Shown: positions 1 through 64,000 of the stretch, piece after piece | Position numbering within the stretch: position 1 is the stretch's first letter | Layout of the letters: each line of letters starts with the position of its first letter | Assembly (NCBI RefSeq): GCF_000143415.4 | Contig: NW_003314329.1 | Location: forward strand, 329,421-393,420 | DNA from: Selaginella moellendorffii | Lineage: Eukaryota > Plantae > Lycopodiophyta | Direction of reading: 5' to 3' | Length of the DNA: 64,000 nt | Notes under the pieces: model-generated | The model's database searches: none | Seen by the model: the letters and a program-made list of their open reading frames with translations, nothing else | Told to the model about the DNA's origin: nothing | Position numbers and translations under genes: made by a program

Positions 1-205
1 AAAAGAAGAGAAATGATAAAAAGCTGGAAGGAATGGTAGGTCTAGACAATGCAAAATGCTAAATCTAAACCAAAATCCTGAAAGGAAAGAACAAAAAGAA
101 AGGAAATGGAAAAAGCTAGATCTAGACGATGCAAAAGCTAGATCTAAACCGAAATTCCAAATCCAAGCACTCCCTAGGGACAATCAAAGGTGCCCCTCAC
201 CTCCA

Positions 206-399
206 TGTAAGCAACCAAAGGGAACGACTTGAGAGACGATCCATGGGGTTCAAATATAGAGGGAAAGGGCCCATGAACAAGAGTGCACCCCCTTTTCCAA
301 TCGGTTAAGGGTCTTGGGATAGTTGGAGTTAAGCGTCCTTGGGTTTGAATAGTACTGGGCTGGGTGATCTCCCGGGAAGTCCAAACTCAGGAGCTTACA
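206..399 (+). mobile_element. Cassandra-type TRIM LTR (194 bp) with 5S rRNA-derived domain
   Basis: Starts TGTAAGC and ends GCTTACA (terminal inverted repeat). Near-identical to the LTRs at 57602 and 58028. Contains a 5S-like segment at 327-382. Followed by a PBS-like TGGTATCGGAGC at 402-413. Confidence 0.9.
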
Positions 400-683
400 T
401 TTGGTATCGGAGCGGTCTCAGGTCCGACTCTGTTGGTTGGCTAAGGGAATCACACCACATGTTGATTGACATCTGGCTGGTCCAGTTTGCTCCCGTTGGG
501 CTCCGACTCTGTTGGTTGGCTAAGGGAATCACACCACATGTTGATTGACATCTGGCTGGTCCAGTTTGCTCCCGTTGGGCTCGACCCGAGGGGTAGGGTG
601 TCAAGAGAGCGGGGCTCTCAGGAGAGCTGCGGCTCTTAGCTTCCGTTCACGAGGGCGTGAACTTGCAGGGAAGCGTGGTGGAT

Positions 684-1473
684 TTATAACACATCTCCGC
701 AAGTCCCAAATGACTTACCCAATCGGTCTGGTCTCCCGAGACATAGCATCGCAAATAATCCTCCAGCTGCCTATTCACCCTTTCCGTTTGTCCGTCTGTC
801 AAGAAGTGTTAGTGCCAACAACTTGACTCAATACCCCATACCTGTCTGTGGGTGATAGGCTGTGCTGAATTTCAACTTGGTGCGATACTGTTCCAGGAGA
901 GTCCTCCAGAACCTACTGGTGAAGATCTTATCTCGATCTGAGATGATCTCTTCTAGTCTTCCCCGCACCCGAACCACTTGTTCGAAGAACAGCTTTGCCA
1001 CACCTTCCGCATCCACCTCCGTTGTGGTGGGTATGAAGTGTGCCATTTTCGAAAATCGGTCCACCACCACAAATATCGCATCAAACCCCTCACTTGGGGG
1101 GAGTCCCGTGATGAAGTCCATAGTAAGATATTTCTACGGGCGATCTGGAATTGGGATGCTTTGCAACAAGCCCCCACTAGCCTTAGTCACGGCTTTTACC
1201 TGCTGACATGTTGGACATGTCTTTACATAGTCTTGGACGTCCTTAGCCATATCTGGCCAATGGTACTTCCTTTTGAGTAAGCCCATCGTCTTGGGCACTT
1301 CACCGTGTCCCGCAAGAGGTCCGTCATGACACTCTTCTAAGGCCACCTTCTTTAGTTCCCCTTTTGGAACATACACCCTCGTTTGCTTGTAATAAATGAG
1401 TCCGTTGCGTTCCGCATAGCCCGTTTTCTCTTCCGTTGGCAGCTCACCTCTCTGGTGAGCTTCCCGCGCCTCT
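684..1473 (-). pseudogene. Ty3/Gypsy integrase fragment (HHCC zinc-binding domain + rve core)
   Basis: CHDGPLAGH...CPTC; MDFITGLP..DAIFVVVDRFSKMAHFIP; IISDRD; AYHPQT/DGQTERVNRQLEDYLRCY. TAG stop at a conserved Trp (1134-1136). 46-nt GT-AG insertion at 796-841. Confidence 0.92.
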
Positions 1474-1569
1474 AAGGGGGTGCACTCTTGTTCATGGGCC
1501 CTTTCCCTCTATATTTGAACCCCACAGATCGTCTCTCAAGTCGTTCCCTTTGGTTGCTTACACTCCACC

Positions 1570-2600
1570 AATGTGAGTGCATGGAATATGAAAAGGGAAT
1601 ACAGAAATGTGCATATCAATTAGCCCAAAAACTTATATATAGGAGCAAGTGGTCCGGATTGAAATCAATCCGACGGCTACCAAAATCCCACTACGCTAAT
1701 ATTAGTATACGGCATCGTAGCCATACACTTGGCCCTCACACATCTTTATATAATAACTATGTATTATATGTAGTATGTAATATATCACATTTTTTCAATA
1801 TGGCTACTAAAAAATTATAAATCTCTAACTCCAACTATATGCTTCATTATTAAGAGTTATAACATAAGTTCATACTTTTAAGCTTTCTATTTCAACACTA
1901 TAAATTAAGATTTTTCTTTAATATTTGATAAATTTTATCAAAAACTTTTTTTATATTATAATTATATTTTGCAAAGAAAGTTAAAGTTATCTTTATGGCT
2001 ACATAGTAATTTTAAAGTGTATTTTATATATTAAAAATTAAAGATAAATTTAGATAAGCCAATTAGAAATAATTTTTTTATAATTTAAGTGTTTAATGAA
2101 ATGTAAAACTACAATAAAAATATGAAATATAATAAATTTAATGAAATATAATATTAAAATAATTATAAAATAAAATTTCTTTGTTAAATTTGATAAAATT
2201 GATCTAAAGAATAATATTTTAGTTTGAGTAAAAGTGATAACTGATAAAAGAACTTTACTGTATTTTTAACTTTAAGTTCTATATTCAATTTTAAATATAG
2301 ACATAAATATATAATTGATAAAAATTTAATTTAAGCTATTAGTTTTTGAAAAGTTAAACTTAGAATAAATTTATATATAAAATTATTAAATTTATACCAT
2401 AAATACATAATATATTATTTTATAAAAAATATGGGTAAACATTCTAAAAGGCTAATATTAGCAATGGTTGTGTTGAAATATAAAAATAAATAAATAAAAT
2501 TCTTGTTTAAAATCATTTAAGATAGATGACATAAAATGATTTAAGGGGAAAACCATCTAATTAATAAGAATATTCTAGGTAGAATTTAGGATTTTGTGTA
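1570..2600. other. Extremely AT-rich non-coding block
   Basis: Visibly A/T-dominated with no credible ORF; sharp transition to GC-rich genic DNA near 2600. Confidence 0.7.
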
Positions 2601-2603
2601 TTT

Positions 2604-3560
2604 TTATGTGAACAAATGGAATGGGCGAGTGTCATCCTCAAATTTCCACAAGCCCAAATACTCTAAATCATACAGGAGCACAGAATTAGCTGGTACAGTA
2701 CATGGTCCTGTAAATTCCACTTTGATCAAGCAAAGCCATTGTTTATTGATAGTTACTCACCACTCCAAAATCTGGGGCACATTCCTGGGTTCTTTCCAAA
2801 ACCAAGCTCCGGTGGAACACGGACTTTACGCTTGCCTCCTGCGCTTATGCTGTGTAACACACAATCACACAACCTAATATATACCTGGCCGCATTGGTGG
2901 GAATTCATCGCCAGAGCCCAAGATTGCTTCATAGATCCCCTTCATCACCTGTATAGAACCATGTATCCTATTTGATCTAGCATAGGAATTTGAATCGAGA
3001 ACTCACTCCCGCGGAGTTGAGCTGAAACGAGAAAGGCTCGCCCCGATCATAGCTGCTGTCGAAAACAAACCCATCTTCTCTCCTCCCCTGGTAGTGTAAC
3101 TGCACAAGAGCACAGAACACGATGGCTGTGATTGAATCGAAGCTAGAAGGCAAGCTCCGCTCACCCGAATTACGTTCCCTTTGACTGGTGCTGTGCCTGT
3201 GCCCACGACAAGGTCGCAGAAACTCAGCCCTGATTCCATCACCTTCCACTCGCATTCTTGCGCTTGCGGCTGCGGTTGCAGCTCTTCTGCTTGTTGTGTC
3301 TCTTGCAATTGTTGCAGCGGCGCCTCTTCCTCCGCCGCTGCCGCCAATCTCACTCCGCCGCTCAGTAGCAACGACGTCAATGCAAACATCGATGCCTCCC
3401 GTCGCCCCATCACTAATCTCATGGTCTCGTACTGCTGCTGCTGCTGCTGATGCTGCTGCATTGGTGGATTTGCATTCGCATTTCCCACCGCGACGCTGCT
3501 GCTCCGCGCAGGACGAAGCATTTGCAGCAGCGCACTTGGATTGGGTTGAAGTATCGCCAT
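2604..3560 (-). CDS. Thylakoid-lumen FKBP-type immunophilin, FKBP13/FKBP16-2-like (multi-exon)
   Basis: Transit-peptide-like N-terminus with RR and hydrophobic signal. CEWKVMESGLSFCDLVVGTG; HYQGRREDGFVFDSSYDRGEP; PPMRPGGKRKVRVPPELGFG; VPANSVLLYDLEYLG. Stop TAA at 2604-2606. Confidence 0.85.
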
Positions 3561-3632
3561 AGCCACAAAAGCGAAAGAAAAATCTTCGCGCGCCCTTACC
3601 TAGAAAAACAGGGGATTGAATCCCCCTAGGCA

Positions 3633-4491
3633 ATGGCGACCATTGCTACCGTGCATTTGGCGAGTAGCTTCGTGGCAACCAGAATTGGGTTGCCTCGTCG
3701 TCTCAGCAGCAGGGCGTATGCTAGCAGCAGCTCAAGGAACAATCCAAGAGCCATGAGCAAGACGACGATCACAGCAAAGTTGAGCAGGAGAGGAGTGGTG
3801 GTACCATTGCTGGCGCTGGTGGCTGCTACCACCGCCGCCGCCACACCAGCTGCAGCTCAAGATCAACAGGGGTACACGACATCCGCGTCGGGGCTCGAGT
3901 ACTGCGACACAATGGTCGGGACTGGCGAATCAATCGCCAAGGGTGCTCTCATCAAGGTGGGATCATCCAGTAACTTTTAGTATGAAATCTTGAGAGATCT
4001 ATCTTGAGACAGGTGCACTACACTGGAACGCTGGAAGATGGCACCGTATTTGACAGTAGCTACAAGCGGGGAAAGCCACTGAGCTTCAACGTGGGTGTAG
4101 GACAGGTACGTACGTATACGCTCGGAGGTTGGTCTTTTCTTCACGGGTTTTGCCATGACATGTAGGTGATCAGAGGATGGGACGAGGGAATCTTGGGAGG
4201 AAGTGATGTGCCACCGATGCTAACAGGTGTTTATCTTGTCCCCGGGATGGATCGACCAGTTTGATAAGTAACTCTTTGTCTATGTGAGCCCAGGAGGGAA
4301 GCGCAAGCTTAGAATTCCTCCCAAGCTTGGCTATGGCGAGAGAGGAGCTGGGTGTAGAGGTGAAGCTCTCCAAACTCAATGAGGTTGAATAGCGACTTAA
4401 GTTACAAGGTGTTGCAGGTAAATCGTGCGTCATTCCTCCAAACTCGGTGCTCTTGTTTGACGTTGAGCTGGTTGGCAAGGGATACAAGTAA
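3633..4491 (+). CDS. FKBP13: Thylakoid-lumen peptidyl-prolyl isomerase FKBP13-like (multi-exon)
   Basis: [93 protein letters not shown]. Twin-Arg signal SRRG. Confidence 0.88.
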
Positions 4492-4821
4492 ATCTTTCAA
4501 GGATTTTGTGCTTGGAAACGTTGAGATCACAGTTTTTCTCCTTCTAAGTAGTACGAAGTGCGTGATAAAATAAGCTCTTCGTTCTTCCTCTTGTCTTGTC
4601 TAGGCGTACATATATTCTCTCTTTGAAGAGCTCGAAGCAAAGCAAAGCTTGTTAGAATGTAACCAAGTTGATCATTCATGTTTCTGTGCGTGTCTAGGCC
4701 TAGAACAAAATGCTTGCTTCAAACTTTTGGATGATGCGGACGGAGCTCTCCTGTTTAGCTGGCCAGACAGACAGCAGTATAGAATCTGGCTGCGTTCGCG
4801 TTAGTCGTGGTTACGTTGCCA

Positions 4822-6026
4822 CTACTCTGACTCTAAGCTCTCCCTTTCCTCGTCGCCATGGCCGTGCTCCTCCTCCTCCTCCTCGTCGCCCTCATCGCCA
4901 TCGCCATCGCCATTAGCAGCAGCACCTTGCGAAGCGGCAGCAGTAGCAGTAGCAGCAGCAGCAGTATCAGCGGGAGCAGCAGCAGTGTCATCGCTATCGT
5001 CACTGTCACTATCGTGGGCGAACATGTCCCATTCCATAAACTGCAAGACCAGCAGCGCTCGTTAGATTCTGCTCGCCAAAGCCTGTCGTGTGTATGAATG
5101 AGCAGAGCACAAAACATACCTTGGGTATCCAGGTGCTGATCTTCTTCGCAACATTTGCTTCCAGGGACCTTTCGGCCAGCGTGTAGACGAAACCATCTTC
5201 GCTCCGCTCCTTGTGGAAGTGTCTGGAGCCGAGAAAGAATCACACACTAGTCTGAGAAATCTCTCTCACACTTTACCTCTGCCGTTGGAGGAGTTCCATG
5301 GTCTGCTTGATGCTCCCAAACACCGGGTGCTTCTCGTCGTCCTCCTCGATTCCCAGCTTCCCCAGGTGAAGCCACAAGTCCTCTGCCGAGAGAAAGAACA
5401 TGATTCTTTCGAGTAGCAAGCGAAATGGAGAGAACCCACCTTGCTTGCAACTCCTCCCGGGGGAGAGATGAATTATCGAGACGATGGCCAGCGCCAGGCC
5501 CCGCAGCGCCACCGCACTTGGAGCGTCCACAAACTCCCGCCGAGCCTCCAGGGGGACGGTGCTCTTGAGGAAATACTCCCGTGCCGGCTCACTACTCACT
5601 GCAAGTGCCATAGTGTGAGTGAGAGTGAATGATCGAGGAAGAGGAAAAGGAGAGAGAGAGAGAGAGAGGGCACTCCAAGTTGTGCGCGAGTGGTACACTA
5701 CACACGGCATTACCTCCTTGGGAACCAGCGCCACCACCTCGGGCACTGTGTTGCCGCGGTAACTTGTGGAGCTCGTGCATCTCCATCCCAAACACGCTCG
5801 CGATCTTCTTGCGCACCCTGTCGATCACCACACCCGAAAGCCCCCTTTGCTGCTTGTAGCTCCGGGTGACGATCTGGTTGAGCTCCTCCCGCCTCACAGG
5901 AACTCCCGGCTGCTGGAAGTTCCTAAACAACATATGCCGTACAACCTCCGCCACGAGAGCATTCACCTCGTCGGGGCTCATTTGCGCCTGCGCCTGCGCC
6001 TCCTCGTCTCGATCCCCTCGCGCCAT
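4822..6026 (-). CDS. NSE3: MAGE-domain protein, SMC5/6 subunit NSE3-like, with acidic C-terminal tail (multi-exon)
   Basis: LVAEVVRHMLF..PVRREELNQIV..IASVFGMEMHEL; AEDLWLHLGKLGI..HPVFG..ELLQRQR, typical of the MAGE/NSE3 winged helices. Confidence 0.8.
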
Positions 6027-6094
6027 GATTCTTTCCCTCCTAGGGCTCTTCGCGGAAAACTCACAACTTAGCTAGCTAGCGCTTTCTAGGAGTG

Positions 6095-7342
6095 TCAAAT
6101 CCAATCCCTCTCTTGGAGCTTCATGGGGAGATAAACCTCCGAGAGATACTGGAAGCCAAAGCTACTCAGCGCCTGGATCTCGGCCTTCTCCTTGTTCTTC
6201 ACCATGAGTTCCAGCTCCTGGTACCACCGAGGATCCTTCTTGATGAAATCTTCCTCCAGCAAATCCCGTCCAGTCTTGACATCCAGCTCCGACATGGGCA
6301 GCCGGCACTGCTGCGGGATCCGGTACTTGTCCAAGTCCGAGGGCCGGACTCCCAGCCACTTGATATCCGGGGTGGTGAGGCTCGCGCTATCGTAGGACAT
6401 GTTCTTGGAGCCGCTCATGTAGACCGACAAGATCTTGAGGCCGTAAGGATCGCTGTCCACCAAGCCCAGCACCGGAAGCCTCAGCTCCATCTTCATCTTG
6501 CGGAGAAAGAGTCGAGTCGCTACGTCCGGCTGGCCTTTCGCGGTGACGATCACGCACGGGAACCGGTTGTAGAAGCGGTCCTCCGCCAGGCGCATGAAGG
6601 CCGCGTCCTTCTCCACCAGGAGGATGAAGAGGGCGTCGCTCTCCATGTCCTGGATCTTGTCGATGTTGGGCGGGATGGCCTTGCCGCCGACGCCCATCTT
6701 GGTGCAGTCGATCCGGTCGCCGTCCTCGACGAACACCAGGCGTCCCACCACCACGCCTTTCTCCGACGCTACCACGTTGAGGCTGGTTCTCGTGCAGCCC
6801 AGCATGCACGAGACGTCGTCCAGGACGGTGTCCGACTGGGCCTGCTCGGTGAAGAGCTTCACGTCCGTGTAGAAGAGATCGCGCTTGGTAACGTGGATCT
6901 GCTTGGAGCAAAGCTGGTGGACGAGCTCCAGGATCCGGGTGGTGATGGCGGTCTTCTTCACGGTGGAGCTGCTCGCGAAGGGGCGAATGGAGGTCTTGTC
7001 CTTGAGGACGATCCTGTCAAGCTCCTCGACGTAGAGCTGGTTGGCGCTCGTCCGCGACGGGACCGTGTAAGCCAGGCCCTGGCCCTGGAGGATCGACTTG
7101 GTCACGGACAGAACGAGCTTCTCGATCTCCTCCTTCACCTCGCCGCTGCCCAGCTCCGCCACCTCCCTACACGATTCCTCCAGGGCTAGATCGCTCAAGC
7201 TCCGCTTCTCACCTCGGATGCCGGCTCTTGCCGTTGCCTCGGCGAAGTCCTTGATGGTCTGCAGGATCGCGCCGTCTGTCTTGAGGCGCTTGGGCAGCTC
7301 GCCACCAGCATTGCCGCCATCGCCGCCGCGTCTCGGCGCCAT
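6095..7342 (-). CDS. TOP6A: DNA topoisomerase VI subunit A (SPO11-3/RHL2/BIN5), single exon
   Basis: 415-aa ORF with [11 protein letters not shown] (catalytic Tyr), TOPRIM motifs [13 protein letters not shown] and LVDSDPYG, and C-terminal KAEIQAL. These match the plant TOP6A type. Confidence 0.95.
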
Positions 7343-7432
7343 GGAAAAACCCTACCTTGGAAGTGAGAATGTGGGTATAGAGCTTTCAAACAAATGGAAG
7401 TTAGAACACCACAGACAAAAAGCTTGAGCGCT

Positions 7433-8560
7433 CTAGGCAACTTTCTTGCTTGTCCTGGCCAAGCTCTTCTTGCGCTGGCCGATCATGTACGTGTAGAGAA
7501 AAGGGACACCTACCCACACAGAGAGGCCACAAAGAATGAGAGTGCGCTCTTTTTCATCGTAAAATACCTGGAACGTAGAGCAAAAGCACGAGCAGGGACG
7601 TGTAGTAGTATGAAAACGCGAAGTTGAAGGCGTTGGGCATCTCGATCGAGTACTTCTTCGAGGACTGCGACAACCAAAGGTCATCGATGAGATCAAATCC
7701 AGATTTTGCTTCTTCCAAAACTGGATTTTTTACTGACTAACCTTCATGTGAGACAGAGCAAGCATGGTGAGACCAACTTCGCCAGAGATTCCGGTTGGAT
7801 ACAAGACGAAGAAAGTGCTGTACCTGGAGACATCGATCCAAAACAAAATGTTAGAAAAACCAGCCAGTTTGTCAAAGATCTGAGATCTCACTCACCGTAG
7901 CCAATGCAGAAAACCGGGTGTCAAGCCAAAAGCCTCCTTTGCAGCGAAAAACGAGTAGCGAATTACCTCTGTTACTGACCAGCTGAGAACGAGAAGCGTC
8001 ACAAGCCAATGCGACCTCGTCTGTGCAACAAGGAAAAGTAAGAACACCAAAAAAAAGTTCCTTTTTATTTCTCCCCAACTCACGGGAGCTTGTAAGATCT
8101 TACTACCTCTGGGAAACTCCAGAGAACACCCCACGTAACGAAGAGGCGTGAAGAGATCTGAGGCAGAGTTGCACTGACGGGCGAGCGCACAATCCCTGCA
8201 TTCATCATCGTCTCACAAGTCACGAAACAAGGACACAAAATCTTACCAGCGAGGCTGTTGATTATCTACACGGCTCACAAGAATCTGGACGTCAGGAAAA
8301 CGAAGAAACGAAGAAACGTAGGCTTGGATCTCACCTCGAGGATCGCTGCGGTTTGCGAGAGCTGGAGGGGCAATTCAATGGAGTCATAGACAGCAGAGTA
8401 GCCGGCTCCGTTCAAGGCCGCGAGAGCCCGAACAAGCACGGAAGCCCTGCAAGAGCGATCGCACGAAGGAAGCGCAAAGGCATATATCTTACCACCCAGC
8501 ACAAAGAATGCAGTTGTAGAGCGCCAAGTAGACTCTCCGGATGCTCCAAGCGTCCGCCAT
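7433..8560 (-). CDS. PAS2: Very-long-chain 3-hydroxyacyl-CoA dehydratase PASTICCINO2 (multi-exon)
   Basis: RRVYLALYN..AGW; LSQTAAILE; SWSVTEVIRYSFF..WLRYSTF; PFLYTYMIGQRKKSL. ER-retrieval-like C-terminus KKVA. Confidence 0.88.
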
Positions 8561-8651
8561 AGCCAGAGCTTTTGCTCGGCTTGCCTCTCTTAAATGACCG
8601 TTTTCACTCAAGAACCCTAAATCTGGAGCTTCACGTTTTCTTATAAGTTTT

Positions 8652-9254
8652 CTAGCTGGACACACACGACACCAACCGTAGCGATTGATGCGTAGCTCTC
8701 GACAGGAGGCTACCTCTCCTTCTCCCCTGCACGAACAGGGGCAAACAGCCCATGGCTTTGCCGCAGCTCGCGATTTCCTCATCGCCATCGTTGTCTTCCC
8801 CTTCGTCTTGGGCATCTTGAAAACCAATCTCCTCGTGCTGGCAATCGCAATCGATTTCTCCCTGAACTTCCTGGATAGCATGAGTTTCCCGGGCCTTGAG
8901 CGAGCAAGCTGTGGGCGAGACTCCGGTGAGATCCCGGTCCAGCTGCGTGGAGAGCGCGACCAGCTCGTACGAATCGAAGAGCAAGCTGCCGCAATCCCAC
9001 TTGAGGAGATAAGGTGCTCGCGGAGTGAAGCTCTGCTTGGGTATGATCATGGGATGATCATCGATGACCGGAGCTTGCTGGCGCCGCCGGGATTCCGCGA
9101 GGAAGCGAGACGGCTTGGTGTGCCAAGTCCTCCGCTCCTCGATCGTTTTGGCGGAGAGGACCCTCGCTGCTGCTCCTCCACCGTGCAAATGCCACGCCCA
9201 AGCTGCTGCTTTGCACAGGCTCGCGGCCTCGTCCTTGTCCCTCCGCGATTTCAT
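8652..9254 (-). CDS. Plant-specific uncharacterised protein with KAAAWAW and WDCGSxLxDSYEL motifs
   Basis: 200-aa single-exon ORF. Motifs KAAAWAWHLHG, KPSRF and WDCGSLLFDSYEL are recognised from a conserved plant family of unknown function. Confidence 0.7.
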   Translation of the reverse strand: MKSRRDKDEAASLCKAAAWAWHLHGGGAAARVLSAKTIEERRTWHTKPSRFLAESRRRQQAPVIDDHPMIIPKQSFTPRAPYLLKWDCGSLLFDSYELVALSTQLDRDLTGVSPTACSLKARETHAIQEVQGEIDCDCQHEEIGFQDAQDEGEDNDGDEEIASCGKAMGCLPLFVQGRRRGSLLSRATHQSLRLVSCVSS

Positions 9255-9401
9255 CGCGCGCGATTGATCGATCTAGAGAGCTCTAGCTCGATCTTTAAAA
9301 TATCTGGCTGGGCAACTGGCGAGCCCGGGATCTGTGATATTTGCGAGCGCTTCTGATATTTTCGGGGAAAAGAGAGATGATCGGCTGGAGAATGACGATC
9401 T

Positions 9402-9501
9402 NNNNNNNNNNNNNNNNNNNNNNNNNNNNNNNNNNNNNNNNNNNNNNNNNNNNNNNNNNNNNNNNNNNNNNNNNNNNNNNNNNNNNNNNNNNNNNNNNNN
9501 N
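9402..9501. other. Assembly gap (100 N)
   Basis: Run of exactly 100 N, so the true gap size is probably unknown. Confidence 1.
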
Positions 9502-9891
9502 ATAGGAAAATATCACACCCACCGTGGCAACATGGAACTTGTGCAAAGCGCGAATGCTACTTGACAAGCCCACGCTATTTCCCTTTTTGTTACGCGACGT
9601 GGACACGTATGGTGACCTGGATCCCGCGTCATCGCCACGTCACCCGCGAGCCCTAAAGCTTGAGGTCGCGAGAATGCGGAGCTAGCTGCGGTGTCCCTCT
9701 CGTCGGATCTGGTAGGGTGGGAGAGTGGGGAGATCTTCCGCTAGGGCTTCGCGAGGGACTACTCACCTAGAATCTAGAATGATGTAGAGGAGGGGGGCGA
9801 GTGGGGGATTAGCTTGGATCTCTGATGATCACGCACAGGAGATCTTTGGAGCGATGGCAGTGTTTTAGGGTTTTGGGATTGCCGCTCGACA

Positions 9892-11324
9892 ATGGCCACG
9901 CGCAATCGCACAGCTCTGTTTCGCAAGTACCGCACTGCCCTACAGCAAGTGCGGCCAGCGTCAGCGTCCACGTCGGCACAAGGCGCTGTCGTGGAGCTCT
10001 CCAATGCGCCCCTCCTGCGAGGGGCTGCTTCCGGATATAACAGGCTCAGCACGGTGGACGTGGATGGCTCCAGGTAGAATTTTTTTTCTGGATTTCTTTG
10101 CTCGATCCAACTCAAACTTCTTCTTCGTTTTTTTCTTTTCTTGTTGTGCTTGATCTCCACCAGGGAAGGTGTTGTATCGGTGGGATTGCCACCGCCTTGG
10201 GTTGATGTCTCGGAAGAAGTTGCAATCGACATGCAGAAGATCCGGTCCAAGATGGGAGAGTTGGCCAAAGCTCATGCTCGAGCGCTCATGCCTACGTTTG
10301 ATGACATCAAAGGTAAAGGCCAAGAACACAACATAGAATTGATGAGTCAAGACATAACCAGACTGCTTAAGAAATGTGAACAAAAGCTGAGGCAGCTTTC
10401 TCAGGATCGAGGACACTCGGAAGACATGAAGCTGCGTGTGAATGTGCAGGTTTGTATTCTTTCTTCTTTTTCTTGGATTCTGGTGGACCAACATGTGTTG
10501 CTGTGAGCAGAGATCTCTGGCGACCGACCTCCAAACGTTGTCCGTTGAGTTTCGCAAGCATCAGAAAGGCTACTTACAGCGTTTGCAGCAGCAGCAGCAG
10601 CAAGAGGTCAGTCAGTGCTTTTTTTTTCTCTCTGGATCGCATTTTAGCTCACGGTGTTGGTGCTTTCTTTCTTGGCTTTGCAGCGTGCATCCATCACTGC
10701 GTCATACGAGCGGGGAAAAGAGGACGAGTTTTATGACCCGGTAAGCTCTCGCGCTTGTTTACTTTCTGGTTTTTCTCTAAACTGAAAGGTGGACTGGCTT
10801 GTTCCAGGGATTCAACGAGCAACAAATGTCCCGGCTCAAGAAGGCCGAGGTGCTGAGCGAGGAACGGGAGAAGGAAGTCCAACAGGTACTCTACTCATTG
10901 CGTTGTTTGGGAAAAAGTTTTCTAATGCAGCTGGTCTGTGCAGATAATGGAGTCTGTGAACGATCTCGCGCAGATCATGAAAGACCTCTCCACGCTTGTA
11001 ATCGATCAGGTATGCGTGTGGTATCAGGAGCTTAAGTTCTCAATCGATTATTTTCTTTGAAAAAACTCAGGGAACTATAGTCGATCGAATCGATTACAAC
11101 GTCCAACAAGTGGCCACCTCGATCGAGCAAGGAGTCCGAGAGCTAGAACAGGTTTGTTGGATCTCTCGCTTTTCATTCTCGCAACGCTAAGATCTTCTTC
11201 TTGTGTCAATGAACAGGCCGAAAGAACGCAAAAAAAGGGAGACATGGTTTTCTGCGTCATGGTTTTGATCGCACTGTGCGTCTTCATGATATGCGTGCTC
11301 ATTTTCAAGAAGCTCGTCTTGTAG
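9892..11324 (+). CDS. SYP4: TGN Qa-SNARE syntaxin SYP41/42/43 (Tlg2/STX16 type; multi-exon)
   Basis: N-peptide MATRNRTALFRKYR; GLPPPWVDVSEE; SNARE motif IMESVNDLAQIMKDLSTLVIDQGTIVDRIDYN; C-terminal transmembrane segment. Confidence 0.92.
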
Positions 11325-11412
11325 CCTAGGACAAAAGAAGTGAGCTCCAAATTTTTTGGAATAAAAAAGAGGGAACAGAAGATTTAGGGTTTGTTCATGC
11401 GCCTTGCCCGCG

Positions 11413-12346
11413 ATGGCGGACGATGCGATTCGCTACGAGAGCTACAAAGGCGAGGAGCAGCTGCCGCTGGTGATGAGTCTCGTCGACAGCGAGCTGAGCG
11501 AGCCCTATTCCATCTTCACGTATCGGTATTTCATCACTTTGTGGCCAAATCTCTGTTACCTGGTAAGAAATTCGCCTCTAGAATTTCAAAGCTATCGATA
11601 TGATCGTGGAAATCGTCTCATCGTAGGCTTTCGACAAGGACAAATGCGTGGGCACTATAGTGTGCAAGATGGGGCACCATAGAAACTCCTTTCGCGGTTA
11701 CATTGCAATGCTGGTGGTGATCACGGCGTACCGAGGCAAAGGCATAGGTTTGTAAGAACAAAAGAATTGGCAAAACAAGCGCGATGCTTCCTTCTTTTTC
11801 TCTTGGTTTTCCCAGCCACGGAGCTTGTGACGAGGTGCGTATCGGTGATGCGGGACTCAGGGTGTGACGAGGTTAGTGGAGACTTCTCTTTCGACTTCTC
11901 TTCCTTTTCTTTTTCTAAATTGTTCTTTGTGTGTGTGTGTGTGTGTCGTGGATCATGGACAACTATGCATCACTATCAATTCTCATAGTTTTTTGTTCTT
12001 TCAGGTGGCGCTCGAGGCAGAAGTGAGCAACGTAGGAGCACTCGCGTTGTATGGAAATCTCGGTTTCCTGCGAGCCAAGCGGCTGGACAAGTACTACCTC
12101 AACGGAGTCGACGCCTTCCGCTTGAAGCTGCGGTTTCCCAGGCCCGATTCAGCGCTACTGGACGAAGCCGAGCAGTCTTACGAAGTTTACAGCGACGACC
12201 ACTCGCACTCGCACTCGTGCTGTTCTCACGACCATCACCATCACTCGCACGGCCATCACCATCACGGTCACGAAATCGAGGAGCACGGACATGGACACTG
12301 CTCGCATCACCACCACCACGGCCACGAACACCCGGGCTGCTGCTAG
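11413..12346 (+). CDS. NAA30: N-alpha-acetyltransferase NAA30/MAK3 (NatC catalytic subunit) with His/Cys-rich tail
   Basis: [13 protein letters not shown]; [16 protein letters not shown]; [41 protein letters not shown]. Confidence 0.92.
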
Positions 12347-12485
12347 TCGTGCTGCCAATACAAGTGTCGAGGTAAGAGAAAAGGGAGAAAAATCATAGAA
12401 AAGTTTTGGTATTGTCAATCTTTTTATATAGCTACTTACAATGTGTACAGGACTTCGTGCTGCGTTGCGTTGCATTGCTTTGCGT

Positions 12486-13940
12486 TTAGCAGCGCCAGGC
12501 AGAGGCTGCAAACAGGGTACGCGACTGCCAACCGAGCGTCAGGCAACCGGCAGTCTCTTGGATGGTGTGACCACCCCCTGGGAAAATGGTCAAGAAGGTG
12601 GCAGCCTGGTTGTAAGCATTGGACCCGAGGTGCCTCGGTTTGAAGCCCATGCCGGACATCCGCCGAGTCCACTGCTCCAGCCGCTCGTGCCTCTCGACTC
12701 GGGCTCTGCCTTCGCACGCAAGGATGTTGACGATCTCTCGGCCCAGGTGGGCTTCGGACTCGAGAACCGCTTGCTCCACTTGACCGAACTGCTGGTAGAT
12801 TGAATCGAAGATGGCGGAGTAGTAGTGCAGGCACTCGTTGAAGCGGTTGTCGAAGTCGGGGCTGTTGTGGCTGGCATCCTGCTCGAGCAGCGTGAAGATC
12901 TTGGGAGACAGGCGTCTCACCGATGCCAGGACCGAGTCGAGGCTATCGTCAACGAGGCGGTGAAGGTGTAGCATGGAGTTTACAGCCAGAGCCTCGCCGG
13001 GGTAGACCAGGACGGAGGCGATGGAGTTGACGGTCTGGAACTGGAGATCGACGCCTATACTAGCCGCGAACCGAGCGAGCCTGTTTCCAGTGTGGTGGAC
13101 TTGGAACTGGAGGTGGTCGGGGGCGATGGCGGTCAAGCGGAGGGACGGAGGTCCCCCGGGCCGGATAGCCAGCATCTGGATGAGCGGCGGCCACTGGACA
13201 CCCAGCCCAAACTCGAAGTCGATGATGTGCACGCTCCGCTCCTCCTCGAGCTCCTCGTACATGGCCTGGTTGGCGGTGAAGTGGCCGAACTTGAGGAAGG
13301 GACAGGTCCGGTAGAAGCTCTCGAGGAATGCTGGATCGGCTTCCTCGGCTTGCGCTGCTGGGAGAGAACCAAAGAGGATCCGGCGAGAGAGACCCTCGAC
13401 GAAGTAAGCAGCCACTCGGCCGATAGCTCCAGCGCTGTCACCCATGGAGAGTAGCAGCATGCGGATCTGGTCGAGAAACTCCTCGGCCTTGGCAGACTTG
13501 TCATCCTCTCGGCCAAGGCAGGCCCCGCAAGCGAAGAGCAAATGGATGAGCTTGAGCCCGTTTGCCTCTTGGTCGTCCTGCTGCTCGTCATCGGGCTGGG
13601 TGTGGATCATGTGGAGAGGCAGCGCGTTGGTGGTGGTGGTGGTGGTGGCGATCCTGCTCGAGTCGTGAGGACAAGAGATAAGCAGAGATGGCGGCGAGGG
13701 GCTGCTGCTGGTGTTATCTTGCTGCGAGTCTAGCGGACTACCTCGGGTTTGCTGCTCGATGAGGCTGTCGATCCAGCCGGAGATGTCGGATGGGTTGGAG
13801 TGGACCGCGTCCTGATCGAAGCGCTCGACTCCGAGGCTCTCGAGCCGCTCCATTCGATCTGCGAGTTGAGGGAGCTCCGCTTGTGCGACGGCGTAGCCCG
13901 TGTCCGCCAGCATGCTGTCGAACATCGCCCAGTTGCTCAT
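12486..13940 (-). CDS. DELLA-subfamily GRAS protein with diverged N-terminal DELLA/LExLE/VHYNP motifs
   Basis: 484-aa single exon. DSMLADTGY..MERLE..AVHSNPSDISGWIDSL. GRAS core CPFLKFGHFTANQA, VHIID, QWPPLIQ.LA.RPGGPP, RVERHE, SAW. Confidence 0.85.
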   Translation of the reverse strand: MSNWAMFDSMLADTGYAVAQAELPQLADRMERLESLGVERFDQDAVHSNPSDISGWIDSLIEQQTRGSPLDSQQDNTSSSPSPPSLLISCPHDSSRIATTTTTTNALPLHMIHTQPDDEQQDDQEANGLKLIHLLFACGACLGREDDKSAKAEEFLDQIRMLLLSMGDSAGAIGRVAAYFVEGLSRRILFGSLPAAQAEEADPAFLESFYRTCPFLKFGHFTANQAMYEELEEERSVHIIDFEFGLGVQWPPLIQMLAIRPGGPPSLRLTAIAPDHLQFQVHHTGNRLARFAASIGVDLQFQTVNSIASVLVYPGEALAVNSMLHLHRLVDDSLDSVLASVRRLSPKIFTLLEQDASHNSPDFDNRFNECLHYYSAIFDSIYQQFGQVEQAVLESEAHLGREIVNILACEGRARVERHERLEQWTRRMSGMGFKPRHLGSNAYNQAATFLTIFPGGGHTIQETAGCLTLGWQSRTLFAASAWRC

Positions 13941-14171
13941 CTTGCCCCTCGGCTCCTCTCAAAGCTGGAAGAGAGAGAGCGAGCGAGCGAGAAAGAAAAA
14001 GAGAGAGACCGAGAGAGGGGGGGAGCGGTCGCTACGAGATGGGTTAAATGGACGGTGGCGGCCGCGCGCATCGGAGGGAGAGAAGGCTGCCACGTAGATA
14101 ATTCGCGGACAATGTGAATGGGACGGACGAGGGGCATATTCGCCCAGCTTTGAATATTAAGATAATAGAAG

Positions 14172-15896
14172 TTACGAGAGGTAGTTTACGTGGACACCCA
14201 ACCATCCGGTCATGGTGACCACGGACGCAATGTGCTCCCAAAACAGTATCGCGGAGGCTTCTTGCTCGGCGTAACCTTGGAGGCTGGCCACCGCTCCTGC
14301 GAAGATTTGCAGTGTTAGTTCGATCCATTCATCCAAATCCCCCTTCTCACCTGCGAGAATGGAGGTTGGCATCGAGTGCTGGAGCAGCAGCACGAAGCGG
14401 AACATCTTGTTGTTGGGTGGTAGCAAGTTGAGCTTCTCGGCGAGTGAAACCACGGCAATGCCCATTGGAGGCACCAGCACAAGCCTCACCACCGTGATGG
14501 CCAGCGTCGTCTTGAGTCCCAGCTCGGACGCTCCAGGTCCTGGAAACAACAGTGGCGAGTGAGTAAACTAAAGTTCCGGATTCGTATCTCTCCAACCTTT
14601 GACGAGATTCCCTCCGAGGACGAGCATGATGCATGGGATCATGGCTCCACTGATCCACAAGAGCAAGCAGCTTACGAGAAAAACAAAAAATGCCATGCCT
14701 TACCCGAGGATGTTGAGGCTGTCGGAGAGGAAGTAGAACACCGCATCGTCTTCCAGGAAGAGCATCTTGAGGAACGGCGTTGCTCCAAACACCAGTGCCA
14801 GAAGCTGCACAAAATCCACTGTTTCCAGCGACTGAAAGGAGAAAACAAAACACGATCTCTCAACGTACAGATGCTGCAACCGGTGGCTGAAGTATGTCTC
14901 CAATCCTCGCGCTCTGTAGCCACAGCTTGATTCGGGCCACGGCCTGCGACACTTTCCGGCACTGTTGAGAAGATCTCACACAAGAGTCCAGTTGACAACT
15001 TACTTTGCTGTTCGTGGATGGAACAACATTGTCGCTTTCGCTTGCCTCGCTACTGCTGTGATCAACAAGGAGAGACTCTCGCAGCTTGGAGGCTTCTTCC
15101 TCTTCAGAAGCAGGAGGTGCTAGCATCCTGTACACGAACGTGTAGACGATCACTGCCCCCACCTATATACAGAAGTAGAGAAAACATCAGAAGCAAAAAC
15201 AATGGAACATACGCCATGAGCTCTACCAGGAGCAAAACTGGAATACGTACCCACTGTCCATAGGATATATACGCAACGCCGTCAGTGTTGCAAGTGTCTG
15301 GATCGTTGAAGGGGTTGTTCTTGTCCCGGCAAATCGCTCCCACGAGAACCAAAGGTATGTTTCCAATGTTTCCTGCGGGGACATGATTCATGGAGCTCCG
15401 GGATCCAAAAGCAAGCGAGCGAGGAAGAACATACCAATGCCGATCATGACGATGGTGAACTTGAAGAAGCGCGGCGGTGGCTTGATGAGCAGCGCCACGA
15501 GCAGGCCGAGCAAACAGCCCAGTGTGGAGGAGAGAAGCACGTTGACTGGGATGAACCACCTGTTGACAAAAAGGACCACGTAAGTTCCGGAAGTCAGCGC
15601 TTCTTGACTACCATTCCAGCAGCTTCTCTAGGGTCACTGCTGTTCCCAGTTGCGTGAAGATGAGGCACGGCAAGAACACTTGGAAGACGAGCTGGAACAA
15701 GGCAGCCATGGATGGATCTACATGGAGTGGATTGCTTCTCTCTTACCTTGCTCAGCTGCTTACGCGAAGTGGCGTTGAGGATGTTGATGTAGGAGGAGGC
15801 CATGAGCAATCCCAGCGCACACATGACCAGAACTTTGGCGATTGGAAGCACCGAAAACTGGAGCAATCGCGTCAGGGACTCGGGCTGCGCCTCCAT
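14172..15896 (-). CDS. PILS: PIN-LIKES auxin transporter family protein (multi-exon)
   Basis: VLPIAKVLVMC; WWFIPVNV; GNIGNIPLVLVGAIC; YISYGQWVGA; GGAMIPCIMLVLGGNL; FRFVLLLQHSMPTSI. Confidence 0.9.
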
Positions 15897-16296
15897 TGCA
15901 ATGCTCTTCCTTTTTCGACATGAAATTCCTAGACAAAGGCGCTTCCTCTCGCCCTAAACCCGGTCCCAATCGTCGCTCAGACACACTAAAAATCTCTCTT
16001 TTTTTTTTTTTTTTGTCTACAGCGACTCTCCATCCACCCAAGCAAGAGTTTTATACAAACTTAAGCTAACCGTTTATTTGTGTAGCCAAAAAATAGTTCC
16101 AGCCGAGAACATATCTTAGCGTCGATCAATCCGAGAGAAAGAGAATGGAAGGAAAAGAAAGAAAAAACAGAAGAATCGCCCACCATCTGGATGAACGAAA
16201 TAAATGTGTGGAGCGGTGGTGTCACTCGAAACTTGCAAAAAACACCACCATGCACCACCAAAAATCGGCTAGATCGTCTCGACCGCTTCGCTTCGA

Positions 16297-17912
16297 TCAC
16301 GCGCCGCTCGACACCTGCCTTTGGAAGAGCCGTGTAGCATCGTAACAAGCGTCGAGGGGCCGGCACGGAGTAGTGAGGTACAAAGGCACGCTAGCGGCCG
16401 TTGGAGGTGTCGGAGTCATCGTCGTCTTCCCCGATACAATCACCGAGCTCTCAATCCGGTCCCGACCATCACGATCACCACGATGTTTCGATGATCCCAC
16501 TGCCGTGCTCCTATTCTCATCGTCCTCCGCCACCCTGTCCTGGCCATCGTTCAAGAGCCCCTCCAAGAACCCGGTGTCGCTATCGCTGCTGCTCGAGCTC
16601 GTCGTCGTCTGCCACGATCTCCACGATCCCAAGTCGGCGTTGATGCTGCGACGCCCCAGCTTGACCCTCGCAAGGCTGCTTCCCGGCGTCGGCGACACCT
16701 CCTCCTCCTTGTCCACCGCGCTTGCATGCTCAACGATCCACTCGTGATCTGGAACCATCAAACCAAACAAAAGCTTGAGTTTCTTCCCATCGATCAACAA
16801 GAACGAACGAACTCGACGAACGTACTGAGGATTTGAGCCGGAGTGAGGCGCTTGCTGGGATCCTGGCACAGCATCCCGCGAACGAGGCGCTTGACCGAGG
16901 CGGAAAGCTTTGGCCAGGGGTCGCTGGAGAGGTCAAGGTGGCCATAGCGAATAGCATCAAAGATGCCCTCCTCCGTCTCGTCCCAAAACGGTGGGACGCC
17001 ACACAGCATCACGTACAGTACCACGCCCGCGCTCCAAACGTCCACCTCTGGCCCGTACTCGCCCCTCAAAACCTCTGGAGCGATGTAGTACGCGCTGCCA
17101 GCCATGCCCGAGTGCGTCTCGCCTGTAACATTGATCGATCAATCGAAGCGTCAGAACTAGGCAGTGGAAAGAGAACCGCCACCCTCTCTCACTCCACACT
17201 CGAATCTCATCACCACTCCACTAGCACCACCACCAGAGCACCAAGAAATAAAGAAAACGCTGCTCTCACCTGGGTGGAAGTGGACAGCGAGGCCGAAATC
17301 CGCGACTTTGATCCGCGAGTTGCTCGCCGCATCCACCAGCAGGATGTTCTCGGGCTTGAGGTCCCGGTGGATGATCCCGCGCGCGTTGCAGCACTGGATC
17401 ACCTCCACAACCGTCTTGCACACCCGCGCCGCGTCGCGCTCGCAGTACATCTTCCTCTCCACGATCCGGTCGAAGAGCTCGCCGCCCTCGCACAGCTCCA
17501 TCACCATATGGACGGACTCGTCGTCCTCCACCACGTCGCGCAAGCCCACAATGTGTGGATTCCCGGCCAGCTGCTGCATGATCTCGATCTCGCGCTGCAC
17601 GTCGCGCACGTCAGCCGCCGACGTGAGCTTGGCCTTGGCGATGGACTTGCAAGCCAGGCGCTCGCCGGTGGATCTATGGCGGCACAGCCGGATGACGCCG
17701 AATTGGCCCCTGCCCAGCTCCTCGCCCAGCTCGTAGTTGTCGCCGATGCCCTGGTCGCTCGCGCCAGCCACGATTCGGCAGCGCCCACCAGCGCCGCCGC
17801 CACCAGCGCCGCCGCCGGGATGAATGGAGCAAGTGTGGCACAGCACGCGTGGATCTTCACTCTCGGCGCCCAGGAGCAAATCGCACAGGCTCAAGCAGCA
17901 AGAGTTGCCCAT
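16297..17912 (-). CDS. CDPK-superfamily Ser/Thr kinase without EF-hand domain (PEPRK-like; 3 exons)
   Basis: [59 protein letters not shown]-terminal MGNSCC. No EF-hand motifs in the tail. Confidence 0.85.
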
Positions 17913-18744
17913 CCGAGGAGCAACACCGACACGAGATCCACGGATCGGTGCCGCGCATCACAACAGCTGGCTCGCTCGCGCGCGCGCTCCTCCGCCCCTC
18001 TTTCACCCTGCGCCGCTGGCAATCGATTGATGGGGGAGAAGATGGAAAGCCTGGAAAAACGAGTGGAGATTTCTGGCGCGCCCTGCTCGCCTGGATGCGA
18101 TTTGAGAGAGGCGGAGAGACAGAGATCCGTGCAGCTTTCCTCGCGCCTTTCATAGAAGCTGCCACTGGCGCCGAAATCCTTCACTCGGCCATGGCCACAC
18201 ACGCCTGTGTGATTTTTCTTTTGGACTCGGCTCCACGTTCTCGTGACGTGTGGCGATTCCATTGCCACGTCAGCAGTCACGTGGAAAACGACGTCCGTAC
18301 CCTTTTGTGCACTTTTCGGTACAAAATAAGTTTGACTCGAGTTGACTCACAATTGACTCGAGTTGACTTACTGAAAACAAACAATTGTGTGGGTTTGATT
18401 TTTTTTCACTTTGCATTGTTTTTCCACCGACTGGAATTGTAAGCGACCGAAAAGCCAACTGAGTTTGTGGGTCAACTCTGCGTTGAATAAGCGAGCGAAA
18501 AGCCAGCTGAGTTTGTAGGTCAACCCTGCGTTGAATAAGTTTGCTCAACGCATCACTTGACCGGAAGGGCAGCTGGGTAAGTAAGTCCCGCAGACAGCGA
18601 CGCATCGGCAGCTGCGAGACGAAAGGTTCCAATGTGTGCACGTAAGTTCTTCCAGCCAATGTCTTATTGAAAACCTCTTTCTTTCTCTCTTTACCTTTCC
18701 TCTCTCTCGAGAGCCGCAAAGTGAGCGAGCGAGGTAGGACAGCT

Positions 18745-20632
18745 ATGGTGGATTCGAGAATTATGGTGTGGACGTCCATAGCAGGGATCGCCGGAGCTCT
18801 CTGGCTCGTGGCGCTTGTTTACTGGCGATCATGGAGGTTCCGGAAGCTGGAGAGGCTCCCCCCTGGAAGCATGGGATGGCCTCTCATTGGGGAGCTCATT
18901 CCTTACGTGACGATTGCTCGCTCCGAGGCTCCTTACATCTTCCCAATGGAGAGGGAAAAGAAGTACCTATACAATGATCTTGTTGCTGGATTGTGAATGC
19001 TGATATGATCTTTGTGTGGAAAGGTATGGGACGGTGTTCAAGACGAGCTTGCTCACGGGCAAGACGATCATGATCACGGACGTGGAGGGCGTCAAGTTTG
19101 TGCTCCACAACGAGGGGGTGCTGTTTGAGTCTGGCTACCCTCGATCGCTCAAGGACGTGCTGGGAGAGCACGCAATGCTCTTCCAGCACGGCGAGCTCCA
19201 CAAGAGAATGCACGCCATGCTCAAGAGGTTTGTGAGCTCCACGCCTCTCAAGAAGCACCTCACTCGCGAGATGGAGCTCCTGACCAAGCAAGGGATGAGT
19301 ACGTGGAGCAGGGGCACCAAGATCTTGCTCCAGGACGAAATCCAGAGGGTACATTATTCTCCAGCATATATGATCCTCATATAATAATCTTGTAAAACTC
19401 TTGCCAGATCACGCACGACTTTCTGATGAAGCAGCTGTTTGGCCTGGAGCCAGGCAAGCTCTCGGCAACGATCTTCGAGGAATTTAACAGGCTCATGGGG
19501 GGTATAATTGGAATCCCATTGATGATACCAGGGACTCCATACCACCGGGCCATGAAGGTGCTCTGCAAGAACACCCCCTTCTTCATGTTTATTTTGCGTA
19601 GATCTAAGTGACTTTGCTTCCAATCTTTCAGGCACGTAAGAAGCTGACCAAGATCATAAGTGGCATGGTAGCGTTCCGGAGATCTCGGCCAGACATCGAG
19701 CACAAGGACATCCTCAATGCCTTGATCGAGGAGATTAAGCAAGAGGAGAGAGACGCGGACCAGATCATCGTCGACAATGCCCTCATCAACATTGCAAACG
19801 CAGAGGGCATTCCAGCGGTTATCATCGCCTTTGCAGTCAAGAATTTGTCGGAGAATCCCAAAGCTCTGGAACAGATCAGAGTAAGAACTATTCATCCCTG
19901 GCTAACGCTGCATGGAACTCTTGTCTCCAGGAGGAAAATCTCGCGATCCGAAAGGGAAAAGATCCAAGCGAGGGCCTAACATGGAATGAATACATGTCGC
20001 TAGATTTCACTCACGCGGTATATATGCCCATACTTCAGACAAACTTTGTTTCTACGCATTGTTTGAGCGCAGGTTTTCAATGAGACACTCCGCCTGGCAA
20101 ATGGGGCTCAAGGAGTGATGAGAAAGGCACTCAAGGACGTGGAATTCCGAGGTGAAATCTTCCGACTTTTTGGGAAGTGTTACATCATGGTGTTTTCTCT
20201 CTTCCAGGCTATGTGATCCCAAAAGGCTGGACAGTTCTTCCTTATTTTCTCAACATTCACTTCGATGAGAAGATGTTTCCACAGCCCACCAAGTTCCACC
20301 CCTGGCGCTGGTTAGAGGTATTAAGCACTACTTCTCATTCTTGCAACTTTGCAACTTGGTTGCAACAGAGAAGCATTCCATCATCGTATGTGCTGCCGTT
20401 TGGAGGAGGGGCGAGACTTTGCCCGGGACAAGAACTGGCCAAAGTACAAACTGCAGTGTTTCTTCATCACTTTGTGACTCAATTCAGGTCTGTCCAAATA
20501 CCCCATCCTCCGAATTCTCAGTACTTCCTTGGTGCGTATGTGTGTAGATGGGAAGCGGAGCCAGAGAAAGTGATCAACTTCCCAAAGATCAGCACCAAGA
20601 ACCATTTACCAGTGGTGTTACACGATCTATAG
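18745..20632 (+). CDS. Cytochrome P450, CYP85 clan (CYP90-like; multi-exon)
   Basis: N-terminal transmembrane segment followed by LPPGSMGWPLIGE; YGTVFKT; ETLR (ExxR); heme motif PFGGGARLCPG. Confidence 0.88.
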
Positions 20633-20934
20633 ACACTCAAGACAGCTTCTCCATCTCTAGAGTTACTACAAGACTACAATTAATAGTTCGTGTCTGTGGA
20701 TTCACAAGCAGCAAAAGAAAAAAGGAAGCTACAACTTTAAGTCTGTCCGAGTAGTAACTTCTCCACACAGTCGTCAACAAGCAGCAAGGCACTTGTCTAG
20801 CAGAAAAAAAACTTGGCCCGCCAACTTCTGTTCTTGACAGCGAGATCGCGTGTGGTGGGGTCGAGAAATTTCCCATTGAATCGTGAGATCGAGTGTGCCA
20901 GAGCCGAGAAAGTTCCAACGATGAACCAACTTGG

Positions 20935-23535
20935 TTAGTTTTCGAGCTCTAGATTTACTAATGCCAATGCCGGCCTGAGCTTGGATGATCTCGGATTGTG
21001 AAAGAACACAAGAATCCCCTTGGCGTCCTTGCCAAAGCTCTCAGCGGATTCAGCTTCTTGCCAATGCCGGAGCTTGCAAAGTTGGCTGGCGTCGCAAAAC
21101 GCGATGGCCGCGTCTCCACTGCATAAATCATGCAACACAATGAACAGCGAGTTCACAAAAAAAGAAGAGCCAACCTTCGCCATGGAGGTGCTGAAGTAAC
21201 GAAACCAATCCTGTCCCGGATCTCACTTCCGTCCTGGTTCTCAATTTCCAAACCTTGCCACTTCTGCGCTCTGATCAGATGAAAACATGAAGCATAAACA
21301 CGCAAATCCTGAAGAGCTCAGCTCACCTGTCAAGCCACCCATGGAAGTCTTGCAAAGTTGGAGCATAGAGAAGACAGCCTTCTTCCGGAACACCCTTCCG
21401 CGCAGGCTGGATCATCACCTTGAGGTAGCAGGCTCCGGGTGTGGAAGGCATGGTCCAGCTAGTAGCAGTCACTGGCTTGAACTGGGAGAGAGTTAGATCG
21501 TGTAATTGCAGATACGCCGAGAGCACAAGCGCCGTTCGCGGGACAAACAGCGAGACTTTGCTCTCCTCTCGATCCACGGGCGTTGGACTTTGTTCCATCT
21601 CTTCATCGCCGTCTCTCTCATGGTTTGAGAGTTCTTTGTACGCCGGACAGTCTGGAAAGTCGTGCGGGAATGAAGATATCCCTCCCTGACAGGCCAAATC
21701 ACGAGTTTGAGTTTGACAGACTAAAGACTTTCGAGAGCCAACGTACGTGCGTCATGATCCAGCGTCGTTCTGCCTGACCGATCACACGAGCTCCAGCAAG
21801 CACTAGCGACATCCAGAATGCGTGGACCCAGCTCTTGGGAAGAACAAGCGAGCACCTTCAAGTTTCAGAGTTGAAGTGATGGTGAGAAGAAACAAAAGCA
21901 AAGAACTCACCCGTTCAAGGCTTTTTGCTGGTATTTCATCAGCAAAATGGGACATTTCTTCCAGGAGGGAGGCTCCGCGTCCTTGGTTTCCAAGCGAAAG
22001 TGGGACAAGCGATGAGCTTGCTGCCTTTTGTTTACGGTCTTGTCAGATGGTGGAGGCTCAACAGCACTGGACGGACCCCATAGTCTCGAAGTGCTGCCTT
22101 GTTCGGCCTTTGGTTGTTGATCCATGACAGCTTGCCAGTATGTTGCGTCCAGATTGTTGATAGTCTCCTCTACTTGTGGGACAGGACGCTCGTTTCTCGT
22201 CGTTTCGTTCTCGACAGGGACAGCCGGATCGCTCTCTAAAAGGAAACGATGTCGAGGGTCACAAACTTCCAGCTCTACACATGCCTGCTTTGAAAGTTTG
22301 CTCAAAAGTCCTTCAAAAGAAGACGTGCCATCAGACCTGCAAAGTTTTTTCAAGTCAGTCCTTGAATGAAAACAGACTCTTTGACGCACCCAGGTTTCAT
22401 CACTTTACCCAGAAGTTGGAAGGTTTCTTTCCCAAAAATCTCCAAAGTAGCAAGCTCGTCTTTCCTCGACTTACACGTAACACTAGAAATGCCCTGCAAA
22501 GTAAAGCTTGTTATAACTGTTAGACGACGCTAGCGAACGTTCACAAACCTGGGAAGCGTTTTGCACTGCCTCGAAGACCTCATCAAATGCAGCTGCATGA
22601 ACGAAGATCCACAGCTTCTCATGGTCCGCACAAAAGACCACCTTGACAGGAGCAATGCAAGACAGCGGCACCTTCCCACAGTGATGAGCCTGAGATCAAA
22701 ATAAAGAAAAAGAAAGGAAAACACCAACCATGAGAAGAACGAAGAACTCATTGGAAAAGTGAAAAACTGACCATAGCGATCACGTAGCATGGCACACGAG
22801 AGACATTCCCAGCCAGTGGCTCCAAAACCAGTCCCAAAACTCGTGACAACTCCTCCTGGTAGAGCCAAAGCGAGAGAGTTAGCAATGCTGGCAATACGCT
22901 GCGAGGCAACGAATCGAGTTACTTGAGGACCTTCGAGCTGGATAGCACTGTAGTAGCTTGCGTCGTGCAGCACAGCTCCACGATCAGGCCATCTCAACAC
23001 AGTCGCTGCGCATCGTCCCCTGGAACTTGGATGAGATCTAAGCGACGAAAGAAAATCACCACAAGAGAGCAAACCTTCCAGGGATGCCACTGGAAAGCCA
23101 GTATCCCCAGCGCTTGGCCATGTAGAAGCGCTTGGCATGCCACACATGAGTAACAAGGCGTCGAGTTCCATCTTTGCAAGAGCCTCCCTTCCCTTTTACC
23201 ACGTCTTGAAGCTCTACTCTTCTCCGGACACGCCTAGACAAGGAAGCCACCTTGAGCTCCCTCTTCCTCTTCTTATCCTCGCCTTCCACCACTCCATCTT
23301 CCTTGTCCCCGGCATTGGCATTGGCACTGGCGCTGGCATTGGCTTTCTTCTTGGATTTCTTCTCCTGGTGGTTCCAGAAGCGGTGCTTGCGGCGATTGTG
23401 GCTCTTAGTCCTGCGCTTGATGGACGCCAGCCCATCGCTGGACTTACCGGAACTTTGCAGCGCTGCGAAGAGCGATTCAAGCTCGGGAGCCCTCGCCTCA
23501 GCGAAGCGCTCCACCGCAAGAACACCATCACCCAT
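20935..23535 (-). CDS. POP1: RNase P/MRP protein subunit POP1 (multi-exon)
   Basis: VERFAEARAPEL; RRLVTHVWHAKRFYMAKRWG (W-box); HDASYY; LWIFVHAA; FPHDFPDCPAY. The 3' end is inferred. Confidence 0.85.
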
Positions 23536-23631
23536 TGGAACTTCTAGCCTAGGGCAGCGCAAAACCTTCTCTTTTCCTTGATTGCCTTTAGGATGTTACA
23601 AAACAAAACTAGGGATCGATCGCGTAGAATT

Positions 23632-25430
23632 TCACTTCTTGGCCGCTGTCACGTTGAACTTGAAGAAGATGATATCTCCGTCCTGCACGACGTAGTTTTT
23701 GCCTTCCTGCTTGTACTTGCCAGCAGCCTGGAAGACAAAACACACAAATACTTCCTTGCAAATCACCCAAAATCCATTTTTTACCTTGACAGCAGCCTCG
23801 GATCCAAGTTCTTTGAGGTCTTCAAACTTCATCACCTGAGAAAAGGTTTAATTTGCACCAATGAACGAATGAAAAGCTGCATATCTACCTCTGCACAGAT
23901 GAATCCCCTCTCAAAGTCAGTGTGGATTGCGCCGGCGGCCTGGGGAGCCTTGGAGTGCTTCCTTATTTGCCAGCACTTCACCTTCAAGAGAAGCACGAGC
24001 TAAGAACGTCAAAAGATAAACTGAATCACGAATACCTCGTCAGGACCAGCCGTGAAGAAGTATATCAAGTTGATGGCCGCGAACCCCGTCTTGATAATCT
24101 TTGGCAAAGCGCTGAAGAACACAAGACGATCCACATCAGAGCTGAAAACGGATTATGTACCTCTGAACCGCTGCTTCATCGCTAGGCGCGTCTGCTAGCC
24201 TTTGCTCCAGCACTCCGCTAAAGGGAATGAGGGGGTCCCCTCCATGCTCCTGAACCCTGTGAACACACAGTGCTAGGCTGAGAAGAGTCTGCGTTCAACA
24301 GCGAGTGGCCTACCAGGCGTGAATTTTCGGCAGCCACTTGTTCTTCTTACGCAGATAGTCTTTCTCCGTCATGTTCACCTGCGCCATAACTCTTCAAAAG
24401 CTCAGAAAGAAGGAAGCAATCGAGACAGTACCAGGTATACAACTGGCTTTGCCGAAAGCAGCTGGAATGTGTTAAGGAACTCTATCTCAGACTGCTTCCA
24501 TTCCACGAGCCTGACGTCCTTGCCTTGCTTGAGACTCTCGTGCACCTAAAAAGCAGCACAACCGCATTCAAGTGTTACAACCTGTGCCGTGCCATTCAAG
24601 CTCAAACGCCAACCTTGTGGCAGCATTCGAGCTCCAGTTTGAGCTGCTTGTCGTTGCTCCGCTTCAACGCCTTGTCGATGTCTTCGATTCGTCTCTCGAT
24701 GAACTCTAGATCCTATAAGCAGTTGAAGCAAGCTCTCGCGCAACTAAACAGTACTACCTTGAGTCGCAACTCCAGCGTGATAATATCCAAATCCCGGATG
24801 GGATCGACGCTGTCTTCTACGTGAATCACATCCACGTCGTCAAAAGCTCCTGAAACCCAAGGCATGACGATATCAAATCAAAAGATATGAAGTGGCGAAC
24901 TCACTAATGACATGGAAGATCCCGTCCACGGCCCGGATGTGTGACAAAAAATTGTTCCCGAGGCCCTGGCCTTCGTTGGCACCTCGGACGAGCCCAGCTA
25001 TATCGTGCACTTCCAGAAAAGCCGACACCTATATCAACCGAAACGAGAGAAACTCTCGAGAAAATCACGATCGATACAAAAAATCGTAGCTTACCTCACT
25101 CTTGGGCTTGTGGTGCTGGACCAGCCAGTTGTAGCGCTCGTCGGGAACCGACACTCGAGCCTCATTGGGCTCGATGGTGCAAAAGGGGAAATTCTCGGCG
25201 GGAATGGAGAGCTTGGTGAGCGTGTTGAAGAGAGTGGACTTGCCGACATTTGGAAGCCCCACCTGCGAACAATGCAAGCCAGAATCAATCGAGGCGAGAA
25301 TTTCTTCTTCCCGGCCGAGAAATGGAGCACTCACAATGCCGATCTTGAGATGGGACGAGAATCTGCCGAGGATCTGGCGCTCCGCCGTCGCGTCCTTGCC
25401 CTTGGCGCCAGCCGCGGCCTTGGGCGCCAT
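23632..25430 (-). CDS. OLA1: Obg-like ATPase 1 / YchF (multi-exon)
   Basis: [15 protein letters not shown]; [11 protein letters not shown]; [22 protein letters not shown]; TGS domain with [12 protein letters not shown]. Confidence 0.95.
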
Positions 25431-25572
25431 CGCCCTAAACGCGAAAGAAAGAAGACGAGCACTGTGATTTAGGGTTTATTGGGGACACGTCATCACTCCT
25501 CGCAATGACATGGTGGGGATGGATAAGGCGATGTGGCGCACAATCTCGCTCTCTCGCCGCTAGTCCCTAGCT

Positions 25573-26854
25573 ATGGCAGCGCTATCGGCAGTGACCACAT
25601 TCCATCGCTGCGATCAAGCTCCCGCGATCAATCTGGGCGTCGCGAGGTGCGTAACACTGGCCAGGATTGTAAGGTGGAGATTTTTAGGGTGTGACGCTGC
25701 GAGCTCCTCGTCCCAGCGCATCTTCCATCCTCCGCATTGCAGTATTGCGTGCGCAGCGGCGGTCGCTGCTGGTTGGTACTCACTTTCACGAGATTGCTAT
25801 CATCTTCCCTAGGTAGCCATGGATTCTTGTTTGGCATTCGCTTCTTCTATTGTTTTCTTTGTGTTTGTGTGTGTGATATAGCTTTGGTTCTTCGCTGTCT
25901 GTGTGTCTGGCCTCTTTCTTTCTTTCTTCCTGAGAGTCTAGCTTTGTGATCTATCCATTCTAACAGTTTTTTCTTTCGATTTCTTTGCTCGATCCAACGC
26001 AGGAGATGTTCCAACTGTGGCCGATACCAAGTCGGCATTCCTCAAGGCTTTCCGGAAGCCGATACCCAGCATTTACAACAACGTCTTGCAGGAGCTCCTC
26101 GTCCAGCAGCACTTGATGCGATACAACGCCACTTACAAGTACGATGCGGTGTTTGCTCTCGGCTTTGTGACTGTCTACGACCAGCTCATGGACGGCTACC
26201 CGAACGCGCAAGACAGCGAAGCCATCTTCAAGGCCTACATCGAAGCTTTGGGAGAAGACCCCGATCAGTACAGGTCTTCTTTCTTTATGTTGTTTGATGC
26301 TCGCTTCCTCACTTTCTACTTTCGCTTCGGTATCGCAGGAAAGACGCTAAAAAGCTCGAGGAATGGGCATCCTCACAGACTGCTTCGTCCCTCGCGTCTT
26401 TTAACTCGGGCGACGGCGACGTTGAGGAGGTCCTCAAGGATATCGCACAGCGCGCCGCCGGGAAGACGAGCTTTCACTACAGCCGTTTCTTTGCGGTCGG
26501 CTTGTTCCGGCTGGTGGAACGGGCAAACGCCTCCGATCCGGCCGTCTTGGAGAAGGTGAGAGTTGTGCTCGCGGCCTGTTCGTCACTTTACTCGTCACTG
26601 CTGCGCAGCTCTGCAATGCGCTGAACGTGAGCAAGATGAGCGTGGATAGAGACCTGGATGTGTACCGAAATCTCTTGACCAAGCTCTCGCAGGCCAAGGA
26701 CCTACTCAAGGAGTACATTGACAGGTCTGTGTGTAGTGTCTAGATCTTTTCTTGCCAGTGGCTGACTTGCTAGCGCGCTTCTCGTGGCCGCAGAGAAAAG
26801 AAGAAGAGCGCGGAGAGGGAAGCATCCAAAACCAGTGAACCAGTAAACAAATGA
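25573..26854 (+). CDS. THF1: THYLAKOID FORMATION 1 / Psb29 (multi-exon)
   Basis: PTVADTKSAFLKAFRKPIPSIYNNVLQELLVQQHLMRY..YDAVFALGFVTVYDQLMDGYP; FHYSRFFAVGLF; SVDRDLDVYRNLLTKL. Confidence 0.93.
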
Positions 26855-27329
26855 ACGCTACGGTTTTGTTAGAGCTCTCGAGCCCTATGTAGTTTGCACG
26901 ATCACTCTTGTGTAATGGGTAAAGAGGTACGTATGCATTTGGTGTATTATATTCATGACAATCGTCAAGCAGAGTTATAGCTTCGTACGTAGGAATACTG
27001 TCCAGGACCGTCCCTCGCGGTAAGCCTGTTAGAGAAGATCCTAGTGAAGGAAAAAAAAAAAGGTGTTCTCTATCGAAAGGGCCACGCCAAAGTTCATGCA
27101 GCTCCTCCCCGTGCTTTGGGTTTGTAAAATCATGACGATGTATGTATTTTGTTCGTTCTTTTTTGGTTCTTTCTCTGGCAGGATGAAGATCATATCATTA
27201 GTGGAGAAGGAAGAAGAAAAAAGAAATGGAGGTACAACACCTTTCTATAGATTTCTCGTGCAAAGCGTTTGTTCTTGACTCCTTTGTGAAGGACACGATG
27301 CAGCAGCAGTGACCCAGTTTGTCAACTTC

Positions 27330-29196
27330 TTATCGGCCGCCCCGAACGTTATTCTGGAGCCAAAACACTCTTCCCTTCGTTAGAAACGCGATTATCAGCG
27401 TCCTCAGAGCCATTTTTCACCTGTCGGAGCGCTCGAAGCTGGCGGAAGAAATCCCAGGATCATCCTGGGATTGGAAACGGCCAGCGTTGTGGAAGCTCAA
27501 CACTGCGAGCGAGACAAATTCGATCAGCTTATCTCGAGCGGAATCCAACGCGATAAGATATGTTACCGTGGCTGCTGTCCTTGCTCGCGAGATCCACGTA
27601 CTTGGAAGAATCGGATTTGTCCAGATGTTTCCTGCGGTGACAAAAACAAAACGAAGGAATCTCTTCAAGAGCGCCAGTAGAGATCTAAGCACCAAACCTG
27701 TCTCCATGCTTTCCTCGCTCGCGATACGGCTTGACGAGCACTCGGGCGCCACAGATGTAGTGAGGATTCCCTTCGGAGAGAACGATCTTGACCGTCTCGG
27801 GGTACACAAAGGTGACGAAGCCAAACATTCGCTTCTGCTGGAAGGGTATCCGGACGTCCTGGACTGGGCCGTAGGCTCTGTGCATGGAAGAAAGATGGAA
27901 ACACCGTAACACCCAACATGGAATGGAATCAATACAAGGACGACTTACCTGAAGTGAGTGCTGACATCATCTTCGCTGAAGGAGCTCTCGGCCGGAAACG
28001 TGAGGTAGATCTGTCTGGAGCTCGGATTCACGCCGCTCAGATCGTAATGCTCGCCTGCGAAGGTGGCGAACTTGTGCGCGTCTTCGGCCAGGACGACCGC
28101 GTGCTGGCCATGGGGCCTGGAAAGAAACATTCGAGAGGGAGAGAGTGAGAGAGGAGCTACCTTTCCCCGAAACAAGGAGGGCGATGGTGGACAAGGAGCA
28201 AGAACAAGCAAGGAGAGATCGAGAAGAGGTCACTCACCGATCAATGACGGTGATGCTTCCTTTGAGCTTGGACAGGAGCCTGGTGAGATTGTAGCCCGAC
28301 TTGCCGTGCCGCTGGCTCTCGGTCAGGTACCCCTCGGCTTGCAACGGCCTCCCGAATCTCTCGTAGTAGAGCTGCGGCAGCGCGGCGATGGAAACCGGCG
28401 AGGTGCGGCTGGAAAGGAGCTCCTGCAGCTCGCGGTCCAATCGCTCCAGCGAAGACGGCGATGGTGATGATCCATCTCCCGCCTGCTGCTGCTGCTGCTG
28501 CTGCTGCTCTGGAGGAGGAGGATGATCGTGCTGGGGTCCCTGGCCATCGACAGGAGGGTCTGGCCCCCCCGGCGAGGAGGGATCGACGATGTGATCGTGC
28601 GAGAAGCGGCAGCTAGAGCCGTGCTTGCAGAATCCCCGCGAGTAGTAGACGCAAGGCTTGGGCCAGTTGCAACAGCACGACCAGCGCAAATGGATGTGAT
28701 CGTCCCCGGGACCGTCGAGCGGCCACCCCGCGCCCGACGTCTCGGCTTTGATCTTGCTGCTGTTGAGGAACGCGAACGTCTCCGGGTAGAAGTGGTCATT
28801 GGGAAACACACCGCCGGAGAAGCTAGCGGCGCCGCTGCTGTGCTGCCGCCGCTGGAATGATCCGGAGCCCAGAGGAGGAGGAGGAGAATGGATGTGATCA
28901 ACTCCTCGAGGCGGCGGCGGCGGCGGCGGCGATGGCGATGGCGGCTGGAGCATGACTTGGGTCGGCGCCGCAGCGCTGCCGCTGGCGGTGGCGCTGGCGG
29001 AGTCGAGCAAGCCCAGCTGCATTCTCGCCCTGGCCACCGCGGATTGGAGCAGCGCGTCGGGACCCATGGCCAAGCCGAAGATCTGGCGCTCGCCTTGATC
29101 CTCAAGGAGGAGATATCCCATGATCTTGGACACGTTATCCGGATCCACGGCCTGGACACGTGAGTAGACAATCCTGGTCGCCTCATACGCCTCCAT
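27330..29196 (-). CDS. CCCH zinc-finger + RRM RNA-binding protein (C3H46/53/18-like); 3' end uncertain
   Basis: [23 protein letters not shown]; [21 protein letters not shown]; [15 protein letters not shown]; [14 protein letters not shown]; [16 protein letters not shown]. Confidence 0.85.
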
Positions 29197-29862
29197 TCCC
29201 GCCGCTCAAGCGCTGCGCGATGGCGATCGATCCATCCCAGGAGAGAAGAAGAAGTAGAACAAGCAAGCGAACATCACCCAAAATGCATACCGCGAATCTC
29301 ATCGATGGATCAAAAGCTTTGCCCGTGGCGGCGCTGGTGGTGGCGGCGGCGCAAAGCAGCAGCATGGATCAAGCGGAGGAGCTCGCAAGTTCCATTCTTG
29401 GCCTGGTTTGTACAAGCAAACAAAACGAGCCTCTCTCTCTCTTGTATTCTACCACCCATGCATCATAGCTCCGGTACCCACCTGGCAAATTGCCACCACC
29501 TTCATTAAACACCCCCTCTCTTACATATAATGCGAGCGTACATCAAACCCATTGCTACGATGATTTGATTACCAGCGCGTAGCTCTACCTAGAAATCCAA
29601 AACCCAAACCAAACAAAACCCATGGCAGCAGCGCAGCTATTTTAGGAATCCGAGGAGGAAATTGTGCTTCACAATTTCAGCTGACACCAACTGCCGTTTG
29701 GGTGGTCTTGTAAGTTTCTTCTTCTTCTTCTTCTTCTTCTTCTTGTTGCGAGAAATCGGGCCTGTTTCAACCAAACGCCGCCAACCCAGGGACTGAAAAG
29801 ATTGATCTTGAGTTCTCAACTTGTTGGCAAGAAATATATGTATGTTTGTGTATGTAGTAGTA

Positions 29863-31587
29863 TCATCGGTTCCCGGGTGGTGTGCTATCTCCGTTGGGCC
29901 GAGCACCACCACCACCTTCGCTTGCAATGCCGGAGGACAATCCCAGGATGTCGGGAGTGATCTCCCAGCTGCCACTCTTGCGTCCCCAGCTGGAGCGGCG
30001 GGGATGGATGATCCCCCCCTTTGCATCGCCACCGCCACCGCCGCCGCCACCACCGCCGCCACCCTCCATCACCGGGAGCCTCCCAAACGCGTGAGCGAAT
30101 GTGTCCTCCATGCCCAAGTTGTCCTTGGCTTCCGCCGCGGCCGTGTCGACGTTGCTCACTCGGCAGTGGAGGTCTGCGAAGGCGGCCTCGTCGATCAAGT
30201 GCTCCCCTCCCAGCGCCCACGAAGGCTTGGATCCGGCCTCGATGTCCTTGACGGGCTCCGAGCTGACGGCGTTGCGAGGCTTGCTGGACGCTACTGGCTG
30301 CAAGTTTGTCGAGGATGGGAGCGAGCCGTCGGCCTGGACTCTGGCACGGAAAACGTTGAACGACTTGGGAACTGGACTGCACAGGATCTCGTACAGGTTG
30401 TGAAACACGCCACGGTTATACGGGTTCACTTTGTTGTCATAACGGTACCGGAAATTCTCGTACGTGGTCTGCACCAACATATCACACACGACGATCGCTA
30501 AACCAAGCTGTAATAGTACGTCCAAGAAAGACGTACCTGATTAGTGCTCATGAGATACAGGTGGAAGAACGTAAGGCCGCCGACGAACCACACCGCAATG
30601 AAGGTGTAGGCCATGAGAAGTACAGATGGTGGCGACTTCCCCATCGCCCTCCATACAGTGTAGCTGTGGTCGTGCATGAGGAGCTTGATATACAGCGCAC
30701 AGATTCCAAACACGTAGATACAGAGGAGCGTTGTCGAGGAGACAAACATGAAAAAGTACCGATAATTCCTCTGCAAGAAACACAGGACGAGACGAAGATG
30801 AGAAACGAAGAAGCGAAGAGACCAAGCAAGCGTACCAGGCCAATGCACTGCCCAACCCAAGGACAGTGATGATCGAAGCGCTGGACGCAATTGTTGCAAA
30901 TGGAGCAGTGCGAGCAGCGAGGCGGCCTGTAGAGCATGCAAGTGTCGCAGTATTTGATCTTCACCGAGACGCCATTCACGATCACGTCCTTGGTTCGTGG
31001 CAATCTGAAGCGAGGCGTGAGACCACCGGCAGACCAGTCAGTCGGAGAAGTCGGAACCAGCTCTTCCTCGGCCTCGGGTTCCGGTGGATGCGGGTTCCGG
31101 GGGATGATCCCCGGATCCCTTCCAGAGGTGAGCATTAACAAGACGAGTACCTGGACGAGAAGAAAGAAAACGAAACGAAGAAGTGAGCAAAGACGAGAGA
31201 GCAAAAGCATGGAGGAAAGAGCACAGGGACTTACAAATGCGGTGTATACAACAGTGACAACGAGTATCGCAATCCCACTCCTGTCATTGGAGAACTTGTC
31301 GCGTAACCGGCTCGCGACGAACACGCAGAAGATCACAACCGGGACGATGATGAGGAAGAGAGTTACCAGCAGAGATCTCACGTCGGGTCCAAAGATGAGC
31401 CTTCCACCCAAGAAGAACTTCTGCAAGAACACACACAAAAAATGTTCCTTTAGCTTCCCAAAGCCTTGGGAACTTCCAAAGGAAGTCTCGCGAAACTTAC
31501 ATTGCTTCCTTTCCACACCTGGTAGACGCGCGTCTTGCCCGTCACTTTCTTGGGCGCATTCGCGGCCCGGGGAGGGGATGGAACCAT
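29863..31587 (-). CDS. DHHC protein S-acyltransferase (PAT; multi-exon)
   Basis: [23 protein letters not shown]; [12 protein letters not shown]; [39 protein letters not shown]; [13 protein letters not shown]. Confidence 0.95.
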
Positions 31588-32119
31588 AAACATCGCTGCG
31601 ACCTAGACGAGCTCCTCTCCCCCGGCGCGCGCTAGATCATGCCCCCGCGACCACGAATCCAAAATCCTAGTGTAGAAATTCCCCCAGCTGCTGGCTACAC
31701 CGCTATCGCTACAAAGGGCGCGGGCGCCGCGCTTACCAGTCCCGGGAGCTCCATCATCCCACTCCAACGAGCGCGTAGGCGAGCATCGGACATGGCACGA
31801 ATTGGCGAGCGGCAGATCTGATCGCCTTGTCGCCGCGCTCCTCTCCGAAAACCCTCGAGAGCGCCACAATGGGTATGGGATGCCCAATGCGCAAGCACAG
31901 TGCCACTATTTGGGCCACATGGCCACTCGTCCGTACAAGAGAATATTTGTATTCCCCCATTTCTAAACCTTTGTTTGTTTGGATATCTGCGATGATCAAT
32001 ACGTACAAACACCATATCTTGCCACCACATGAAACAAATATTCACGTGTCCAGCAACCAAATCAGATGCTTTTATTCTACCCAAAAAAAAAATTAATGGA
32101 ACGGGATCTTCTTTTTTCA

Positions 32120-33848
32120 TCATCTCATGAATGGAATGAGGAAGTACTCGGCATAGAAGAGCTACGAAGATCAAACCAAGATCAAAGATCACGAGATGAA
32201 AAGATCAAAGACAATCCACACACCTTCCAGACGAACATGTAGAAAGACGAGATCGCTGCTTTGCTAGACAAGTCGACGCTCTGGGATCGCATCCATAGAA
32301 TCGCCGCGATCACGGAATGACCCACCGTCTAGACGAATCCAACGCAAACTTGTAAGAACTAAAGCGATGATCACGAAACTCTCACCATGGCGATTTTGCT
32401 CCAGAGACACGAAGACATAGCCCCAAAGATCACCGCTGAAGCGTAAGCAGCTTCCAAGAGCCCAATGCACAACCAAAACACCTGAAAGAGAGGTGAGAAA
32501 ACTTGAGAATCCAAACGAGCAACTGACCTTTTCCTGGCCAAGCCGGACACTAAACGACTGGATTCCAAATGTCTGATCGCCCTCTACGTCAGGGATGTCC
32601 TACAAAGACGCATGACATACGTACTTTTCCAGATTAGCTTACCTTGAACAAGGCTATGACGACCGAGAAGAAACACATGAATGCGGTGGCGAAGAGCAAC
32701 GATCTGGGATAGAAGGCCGGTCTCTTGAGAACAAAGGCCTGCGAATTTGCAAAGTTTACGAGCAGGCAAAACGGAAAAACACAGCACACCTGCATGTGAA
32801 GAAAGAATGCGAGCTGAACGACAATGGCTCGCACCGAGAGAATGCAGCTGGCTGCAGCAACCGCGGACCGCTTCCATCGCAAGAAAGGAAGCTGCAAAAA
32901 ACTCGAAAAATCGGATTTTTCGGGCTGAAAGACCAATCTTTTTCATACCTGAATCGAATACGCTGTCCCTAGAACAAAGCTGACGCTCAAGGCCCACAAA
33001 AGTGGCCTAGACTTGACCAGGAATCCCACTCCCAGACTCTGGAGCATCCATGTAAGTTTCGTGAGGAAGAAAGAAAGAAAAGGTGGCTCACCGAAAGCGC
33101 GGACGCAATCACGAGAGCGACCCCGGTCGCGAGCGAGTAGTCTCCAGACGCAAGAGGAAGATATGGCTTATTAACCTGAACTGCAAGGAAACACCCACGG
33201 AGAAACTCTTGTAACCAAGCGATGAGAAAAAGAGAGAAAAGTTTCGGCTGCTTCACCCTGTCGATCTCGATGTCCGATATCTGGTTCAGTCCCACGATGT
33301 AGATGTTCATCAGTAGCGCCGGGATCAAAGCCTGGAAGAAGCGTCCTGAGCGCTAGCAAAGAAATCGAGATGAAAGAACTCACCTGGAGAAGGCCCACCG
33401 CGAAACGCGAAGAGAGAAAGTCCGCCACGCTCTCGGCCGCGAGGAGGGAGATGGAGACGATGCCAATTGCCTGGAGCAAGAGATCCAAGGAGATGGTCGC
33501 GAAGAAAGCGATCAAAAGGGAAGAACTTACGGTGCCTATGACAGTGTGAGGCCGAGTGAAGCGGTAGAATGCGCTGAGCCAAGCAGCTATGTCGGGCTGT
33601 GCATGGAGAGACGATGACAATCCCGCGGCTGCATGCTCCGCGGCGCAAGAGATCCTGCGCTTCTTCTTCCTGCTCTTGCAATCCCGGAGCAAGACGATGG
33701 CAGTGGAGCTTCCAAGCGCGGGGAGCCCAGCGCCGCATGGATTGCGAGGGCGAAGAATGCAGGGGGAAGAACAGGACGTTCTCGCCAGCGGCGGAGGATG
33801 GCGGAGGCTGGCACTGGATCGCAGCGGCATGAGGATGATCGCGTCCAT
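32120..33848 (-). CDS. VTE2: Homogentisate phytyltransferase (UbiA family, tocopherol synthesis; multi-exon)
   Basis: [14 protein letters not shown]; [33 protein letters not shown]; [13 protein letters not shown]; C-terminus [13 protein letters not shown]. Plastid transit-like N-terminus. Confidence 0.88.
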
Positions 33849-34057
33849 GGAGCTGCGGGATCCAGAGCTGGAGATGGAAGAAGAGAAACCCCTAAAAGAG
33901 TTTGTCCATGCCGTCGTTGCCTCTCTTTCTACCTGGATCGACCGTATAAAATCGGGCGCTTCTTTCTCACACTCGTGTCCCGTGGGTGGCCCGTCTAGAT
34001 CACGAGTCCACCAGCGCCATCGTCATGGTGACGCGTGTTAGCTAGGGTTTTAGAGAC

Positions 34058-35852
34058 ATGGCGCTCAATCTCACAACGAGCGCGTTCGTGGGTGTGGAGC
34101 ACGCAATGGCCGCCGCCATGGGCAGCCGCCGCTTGGTTCTGCGTGCCAGCCACATTGCTTCCTCGCGCAGCGCTCGAGATTGGTCATCGCCATCTCCTCT
34201 TCTGCTCAAACAGGTAAGAAAATCTTAGTTCTTTAGTTCTTCTCCTCATTGATTCATCGCAGAAAGAGGAAGAGGAGGAAACACTCCAGGGAAGAACACC
34301 ACAGCACTCTCGTTTTCTTCCGCCAGACAAGGAAGGAGGAGGAGGAACCGCGAAGCCGGAGAAGATGAAGAAGCCATCGATCAAGGTGACGAGACCATCT
34401 CCCGGATTCAGTCCTTTCAGCGCACAGGGATTCGCGTCGCTCAAGCTGTCACCCAAGCTCGTCCAGAAGCTGGACGAGATGAATCTCAAGTCGCCCACGC
34501 AAGTCCAAGCGTCCGCCATCCCAGTGCTCCTCGATGGCCACGACGCTGCCATGCAATCCTACACTGGCTCCGGGAAGACGCTCGCCTACTTGCTGCCAAT
34601 TCTCTCCACGATCGGGCCCTTCGCGGACGCTGGAGGAGACGAGTCCGCGAGGAAGACTGGCGCGATCGACGCGGTGATCGTCGCGCCGTCCCGGGAGCTG
34701 GCAATGCAGATCGTCCGCGAGGCCGAGAAGCTCCTGGGTGACGAGCACCGGCGGCTTGTCCAGCAGCTCATAGGTGGCGCCAACTTGAAGCGCCAGGCCG
34801 AGGCTCTCAAGAAGAACAAGCCCATGATCATCGTTGGAACTCCCGGGAGGATCTCCGAGTTTAGCCGCGCAGGGAAGCTCCACACGCACGGATGCCGGTT
34901 TCTCGTGTTCGACGAGGCGGACCAGGTGCTCTCCATGAAGTACCGCGACGACATGAAGCGAATCCTCGAGCATGTTGGAACTCGGAGAGCCTCTTCCTCG
35001 TCCTCGTCCTCCTCAAACTCGCAGCCGCAAAGATTAGAGAGGCAGACGATCCTCGTCTCGGCGACCATGCCGCCGGCTCTTCTGAAAGCTGCGGAGGACT
35101 GGGGGCACAAGCCACTGCTCGTCAAGGCCGCAGCAGCGACGTCAACCAGCCAGAGCTCGTCAGAGGTGGATTCGCAACAACAGAAAAGGTGGTCGAGTGA
35201 TCCTGACGTGAGAGGAGCCCGGGAGAGCTTACCACCCAACCTCCGGCATTGCTACGTGATCAGCCCCGCCAGGCACCGCGTCTCCACGCTCCGGAGGTGC
35301 ATCAACGCGCTGGATCCTCAGTCCGTGCTCGTGTTCATGAACTTCTCGCGGCGTCTCAAGGACACCATGTTCAAGCTCCAGGCCGGAGGGATCGACGTGA
35401 GCTGCCTCCACGGCGACAAAGGAAAGCTTGGCCGGAGCAACACACTCACTGCTTTCAAGGCCGGGAAGATCCGGGTGCTGGTGGTGAGTGAAGTTGGAGC
35501 TCGCGGTATCGACGTTCCCGAGTGTGATCTCGTCGTCAACTTGGAGCTCCCGACGGATGCTACGCACTACGCGCACCGGGCTGGGCGGACGGGGAGGCTG
35601 GGCCGCGGTGGAACCGTGCTCACCATATGCGAGGAGCGGGAGAAGTTCGTGGTGGACAAGTTTGAGAAGCAGCTCGGGCTCCAGATCGACCAATGCGAGG
35701 TCGCGTGTGGGGACGTGAGCCTGGAAGAAGAGGACCAACTTGACGAAGAAGACGAAGATGAAAGAAAGAGTTTTCAAAGCCGCCATAGCCAAAGAAACGA
35801 AGGTTACAAGAGGAGGACGACGATGCGTCCTTCTTTCGGTATGGAAGCTTGA
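34058..35852 (+). CDS. ISE1: DEAD-box RNA helicase RH47/ISE1-like (2 exons)
   Basis: Q-motif SPTQVQ; QSYTGSGKTLAY; APSREL; DEAD; SAT; ARGIDVPECDLVVNLELPTDATHYAHRAGRTGRLG. Confidence 0.82.
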
Positions 35853-36151
35853 AAGTTCTTCGTACAAAGCCCCCAAAAGGAGAAGAAAAGAAGCTTTTTT
35901 TTCAAACGGGAGCGCCTTTGTTTTTTGCAAAGGAGAGATCCCCGCCAGAGCTAGAGATCGTTTGTGAATTGTGTCGAATCGACGGTCCCGGCTCGGCCAC
36001 GTCACGCTGGAAGCAATCTGCTGCTACTGATGGCGATGGCCGCCGCGGTTCTCTCTCCAGCGAAGTAAGGATGCGTCTTAGTGGCGCTTGGGTCGTCTCC
36101 TCCTCTTAGTAGCTAAGCTGCATTGCTCCATCTCGATCGATCAAGCTCGCA

Positions 36152-38642
36152 ATGGGCTCGAGGCCTCATCTTCTCGCATTGCTCTCGGCACTAGCAGCAT
36201 TAGCAGCGCTGGGGGGAGCTCGGGCAGCTCGCAGCGATGCCGCGATTCTACTCGACGTGAAGCGCGGCTTGGATCCCAGAGGTGAGGTTTTGGCGTCGTG
36301 GGTCGCGGGCAAAGATCCGTGTGGGGCGGAGGATGGATTCGTGGGCGTGGCCTGTGACTCGCGAGGAAGGGTCACCAACGTTTCTTTGCAAGGCAGGGGT
36401 CTCGAGGGAAGCATTCCAGCGGCCATTGGCGAGCTCTCCTCGCTCACAGCTTTGTATCTTCATTACAACAGCCTCTCCGGGAGCATTCCATCGTCACTGG
36501 CATCGCTCACTGGTCTCACCGACGTCTATCTCAACGTCAACAAGCTCTCGGGTGCCATTCCTTCGCAGCTCACCTCTCTTCGCAACCTCCAAGGTTCTTC
36601 CCATGATCATCATCATCTTCCTTTTGCTAGAACTTTCTTTGTTTCAACTTTGGCAGCTCTCCAGCTCTGCTGCAATGATCTGAGTGGTCCCATCCCTGAC
36701 GCGCTTGGTCATCTCGGCTTGCTCAATCTCCTGGCACTGCAGCACAACCATCTCGACGGACGGATCCCCGCCTCGCTGGGCCAGCTCTCGTCGCTCAAGC
36801 ACTTGGACCTCAGCTTCAACAGTCTCTCGGGTCCCATTCCCGCGGCACTAAACAACTTGGCCCAGATCACTGTTCTGGATGTTCGCAGCAACAAACTCTC
36901 GGGCTATGTCCCAGCAGGCAAGCGAAAACTTCTCATCGCTTCAAACTCTAAGTTGGTGGTGATCTTCGCGAGAACTTATACGATCGATCGTTTTGCGCAG
37001 GACTGCGAAGCTTGGAAACTGGATTTGCCTACAGCAACAACACTGGCTTGTGCGGTGTGGGCTTTCCAAGTCTTCCTTACTGCAGCGGCTCCGGAGCATC
37101 ATCCTTGCAGCGTCCACAGCCTTTTGGAGCGGTCGCTCCGGAGCATGCTGCTACGGGCCCTTCGACAGCCACGAATCCTCGAGCTCGCGGCCACATTCCA
37201 AATCTCGTGGAGCCGCAAGCCAAGCCAGGGAACGCTGCCACCGTCGCTCAAACCGTAGCCAAGCGTGCTCCTCTCTCCACAAACTCCTCGTCCAGGATCC
37301 CGCAGATGGCGGTCATCGGCGGTGTCGTGGCCGTCACCGGCGGAGTGCTGCTTGCGATGCTCATGTCGTTCGTGTGGTTTCGGAGGCACAAGCAGAGAAT
37401 CAGCAGTACTCATGACAGCAGCGGTGGGATCAAGGTGGCGATCATGGACATTCTCTCTCCGGAGCAGACCAAGAGCAAGAGCGGCGGCGATGGCGGCGGC
37501 AAAGGCAGCAGTCTCCACCTGGTGGCGCCGCTGGCCATGCAAAGCATCAACGCACCGAAGAGCCTGGTTGGATCCTCGATGAGGAGCTTCCAGTATCGGC
37601 TGGAGGAACTGGAGGTGGCGACGAACTATTTCTCGGATAAGTACCTCCTGGCCAGGAAGAGCAGCCTGTCGATCTACAGGGCGGTGGTGAGGGACGGATC
37701 CACCGCCGTGATCAAGTACTTCACCAAGACGAGATTCGTGGGTGGCGAGGAGGAGTTTGAGGCTGCGCTGAGCTCCTTCGTGCAGCTCAAGCATGACAAT
37801 CTCGTCAAGCTCAAGGGCTTTTGCTGCGTCCAAGGAGGACTCCAGTGCTACCTCGTCTACGACTTCGTGCCGAATGGATCGCTCTTCGAGCACTTGCACG
37901 GCCCGAGCGTGTCACCTTTGGACTGGGGAACCAGAGTCCAGATCGCCCATGGAGTTGCCAAAGGTACGTAAGCTTGCATGGCTATGGAGTCCTAATCTAA
38001 TACTCGAGATACTGCTACTACGCAGGATTGGATTACCTCCATCGCAATGGCGAGCAGGTCATCGTGTGGGCTTCCAACGTCCTCTTGGACGAGAGCTACA
38101 ATGCTCTTGTGTCGAGCTGGGGTCACAACAAGGTGCTCGCGGACGAGCTCGTCTATGCCAATATCAAGACATCGGCAATGCTGGGCTACTTGGCACCCGA
38201 GTATGGAGTGATCGGCCACCTCCACGAGAAGAGCGACGTGTACGCGTTTGGGATCTTGCTGCTGGAGCTCCTCACGGGACGCAAGCCCATGTACGCGGAC
38301 GGCAGCAGCTTGTCGGTCACCAATCTCGCCAACTTTGTGAGGCCGCTCTTCGACTCCGGCCATCTCGACACCGCCATCGATCCGTCCTTGGGGACCAAGT
38401 TTTCGGCGACTGGTGCGATTGGTATGGCCAGCATCGCGTTCTCGTGCGTGGCGCCAGTGCCGCAGCTGCGGCCAAGCATGGGACAGGTCGTGCAGAGGTT
38501 GTATGAGATCGAGACTCTGGCCGATGGTGCAGGAGCTTCCGCCACTGCCGACGCAGGATTCTCGTCTTCCGGAGAGGAGTGTACCTCGTACCCGACCCGG
38601 CAGCAGGCTGCGTACGCGGAGATGCTGGACTATGGACGCTAG
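36152..38642 (+). CDS. LRR receptor-like kinase (LRR-IV-like), probable pseudokinase (4 exons)
   Basis: Signal peptide, LRRNT cap (LASW..DPC..GVAC), about 6 plant LRRs and a transmembrane segment. Kinase domain has LVYDFVPNGSL, GYLAPEY and KSDVYAFG but lacks the HRD and DFG motifs. Confidence 0.88.
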
Positions 38643-38952
38643 CAAGCTTCTCTAACGTCAAGCTAGCTCTAGGAGATCATCGAACGAAAGAACACACTCA
38701 CTCACACACATTGCCAACTTTGTGTTGTCTGTAACTTGTACCATGAATCCTTGCTCTAACCGTTTGCATTGATCGATCTATTCTTGAGTTACACAAGTTC
38801 TTAGATCATGTTCCTTCCGATTGAGAGACGAGGATTATATCGAACGGAAGAACACACTCACAAACATGCCAACTCTGTGTTTTATCTGTAACTTGTCTTT
38901 GCTCTACGCTTTGCATAGATAGAGTTACACAAGTTCTTGCTCGTCGATGAGA

Positions 38953-41120
38953 TCATGCTCCTTCCGATTGAGACGAGGAGAGCTGCGACTGAGAATCAAA
39001 CGACTCCGGGGATGCGTTGCCGCGTATCTCCTCGATCATCCGGACAACTTGGCTCATCTTGGGCCGCGCATCCGGCGAGTGAGCGACGCAGGCCATGGCA
39101 GTCTGCAGCAGCCCCACCATCTCCTCCTCGATGTCTCTATACCTCATGAGCTCCAGATCGAACACCTCGGCTGTCCATTCCTCCCGCACCACCGACTGCA
39201 CCCAGCGCGGGAGATCATGCACGCCGTCGCGCTGCACCGGAGCTTTCCCCGTCAGGATCTCCAGCAGCAGCACGCCGAAGCTGTAGACGTCGCCCTTCTG
39301 CGAGATCCTCCTCGTCTCCCAGTGCTCCGGAGCCCGGTATCCCACCAGCCTGGAGCAAGCCGCCGAGTTCATGAGCAGCGCCAGGCCAAAGTCCCCGATG
39401 CGCGCCACCCCGTTTCTATCCAAGAACACGTTGCTCGACTTGATGTTCCCGTGCGGTATCTTGTGAGAACCGCTCTCCTGGTGGATGTACGCCAGACCTC
39501 TCGCAGCTCCAAGCGCGATGTTGATCCGGGTGGTCCAATCCACGGGTACACGTCCTGGTCCTCGGTTGCCTACAGAAAGAGACATCACACAAGCTTAGAC
39601 GTCGATCGAAGAGATGGAATGGAAAACCAACCATGGAGCAAGCTATGGAGGCTGCCATTGGGCATGTAGTCGTAGACGAGGAGCTTCTCATCCTTGGCGT
39701 AGTAGTACGCTTGGAGCTGGACCAGATGCGGGCTTCGCATCCTCCCAATCAACTCGATGTGCTGCTCGAAATCCTTCCGGCTGGTGGAAGTCACGTCCTT
39801 GAGCCGCTTCACCGCCACGACGTAGCCATCGACGAGCATGGCCTTGTATGCCGAGCCCAGGCTCCCCTTGCCGAGCATCTCCGCCGAGGCTCGTAAGAGA
39901 TGCTCCAGATCGAAGCTGGGAGCTTGTCCGCTACCACCGCCACCCACGAAGACGAGCTTGTTGTTGGTGTTGTTGCTGATCATGGAGGACACGGACACGG
40001 GGTGATCGGTGTCGAATTCCACGGCACTGGCGGCCGCGGGGACTGTTCTTGGCTTGGACGCGTACGTGCCGTGCTTGCTCTGCTGATCCAGCTGCGATCC
40101 AAATCCGGACGCGCTGCTGCTGCTCCTGTCCTCGAACTTACGACCACGTCGCCCACTCCTTCGCCAGTAGTAGACGAGGAACATCGAAGTCATGAGCACC
40201 AGCACGACGGCATCGCCCACTACGATGGCGATGATGGCTCCGGTGCTTAGCTGCTGCTGCTTCTTGCGTGAATGTCTCGTGGTGGACGCTGGAGTACTGC
40301 TCGTGTCGTTGGAATGCGAAGGCATGGCCAGAGAGGATGGAACGTAGGCGCGAAATGGTGGTGGTGGATCGATGGTATGGTCCGGAGAGGGTGCTGGCGA
40401 TGGTGGCTCTAGAATGCTAGCACAGCGCGGGAGAGGCGAGCCACACAGCCCCGCATTGCCAGCGAAGGTGGAAGCATTGAAACGCTCGAGAGTTTTGGGG
40501 ATGGTACCTCGCAGCTGGTTGGCCGAGACGTTGAAATCGTTGAGCATGGTGAGATGGGCGAGCGGCGGGAGCGCGGACGAGAGCTCGTTCCCCTCGAGAC
40601 GCAGCGTGAGGAGATTCGTGAGCGCGTCCATGGAGCTGGGGACTGGACCCGAGAGCCTGTTGTTGGAGAGATCGAGCCGCCACAGGTGAGCGAGCTGGGA
40701 GATGGATCTTGGGATGGATCCGGAGAGATGGTTGCCGCCCAAGAACACGAACTTGACATTCCTCCAGTTGGTCAGGTCGGGAGGAATGCTCCCATTGAGC
40801 GCGTTGTTCTTGAGGCTGAGCAGCCGGAGGGAGCGCAAGCGCAGCAGCGAGTCGATGCCCCCCACCAGATCGTAATCCTCCAGGACGAGCTTGGAAACGC
40901 GGCCCTTGACGCACGACACGCCCACCCATTGCGTGCACAGGTTGCTTCCTCTCCCCCAGCTCCTTAGCCTTCCACCATTCCAATCCGCGGATTGCTTGAA
41001 TGCCAGTAGCGCTTCCACCTCCTGCTGAGCGCCCAGATCACCTCCTACCTCTAGCGCCACCGCCACCGCCGCCGCTAGCGCCACCACCACCACCACCACC
41101 ACCACCACCAGCGGCTTCAT
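38953..41120 (-). CDS. LRR receptor-like kinase, LRR-III subfamily (2 exons)
   Basis: Signal peptide, about 5 LRRs and a transmembrane segment. FDLEHLLRASAEMLGKGSLG; HGNIKSSN; DFG; GYRAPE; SVVREEWTAEVFD. Confidence 0.92.
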
Positions 41121-41663
41121 CTCTCGCTCTCTTTTCTTTCAAGAGAGCTCTACGCTCATCATGGCACCTAGCCTATGCTATATCGCGCTCTGGCGCTCCA
41201 ATGCTTGCTTGTTTTGCGTGTTTTAGCTTTGGTTGTGAGATTTTCCATAAGGTTTGGATGATCATCCAGCCCCCAAATCACGGGATCAAGCAGGGAATCA
41301 CCCAACTCTCTGCCCGCAAGCCTGCCAAACATGTCACTAGCACTTAATCTCAACTGACCGTTGCAACCTGGCTCTCGTGAGTGGGGGGGACTGTCACCCA
41401 GGCCCCTACACAAAGAAACAAAAGCCCGGTACACAAACAGTGTGTATCTAGCAACTTCCTCTTGATTATAAATATGGAGTCAAAGACGCAATCATCTTTA
41501 CAATGAGAAAAACATGGCCAAGAGATTCTTAGATCGAGGAAGAATATACAAATAGAAAAAGGTTTGCCCCACTGAGTGGAAATACGCGTCAAAGAGGACT
41601 CTTATAGTTGGCTCAAGCGATGGATGTCATCTTTTTCGAGTCTGGGCACGGCAGCCACAGCTG

Positions 41664-42815
41664 GTGGATTGCCGGCCGCCGCGGTTTATAATCGCCCAAG
41701 AAGCGCGAGCGACAGAAGAGACAATGGAAGAGACCATGGAAGAGACAAGATCTTCTACTCCAGGTAAGTCGAAGAAGAGGGTTGTGATCAAGATCAAGGC
41801 CAAGAGAGCCGCGAGCAACACTGCTCGTCTGGTTGGATGCGCGGGCGTGGCAGTCGTGGGCCTAGTCGTGGATGTTCCAGCGGTTTGCGGCATAGCCGTG
41901 GCCAAGGCTCCAGTTTTCCTGTGGAAGGGATGGAAGCAAGAGGTGATCAACATGGAAGAGTGCGTGGAAGATGGCGTTTGCTCGAGGCCGATTTGCTTGC
42001 CAGTCACGGGCGCCATGCTCGCGCTCTGGCCCGCGAGAGTGGCCGCGTCTCTAGGATCCGCGCTGCTCTACAGCCTCGCAAAGGGCTTCAACGGCGCGGT
42101 GGTGGCTTACCGGGAGAAATCCATCCGCTGTGGCCTCAAGCACGTCATCGCGGCCATCGCCGAGTATGACGAGCTCAGCAACGACATGATCCATCTCAGG
42201 CAAGGGACTTGTCTCCCAAAGCCGGCGTATAGGAAGAATCACCGCCATCGTCACCGCCGCGATCAAGAACCAGCTGATGATCTAGTACACGAGCGCGAGC
42301 AGCAAAAGCGAGGCCTGGGCGTTTCATTCCACGTGATTCGCGAGATGGATCTCGGCGAGCTCTTCGAGTTCATGAGCTCCGGCTATGGCCCGCGCCTGAT
42401 CGAGCAGGGCCTGCTGGCCTCCACCGACAAGTTGACCGTGGAGTCGGCAGCGTTGACTATTCTTTCGTACTTGTTGACGTCAACGAAACAAGAGGAACGC
42501 GGACATGACCATTACTACGATTCGCTGGAGACCCTGCAACGTCAGATCTTAGAGGCTGAGCTGGATGCCACGGAGGAGCAGTACCTCTATGACATGGTGC
42601 TGCGTCGGCAGGGCGGTTTTCGCGAGCTAGATCCAATCCGTGGCGCGATGCTGCAGGCCTTTGGACGTAGGATCCGAGGAATCTCCGCGTTCTTGTCCAG
42701 GAACCCAGAGTTTCGGAAGCAGTATGAGGCAGCCATGGATTCTACTGCTGCTAGCACTGCATTGGATCATCCAGATCGATCAGTGGTAATGGAGGACATG
42801 ATAAGTTTCGATTGA
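41664..42815 (+). CDS. Uncharacterised plant membrane protein (At3g27390-like), single ORF; start uncertain
   Basis: IAVAKAPVFLWKGW..CLPVTGAMLALWP..AVVAYRE..EYDELSNDMIHLRQGTCLPKPAYRK resembles this conserved plant family (from memory). Confidence 0.6.
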   Translation: MDCRPPRFIIAQEARATEETMEETMEETRSSTPGKSKKRVVIKIKAKRAASNTARLVGCAGVAVVGLVVDVPAVCGIAVAKAPVFLWKGWKQEVINMEECVEDGVCSRPICLPVTGAMLALWPARVAASLGSALLYSLAKGFNGAVVAYREKSIRCGLKHVIAAIAEYDELSNDMIHLRQGTCLPKPAYRKNHRHRHRRDQEPADDLVHEREQQKRGLGVSFHVIREMDLGELFEFMSSGYGPRLIEQGLLASTDKLTVESAALTILSYLLTSTKQEERGHDHYYDSLETLQRQILEAELDATEEQYLYDMVLRRQGGFRELDPIRGAMLQAFGRRIRGISAFLSRNPEFRKQYEAAMDSTAASTALDHPDRSVVMEDMISFD

Positions 42816-42888
42816 CACTCAGAGGCAAAACTTTTGAAAACTGGAATGAATTCTGTACACAAGAAAACTCTTGAGCTTATGCATGGTT

Positions 42889-43560
42889 TTAGTCTCCACT
42901 TTGTAACGAGGGGGAAGAAGATGATGTGGTCGCATTCTCAGGGAGTGGTGGCATGGGTCTGAAAGACTGCCTCCTTCTGAAGTATGATGTCCTCAATGGC
43001 CTCCTCACATACTTTCCTGAAGGTGGAGACCAAGGTATGGAGTTTTCTCTGCAGCAACCGTCCAATGCATCCGTGCTAGGACTGCTTGAATCTCCTGGAT
43101 CATTCTTGGAAATCAGCTGCTCCAAAGAGTTGATCTTGACGTTGTTCTCCAAGTTCTCTTTGTTATGCACTCGATGCTCTTTGATCTCTCCTGAATCCTT
43201 TGGAAGCACAACAGATTTCTTCCCTTGATCAGCCTGTGCTTGCAAACCTTCCTTTCTTAACAGGCTCGCCACCGTGTGGAAAGTGAGGAGATAGAACATG
43301 TGGCCCGGCATGAGAATCACATCCGGTGTGAGAAGCGCTGCGCTCACAGGTGAAACACGAAACACATCGGGTCGTGTTACATAGTAGTGCTGTGTGCTTT
43401 GCATCACATCTCCTGCCCTCACGGGGCCACGGACTTGCACCACTTTACCTCCTGGCTTGACGAGCTTGACATAGCCTCCTCCACCATCTCTAGCGCTCGC
43501 ACCTTTGCCGCTGCTGCCAATGGCCTGTGAGGACGAATTCATGAGAATTAGTTCCCGCAT
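42889..43560 (-). CDS. DUF4228/PADRE-like protein
   Basis: VKLVKPGGKV..GPVRAGDVM....YYVTRPDVF...LLTPDVILMPGHMFYLL matches the DUF4228 pattern. Start codon uncertain. Confidence 0.65.
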   Translation of the reverse strand: MRELILMNSSSQAIGSSGKGASARDGGGGYVKLVKPGGKVVQVRGPVRAGDVMQSTQHYYVTRPDVFRVSPVSAALLTPDVILMPGHMFYLLTFHTVASLLRKEGLQAQADQGKKSVVLPKDSGEIKEHRVHNKENLENNVKINSLEQLISKNDPGDSSSPSTDALDGCCRENSIPWSPPSGKYVRRPLRTSYFRRRQSFRPMPPLPENATTSSSSPSLQSGD

Positions 43561-43738
43561 TCTGTGGATCAGGCCTCCTGCTGGTTGCTTGCTATGCATG
43601 CCAGATCGCAACTTCGTTCCAGCATGAAGGCAAGAGAGGCGCTTTGCTTTGAGCTCTGGACGAAACACCCAACATCACAAGGTGACAAAGGGACTGGATA
43701 AGAACGCAGGCAACCAAGTGAGGTTAAAAACTCTGAGC

Positions 43739-45223
43739 ATGGGCATCCGGCTTGCGGACATCGCGTCTTGGAATACGAGGATCAGAGCGCTGGCCTGCTG
43801 CGGCTTAGCTCCCGATGCCGAGGCGCTCTTTGAGATCATGCCCATGAGGAGCACCTCAACGTGGAATATCATGATTACGACATATGCCCAAGCTGGGCAA
43901 CTGTCGAAGGCGAGCATGGTTTTTGACGCTACGCCTGCACCCGATGTTGTATCTTGCAATGCGATGCTTCAGGCGTTTATCCGGTGTGGGGATTTGCATC
44001 GTGCATGGGCTTTCTTCTCTATGACGCTTTTGAAAAATATCATCACCTGGAACATAGCAGTTCAGGCGTTTGGATATCGCACTGTGTTTGCGTTGATGCC
44101 GTCCTGGAATGTAAGAACCTGCAATATCGTCGTAACTGCATATGCCAAGGAAGGGCAACTGCTGCATGCATGGAGAACCTTTGTGGACATACCTCACAGA
44201 GACGAAACCGCATGGAACTGCATCATTCAAGCCTTTGTCACAAACGGAGAGCTGAGAAAAGCGGAGAAACTCTTTGCCATGATGCCAGAGCACACGATAC
44301 TTTGCTGGAATGCAATGATTGTCACAAACATGCAGAGTGGAAACTTGGAGAAATCTGCTGCTTTGTTTAAAAGAATGCCTCACAGAGACATTATTTCTTG
44401 GAACGCATTGCTTACAGGTGACACAAGAGACTCTTGTTTCATTTCAGCGAGAAAAATGTTTGGTAGAATGCCAATGTGGAGCATTGCATCGTGGAATGCG
44501 TTGATTACAGCATATGCCAAATCTGGGCAAGACAGGCTTGCTCTTGGAGCCTTCCACTCGATGCAGCTTCAGGGTATTCGTGAGGAGATGGAAACACTTG
44601 CAATTCTTTTGGGGTCCTGTGCGAGTCTCACGGATCTTTCCCAAGGAAAGCTCATTCACTCCTGCTTCAATGTCAGACACTTGAATCTTCGACTCCAAAC
44701 AAAGAAGCATTCAAGAACAATGGTGTCAAGCGCGTTGATCAACATGTACGGAAGATGTGGCGCCATCCGAGACGCCCAAAACGTGTTTGAGACCACCCAA
44801 GATGCAAACGCAGTGTTGTGGAATGCTATGTTAGCAGCATTTGCCGCAAATGGGCACTTTGCAAAAGCCACCTCTGTGTTCTGGGACATGGTTTTTCAAG
44901 GTCTACATCCCACAACCTCAACTTTCTCCATTCTCCTGTCAATGTGCAGTCACGCAGGGCTGTGGAGCGAGGGCTACACATACTTCCTCTCCATGAAATC
45001 GGATTTCCACCTCCAGCCAAGTGAAGATCACTTTGTCTGCGTCGTAGATTTGATCGGTCGCTCTGGATGGCTTGGAGCTGCCGAGGAGCTCTTGCAATCC
45101 ATGCCATTCGAGCCCGGCGAAGTTGCGAGGCTGGCTTTGCTAGGAGCTTGTAGCAGCCACACCGAAGATCATATCCTCCCAGAAGCCAAGCTATGGACGT
45201 CTATGATTCTAATTAGTTCGTGA
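43739..45223 (+). CDS. PLS-class pentatricopeptide repeat protein (partial E domain, no DYW)
   Basis: Repeated 31-aa motifs (MP.R...WN.MI.AYA.G); ALINMYGRCGAI; CSHAGL; HFVCVVDLIGRSG; MPFEP..LLGAC. Confidence 0.88.
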   Translation: MGIRLADIASWNTRIRALACCGLAPDAEALFEIMPMRSTSTWNIMITTYAQAGQLSKASMVFDATPAPDVVSCNAMLQAFIRCGDLHRAWAFFSMTLLKNIITWNIAVQAFGYRTVFALMPSWNVRTCNIVVTAYAKEGQLLHAWRTFVDIPHRDETAWNCIIQAFVTNGELRKAEKLFAMMPEHTILCWNAMIVTNMQSGNLEKSAALFKRMPHRDIISWNALLTGDTRDSCFISARKMFGRMPMWSIASWNALITAYAKSGQDRLALGAFHSMQLQGIREEMETLAILLGSCASLTDLSQGKLIHSCFNVRHLNLRLQTKKHSRTMVSSALINMYGRCGAIRDAQNVFETTQDANAVLWNAMLAAFAANGHFAKATSVFWDMVFQGLHPTTSTFSILLSMCSHAGLWSEGYTYFLSMKSDFHLQPSEDHFVCVVDLIGRSGWLGAAEELLQSMPFEPGEVARLALLGACSSHTEDHILPEAKLWTSMILISS

Positions 45224-45390
45224 TCCATTGTCAGTCGATCGAATACATTGTAAAAATCCTTTCCCAGATGCCCAGTGGAAGAAGGAATTGGAGAGGTGTA
45301 AGTAAAGAGTGCATATACACGTCCTTGGCATGGCGATGGAGTGATGGAAGGAGATGGAAGGAGATGGAAGAAGAAGGAAGAATTGCCTAG

Positions 45391-47265
45391 CTAGCAGTGC
45401 CATGCCGAGACGGTGACGATGGAGGTGCCAAGCCAGCCGAGAGACAAGCTCCCAGGCCCTTGGAGCAGCGTGAAATTCTCACTCTTGTTGTAGAGCCAGA
45501 GGAGCAATCGCGCCTGGCTCACCGTGTAGTGGCTCAGCGCCGCGCTCCACAGCCCCGCGCCATCGATGCATCGCTGCCACTCGCGCTGCTTCTCCGGGCA
45601 CTCGCAATTCGTTCCCTCCACCAGGCTCTTGGTGATCTCTCTGCCGAAGAAGAGCCTCTCGGCGGTGATGCGCTGTGCATCATCGCCCGGCAGCGCCACG
45701 TCCAGCGATTCGAAGACCGAGGAGTAGAATCGCGCGTTGCTGGCCAGCTGATCGCGCAGGCTAGCGCCGTTGTTGGCCTCGTACTCGGCCACCGTGACGA
45801 TCCTAGGGTTTAATCGCTGGACGAGGGAGAAGGCGCGCTTGAGCGCCGGGGCGGGGAGCTGCGCGAGCTGGAGCACGAAGTTCACGGCCACGACCTCGTC
45901 GGGATCGGTGCGCAGGGATTGCGAGGGCTGGAAGTCGCGGATGGGCTCCAGGATGGGGCAGAACTGGAAATCCACGCCCAGGAGCTTGGCGAAATCGGTG
46001 AGGCGGCGCTGCGTGGCGAGCATCGCCGGGGCGGGGTTGGATCCGAGGTGGGGGCTGGGAATCCCGGTGATTCGCAGCGACCGGGGGCTAGGGTTCTTGG
46101 CCGGCCATGTCGCGAATGCCTGGAGGAATGCCGCCCACTGGACGCCTTGCATGGTGCCGTAGTCGACAATGTGGATCTTGGGAGCTCCATCGGTGGCCTC
46201 GAGCAGCGCCTGGTTGGCGGTGAGATGCGCGAACTTGAGATAGGGGCAGGCATCGGTCAGGGTCTTGTACGCCATGGCTATGGCTTCGGCCTTGTTGGGC
46301 GAGGAGGAGGGCGATTCTTCTTCTTCGTCGTCGTCGCCATCGCTGTGATCATTGCCACCTCTTCTGTGGAGCCGAGCTTCCAGTCCAGAGGAGAAGTACC
46401 ACGCACACTTCTCCACAGCGTTCCCGGATGAGCTCGCCATGGCCTTGAGAGTGGCGAGCTTGTCCATCGCCGAGGATGCTTGGCCGCTCTCCATGTCGTC
46501 CAGGCACGACACCAGCAGCTGGACGAGCTGCTCCAAGGCTCCTCCTCGATCTTGCTGCTGCTCCTGGTGGTGCTGGCTACGAAGATTGACAGTGGTAGTA
46601 CTTACGTGTTGTGGATTCGCGGCGAGGTGTTCGTCTCCTCCGGTGGTGGTGGTCGTGGTCGTGGTGGCGGGGCCGGTGGTAAAGCTGCTGATATCCCACT
46701 GCTGTTGATCGCTGGAGCAGCAGCTACTCGACATGAGATTTAGGCCGAAGTGCTCCCTCCAGATGTCGTCCGGGCTGAAGAGCTCGGAGCTGTGCGAGGA
46801 TTCCGAGGGGTGGTGCTCGGCTACAGCTGCCGCTCCATCGCTGATGCAACTGCTCATCATCAGGTACTCCATCCAATCGTCTGGCTGTTGCTCTTGCTGC
46901 TGCGGCTTTGGGTGATTCTTCTGATGATCTTCCTGGTGTGGTGGCGTCGCAGGGGGCGTGAATCCATCCAAGTAGGCCGTGACATCCTCTTCCACGACGC
47001 TGCCACACTGGGTGAGCTGAATTGGTGTTTGCTCGCATCCTTGCTGCTGCTGCTGATTGATCATGTTCCAGCAGCTCATGAGATTCATGCTGGGCTGCTG
47101 TTGCTGGTGGAGCGGTAGCGATGGCAGCAGCAGCAGATCATCACTCTCCTGGTGGTGCTGGATGGACTGGTGCTGGAAGAACTGCTGGGCGATCATCATG
47201 AGGGAAGCCGAGGAGACGCCATCTGCGGACGAAGTCGGGCTCAAGAGTGCCGTAGCAGTATCCAT
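45391..47265 (-). CDS. GRAS transcription factor, SCL4/7 subfamily (single exon)
   Basis: YKTLTDACPYLKFAHLTANQALLEAT..IHIVDYG..QGVQWAAFLQAFAT..LRITGIP; LSHYTVSQARLLLW.Y; TVSAW. Gln-rich N-terminus. Confidence 0.9.
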   Translation of the reverse strand: MDTATALLSPTSSADGVSSASLMMIAQQFFQHQSIQHHQESDDLLLLPSLPLHQQQQPSMNLMSCWNMINQQQQQGCEQTPIQLTQCGSVVEEDVTAYLDGFTPPATPPHQEDHQKNHPKPQQQEQQPDDWMEYLMMSSCISDGAAAVAEHHPSESSHSSELFSPDDIWREHFGLNLMSSSCCSSDQQQWDISSFTTGPATTTTTTTTGGDEHLAANPQHVSTTTVNLRSQHHQEQQQDRGGALEQLVQLLVSCLDDMESGQASSAMDKLATLKAMASSSGNAVEKCAWYFSSGLEARLHRRGGNDHSDGDDDEEEESPSSSPNKAEAIAMAYKTLTDACPYLKFAHLTANQALLEATDGAPKIHIVDYGTMQGVQWAAFLQAFATWPAKNPSPRSLRITGIPSPHLGSNPAPAMLATQRRLTDFAKLLGVDFQFCPILEPIRDFQPSQSLRTDPDEVVAVNFVLQLAQLPAPALKRAFSLVQRLNPRIVTVAEYEANNGASLRDQLASNARFYSSVFESLDVALPGDDAQRITAERLFFGREITKSLVEGTNCECPEKQREWQRCIDGAGLWSAALSHYTVSQARLLLWLYNKSENFTLLQGPGSLSLGWLGTSIVTVSAWHC

Positions 47266-47485
47266 GGATTGTTCTACTTCCAGAGGCTGACCGGATCGAG
47301 CCAAGCGATCGATCCAACATGAGAGATCGCCAACGACGAGCTACTCCTACAGGGTAAGCTCAAGTACACACTCTGTAAGCCTCTCTTTTTCCTTTTCTTC
47401 TTTTCTTCTTTCTGGTATAGCCTACTGGTAGTGTGTCCCAGCGCTCATAAGCTTGTCCGGAAGATCCATAAATGTGTTGTTTAGA

Positions 47486-47510
47486 GCTCTCTCTCTCTCT
47501 CTCTCTCTCT
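47486..47510. repeat. (CT)n microsatellite upstream of the SCL4/7-like gene
   Basis: Perfect CT run about 220 bp upstream of the ATG. Confidence 0.9.
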
Positions 47511-48069
47511 TTCGCTAATCTAAACTATGGAGATTATGCAGTGGAGGTACCTTGGAATGGATGGATTGGATCAAACTTGTGTCGTGAACAAGACTGATTG
47601 CGAGATTCATTCATTTTCCATGTCGCAATTCAAAGGAAAGCGACCAGTGAAGTAAAGCAAAGCGATCACCTCCTATTTCTTAAAGTCGCGTCTAGTAGCG
47701 TAAAGCTCTCGCCCACCTTGAGGGGGGTCCCATTGCGCTTAGCTTTAGAGGATTTTACTTGTAAGAAATTGGCTATGGTGGCTTAGCTTGTCTTGGCTGG
47801 TATGGTCCGAGTGTAAAAAATAAAGTTTTTTAGGAGGAAAAATCAATCGAGGCCACCACCGACCACGTGAATCCGTACAAGGGTGGCCCAACGGTCACAT
47901 TTTCGTACGCTGTCAATATAACGGCTCTCTATTTACTGTTACAAAACGGCTAAAACGAAAGTTGGATTAGTGCTAATGGAAAAGGTTATTGGTAATGGGA
48001 ATTTGCGAGGGAAATCTGGATTTAAAACGAATGTACCAAAAAGCCCTTGGACGTGGAGGGCATATAGCG

Positions 48070-49676
48070 ATGGCGTCGCTGTGCGCTAGTTCAGGTTTGG
48101 GGCAGCCATGGCCAGGTAAGTCACAGGTCTAGAAATTTTGGCGCTGGATCGTGATTCGTAACAGTCATGGATGCAGTGCGTCGTGGTTTGTGCAGCATTG
48201 GAATGCAAGGGTTTTGCCACTTCCAAGCGAAGGATTGGATCGTCGAGGAGGGGTTTTGTGGTGAATTGCGCGCTTGCTTTGGACAAGAAAAGGTAGCGTC
48301 TTCTTCTTTTTCTTCCTGTGTGTGATCGTTCATGACCCAAGCATGAATTTCTAGCTATGGCGCCATGGCTGTGCAAGGCACAGGGCGAGCCAATATGGAA
48401 GATACTGTCAGCGTTTCAATCGATTCTACGGGATCACAGCCTTCTTTTTTTGGTGTTTTTGACGGGCATGGAGGAATTGCAGTGGCAGAGTAAGCAAAGC
48501 TCGATGGATTCTCTCGTTGGAATCTAATATTTTTCTGTGGCTCCACACAGGTTGCTAAAGACGAGACTATGGCCCGAGTACAAGAAAAAGCTCTCTCAAG
48601 GTACACTTGTATAAGCTAAAGTTTAAAGCGAAGCTGTATGCCACTGTCTTTTAGGAGGTGGAAACTTCGCAAAGGCCACCAAAAGCGCCTACTTAGAAGT
48701 TGACGAGATGACGCTAGCTCAACCAAAAGGACTTTTCGGAGCACTGCAAGAGCGAGGCGTTGGTGGATCGCGCTGTGGAGCCACCGCTGCTACAGCAGTG
48801 TTGATGCCTCCCAAAGGTTTGAGAAGTTTTATCACTTGGATATCATCTCCAAAGGTTTTGAGTTTCGGTGGTCAGATGGCACGCGGGTCTTGGTTGCTGC
48901 AAATGTTGGAGATGCTCGAGTTGTGATCTCAAAAGGCGGTAAAGCTCTCCAGCTTACAGTCGATCACAAGGTTTTGTTCATTACTGCGAGACTAATGTTT
49001 TGCTTGCATGCTGATCGTTGCTCTCGTGCAGCCAGAAGTGGAATCGGAGAGAAAACGAATCGAGGCCAAGAATCCAACGCCAAAAAAGCCTCTGGTTGGC
49101 ACTAAATTTTCTTTCCTCAGATCCCAGAAACATTTTCTTTACTGACGTACAGGTTGTAAACGTGGGAGGGACATGGAGAATTGGTGGCTTGCTCTCGCTT
49201 TCTCGTGCATTTGGCGATGCTTTTTTAAAGGAGTGAGTGAGACACCTTGAGTTTTTTTTTATTCTTTCACGGCTTTGGTCTCTGATTAAACAGCTGGTCT
49301 GATGGGAAGCCTGATGGTGCTGGAGGTGGCTTTGGCTTGACTGCTGAACCAGATGTCACAATTCAAGAAATCTCTCCCGGTAGAACATACTAGAACTATT
49401 TGTAAACTTCTCATATTGCTTTGTGTTTCAAAACGCAGATGACAAGGTAGTCATTGTGGGAACCGATGGCTTGTGGGAAACAATGGCGATTCAAGACGCT
49501 GTCGACATTTGCTTGTCTGCCCAGTAAGCCCAGCTCTCTTTTCTTCTCACTTTTGATCCTAGTTATTCAACAGGGAAAATGATACCTCTCCTGGGGATGT
49601 CGCTAAGAAACTAGTAAAGATTTCGCAAGAGCGTGGATCAACCGACGACATTGCAGTGATTGTAATCTTCCCTTAA
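48070..49676 (+). CDS. Protein phosphatase 2C, probably plastid-targeted (multi-exon)
   Basis: GRANMED; FFGVFDGHGG; GATAAT; ANVGDARVV; LTVDHKP; LSLSRAFGD; GTDGLWE; STDDIAVIV. Confidence 0.9.
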
Positions 49677-49739
49677 ATACAAAACATAGTGATTCCTGAA
49701 CTCACGACATGCAACGGCACATTCTAATACAACGTCACC

Positions 49740-50607
49740 TCTTTTGACAAGGACATTGAGCAGCGCCCTCCCATGCAGAAAAACTATCTCAACATTTGGC
49801 ACGGCCGCAAGCTGCGCAAATTTTCTTGGTTTGCCACTGGTTTGCCACTCCGACCACCTTTCTGGCAACGGGCGGTGGTGTACAAGCGCAAAGCCAGCAT
49901 TGCGCTACAGAAGCTGCCGAAGCGCTCCAGTACCGTATTTTACTTAATTCACAGGCGTAAGTTGTGTACTCTTCTACTTACTCCTGCTTATGGTTTTGGT
50001 ACAAGTTACTCCATGATTAAAACGTTTTCTGGACACTGCGAGATAAGGCAGTTCGGGAAAAGGCTGGCGAAATAGTGCTGAAAGGAGAAGGCTGCTACAA
50101 CGACAAGCTCATGGCAGGCCTTGACCCCACTTACGTTCTCAATGCCGGCTGTGGTCGACTGATCGTGCCTGAGCCACCTCTGTGAGGACATCCTATTGCA
50201 AATAAGGGAGTGGTCCTTGGCGGGCTTAAAATTCGAGGAGCTATTACTCTCGAAACCTTTGCTTCGAGAAGCATCAAGCCACTGCTGCAGCTGAAGCCGA
50301 ATTCAGGTTTTACTACAAGCCTTTAGACCTTTGCTTTCCAGATGTAGATGGGCGACCTCGCCCATCTACAATATTCAGATCAGTTCATGAGCTTGCAATC
50401 TCTGAAGCGATGTTGAAGAGTACGCTCCACAGCCATCGACTGACTTCGTTTCGCAGTCGTCAACTCAATCGTCAACGGATGTCGAAGCAGTGTCCACAAA
50501 TCTGCACTTCAGATTCGTTGGCTGCTCTTAACGGCCTGGATTCACCAGTGCTGAGCACAAGTCCACACTCAAGATGCTGAGGAACGCTCTGCTTGTTGGA
50601 ACGCCTA
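49740..50607 (+). pseudogene. Deleted, inverted copy of the Crinkler-like locus at 52927-54780
   Basis: Collinear blocks are reverse complements of the downstream locus, e.g. CCCATGCAGAAAAACTATCTCAACATTTGG, CAGCTGAAGCCGAATTCAGG and CACTCAAGATGCTGA..CTTGTTGGAACGCCT. Confidence 0.85.
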
Positions 50608-51608
50608 TTCTACAAAGATATAAAGATTATATTTAATAAAACCATTAAAACAGGAACATATAAAATGTTTATATTTACCTTGAATAATGTTGATATTATT
50701 TTTCTAACAAAGATAATTGTGAAGGAAGGTGATGAGAATCAACGGCAACAATACCATTGCGAGTTATATTTGAATCTGACATATATGGGCACTCTAGTAT
50801 ATTTTTCTTCAACCAATGTATTAAATCTTCAATTTAATACATTTTCTAATATATTTTATTTCAAAGGTGATCAAATAAATGGCCTCAAACTATAGCAATT
50901 AATTTGTGATGACAATTTTGGGACAAGGTAAACTTTCTAATAAGGGATGTGTACCTGGTGTGGGTGGTTTGGCAAAGAATTATAAAATCATATAAAAATA
51001 TATGAAAAAAACACATATATCCATAAATTGCTGTAATAAACATATAAAATAATATTTTGAACATAACTTTTTTATGTATGGGCATGCATTGTGCCTACTA
51101 TATATACATTGAAAAGTCTAAATCAAAACCATAAATGTAATTTTTTTTCATTATGTAAATTTTAATTTCATATTAAATTTTTAGTAGAGTTTAGATTTAA
51201 AGTTTCTACACATAATATCTTTAAGTACAAGAGTTATATTTTAATTACTTTTTAGATGTTATAAGTTAATTTTGCTATTATTGAGGTTTCCTCTTTGGTG
51301 AGAGTAATGAAAGTGTTTTACACAACAAGAAAAATAAACCATTGCAATTCTAAAACTTCAACATATATTAAAAAGAAAAGAAATCAATGGAGGTAATGTT
51401 TTACTGTAGTTACAACAAAATCTATTTGCTCACGAAGTTTATAGATATTGAAGTTTGTCATTCTTGTATACAACTCAAAACAAAAGAAATATAAAAATCC
51501 ATATATGTGTAAATATATAATGCTTTTACATATAATCACATATTCAAAGACTTAAGTGCTGAAGATTTCCATAATATATAAATATTATATATAATTGTTC
51601 ATAGGAGC

Positions 51609-51712
<104 letters not shown>

Positions 51713-52707
51713 GTATATATAATATTTTCTTCATGAGGTATATATATTATATATATAGGGCATGACACCTTCGACTGCCATGTAATACTAATGCTATATC
51801 ATCCAAAACAATATGATATCACTAAAATTTTAGTAAAGGTTTTTTTTCTCATTTTTATGTTGTGGCAATTTTGATAAATTGGAGTGCAGAAGCAAATATT
51901 TCTTTGAGTAATAAACACTAAAGGTTTAATATTGCAATAGTTTATTATATTTAAGTTTCTTATACAAAGCACTTTTCATTACTCTTACCAAAGAAATAAC
52001 CTCAATAATGGCAAAATTAACCTATAGTATCTAAAAAAAAATTAAAATGTAACTTTTTGGCCAAAAGTTTTAAATTAAAACTTTATTGACGTGGAAAAAT
52101 CTAATATAGAGTTGAAATTTATTCAGTATAAGAAATTGCATATATGGTGCTAACCTGAACTTTGTGATATATATATAACACACACCAATGCATGCCCATA
52201 TATAAAAAGAAATGTTTAAAATACTATTTTGTGAATCACATATATGTGTTATAATAATTTAAGTACGTATGTATTTTTCTTTTTTATATATTTTACATGC
52301 TTTCATAATTTTTTGTTAAACTACCTCCCAAAATTACCATCATAAATTACCTACCATAGCCATAAGCCTAACCATAAACACTTCATTTCTATGGTTACTA
52401 TCATTTTTCCCTAAGTAATGTGTCTTGAGTGTGTGGCTTTATAAAGGACACACTTCCACAATATAAATGATGGTACATTAGCTTTACTAATGTGCAATGG
52501 TTTTTTTAAACAAACAGCTTATCCCTTTTTTGGAATACAAAGTGCATGGTGCAATGGTTTACCAACTACCAAATGTCGAAGCATGGCAGGATGATGAGAT
52601 TGAACACCCATGGCACATGGTGTGTGTTTGGACCACTACAACATAATAGTAACGTAATTTTTTTTAATTTTCAAGTATTTTATTCACACTGCTTTTAACA
52701 TCATAGA

Positions 52708-54578
52708 TCAACAATGCTTTATTCTTGTACTTCTTGCGACTTGGATCACTGATTCCAAAGTCTCGCTTAGCCATCTTCTCGAGCTCGGTTCTGGGTAGAC
52801 ATCGTCACTGACTTCAGTGTAGTTGCTCCTGTTTGGCCATGTCCTCCGTTGAGTAATCTCAACTAAAACCTTGTAATCGTCAGCATTCAGGCCCCCGTCC
52901 AAAGGTAGAATATGCATCAAGTAAGCAGGCGTTCCAACAAGCACAGCGTTGGTCAGCATCTTGAGTGTGGACTCGCGCTCGCCACTGGTGAATCCTGGCC
53001 TTGAAGAGCAGCCAACGAATGCGAAGTGCAGATTTATGGACGCTGCTTCAACATCCGTTGACGACTGTGAAACGGACTCGGACTCCGTCAATGGCCGTGA
53101 AACGTACTCTTCAACATCAGGAAACCAGCGCTTCAAAGGTTGCAAGCTCATGAACTGATCTGCAGAATGTAAATGCTCGTCTATGTTGACGGTACATTGT
53201 AGTGCCGCAATATGTAGTTCGCCCTTATCGTCCATCCAGATCACCACGTCATCTACGTCTGGAAAGCAAACGTCCAAAGGCTTGTAGTAAAACCCTGAAT
53301 TCGGCTTCAGCTGCAGCAGTGACTTGATGCTTCTCGAAGGGATGACAGCAAACGTTTCGAGAGTAATAGCTCCTCGAAGTTTAAGCCCGCCAAGGACCAC
53401 TCCCTTCTTCACAAGCACGCTGGCAAGGATGTCCTCACAGAGGCAACCCAGTCAACCACAGCCGGGTCTTCCAGCAGACGGCGTGCATATGCCATCCACG
53501 CGAGGTTGGCATGAGCCTTAGCAATCTGTTCTTTGGAGCGCACGGTCCTCATGTAGATCATCTTGATGTAAGTGGAGCAGTACTTTCCCATTTCAGCGTT
53601 GAGGACATAAGTGGGATCGAGGCGTGCCATAAGCTCGTCGGTGTAGCAGTCTTCTCCTTTCAGCACTATTTCGTCAGCCTTTTTCCGATTACACCTGTCC
53701 GCTCCCACACCTCGAGGTGCGGAACGTCCTTTGCTGCTCTTTCTCCAGCTCCAGCTCCTGGAAAAGTGGGACAAATCCAGTGTAAAAGTAGATGCTTGAA
53801 CGACGAGCAGGAATCTTCCCGAGTATGCACTTCTGGGCATACATGGAGTACTCATCCTGCATGTACAAAAACCATAAGCTGGAGTAAGTACTGTGAAGCC
53901 TCTATTCCCGTAAGTAAACTACGGCAGCTCAATGGTGGCTTTTCCGCTTGTACACACCACACCGCTCGCCCGTTGCCAAAACCCGCCGCAAATCACTACG
54001 CACTCCAGGAAGGTGGTCGGAGTTATACGCCGGCTTTCCAAGAAAATCTGCGGGGTCTAGCTTCTCGCCGCCGTCCACCAGGAAGTAAAACACCTCCGGC
54101 TTTGATGAAGGCGAAGGCCTTGATAGCACTCTCAATCTGTTGTCATCCGTCGGCACCTTCGACCTCGTCTACCAGACAGGAGAAGAGGAGCGCATTCTTG
54201 AGGGCTTCAACTAGATCCTGCACGAGCGTCTCCTCCCACAAAAACACCACCCTGCCCCGAGGACCCTCTGCAGCACTAGTGTTCAGTTTTTGGTACGTTA
54301 GGCACGCTAGCGCTCGGAAATCGGACGATTTCCCAAGACCCTTGGGGCCGTAGACCACGAGCTTGGAGAAGCCCAAGCACCACTGCAAGACCATCGTGTC
54401 GAGCGACTCCCGACGTACTCGAAAACCACGGGAGGCCGAATTGTACAAGGAGTGGATCCCAGACCCTCTTACTTGAATCGCCTAGATTGTTCTCGTCCAT
54501 TGCAAATATCCTCTTTACGGAATCTCTGTCCACATACCCCCGGTGCTGCTTGCCACTCATCACAGGAGCTCCAGGCAC
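52708..54578 (-). pseudogene. Crinkler-like (CR) P-loop NTPase + restriction-endonuclease-fold gene, disrupted
   Basis: Walker A LVVYGPKGLGKSS; Walker B-like FYFLVDG; C-terminal YYKP...FPDVDDVVI...ALQCTV (PD..QxT-type nuclease motif). Split over several frames with internal stops. Confidence 0.6.
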
Positions 54579-55049
54579 TTCTCATTTCCTATGTTGCCCA
54601 GAATATAAACTTTTGTATGGAGTTTAACGGTGGGGATGATCAAAGCTAAGTCTTGATGGACTCCAAACTTGGGAACACGAAGCTTCAGGACTCCGGCCGT
54701 CCCAAATGTTGAGATAGTTTTTCTGCATGGGAGAGCACTGCCCAATGTCCCAAAAGAGAAGAAAACATTTGACGACTCAAACATGACGTGAGCGACTCAT
54801 GGGCCATCATATGATAACAATGGGGTTTAATTTGAGAGTCCAGACAGGTTGAACACACCATATGAGCAGTATGCATACATGGTTTGATAAAATTGTGCTT
54901 TCAGAGCGACTCACATGACAGTAAGGATTTGTTTATTGATTGTCATCATATGATAACAATAGGGTTTAATTTGAGAGCCCAGCACCATATGAGCAGTATG
55001 CAAACGCCACGTGTGGTCGGTCCCGGGTCCTCAACACTTAGCGCACCGA

Positions 55050-57601
55050 CGAAATTCCATCGAGGGCGAGCACGAACAGGCCAAGCGGATGAAGCAGCTC
55101 ATGACGTCGCTCTCCATCAGCAGCAGGGACGCTCCAATGCTGCCCTTGCAGCCATTCATCTGCCCGATCACCCGCGACATGATGCGCAACCCCGTCCAGA
55201 TCGCGTCGGGGCCGAGCGCGAGGCGATCGAGCGATGGTTTGCGGAGGGCAACACTTGGTGCCCGGTGACAAGCGAGGAGCTCCCCACGACGCAGATGAAA
55301 TCCAACTTCGCGCTAAAGCAGTCCATTGCCGAGTGAAGGGAGAGGAACTACGATGCCCGGCTCCACTGTACCGCGCGGTGCCTTCGAGACCAAGTGTATT
55401 GTCCAGGCCATGCGGGACATCCGCATGGTGTATGAGGAGGAGCCACTCAACAAATACAAGGTTGGCACTGTTGCCAATGGTGAAGCAGCTGCACGACGTG
55501 CGGGATGCCGTGGCGGTACGCAAGGAGGCCCTGGGGGCTCTCACGGTGCTTGCTCGTGACACTTTTGAGAACCAGGTAAGTTATTTCTCAACTTTCACTT
55601 TCCTTGCTTGCGGATCGTGCTGCCTGTCTCTTACTTTTTTACGTTTGAGTTTTTGTCGCTTGTGATTGTGCATAAATTTTTTTGTTTTTTATGCTTTCTT
55701 TTGTTACAAATTCGATGAGCTATTGATGATTTTGCTTCTTTCAGGAATCAATGATGAAGGCTAGTAATTTGGGGCGAAGTCGTTGGTTCACCAAGCTAAA
55801 TCTTGGTTTTGGATACTGGCAAGTACGGCCGAAGAAGATATTCCTAAAACTGCTTTTCGTACATTATTTGGTTTGTATGAGTTCTTAGTGATGCCATTTG
55901 GTATAAAAAATGCTCCAGCAACTTTTTAACAGATGATGGATGAGGTTCTTTGTGATATGCCGGTGGTGACTGCTAACTTCATTAATGATGTTTTGATCCA
56001 CTCGAAGGGGACGTGGGAGGAGCATATTTGTGATGTTTGTAAAGTGTTGGATCGGCTACGCGACGTTGGTTTAAAACTGAAGCAGTCAAAGTGTGTGTTT
56101 GGGTCCAAGGATACAGCTTATCTTGGGTATCATATTTCTTGTGAGGGTTTGCAAGTTGATCTTGACAAACTTGTGGCTGTTTTAAAGTTCTCTACTCCGA
56201 AGTGTGTGAATGATGTGCAGCGCTTCTTGGGCAAGGTGCAGTATCTCAGTCATTTTATAGATCATCTTTCTGATCGCACTGCACCATTGCGAGTGTTGAT
56301 AGTTGAGCTGCTGGTCTTTAGCCTCACTCGGCAAAAAGAAGACTTGGGAGAAGCTGTGCTGGTGATGAAGGTCTTGTCTGAGAATCCCAGCACTGCATAA
56401 CTGATCAGGCATGCACAAGGTGCGGTCGTGTTTCTCGTAACTTTACTCGGCTGCGAGGACGAGGACGTTAATTCGAATGTCAAAGACATTCTGGAGAATG
56501 GCAGCGATGACAACGTTCTGATCATGACCGAGGCTAATCTCATGTGGCCTTTGGCAAACAGGCTTGTTGAAGGTAATCCATTTCATTCGATGTTCATTCA
56601 AAACGCTCTTTTTTTCTTTTTTTGCAGGCTCCATCGGATCGAGAATTGTCATGGCAAAGGCACTCGCTGCTATGCACTTGCCAGACTCGAGCAAAACATC
56701 ACTCGCAACGGAGGATGTGTTGGTGTCGCTACTGAGGATGATCGAAAGCCCATAGCGAGAAGAAAATGAAGCAGCTCTAGGTGCTCTCCAAAACCTCACA
56801 TCTGTGCCTGACATCACAGAGACGGTCCTCGATCTACACGGCTGAGCTCTGTCAAGACCGTCGAGGAGATCAAAGTTGGCGCTGCCAGGATACTGGCCGA
56901 TCTTTCCAAGATTGCTGGCGATGCCTGGAGTGGCGAAGACGAGGCAACAACGAACCAGCTCGAGGTCTACATCTACAAGTTCTTGCAGCTCATGGGCTCG
57001 CTCACGCCTGTCGGTGTCCAAAGTTACGTCTTGAGCACTTTCCTCGGCCTGGCCAACGGGAAGAACATCGGAGCCTTCACTAGAGCGAAGCTTTGCGAGC
57101 ACAAGGCGTTGCAAATACTTCTCCCTCTCCTCAAGAATCCGGCTTCGACTCCAAGCAGCGCGGCTCCGACGACTCCAGCTATGGTGGCAGACGTAAGGAG
57201 GCACGCGATGGAGCTGTTTTGCCTGCTGAGCAAGGAATCCAGCCAGGAAGCGTCCGTGGCGATGCGGGAGAGGCCCGAGATAATGGCTGATCTCGTGAAA
57301 AACCTGTGCGGAGAGAACGTCAATACTGGGGATCATCGCAGCATGGAGGATGGCGTCGTGAGGAGCGCTCTGGATCATCACCAGCAAGACGGAGGCAAGA
57401 GCTTACTTCACGTAGTGGCGGCACTGGTGGTGGAGGCCTCGCAGGAAGCTACGACGGTCGAGGTGGCGGTTGGGATCGTTTTAAAGTTCGCCAAGCTCGG
57501 GGTGGAGACCGATCTGGCGGAGAGCGATCTAAACCGCTATGGCCCGCCGCCAGCGTCCAAGGCGGCGGTGGAGGGAATGCCCACCTTCGATCACGGACGA
57601 G
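55050..57601 (+). pseudogene. U-box/ARM E3 ligase (PUB43/44, SAUL1-like) pseudogene
   Basis: PLQPFICPITRDMMRNPVQIASG; AIERWF.EGNTWCPVT..SNFALKQSIAE*RERN (Trp to stop). Frameshifts; ARM-like segments (DDNVLIMTEAN..PL..RL.EG); interrupted by retroelement DNA. Confidence 0.75.
55760..56296 (+). mobile_element. Ty3/Gypsy reverse transcriptase fragment inside the PUB pseudogene
   Basis: GYWQV; [26 protein letters not shown]; degenerate YxDD (FIND); LKLKQSKCVFG; VQRFLG. Confidence 0.88.
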
Positions 57602-58221
57602 TGTAAGCAACCAAAGAGAACGACTCGAGAGACGGTCCATAGGGTTCAAATATAGAGGGAAAGGGCCCATGAATAAGAGTGCACCCCCTTTTCCAATCGG
57701 TTAAGGGTCTTGGGATATTTGGGGTTAAGCGTCCTTGGGTTTGAATAGTACTGGGCTGGGTGACCTCCCGGGAAGTCCAAACTCAGGAGCTTACATTTGG
57801 TATCAGAGAGGTCTCGGGTCCGACTCTGTTGGTTGGCTAGGGGAATCCGACTCTGTTGGTTGGCTAGGGGAATCCCACCACATGTTGATTGACATCTGGC
57901 TGGTCCAGTTTGCTCCCGCTGGGCTCGACCCGAGGGGTAGGGTGTCAAGAGAGCGGGGCTCTCGGGAGAGCTGCGGCTCTTAGCTTCCGTTCACGAGGGC
58001 GTGAACTTGCAGGGAAGCGTGGTGGATTGTAAGCAACCAAAGAGAACGACTTGAGAGACGGTCCATAGGGTTCAAATATAGAGGGAAAGGGCCCATGAAT
58101 AAGAGTGCACCCCCTTTTCCAATCGGTTAAGGGTCTTGGGATATTTGGGGTTAAGCGTCCTTGGGTTTGAATAGTACTGGGCTGGGTGACCTCCCGGGAA
58201 GTCCAAACTCAGGAGCTTACA
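57602..58221 (+). mobile_element. Complete Cassandra-type TRIM (620 bp): two 194-bp LTRs with 5S domain, PBS, 232-bp internal region, PPT
   Basis: LTRs 57602-57795 and 58028-58221 differ at 1 position. TG...CA ends. PBS TGGTATCAGAG (tRNA-iMet type) at 57798-57808. Purine tract before the 3' LTR. TSD ACGAG/ATGAG. Confidence 0.95.
57723..57778 (+). promoter_or_regulatory. 5S rRNA-derived Pol III internal promoter (A box, IE, C box) within the LTR; also at 327-382 and 58149-58204
   Basis: GTTAAGCGTCCTTGGGTTTGAATAGTACTGGGCTGGGTGACCTCCCGGGAAGTCC aligns with plant 5S rRNA GTTAAGCGTGCTTGGGCGAGAGTAGTACTAGGATGGGTGACCTCCTGGGAAGTCC (recalled). Confidence 0.85.
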
Positions 58222-59136
58222 ATGAGCACCTGGCCCTCGACTCGGCACCGATGTCCGCCAGATGCCGTGTAAGCACTTGTACCACCCGGACTATATCCGC
58301 CCCGGATGCTCCTTATGATTCAGGGATCCTTGACCCGCCTTCGATCTCCAGGAAATATAATGCCACGGGATGCAAAATATAATGCCCTGGTCCGATTAAA
58401 GGTACCAGCTATAGCGATCGCGCCGCGCTCGACCCTATCATTTATGCCACGTAGACTGACATGTAACTATATGGATGCAACCGTTGATTTAAGTGTGCAA
58501 TCCGACGGTTAGGAGGCTTATTTTATTTGCGTGCCAACCCTAGAAAACAAAGACCTTGATTAGTGCCCAACCCTACGTCGTTTTGCATATACCCAACATT
58601 GAGAGTGAAGCCCCGAATCACACCATGGTAGGGGGCAAATCCACCTTGTATTCAAGGTTAAAATTCCCATTTCTAGGTGTGTATTTCCTCACATATAACT
58701 TTTAATTATACCATATTGATTGAAGATTGATGGTCTTTTTCGACATTCAAGAATTATAAGACACCACCACCACAATTCACTGCACATTTGTGTTGATATT
58801 CATATCTTTTATGTAGTCCTTGCCACTGCTCGCAAATCCAAGACTAGACAATGCCCATAAGAATGGACTTATTGAGAAGATAATTGGGAACACAATGTAA
58901 GAGAGAGATGACAATTGATGTATGTGGCAACAATGTGAGGGTGAGGAGCATGAGCGCGTTGGATAATCAACACAAGGATCTATAGCCCAGTAGCAAGATT
59001 ACACTGGCAAGTCTGCTCCACCACACAACCTAGTCCAGGCGATTTATCTCCAATAAAATCTCCCAGGAGCTATAGTTGATTCACAAATGGAGTGATTGGT
59101 TAATATTTCTTAGTTTTTGAGAAATACTCCAACGGT

Positions 59137-59232
59137 TAGACGATGCAAAAGCTAGATCTAAACCGAAATCCTAAATCCAAGCACTCCTCAGGGACAATCA
59201 AAGGTGCCCCTCACCTCCACTAATGTGAGTGC
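59137..59232 (+). repeat. Dispersed repeat equivalent to the empty site of the 206-1562 insertion
   Basis: Matches 123-205 and continues directly into C(T/C)AATGTGAGTGC as at 1568-1579, with a single CTCCA. Confidence 0.9.
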
Positions 59233-59441
59233 CTGAATAATAAACTAGGTTTAAAGTGTTTTGTATTTTTTATTTCATTACAATTGAAGATTAATATGGA
59301 GCAATGATTTTACTTGTAAGCACGAATATGCTTTAGTAGTTAGAAGGTTTACTTTCCATTGGCATCAGTAAGAAGTTCCTTAAAGAACTATCTTTCAGTT
59401 TTGTACAAATTTGCTTGCAATATCAAATTAGTTTTCTTCTT

Positions 59442-60990
59442 TTATTGAGATCGAATGATAGTGCTGTAGGCATTGGCCAGAAGCATGTATCCTGCTCCAT
59501 CCCTACATTCCAGATCGAGCACGCTCTTGGCAGCGGCAGCACCATTCCCATCGCCGCTCCTGCTGCAAGCGCCTAGCAGGCTCCTCCAATATGCTGCATG
59601 GGGCAAATAGGGCATATTCACAATCAAGTCCTTGGCATCTTCCAAATGGCCCGCCCTGCTTAACACATCCACCATGCACGAGTAGTGCTGGCTTTCCGGC
59701 CTCATGTCATAGTCCAGTGTCATGGCCACGAGGATGCCCGGCAAGCGTCAAGCTTGCCAGCATGGCTGGACGACAGCATGATCGAGATGAAGTGAGTTCC
59801 AGCTGGCATCTCGTAAAGCACAGACACGTGAAAGAGCTCCAGCGCGGTCCTGGGCTGCCCGTTCTGGGCGTAGCCAGCAATCAGGGCGCTCCACATCACC
59901 ACATTCCTGGCGGGCATCGCGTCAAAGATCCTCCTGCTCAGCCCGAGGTTCCCATTCTGAGCATATGCCGCCAGCATGGCTGTCCACGTCACTACATCAC
60001 ACTCGAGCACGGTATGGAAGGCTTGCCAAGCCTCCTCCATATGCCCGATTTGGGAATATCCACACAGCAACGCGTTTGAGGATGCCAAGGTTCTCTGTGG
60101 CATATCCATTGCTAGCTTCTGTTCAAGATGCCCTTTTTCAGCATATGCGGCTACAATAATGTTCCAAGATACAGCATCATGCTCTGGCATTGAGTCAAAG
60201 AAGCTCTTGGCATATTCTAAGCATTGTTTCTGCACAAATGCACCTAGCATGGTGTTCCAAGAGATAATGTTTCTTTCTGGCATTGTGTCAAAGACTGCCT
60301 TAGCATCGTCAATATGCCCATTTGCGGCACATATCGATAGCATAGACGTCCATGATACAATGTTCCACTTGGGCATTTTCTCAAACAAAGCTTTTGCTTC
60401 CATCCACTCGTGGTTTTCCACGTAAGAATCCAACATGGCGTTCCACGAAACCACGTTTCACTGTGGCATGGCAAAAAACGTCCACCGTGTCCTGAAGATG
60501 CCCGCAATGGGCATAGGCCAAAAGCATAGCGTTCCACGTCACCGTGTCCCTTTCCGGGGCGGAATCAAATACCTCTTTTGCCTCCCGGACATTCCAGCTA
60601 CACGTCGCGACCATGGCATTCCACGATACAAGATTATGCTGCGGAATGTCCTCGTAAAACAGCCGCTTCACTTCTGCCACGTGTCCGTTTTGGGCATAAG
60701 CAGAAATCATGGCCGTCGACGAAATGAGATCTTGTTCTGGCATAGTTTCCAGTATTCGCCTTGCGTGATTAAAGAATCCTAGCTGTGGATATACTGCAAC
60801 CATGGCAGTCCATGACAAGAGGTTCCACTTTGGCATGAAATCAAAAATTTGTTTGGCATCTTCCAGATACCCATTGTGCGCATATGCAGAAAAGATAGCA
60901 TTCCAGGAAACAATATCCCGGCCTTGCATTAAAACGAAAAAGAACCTCGTGGCCTCCTGAATATGATTTAAACTGTTGGCAAGATGTGCA
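59442..60990 (-). pseudogene. PLS-class PPR gene, frameshifted
   Basis: PPR motifs (MP.RD.VSWN..) and E-domain (HYSCMVDVLSRAG..MPYLP..W.SLLGAC..YMLLANAY) are spread across three frames. Confidence 0.8.
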
Positions 60991-60999
60991 TCTTCATGT

Positions 61000-61800
61000 C
61001 TTTGAAGATTGTAGGCCAGTAGAAACCACTATAAAGAATGGTTTGCCCATTGTTGATCCCACAAAATGACCACTATAAGAATGAAAGGCTTCAAGCGTTT
61101 TTGGAACCTCAGCCTCTATCAAGCAGTACACTAGTGGACCATGAGTTGTTCTCTGGTAAAGTGTTCCTCCCAGCAAGCAAAAATCACGAGTCTTTATCTC
61201 CAAAAATGGTAGAAGCTGAGCACAAGTCTTCAACATAAACCGGCAAACAGACACCAATGAGAGTATGAAAAGCAAAAGTGATGAACCTCTAGAAAGTAGC
61301 TCATAGGTTGCACAAGCCAAATGGAAGGATGTTGTAGGTGTAAATGCCCCATAGTGTTCAGAAAGCTATCTTCTCCTGATTTGGTAGATGAATGAAAATG
61401 TGATTGTAGCCAAAGAAACCATCTACGAAGGAGTAGTAAGAATCTCATCAATAATCTCCTTGAGAAATGATGTCTAAAACCAGTCTTTGAATGTGGCATC
61501 ATTGAGACTGCAGAAATCCACACAGATCTTGATCTTCCCATTTGGCTTGATGACTGGAACCATGTTACTCACTTGCTGTCTGGATAAGGAAGATAAAGTT
61601 GGCAGCCAGCAACTTTTGAAATTCCTCCTTGATTCCCAAAAGAAAAGTGAATGACAGATTGGCTTGGCTCAGTCTACCAACTTACTTTTAATGGTGGATG
61701 ACATCCATGGGGATGCCTAGAAGCTGCAAAGACGTCATGATAGCTGAGAAGAAGAGAGAGCAACCTGTCTGCATTATTGGTAGAGAGGGAACTACTAATA
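61000..61800 (-). mobile_element. Degenerate Ty3/Gypsy reverse transcriptase remnant
   Basis: SNMVPVIKPNGKIKICVDFCSLNDAT; WGIYTYNILPFGLCN; multiple stops. Confidence 0.75.
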
Positions 61801-64000
61801 TAGACTAGATCAATGCCACTATAGAGAAAAATGTTTATACCTAGAATCATGCTTACATGATCAAAGTGCTAGCAAAGCTTAATAGCCAAATGCTAGAGAT
61901 CATGTATATGCTACTTATGAACCTAGTACTCTTCTAGTATATATGTATTTGGAGCCAAACTTATTGAGCCTGTTGTGAATGTGAACGTGTTTGTGCTATA
62001 GAATGAAGGATTGGTATGCATTTAAAATTAAACAAATGCATTCATACAAAAAACCATATTACACTAGTTAAGTGATTTGTTAAGTGGGATTGGCAAATCA
62101 AAAGAACAAAAACCCTAGTTGAAAGGGTTGACTTAAAAAGCCATGAGGAAGAGTCCATGCATAATCATATGTTGATCAACTAATTTGTCAAGTGAAAAAA
62201 CTTAAAAGCTTAAAGGAATTAAGTTTCTAAGCTATGATCCATAATGTGTATTGGATATAAATTAGTGCACCTACATCCTAAACTATGATATATTTTAGAT
62301 ATTTTAGTGTTAAAGTCAATTCAAAATCAATAAAGTGAATGTAAAGACAACTAAAAGTTAGTGCACCAATGTCCCAAATTATGATCTATAACACATGTTA
62401 TAAATTGGTGCACTAGCATGGGGAGTCACACTAAGCATTTTAGGTGATGTTGTCCGTAGATGCATATATAAAAGTTGGGTTTAAATCCCAACCCTCTAGT
62501 GCTTGAGTTTGAATCCCAACTACTAAAGCATGGTGATGGTTTAGAATATAAGGACATTTATTTTTCAGTGGTCATAAACTTTCAGTGAGGAGGCTGGCTT
62601 GGGCATATCGTTACGTGAAGGATGCCCAAGTCATAATACACAATTAAAGTGTTTAATGCGAAAGTTTGATATATCTAATTTGAACACTTTAGTGCAAATG
62701 GCATCAAGGATGTGGTGAATGATATAGGAACACTCAATCTTAGTTATTATGGACCCTTGGTTGGAAGGGCTAATTTAGGTGCATTGCCAAGTATGGGGGA
62801 TGCCTTTGGGGTCATAGTCAACAGTTTAAAGGAGTTAAATTAGTTAATTTTTACTTTACAAAATTAAAATTATATATACATATGTATTTGGGATAACAAA
62901 AGTGACATATGCTAACATTACTAGCTCTTTCATTAATAGCAAGACACTCATAATTAATATTTGAGGAGAACTTAGTAAATTTAATTATAGATTTTGATAT
63001 ATTAAAAGTGTATTTGCTTCAAAGAAGACCACCACAACCTCCTCAACAATAACTATGTTACAATGGTTAACCACCAAGAGTAAAAGCCACTACTCTATGT
63101 CATTGAGCAAATATTATATATTACAATTATAAGGAGATTTGCCATTATAGAAATAAATAGAGAGTAGTGAATTCAATTGTTTAGTTCACCTGTAAACAAC
63201 ATAGACATTATTCCTTAAACTACCTATAGAATTAGCAAAGGTCTCAACAACAATAAAATGCTTAAAAAAAGATGAAAAAAAACACAACACCCAAGTGAAT
63301 TGATATAAATTAAAAATGTTATATATTTTATTATGAGACAAACAATATTGTTTTATTTGTAAACAACTCATATTGCTTTCAGCATACAGCTTATTTGGGT
63401 GGGATTATATAATATGAGTTTTTTTTAGCAAAAAATGTCATATTCAAAATTGAAATGTATATATATATATATAGAACCACCCCTCTATACTTTATATCAA
63501 AAGTTACCTATCGGAAAGTTATTTTGAATATTCTTTCCTTACTACCACAATAGCAGAAGATTAGTATTGCTAGTTCTATTTTCAACCCCTCTTATTCAAG
63601 TGTTAGTAAATTAAGCTTAACATCTGTACTTAGTTAGATAAACGTAAAGTAGAAACTTCCATGTGTTTCTTGTTGAACATAATTATCACTTTAATTTTTA
63701 CCACTATCTTTTCTCTATGATTTAATATTTGAATTAAAATTAAATATAAATCAAATTTCTTTTTCTTTTATCTTCCACCACTTTTATAAAATGATTTGTT
63801 ATAATTTTCACATTTAACCAATGTTGGAAACATTTTTGCCTTATATATTTTCTTATGCAATATATCTATTTAATAATGGTCATTTAAATTTGCCACCTTT
63901 ACTACATCAATATTCCTGCTCTATTCATCAAAATGTTAGTTGACTTAAGATGTAAAACATTTGTGTAATGTATGTGATCATGGGATGAGATTTGATTATA

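Follow-up and report, generated by a model that had tools for sequence, protein, structure and literature searches.

A Cassandra–Gypsy composite insertion with two U3 termini inside one 5-bp target-site duplication

In concerted integration assays, integrase can pair two like viral ends in vitro, and fragments of retrotransposon cDNA can be patched into chromosome breaks. Our literature search returned no report of integration through two U3 ends or inverted LTRs. Set beside the two-like-end assays and cDNA capture at breaks, the composite of Cassandra and Ty3/Gypsy sequence described here is a natural plant genomic fossil with a clean target-site duplication (TSD). Composite insertions of LTR elements have previously been ascribed to template switching by reverse transcriptase (RT) between co-packaged RNAs (Sabot & Schulman 2007, PMC1950507; reviewed in PMC6894440). 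Our composite resembles these template-switch products in that several retrotransposon parts lie inside one TSD. In contrast, their parts are all direct and their ends are of the U3...U5 kind (PMC1950507, PMC6894440), whereas here one part is inverted, both ends are U3, and the partners that were joined differ at the superfamily level.

Cassandra elements depend on proteins supplied in trans (PMC7215508), and their autonomous partner has not been found (PMC4079214). The composite shares with the Cassandra TRIM as described (PMC7215508, PMC4079214, 10.1101/2023.07.14.548913) a 5S-bearing LTR, an initiator-Met PBS, a polypurine tract (PPT), TG..CA ends and a 5-bp TSD, but its 3′ LTR is missing, the place being taken by a piece of foreign coding sequence and by part of an LTR in inverted orientation. 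A further point of comparison is provided by Ginger transposons, which are defined by an intact integrase-like transposase, TIRs of ~40–270 bp beginning TGTNR and a TSD of mostly 4 bp, with 5-bp TSDs occurring within Ginger only in TDD-4 and TDD-5 (PMC2836005). For the inverted ends of Ginger, a speculated origin is a pair of oppositely oriented LTRs on either side of an integrase gene (PMC2836005). The composite resembles Ginger in its 89-nt arms starting with TGTAA, in the shortness of its TSD and in enclosing Gypsy integrase-related sequence. Unlike Ginger, it lacks an intact transposase, and its integrase piece derives from an ordinary high-copy Gypsy family. Its TSD of 5 bp is the size typical of plant LTR retrotransposons rather than the 4 bp usual for Ginger, and, again in contrast with Ginger, there is no evidence of copies or excision, the search for copies having covered the 64-kb window (the whole stretch of DNA that was analysed).

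The composite is a 1.36-kb insertion (1357 bp, 206–1562) inside a single TSD. A Cassandra 5′ LTR, PBS, internal domain and PPT are followed by an antisense piece of Gypsy integrase and then by 89 nt of inverted U3 (Table 1), and the two inner joints are referred to below as junction A (Cassandra to Gypsy) and junction B (Gypsy to inverted U3). The order from LTR to PPT had been proposed in the initial annotation of this DNA and agrees with an intact Cassandra copy elsewhere in the window. The same annotation noted CTCCA on both sides of the unit, and direct reading confirmed a perfect match (5/5) between the two copies. An empty-site homologue had also been placed at 59137–59232; when 206–1567 is deleted, the flanks do align to this paralogous sequence without interruption, and the alignment reaches 59240 (~104 columns, 6 mismatches, 1 gap). 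In public sequencing runs, moreover, the flank repeat occurs in many further genomic copies that skip ~1362 nt at the insertion point, and contigs of one run pass from 205 directly into the sequence after the right-hand CTCCA. Duplications of 5 bp are the size made by the integrases of plant LTR elements. The perfect TSD and the continuity of the empty site together indicate that the unit was inserted in its entirety (1357 bp) into an intact target, 5 bp of which were duplicated in the process.

Table 1. Positions of the composite, its target site and the reference Cassandra copy within the window
Feature	Position	Strand	Evidence
Left TSD copy, CTCCA	201–205		Read directly; empty-site alignment
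Cassandra 5′ LTR, 194 bp, TGTAAGC...GCTTACA	206–399	+	96.4% identical to LTR 58028–58221
Only sense-strand run of at least four T in Cassandra (LTR positions 88–91)	293–296	+	Scan for T runs in the intact copy and in the Cassandra part of the composite
5S rRNA-like part of LTR	309–396	+	Rfam RF00001, 30.5 bits, E 6.7e-4, under the gathering score of 38
PBS, initiator-Met tRNA type (TGGTATC...)	402–415	+	Read; aligned with intact copy
Perfect tandem duplication in internal domain, 2 x 79 bp	423–580	+	Repeat search, 100% identity
Polypurine-tract region, end of Cassandra sequence	665–683	+	Alignment with intact copy
Internal fragment of high-copy Ty3/Gypsy integrase gene, zinc finger and catalytic core	684–1473	-	Pfam; structure match
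Right inverted arm, reverse complement of LTR positions 1–89	1474–1562	-	Inverted-repeat search; alignment
Right TSD copy, CTCCA	1563–1567		Read directly; empty-site alignment
Intact Cassandra, reference	57602–58221	+	LTRs 57602–57795 and 58028–58221, 99.5% mutually identical
Empty site, paralogous copy of the flank repeat without insertion	59137–59240	+	Alignment

Every part of 1–1740, flanks included, is a high-copy repeat, a circumstance that favors an assembly artefact in which repeats were mis-joined. The same explanation gains from the junction words, which are listed in no run. Among the contigs listed when four runs were compared with 1–2000 (contigs of ~100 nt), none bridges either inner junction, and a 60-nt query across junction A, represented by only three sampled words and thus short of proving absence, gave no listed run. 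The runs contain only about half of the words of the 1–1740 stretch despite its high-copy repeats, however, so missing junction words prove little. A mis-join should also leave neither a mismatch-free TSD nor precise LTR termini on both sides nor flanks in agreement with an empty site, and we regard an artefact as extremely improbable. The host sequence itself (1–205 and 1563–1742, as well as 59137–59240) is repetitive at very high copy number and contains short internal repeats, AAAAGCTAGATCTAAAC, and contig depth falls sharply at 1742.

The Cassandra part (206–684) aligns to 57602–58028 of the intact copy with 86% identity over 479 nt. An Rfam scan of the window at the gathering threshold returned no match, and the 5S-like part of the LTR surfaces at the E-value threshold only. 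The PBS belongs to what we take to be the initiator-Met tRNA type (10.1101/2023.07.14.548913). In the intact copy the 3′ LTR begins directly after ...GTGGTGGAT, whereas in the composite it is replaced from 684 on, and the 5′ LTR is the only one in direct orientation. A 5S-like LTR and a 5-bp TSD are found together at this locus, and two direct LTRs are not.

The right end of the unit had been described as the reverse complement of the first 89 bp of the LTR, and comparison of the inverted arms (206–294 and 1474–1562) bears this out, with 87 of 89 bases complementary (98%) and a single adjacent dinucleotide (242–243 in the left arm) accounting for the difference. The match to the U3 start continues over 89 nt, far past the 7-bp terminal inverted repeat of the LTR itself, which identifies the right end as U3 and not U5. 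No U5 end or 3′ LTR remnant was left at the right side of the composite in our sequence comparison. The insertion is thus a single one, with a 5-bp TSD and U3 at both termini. The simplest reading, also proposed in the initial annotation, is that two U3 ends were used for integration, and it is supported by the one 5-bp TSD, the empty site and the U3 character of both termini. The U3 and U5 ends are identical over their first seven bases, TGTAAGC, and an integrase reading terminal bases cannot distinguish one from the other over those seven. Judged from these termini, two U3 ends are a plausible substrate for loading by integrase.

Three variants shared by both arms and absent from the 57.6-kb Cassandra copy had been taken to mean that the arms come from the same element lineage. 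The variants are real, and at least one of them is frequent in the Cassandra population of the genome (loose-end consensus at 684, one run). Such genome-wide occurrence assigns the arms to the same subfamily; origin from the same molecule is neither implied nor demonstrated by it. A different history would begin with a normal two-LTR Cassandra insertion that was rearranged later, its 3′ LTR first inverted and then lost in part, with Gypsy DNA taking its place. Any Cassandra insertion would account for the TSD and empty site, and illegitimate recombination occurs in LTR elements (PMC4079214), but this route takes at least four breakpoints, two of them exactly on LTR borders, no trace of the U5 end or the 3′ LTR persists, and the nearest Gypsy source lies outside the window. 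We consider it improbable.

On the minus strand, the border between flank and right arm reads TGGTGGAG followed by TGTAAGC, where the normal PPT/LTR border reads TGGTGGAT followed by TGTAAGC, and 7 of 8 bases agree next to the LTR start. Put differently, the reverse complement of the target sequence CTCCACCA (1563–1570) nearly reproduces the end of the Cassandra PPT. This likeness may be due to chance, or homology with the PPT, and not integrase alone, may have helped to place the right end. It also gives some standing to break repair without integrase, in which a PPT-like 3′ tail of the chromosome would anneal to Cassandra minus-strand cDNA and prime copying of U3, with the rest patched in and CTCCA matching partly or wholly by chance. 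The duplication is nonetheless perfect over 5/5 bases and of a size typical of LTR integrases, and both termini have exact TG...CA ends. Furthermore, beside ACA, at the LTR end, stands the base expected from the target and not that of the PPT, so that the TSD reading still holds. Repair of this kind is very improbable in our estimation.

The initial annotation had the sequence switch at 684 to an antisense fragment of Gypsy integrase, an assignment upheld by minus-strand Pfam matches across 684–1473 (PF17921 Integrase_H2C2, 4.8e-21; PF00665 rve, 7.4e-11) and by the best solved relative of the fragment, the integrase of Ty3 Gag-Pol (7q5b, 7.9e-15). The fragment measures 790 bp (~260 codons), lies antisense to the Cassandra part and is the entire Gypsy content of the composite, which contains no Gag, protease, RT/RNase H or Gypsy LTRs. 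Both the start codon and the C-terminal part are missing, the latter being where a Gypsy lineage such as the chromoviruses would show itself; an in-frame stop at 1134–1136 interrupts the piece, and a 46-nt GT..AG insert at 796–841 (minus strand) breaks the frame. Searching for protein homologues of its 112-aa zinc-finger piece returned no match, a result for which the length filter of the search would account. Contig depth is high across 796–841, from which other genomic copies of the family seem to carry this insert as well. The insert includes a CTAAC-like motif and sits between the conserved HPQT and DGQTE motifs of the integrase core. Other genomic copies of the Gypsy family extend past both junctions, as indicated by loose ends at 684 and 1474, and self-comparison of the 64-kb window found no second copy of 684–1473.

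A fragment in this state does not sustain the suggestion, made in the initial annotation, of a Ginger-type element or LTR-to-TIR intermediate: it is internal, lacks a start and a C-terminal part, contains a stop and a frame-breaking insert, and no second copy of it was found in the window. Membership in a mobile inverted-repeat family, whether Ginger-like or a transition form from LTR to TIR, draws on the 89-nt inverted ends starting TGTAA, the short TSD and the integrase-related insert (PMC2836005). However, the window holds no second copy of the composite, its integrase piece is both incomplete and interrupted, and runs in which high-copy words occur lack the junction words, which argues weakly against a high-copy family. 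We also know of no case in which an LTR-type integrase excises integrated DNA. Among the explanations weighed here, we therefore judge this one the least probable. In the absence of a correctly oriented 3′ R-U5, the normal LTR replication cycle cannot regenerate the composite, which looks like a dead one-off copying accident and not a new kind of mobile element.

Junction A (683/684) lies within 1 nt of the PPT/U3 border, with 1 nt of ambiguity from a shared T. Where the composite enters Gypsy, normal Cassandra copies read on with GTAAGC..., as observed in loose ends. The PPT/U3 border is the site at which RNase H cuts and plus-strand DNA starts, and chance alone would put a breakpoint of a 620-bp element that close (within 1 nt) in ~0.4% of cases. 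This coincidence makes an origin in reverse transcription plausible. A crossover through homology at junction A, between GTGGTGGATTG of Cassandra and GTGGTGAGTTG of the Gypsy family, was considered and rejected, the patch being 2 nt out of register with the joint. Junction B (1473/1474) corresponds to LTR position 88/89 and has 1 nt of microhomology, a shared A; the inverted arm ends within the T4 run, and the junction lies 15 nt upstream of the Rfam 5S match. Microhomology of ~1 nt at each junction fits non-homologous jumps of RT onto template ends and end joining equally well.

We favor, with a probability of roughly 60%, a single event in which the integrase of an LTR retrotransposon, acting on two U3 ends, inserted one aberrant chimeric retrotransposon cDNA. 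We infer that the chimera formed before integration, outside the chromosome. Replication intermediates of Cassandra and Gypsy would have been combined either through jumps of RT from one template to the other or because unfinished cDNAs were joined together. By the jumping route, one cDNA strand would lead from the U3 start, primed at the PPT, into Gypsy and on to the 3′ end of PPT-cut Cassandra RNA. By the joining route, two Cassandra cDNAs would each give a U3 end, and their inner ends would be joined with Gypsy cDNA as filler. The left junction would reflect the PPT/U3 border with its RNase H cut and plus-strand start, and the right junction the sole T4 run of Cassandra, which may be an RNA 3′ end. 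On integrating, the chimeric cDNA would make the usual 5-bp target duplication, and a product with neither a properly oriented 3′ R-U5 nor a working integrase would be immobile; the copy has since decayed where it stands. The template switch between Cassandra and Gypsy suggested in the initial annotation is plausible in light of junction A at the PPT/U3 border, but end joining is equally compatible, and the two cannot be separated from one locus.

Alternatively, two cDNAs may each have given one U3 end in a concerted integration, after which end-joining repair, with no template switch involved, linked the inner ends with Gypsy cDNA as filler. The 1-nt microhomology at both junctions speaks for this course of events, as does a Gypsy piece that is an internal fragment without an LTR; the plus-strand gap of an unfinished cDNA at the PPT/U3 border could, in addition, give junction A. 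It requires two joinings together with the capture of filler, however, and random trimming does not predict Cassandra breakpoints at two notable places, which leaves it, in our view, rather unlikely. As for the age of the chimeric insertion, the arms differ at 2 of 89 positions, and the unit departs from most other genomic copies of its families at dozens of sites, almost all of which are transitions. These differences point to a single old event and not a recent one.

A more specific proposal combines two end-to-end jumps of the Gypsy RT onto 3′ ends of Cassandra RNA, one created by the PPT cut and the other by a Pol III-type stop in T4, with subsequent two-U3 integration in vivo. We consider this conjunction unlikely. 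Plant 5S genes begin GGGTGC and have box A (AGTTAAGCG...) near +50, and the Cassandra LTR has GAGTGC at 281 and AGTTAAGCG at 327. As an idea only, transcription by Pol III from near 281 to a leaky stop in the T run would leave R very short, and under such a short R the inverted arm would be the 3′-terminal piece of the RNA that remains after the PPT cut. If the end-to-end jumps were real, they would map the 3′ end of Cassandra genomic RNA and imply a very short R. They would also place Cassandra RNA inside particles of the Gypsy family and so name the long-sought helper.

Cassandra itself carries no genes, and a chimera that formed before integration would put Cassandra and Gypsy nucleic acids together at reverse transcription. 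The Gypsy family as helper is nonetheless only a lead, because Gypsy cDNA captured by end joining would look identical. Co-packaging, and hence the identity of a helper, is informed only by the template-jump route, and the joining route is silent on both. A natural insertion with two U3 ends would constitute direct genomic evidence for a plant integrase accepting two like ends. The shape of the composite is that of the first step imagined by Bao and colleagues from an LTR element to an inverted-repeat transposon (PMC2836005), although the copy here is dead.

The intact Cassandra copy offers two further observations. A different duplication, of ~27 bp, occupies the same place in its internal domain (57820–57873) as the tandem duplication of the composite, and this site seems prone to slippage. 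Finally, the 5-mers flanking the intact copy (57597–58226), ACGAG and ATGAG, agree in 4 of their 5 bases.
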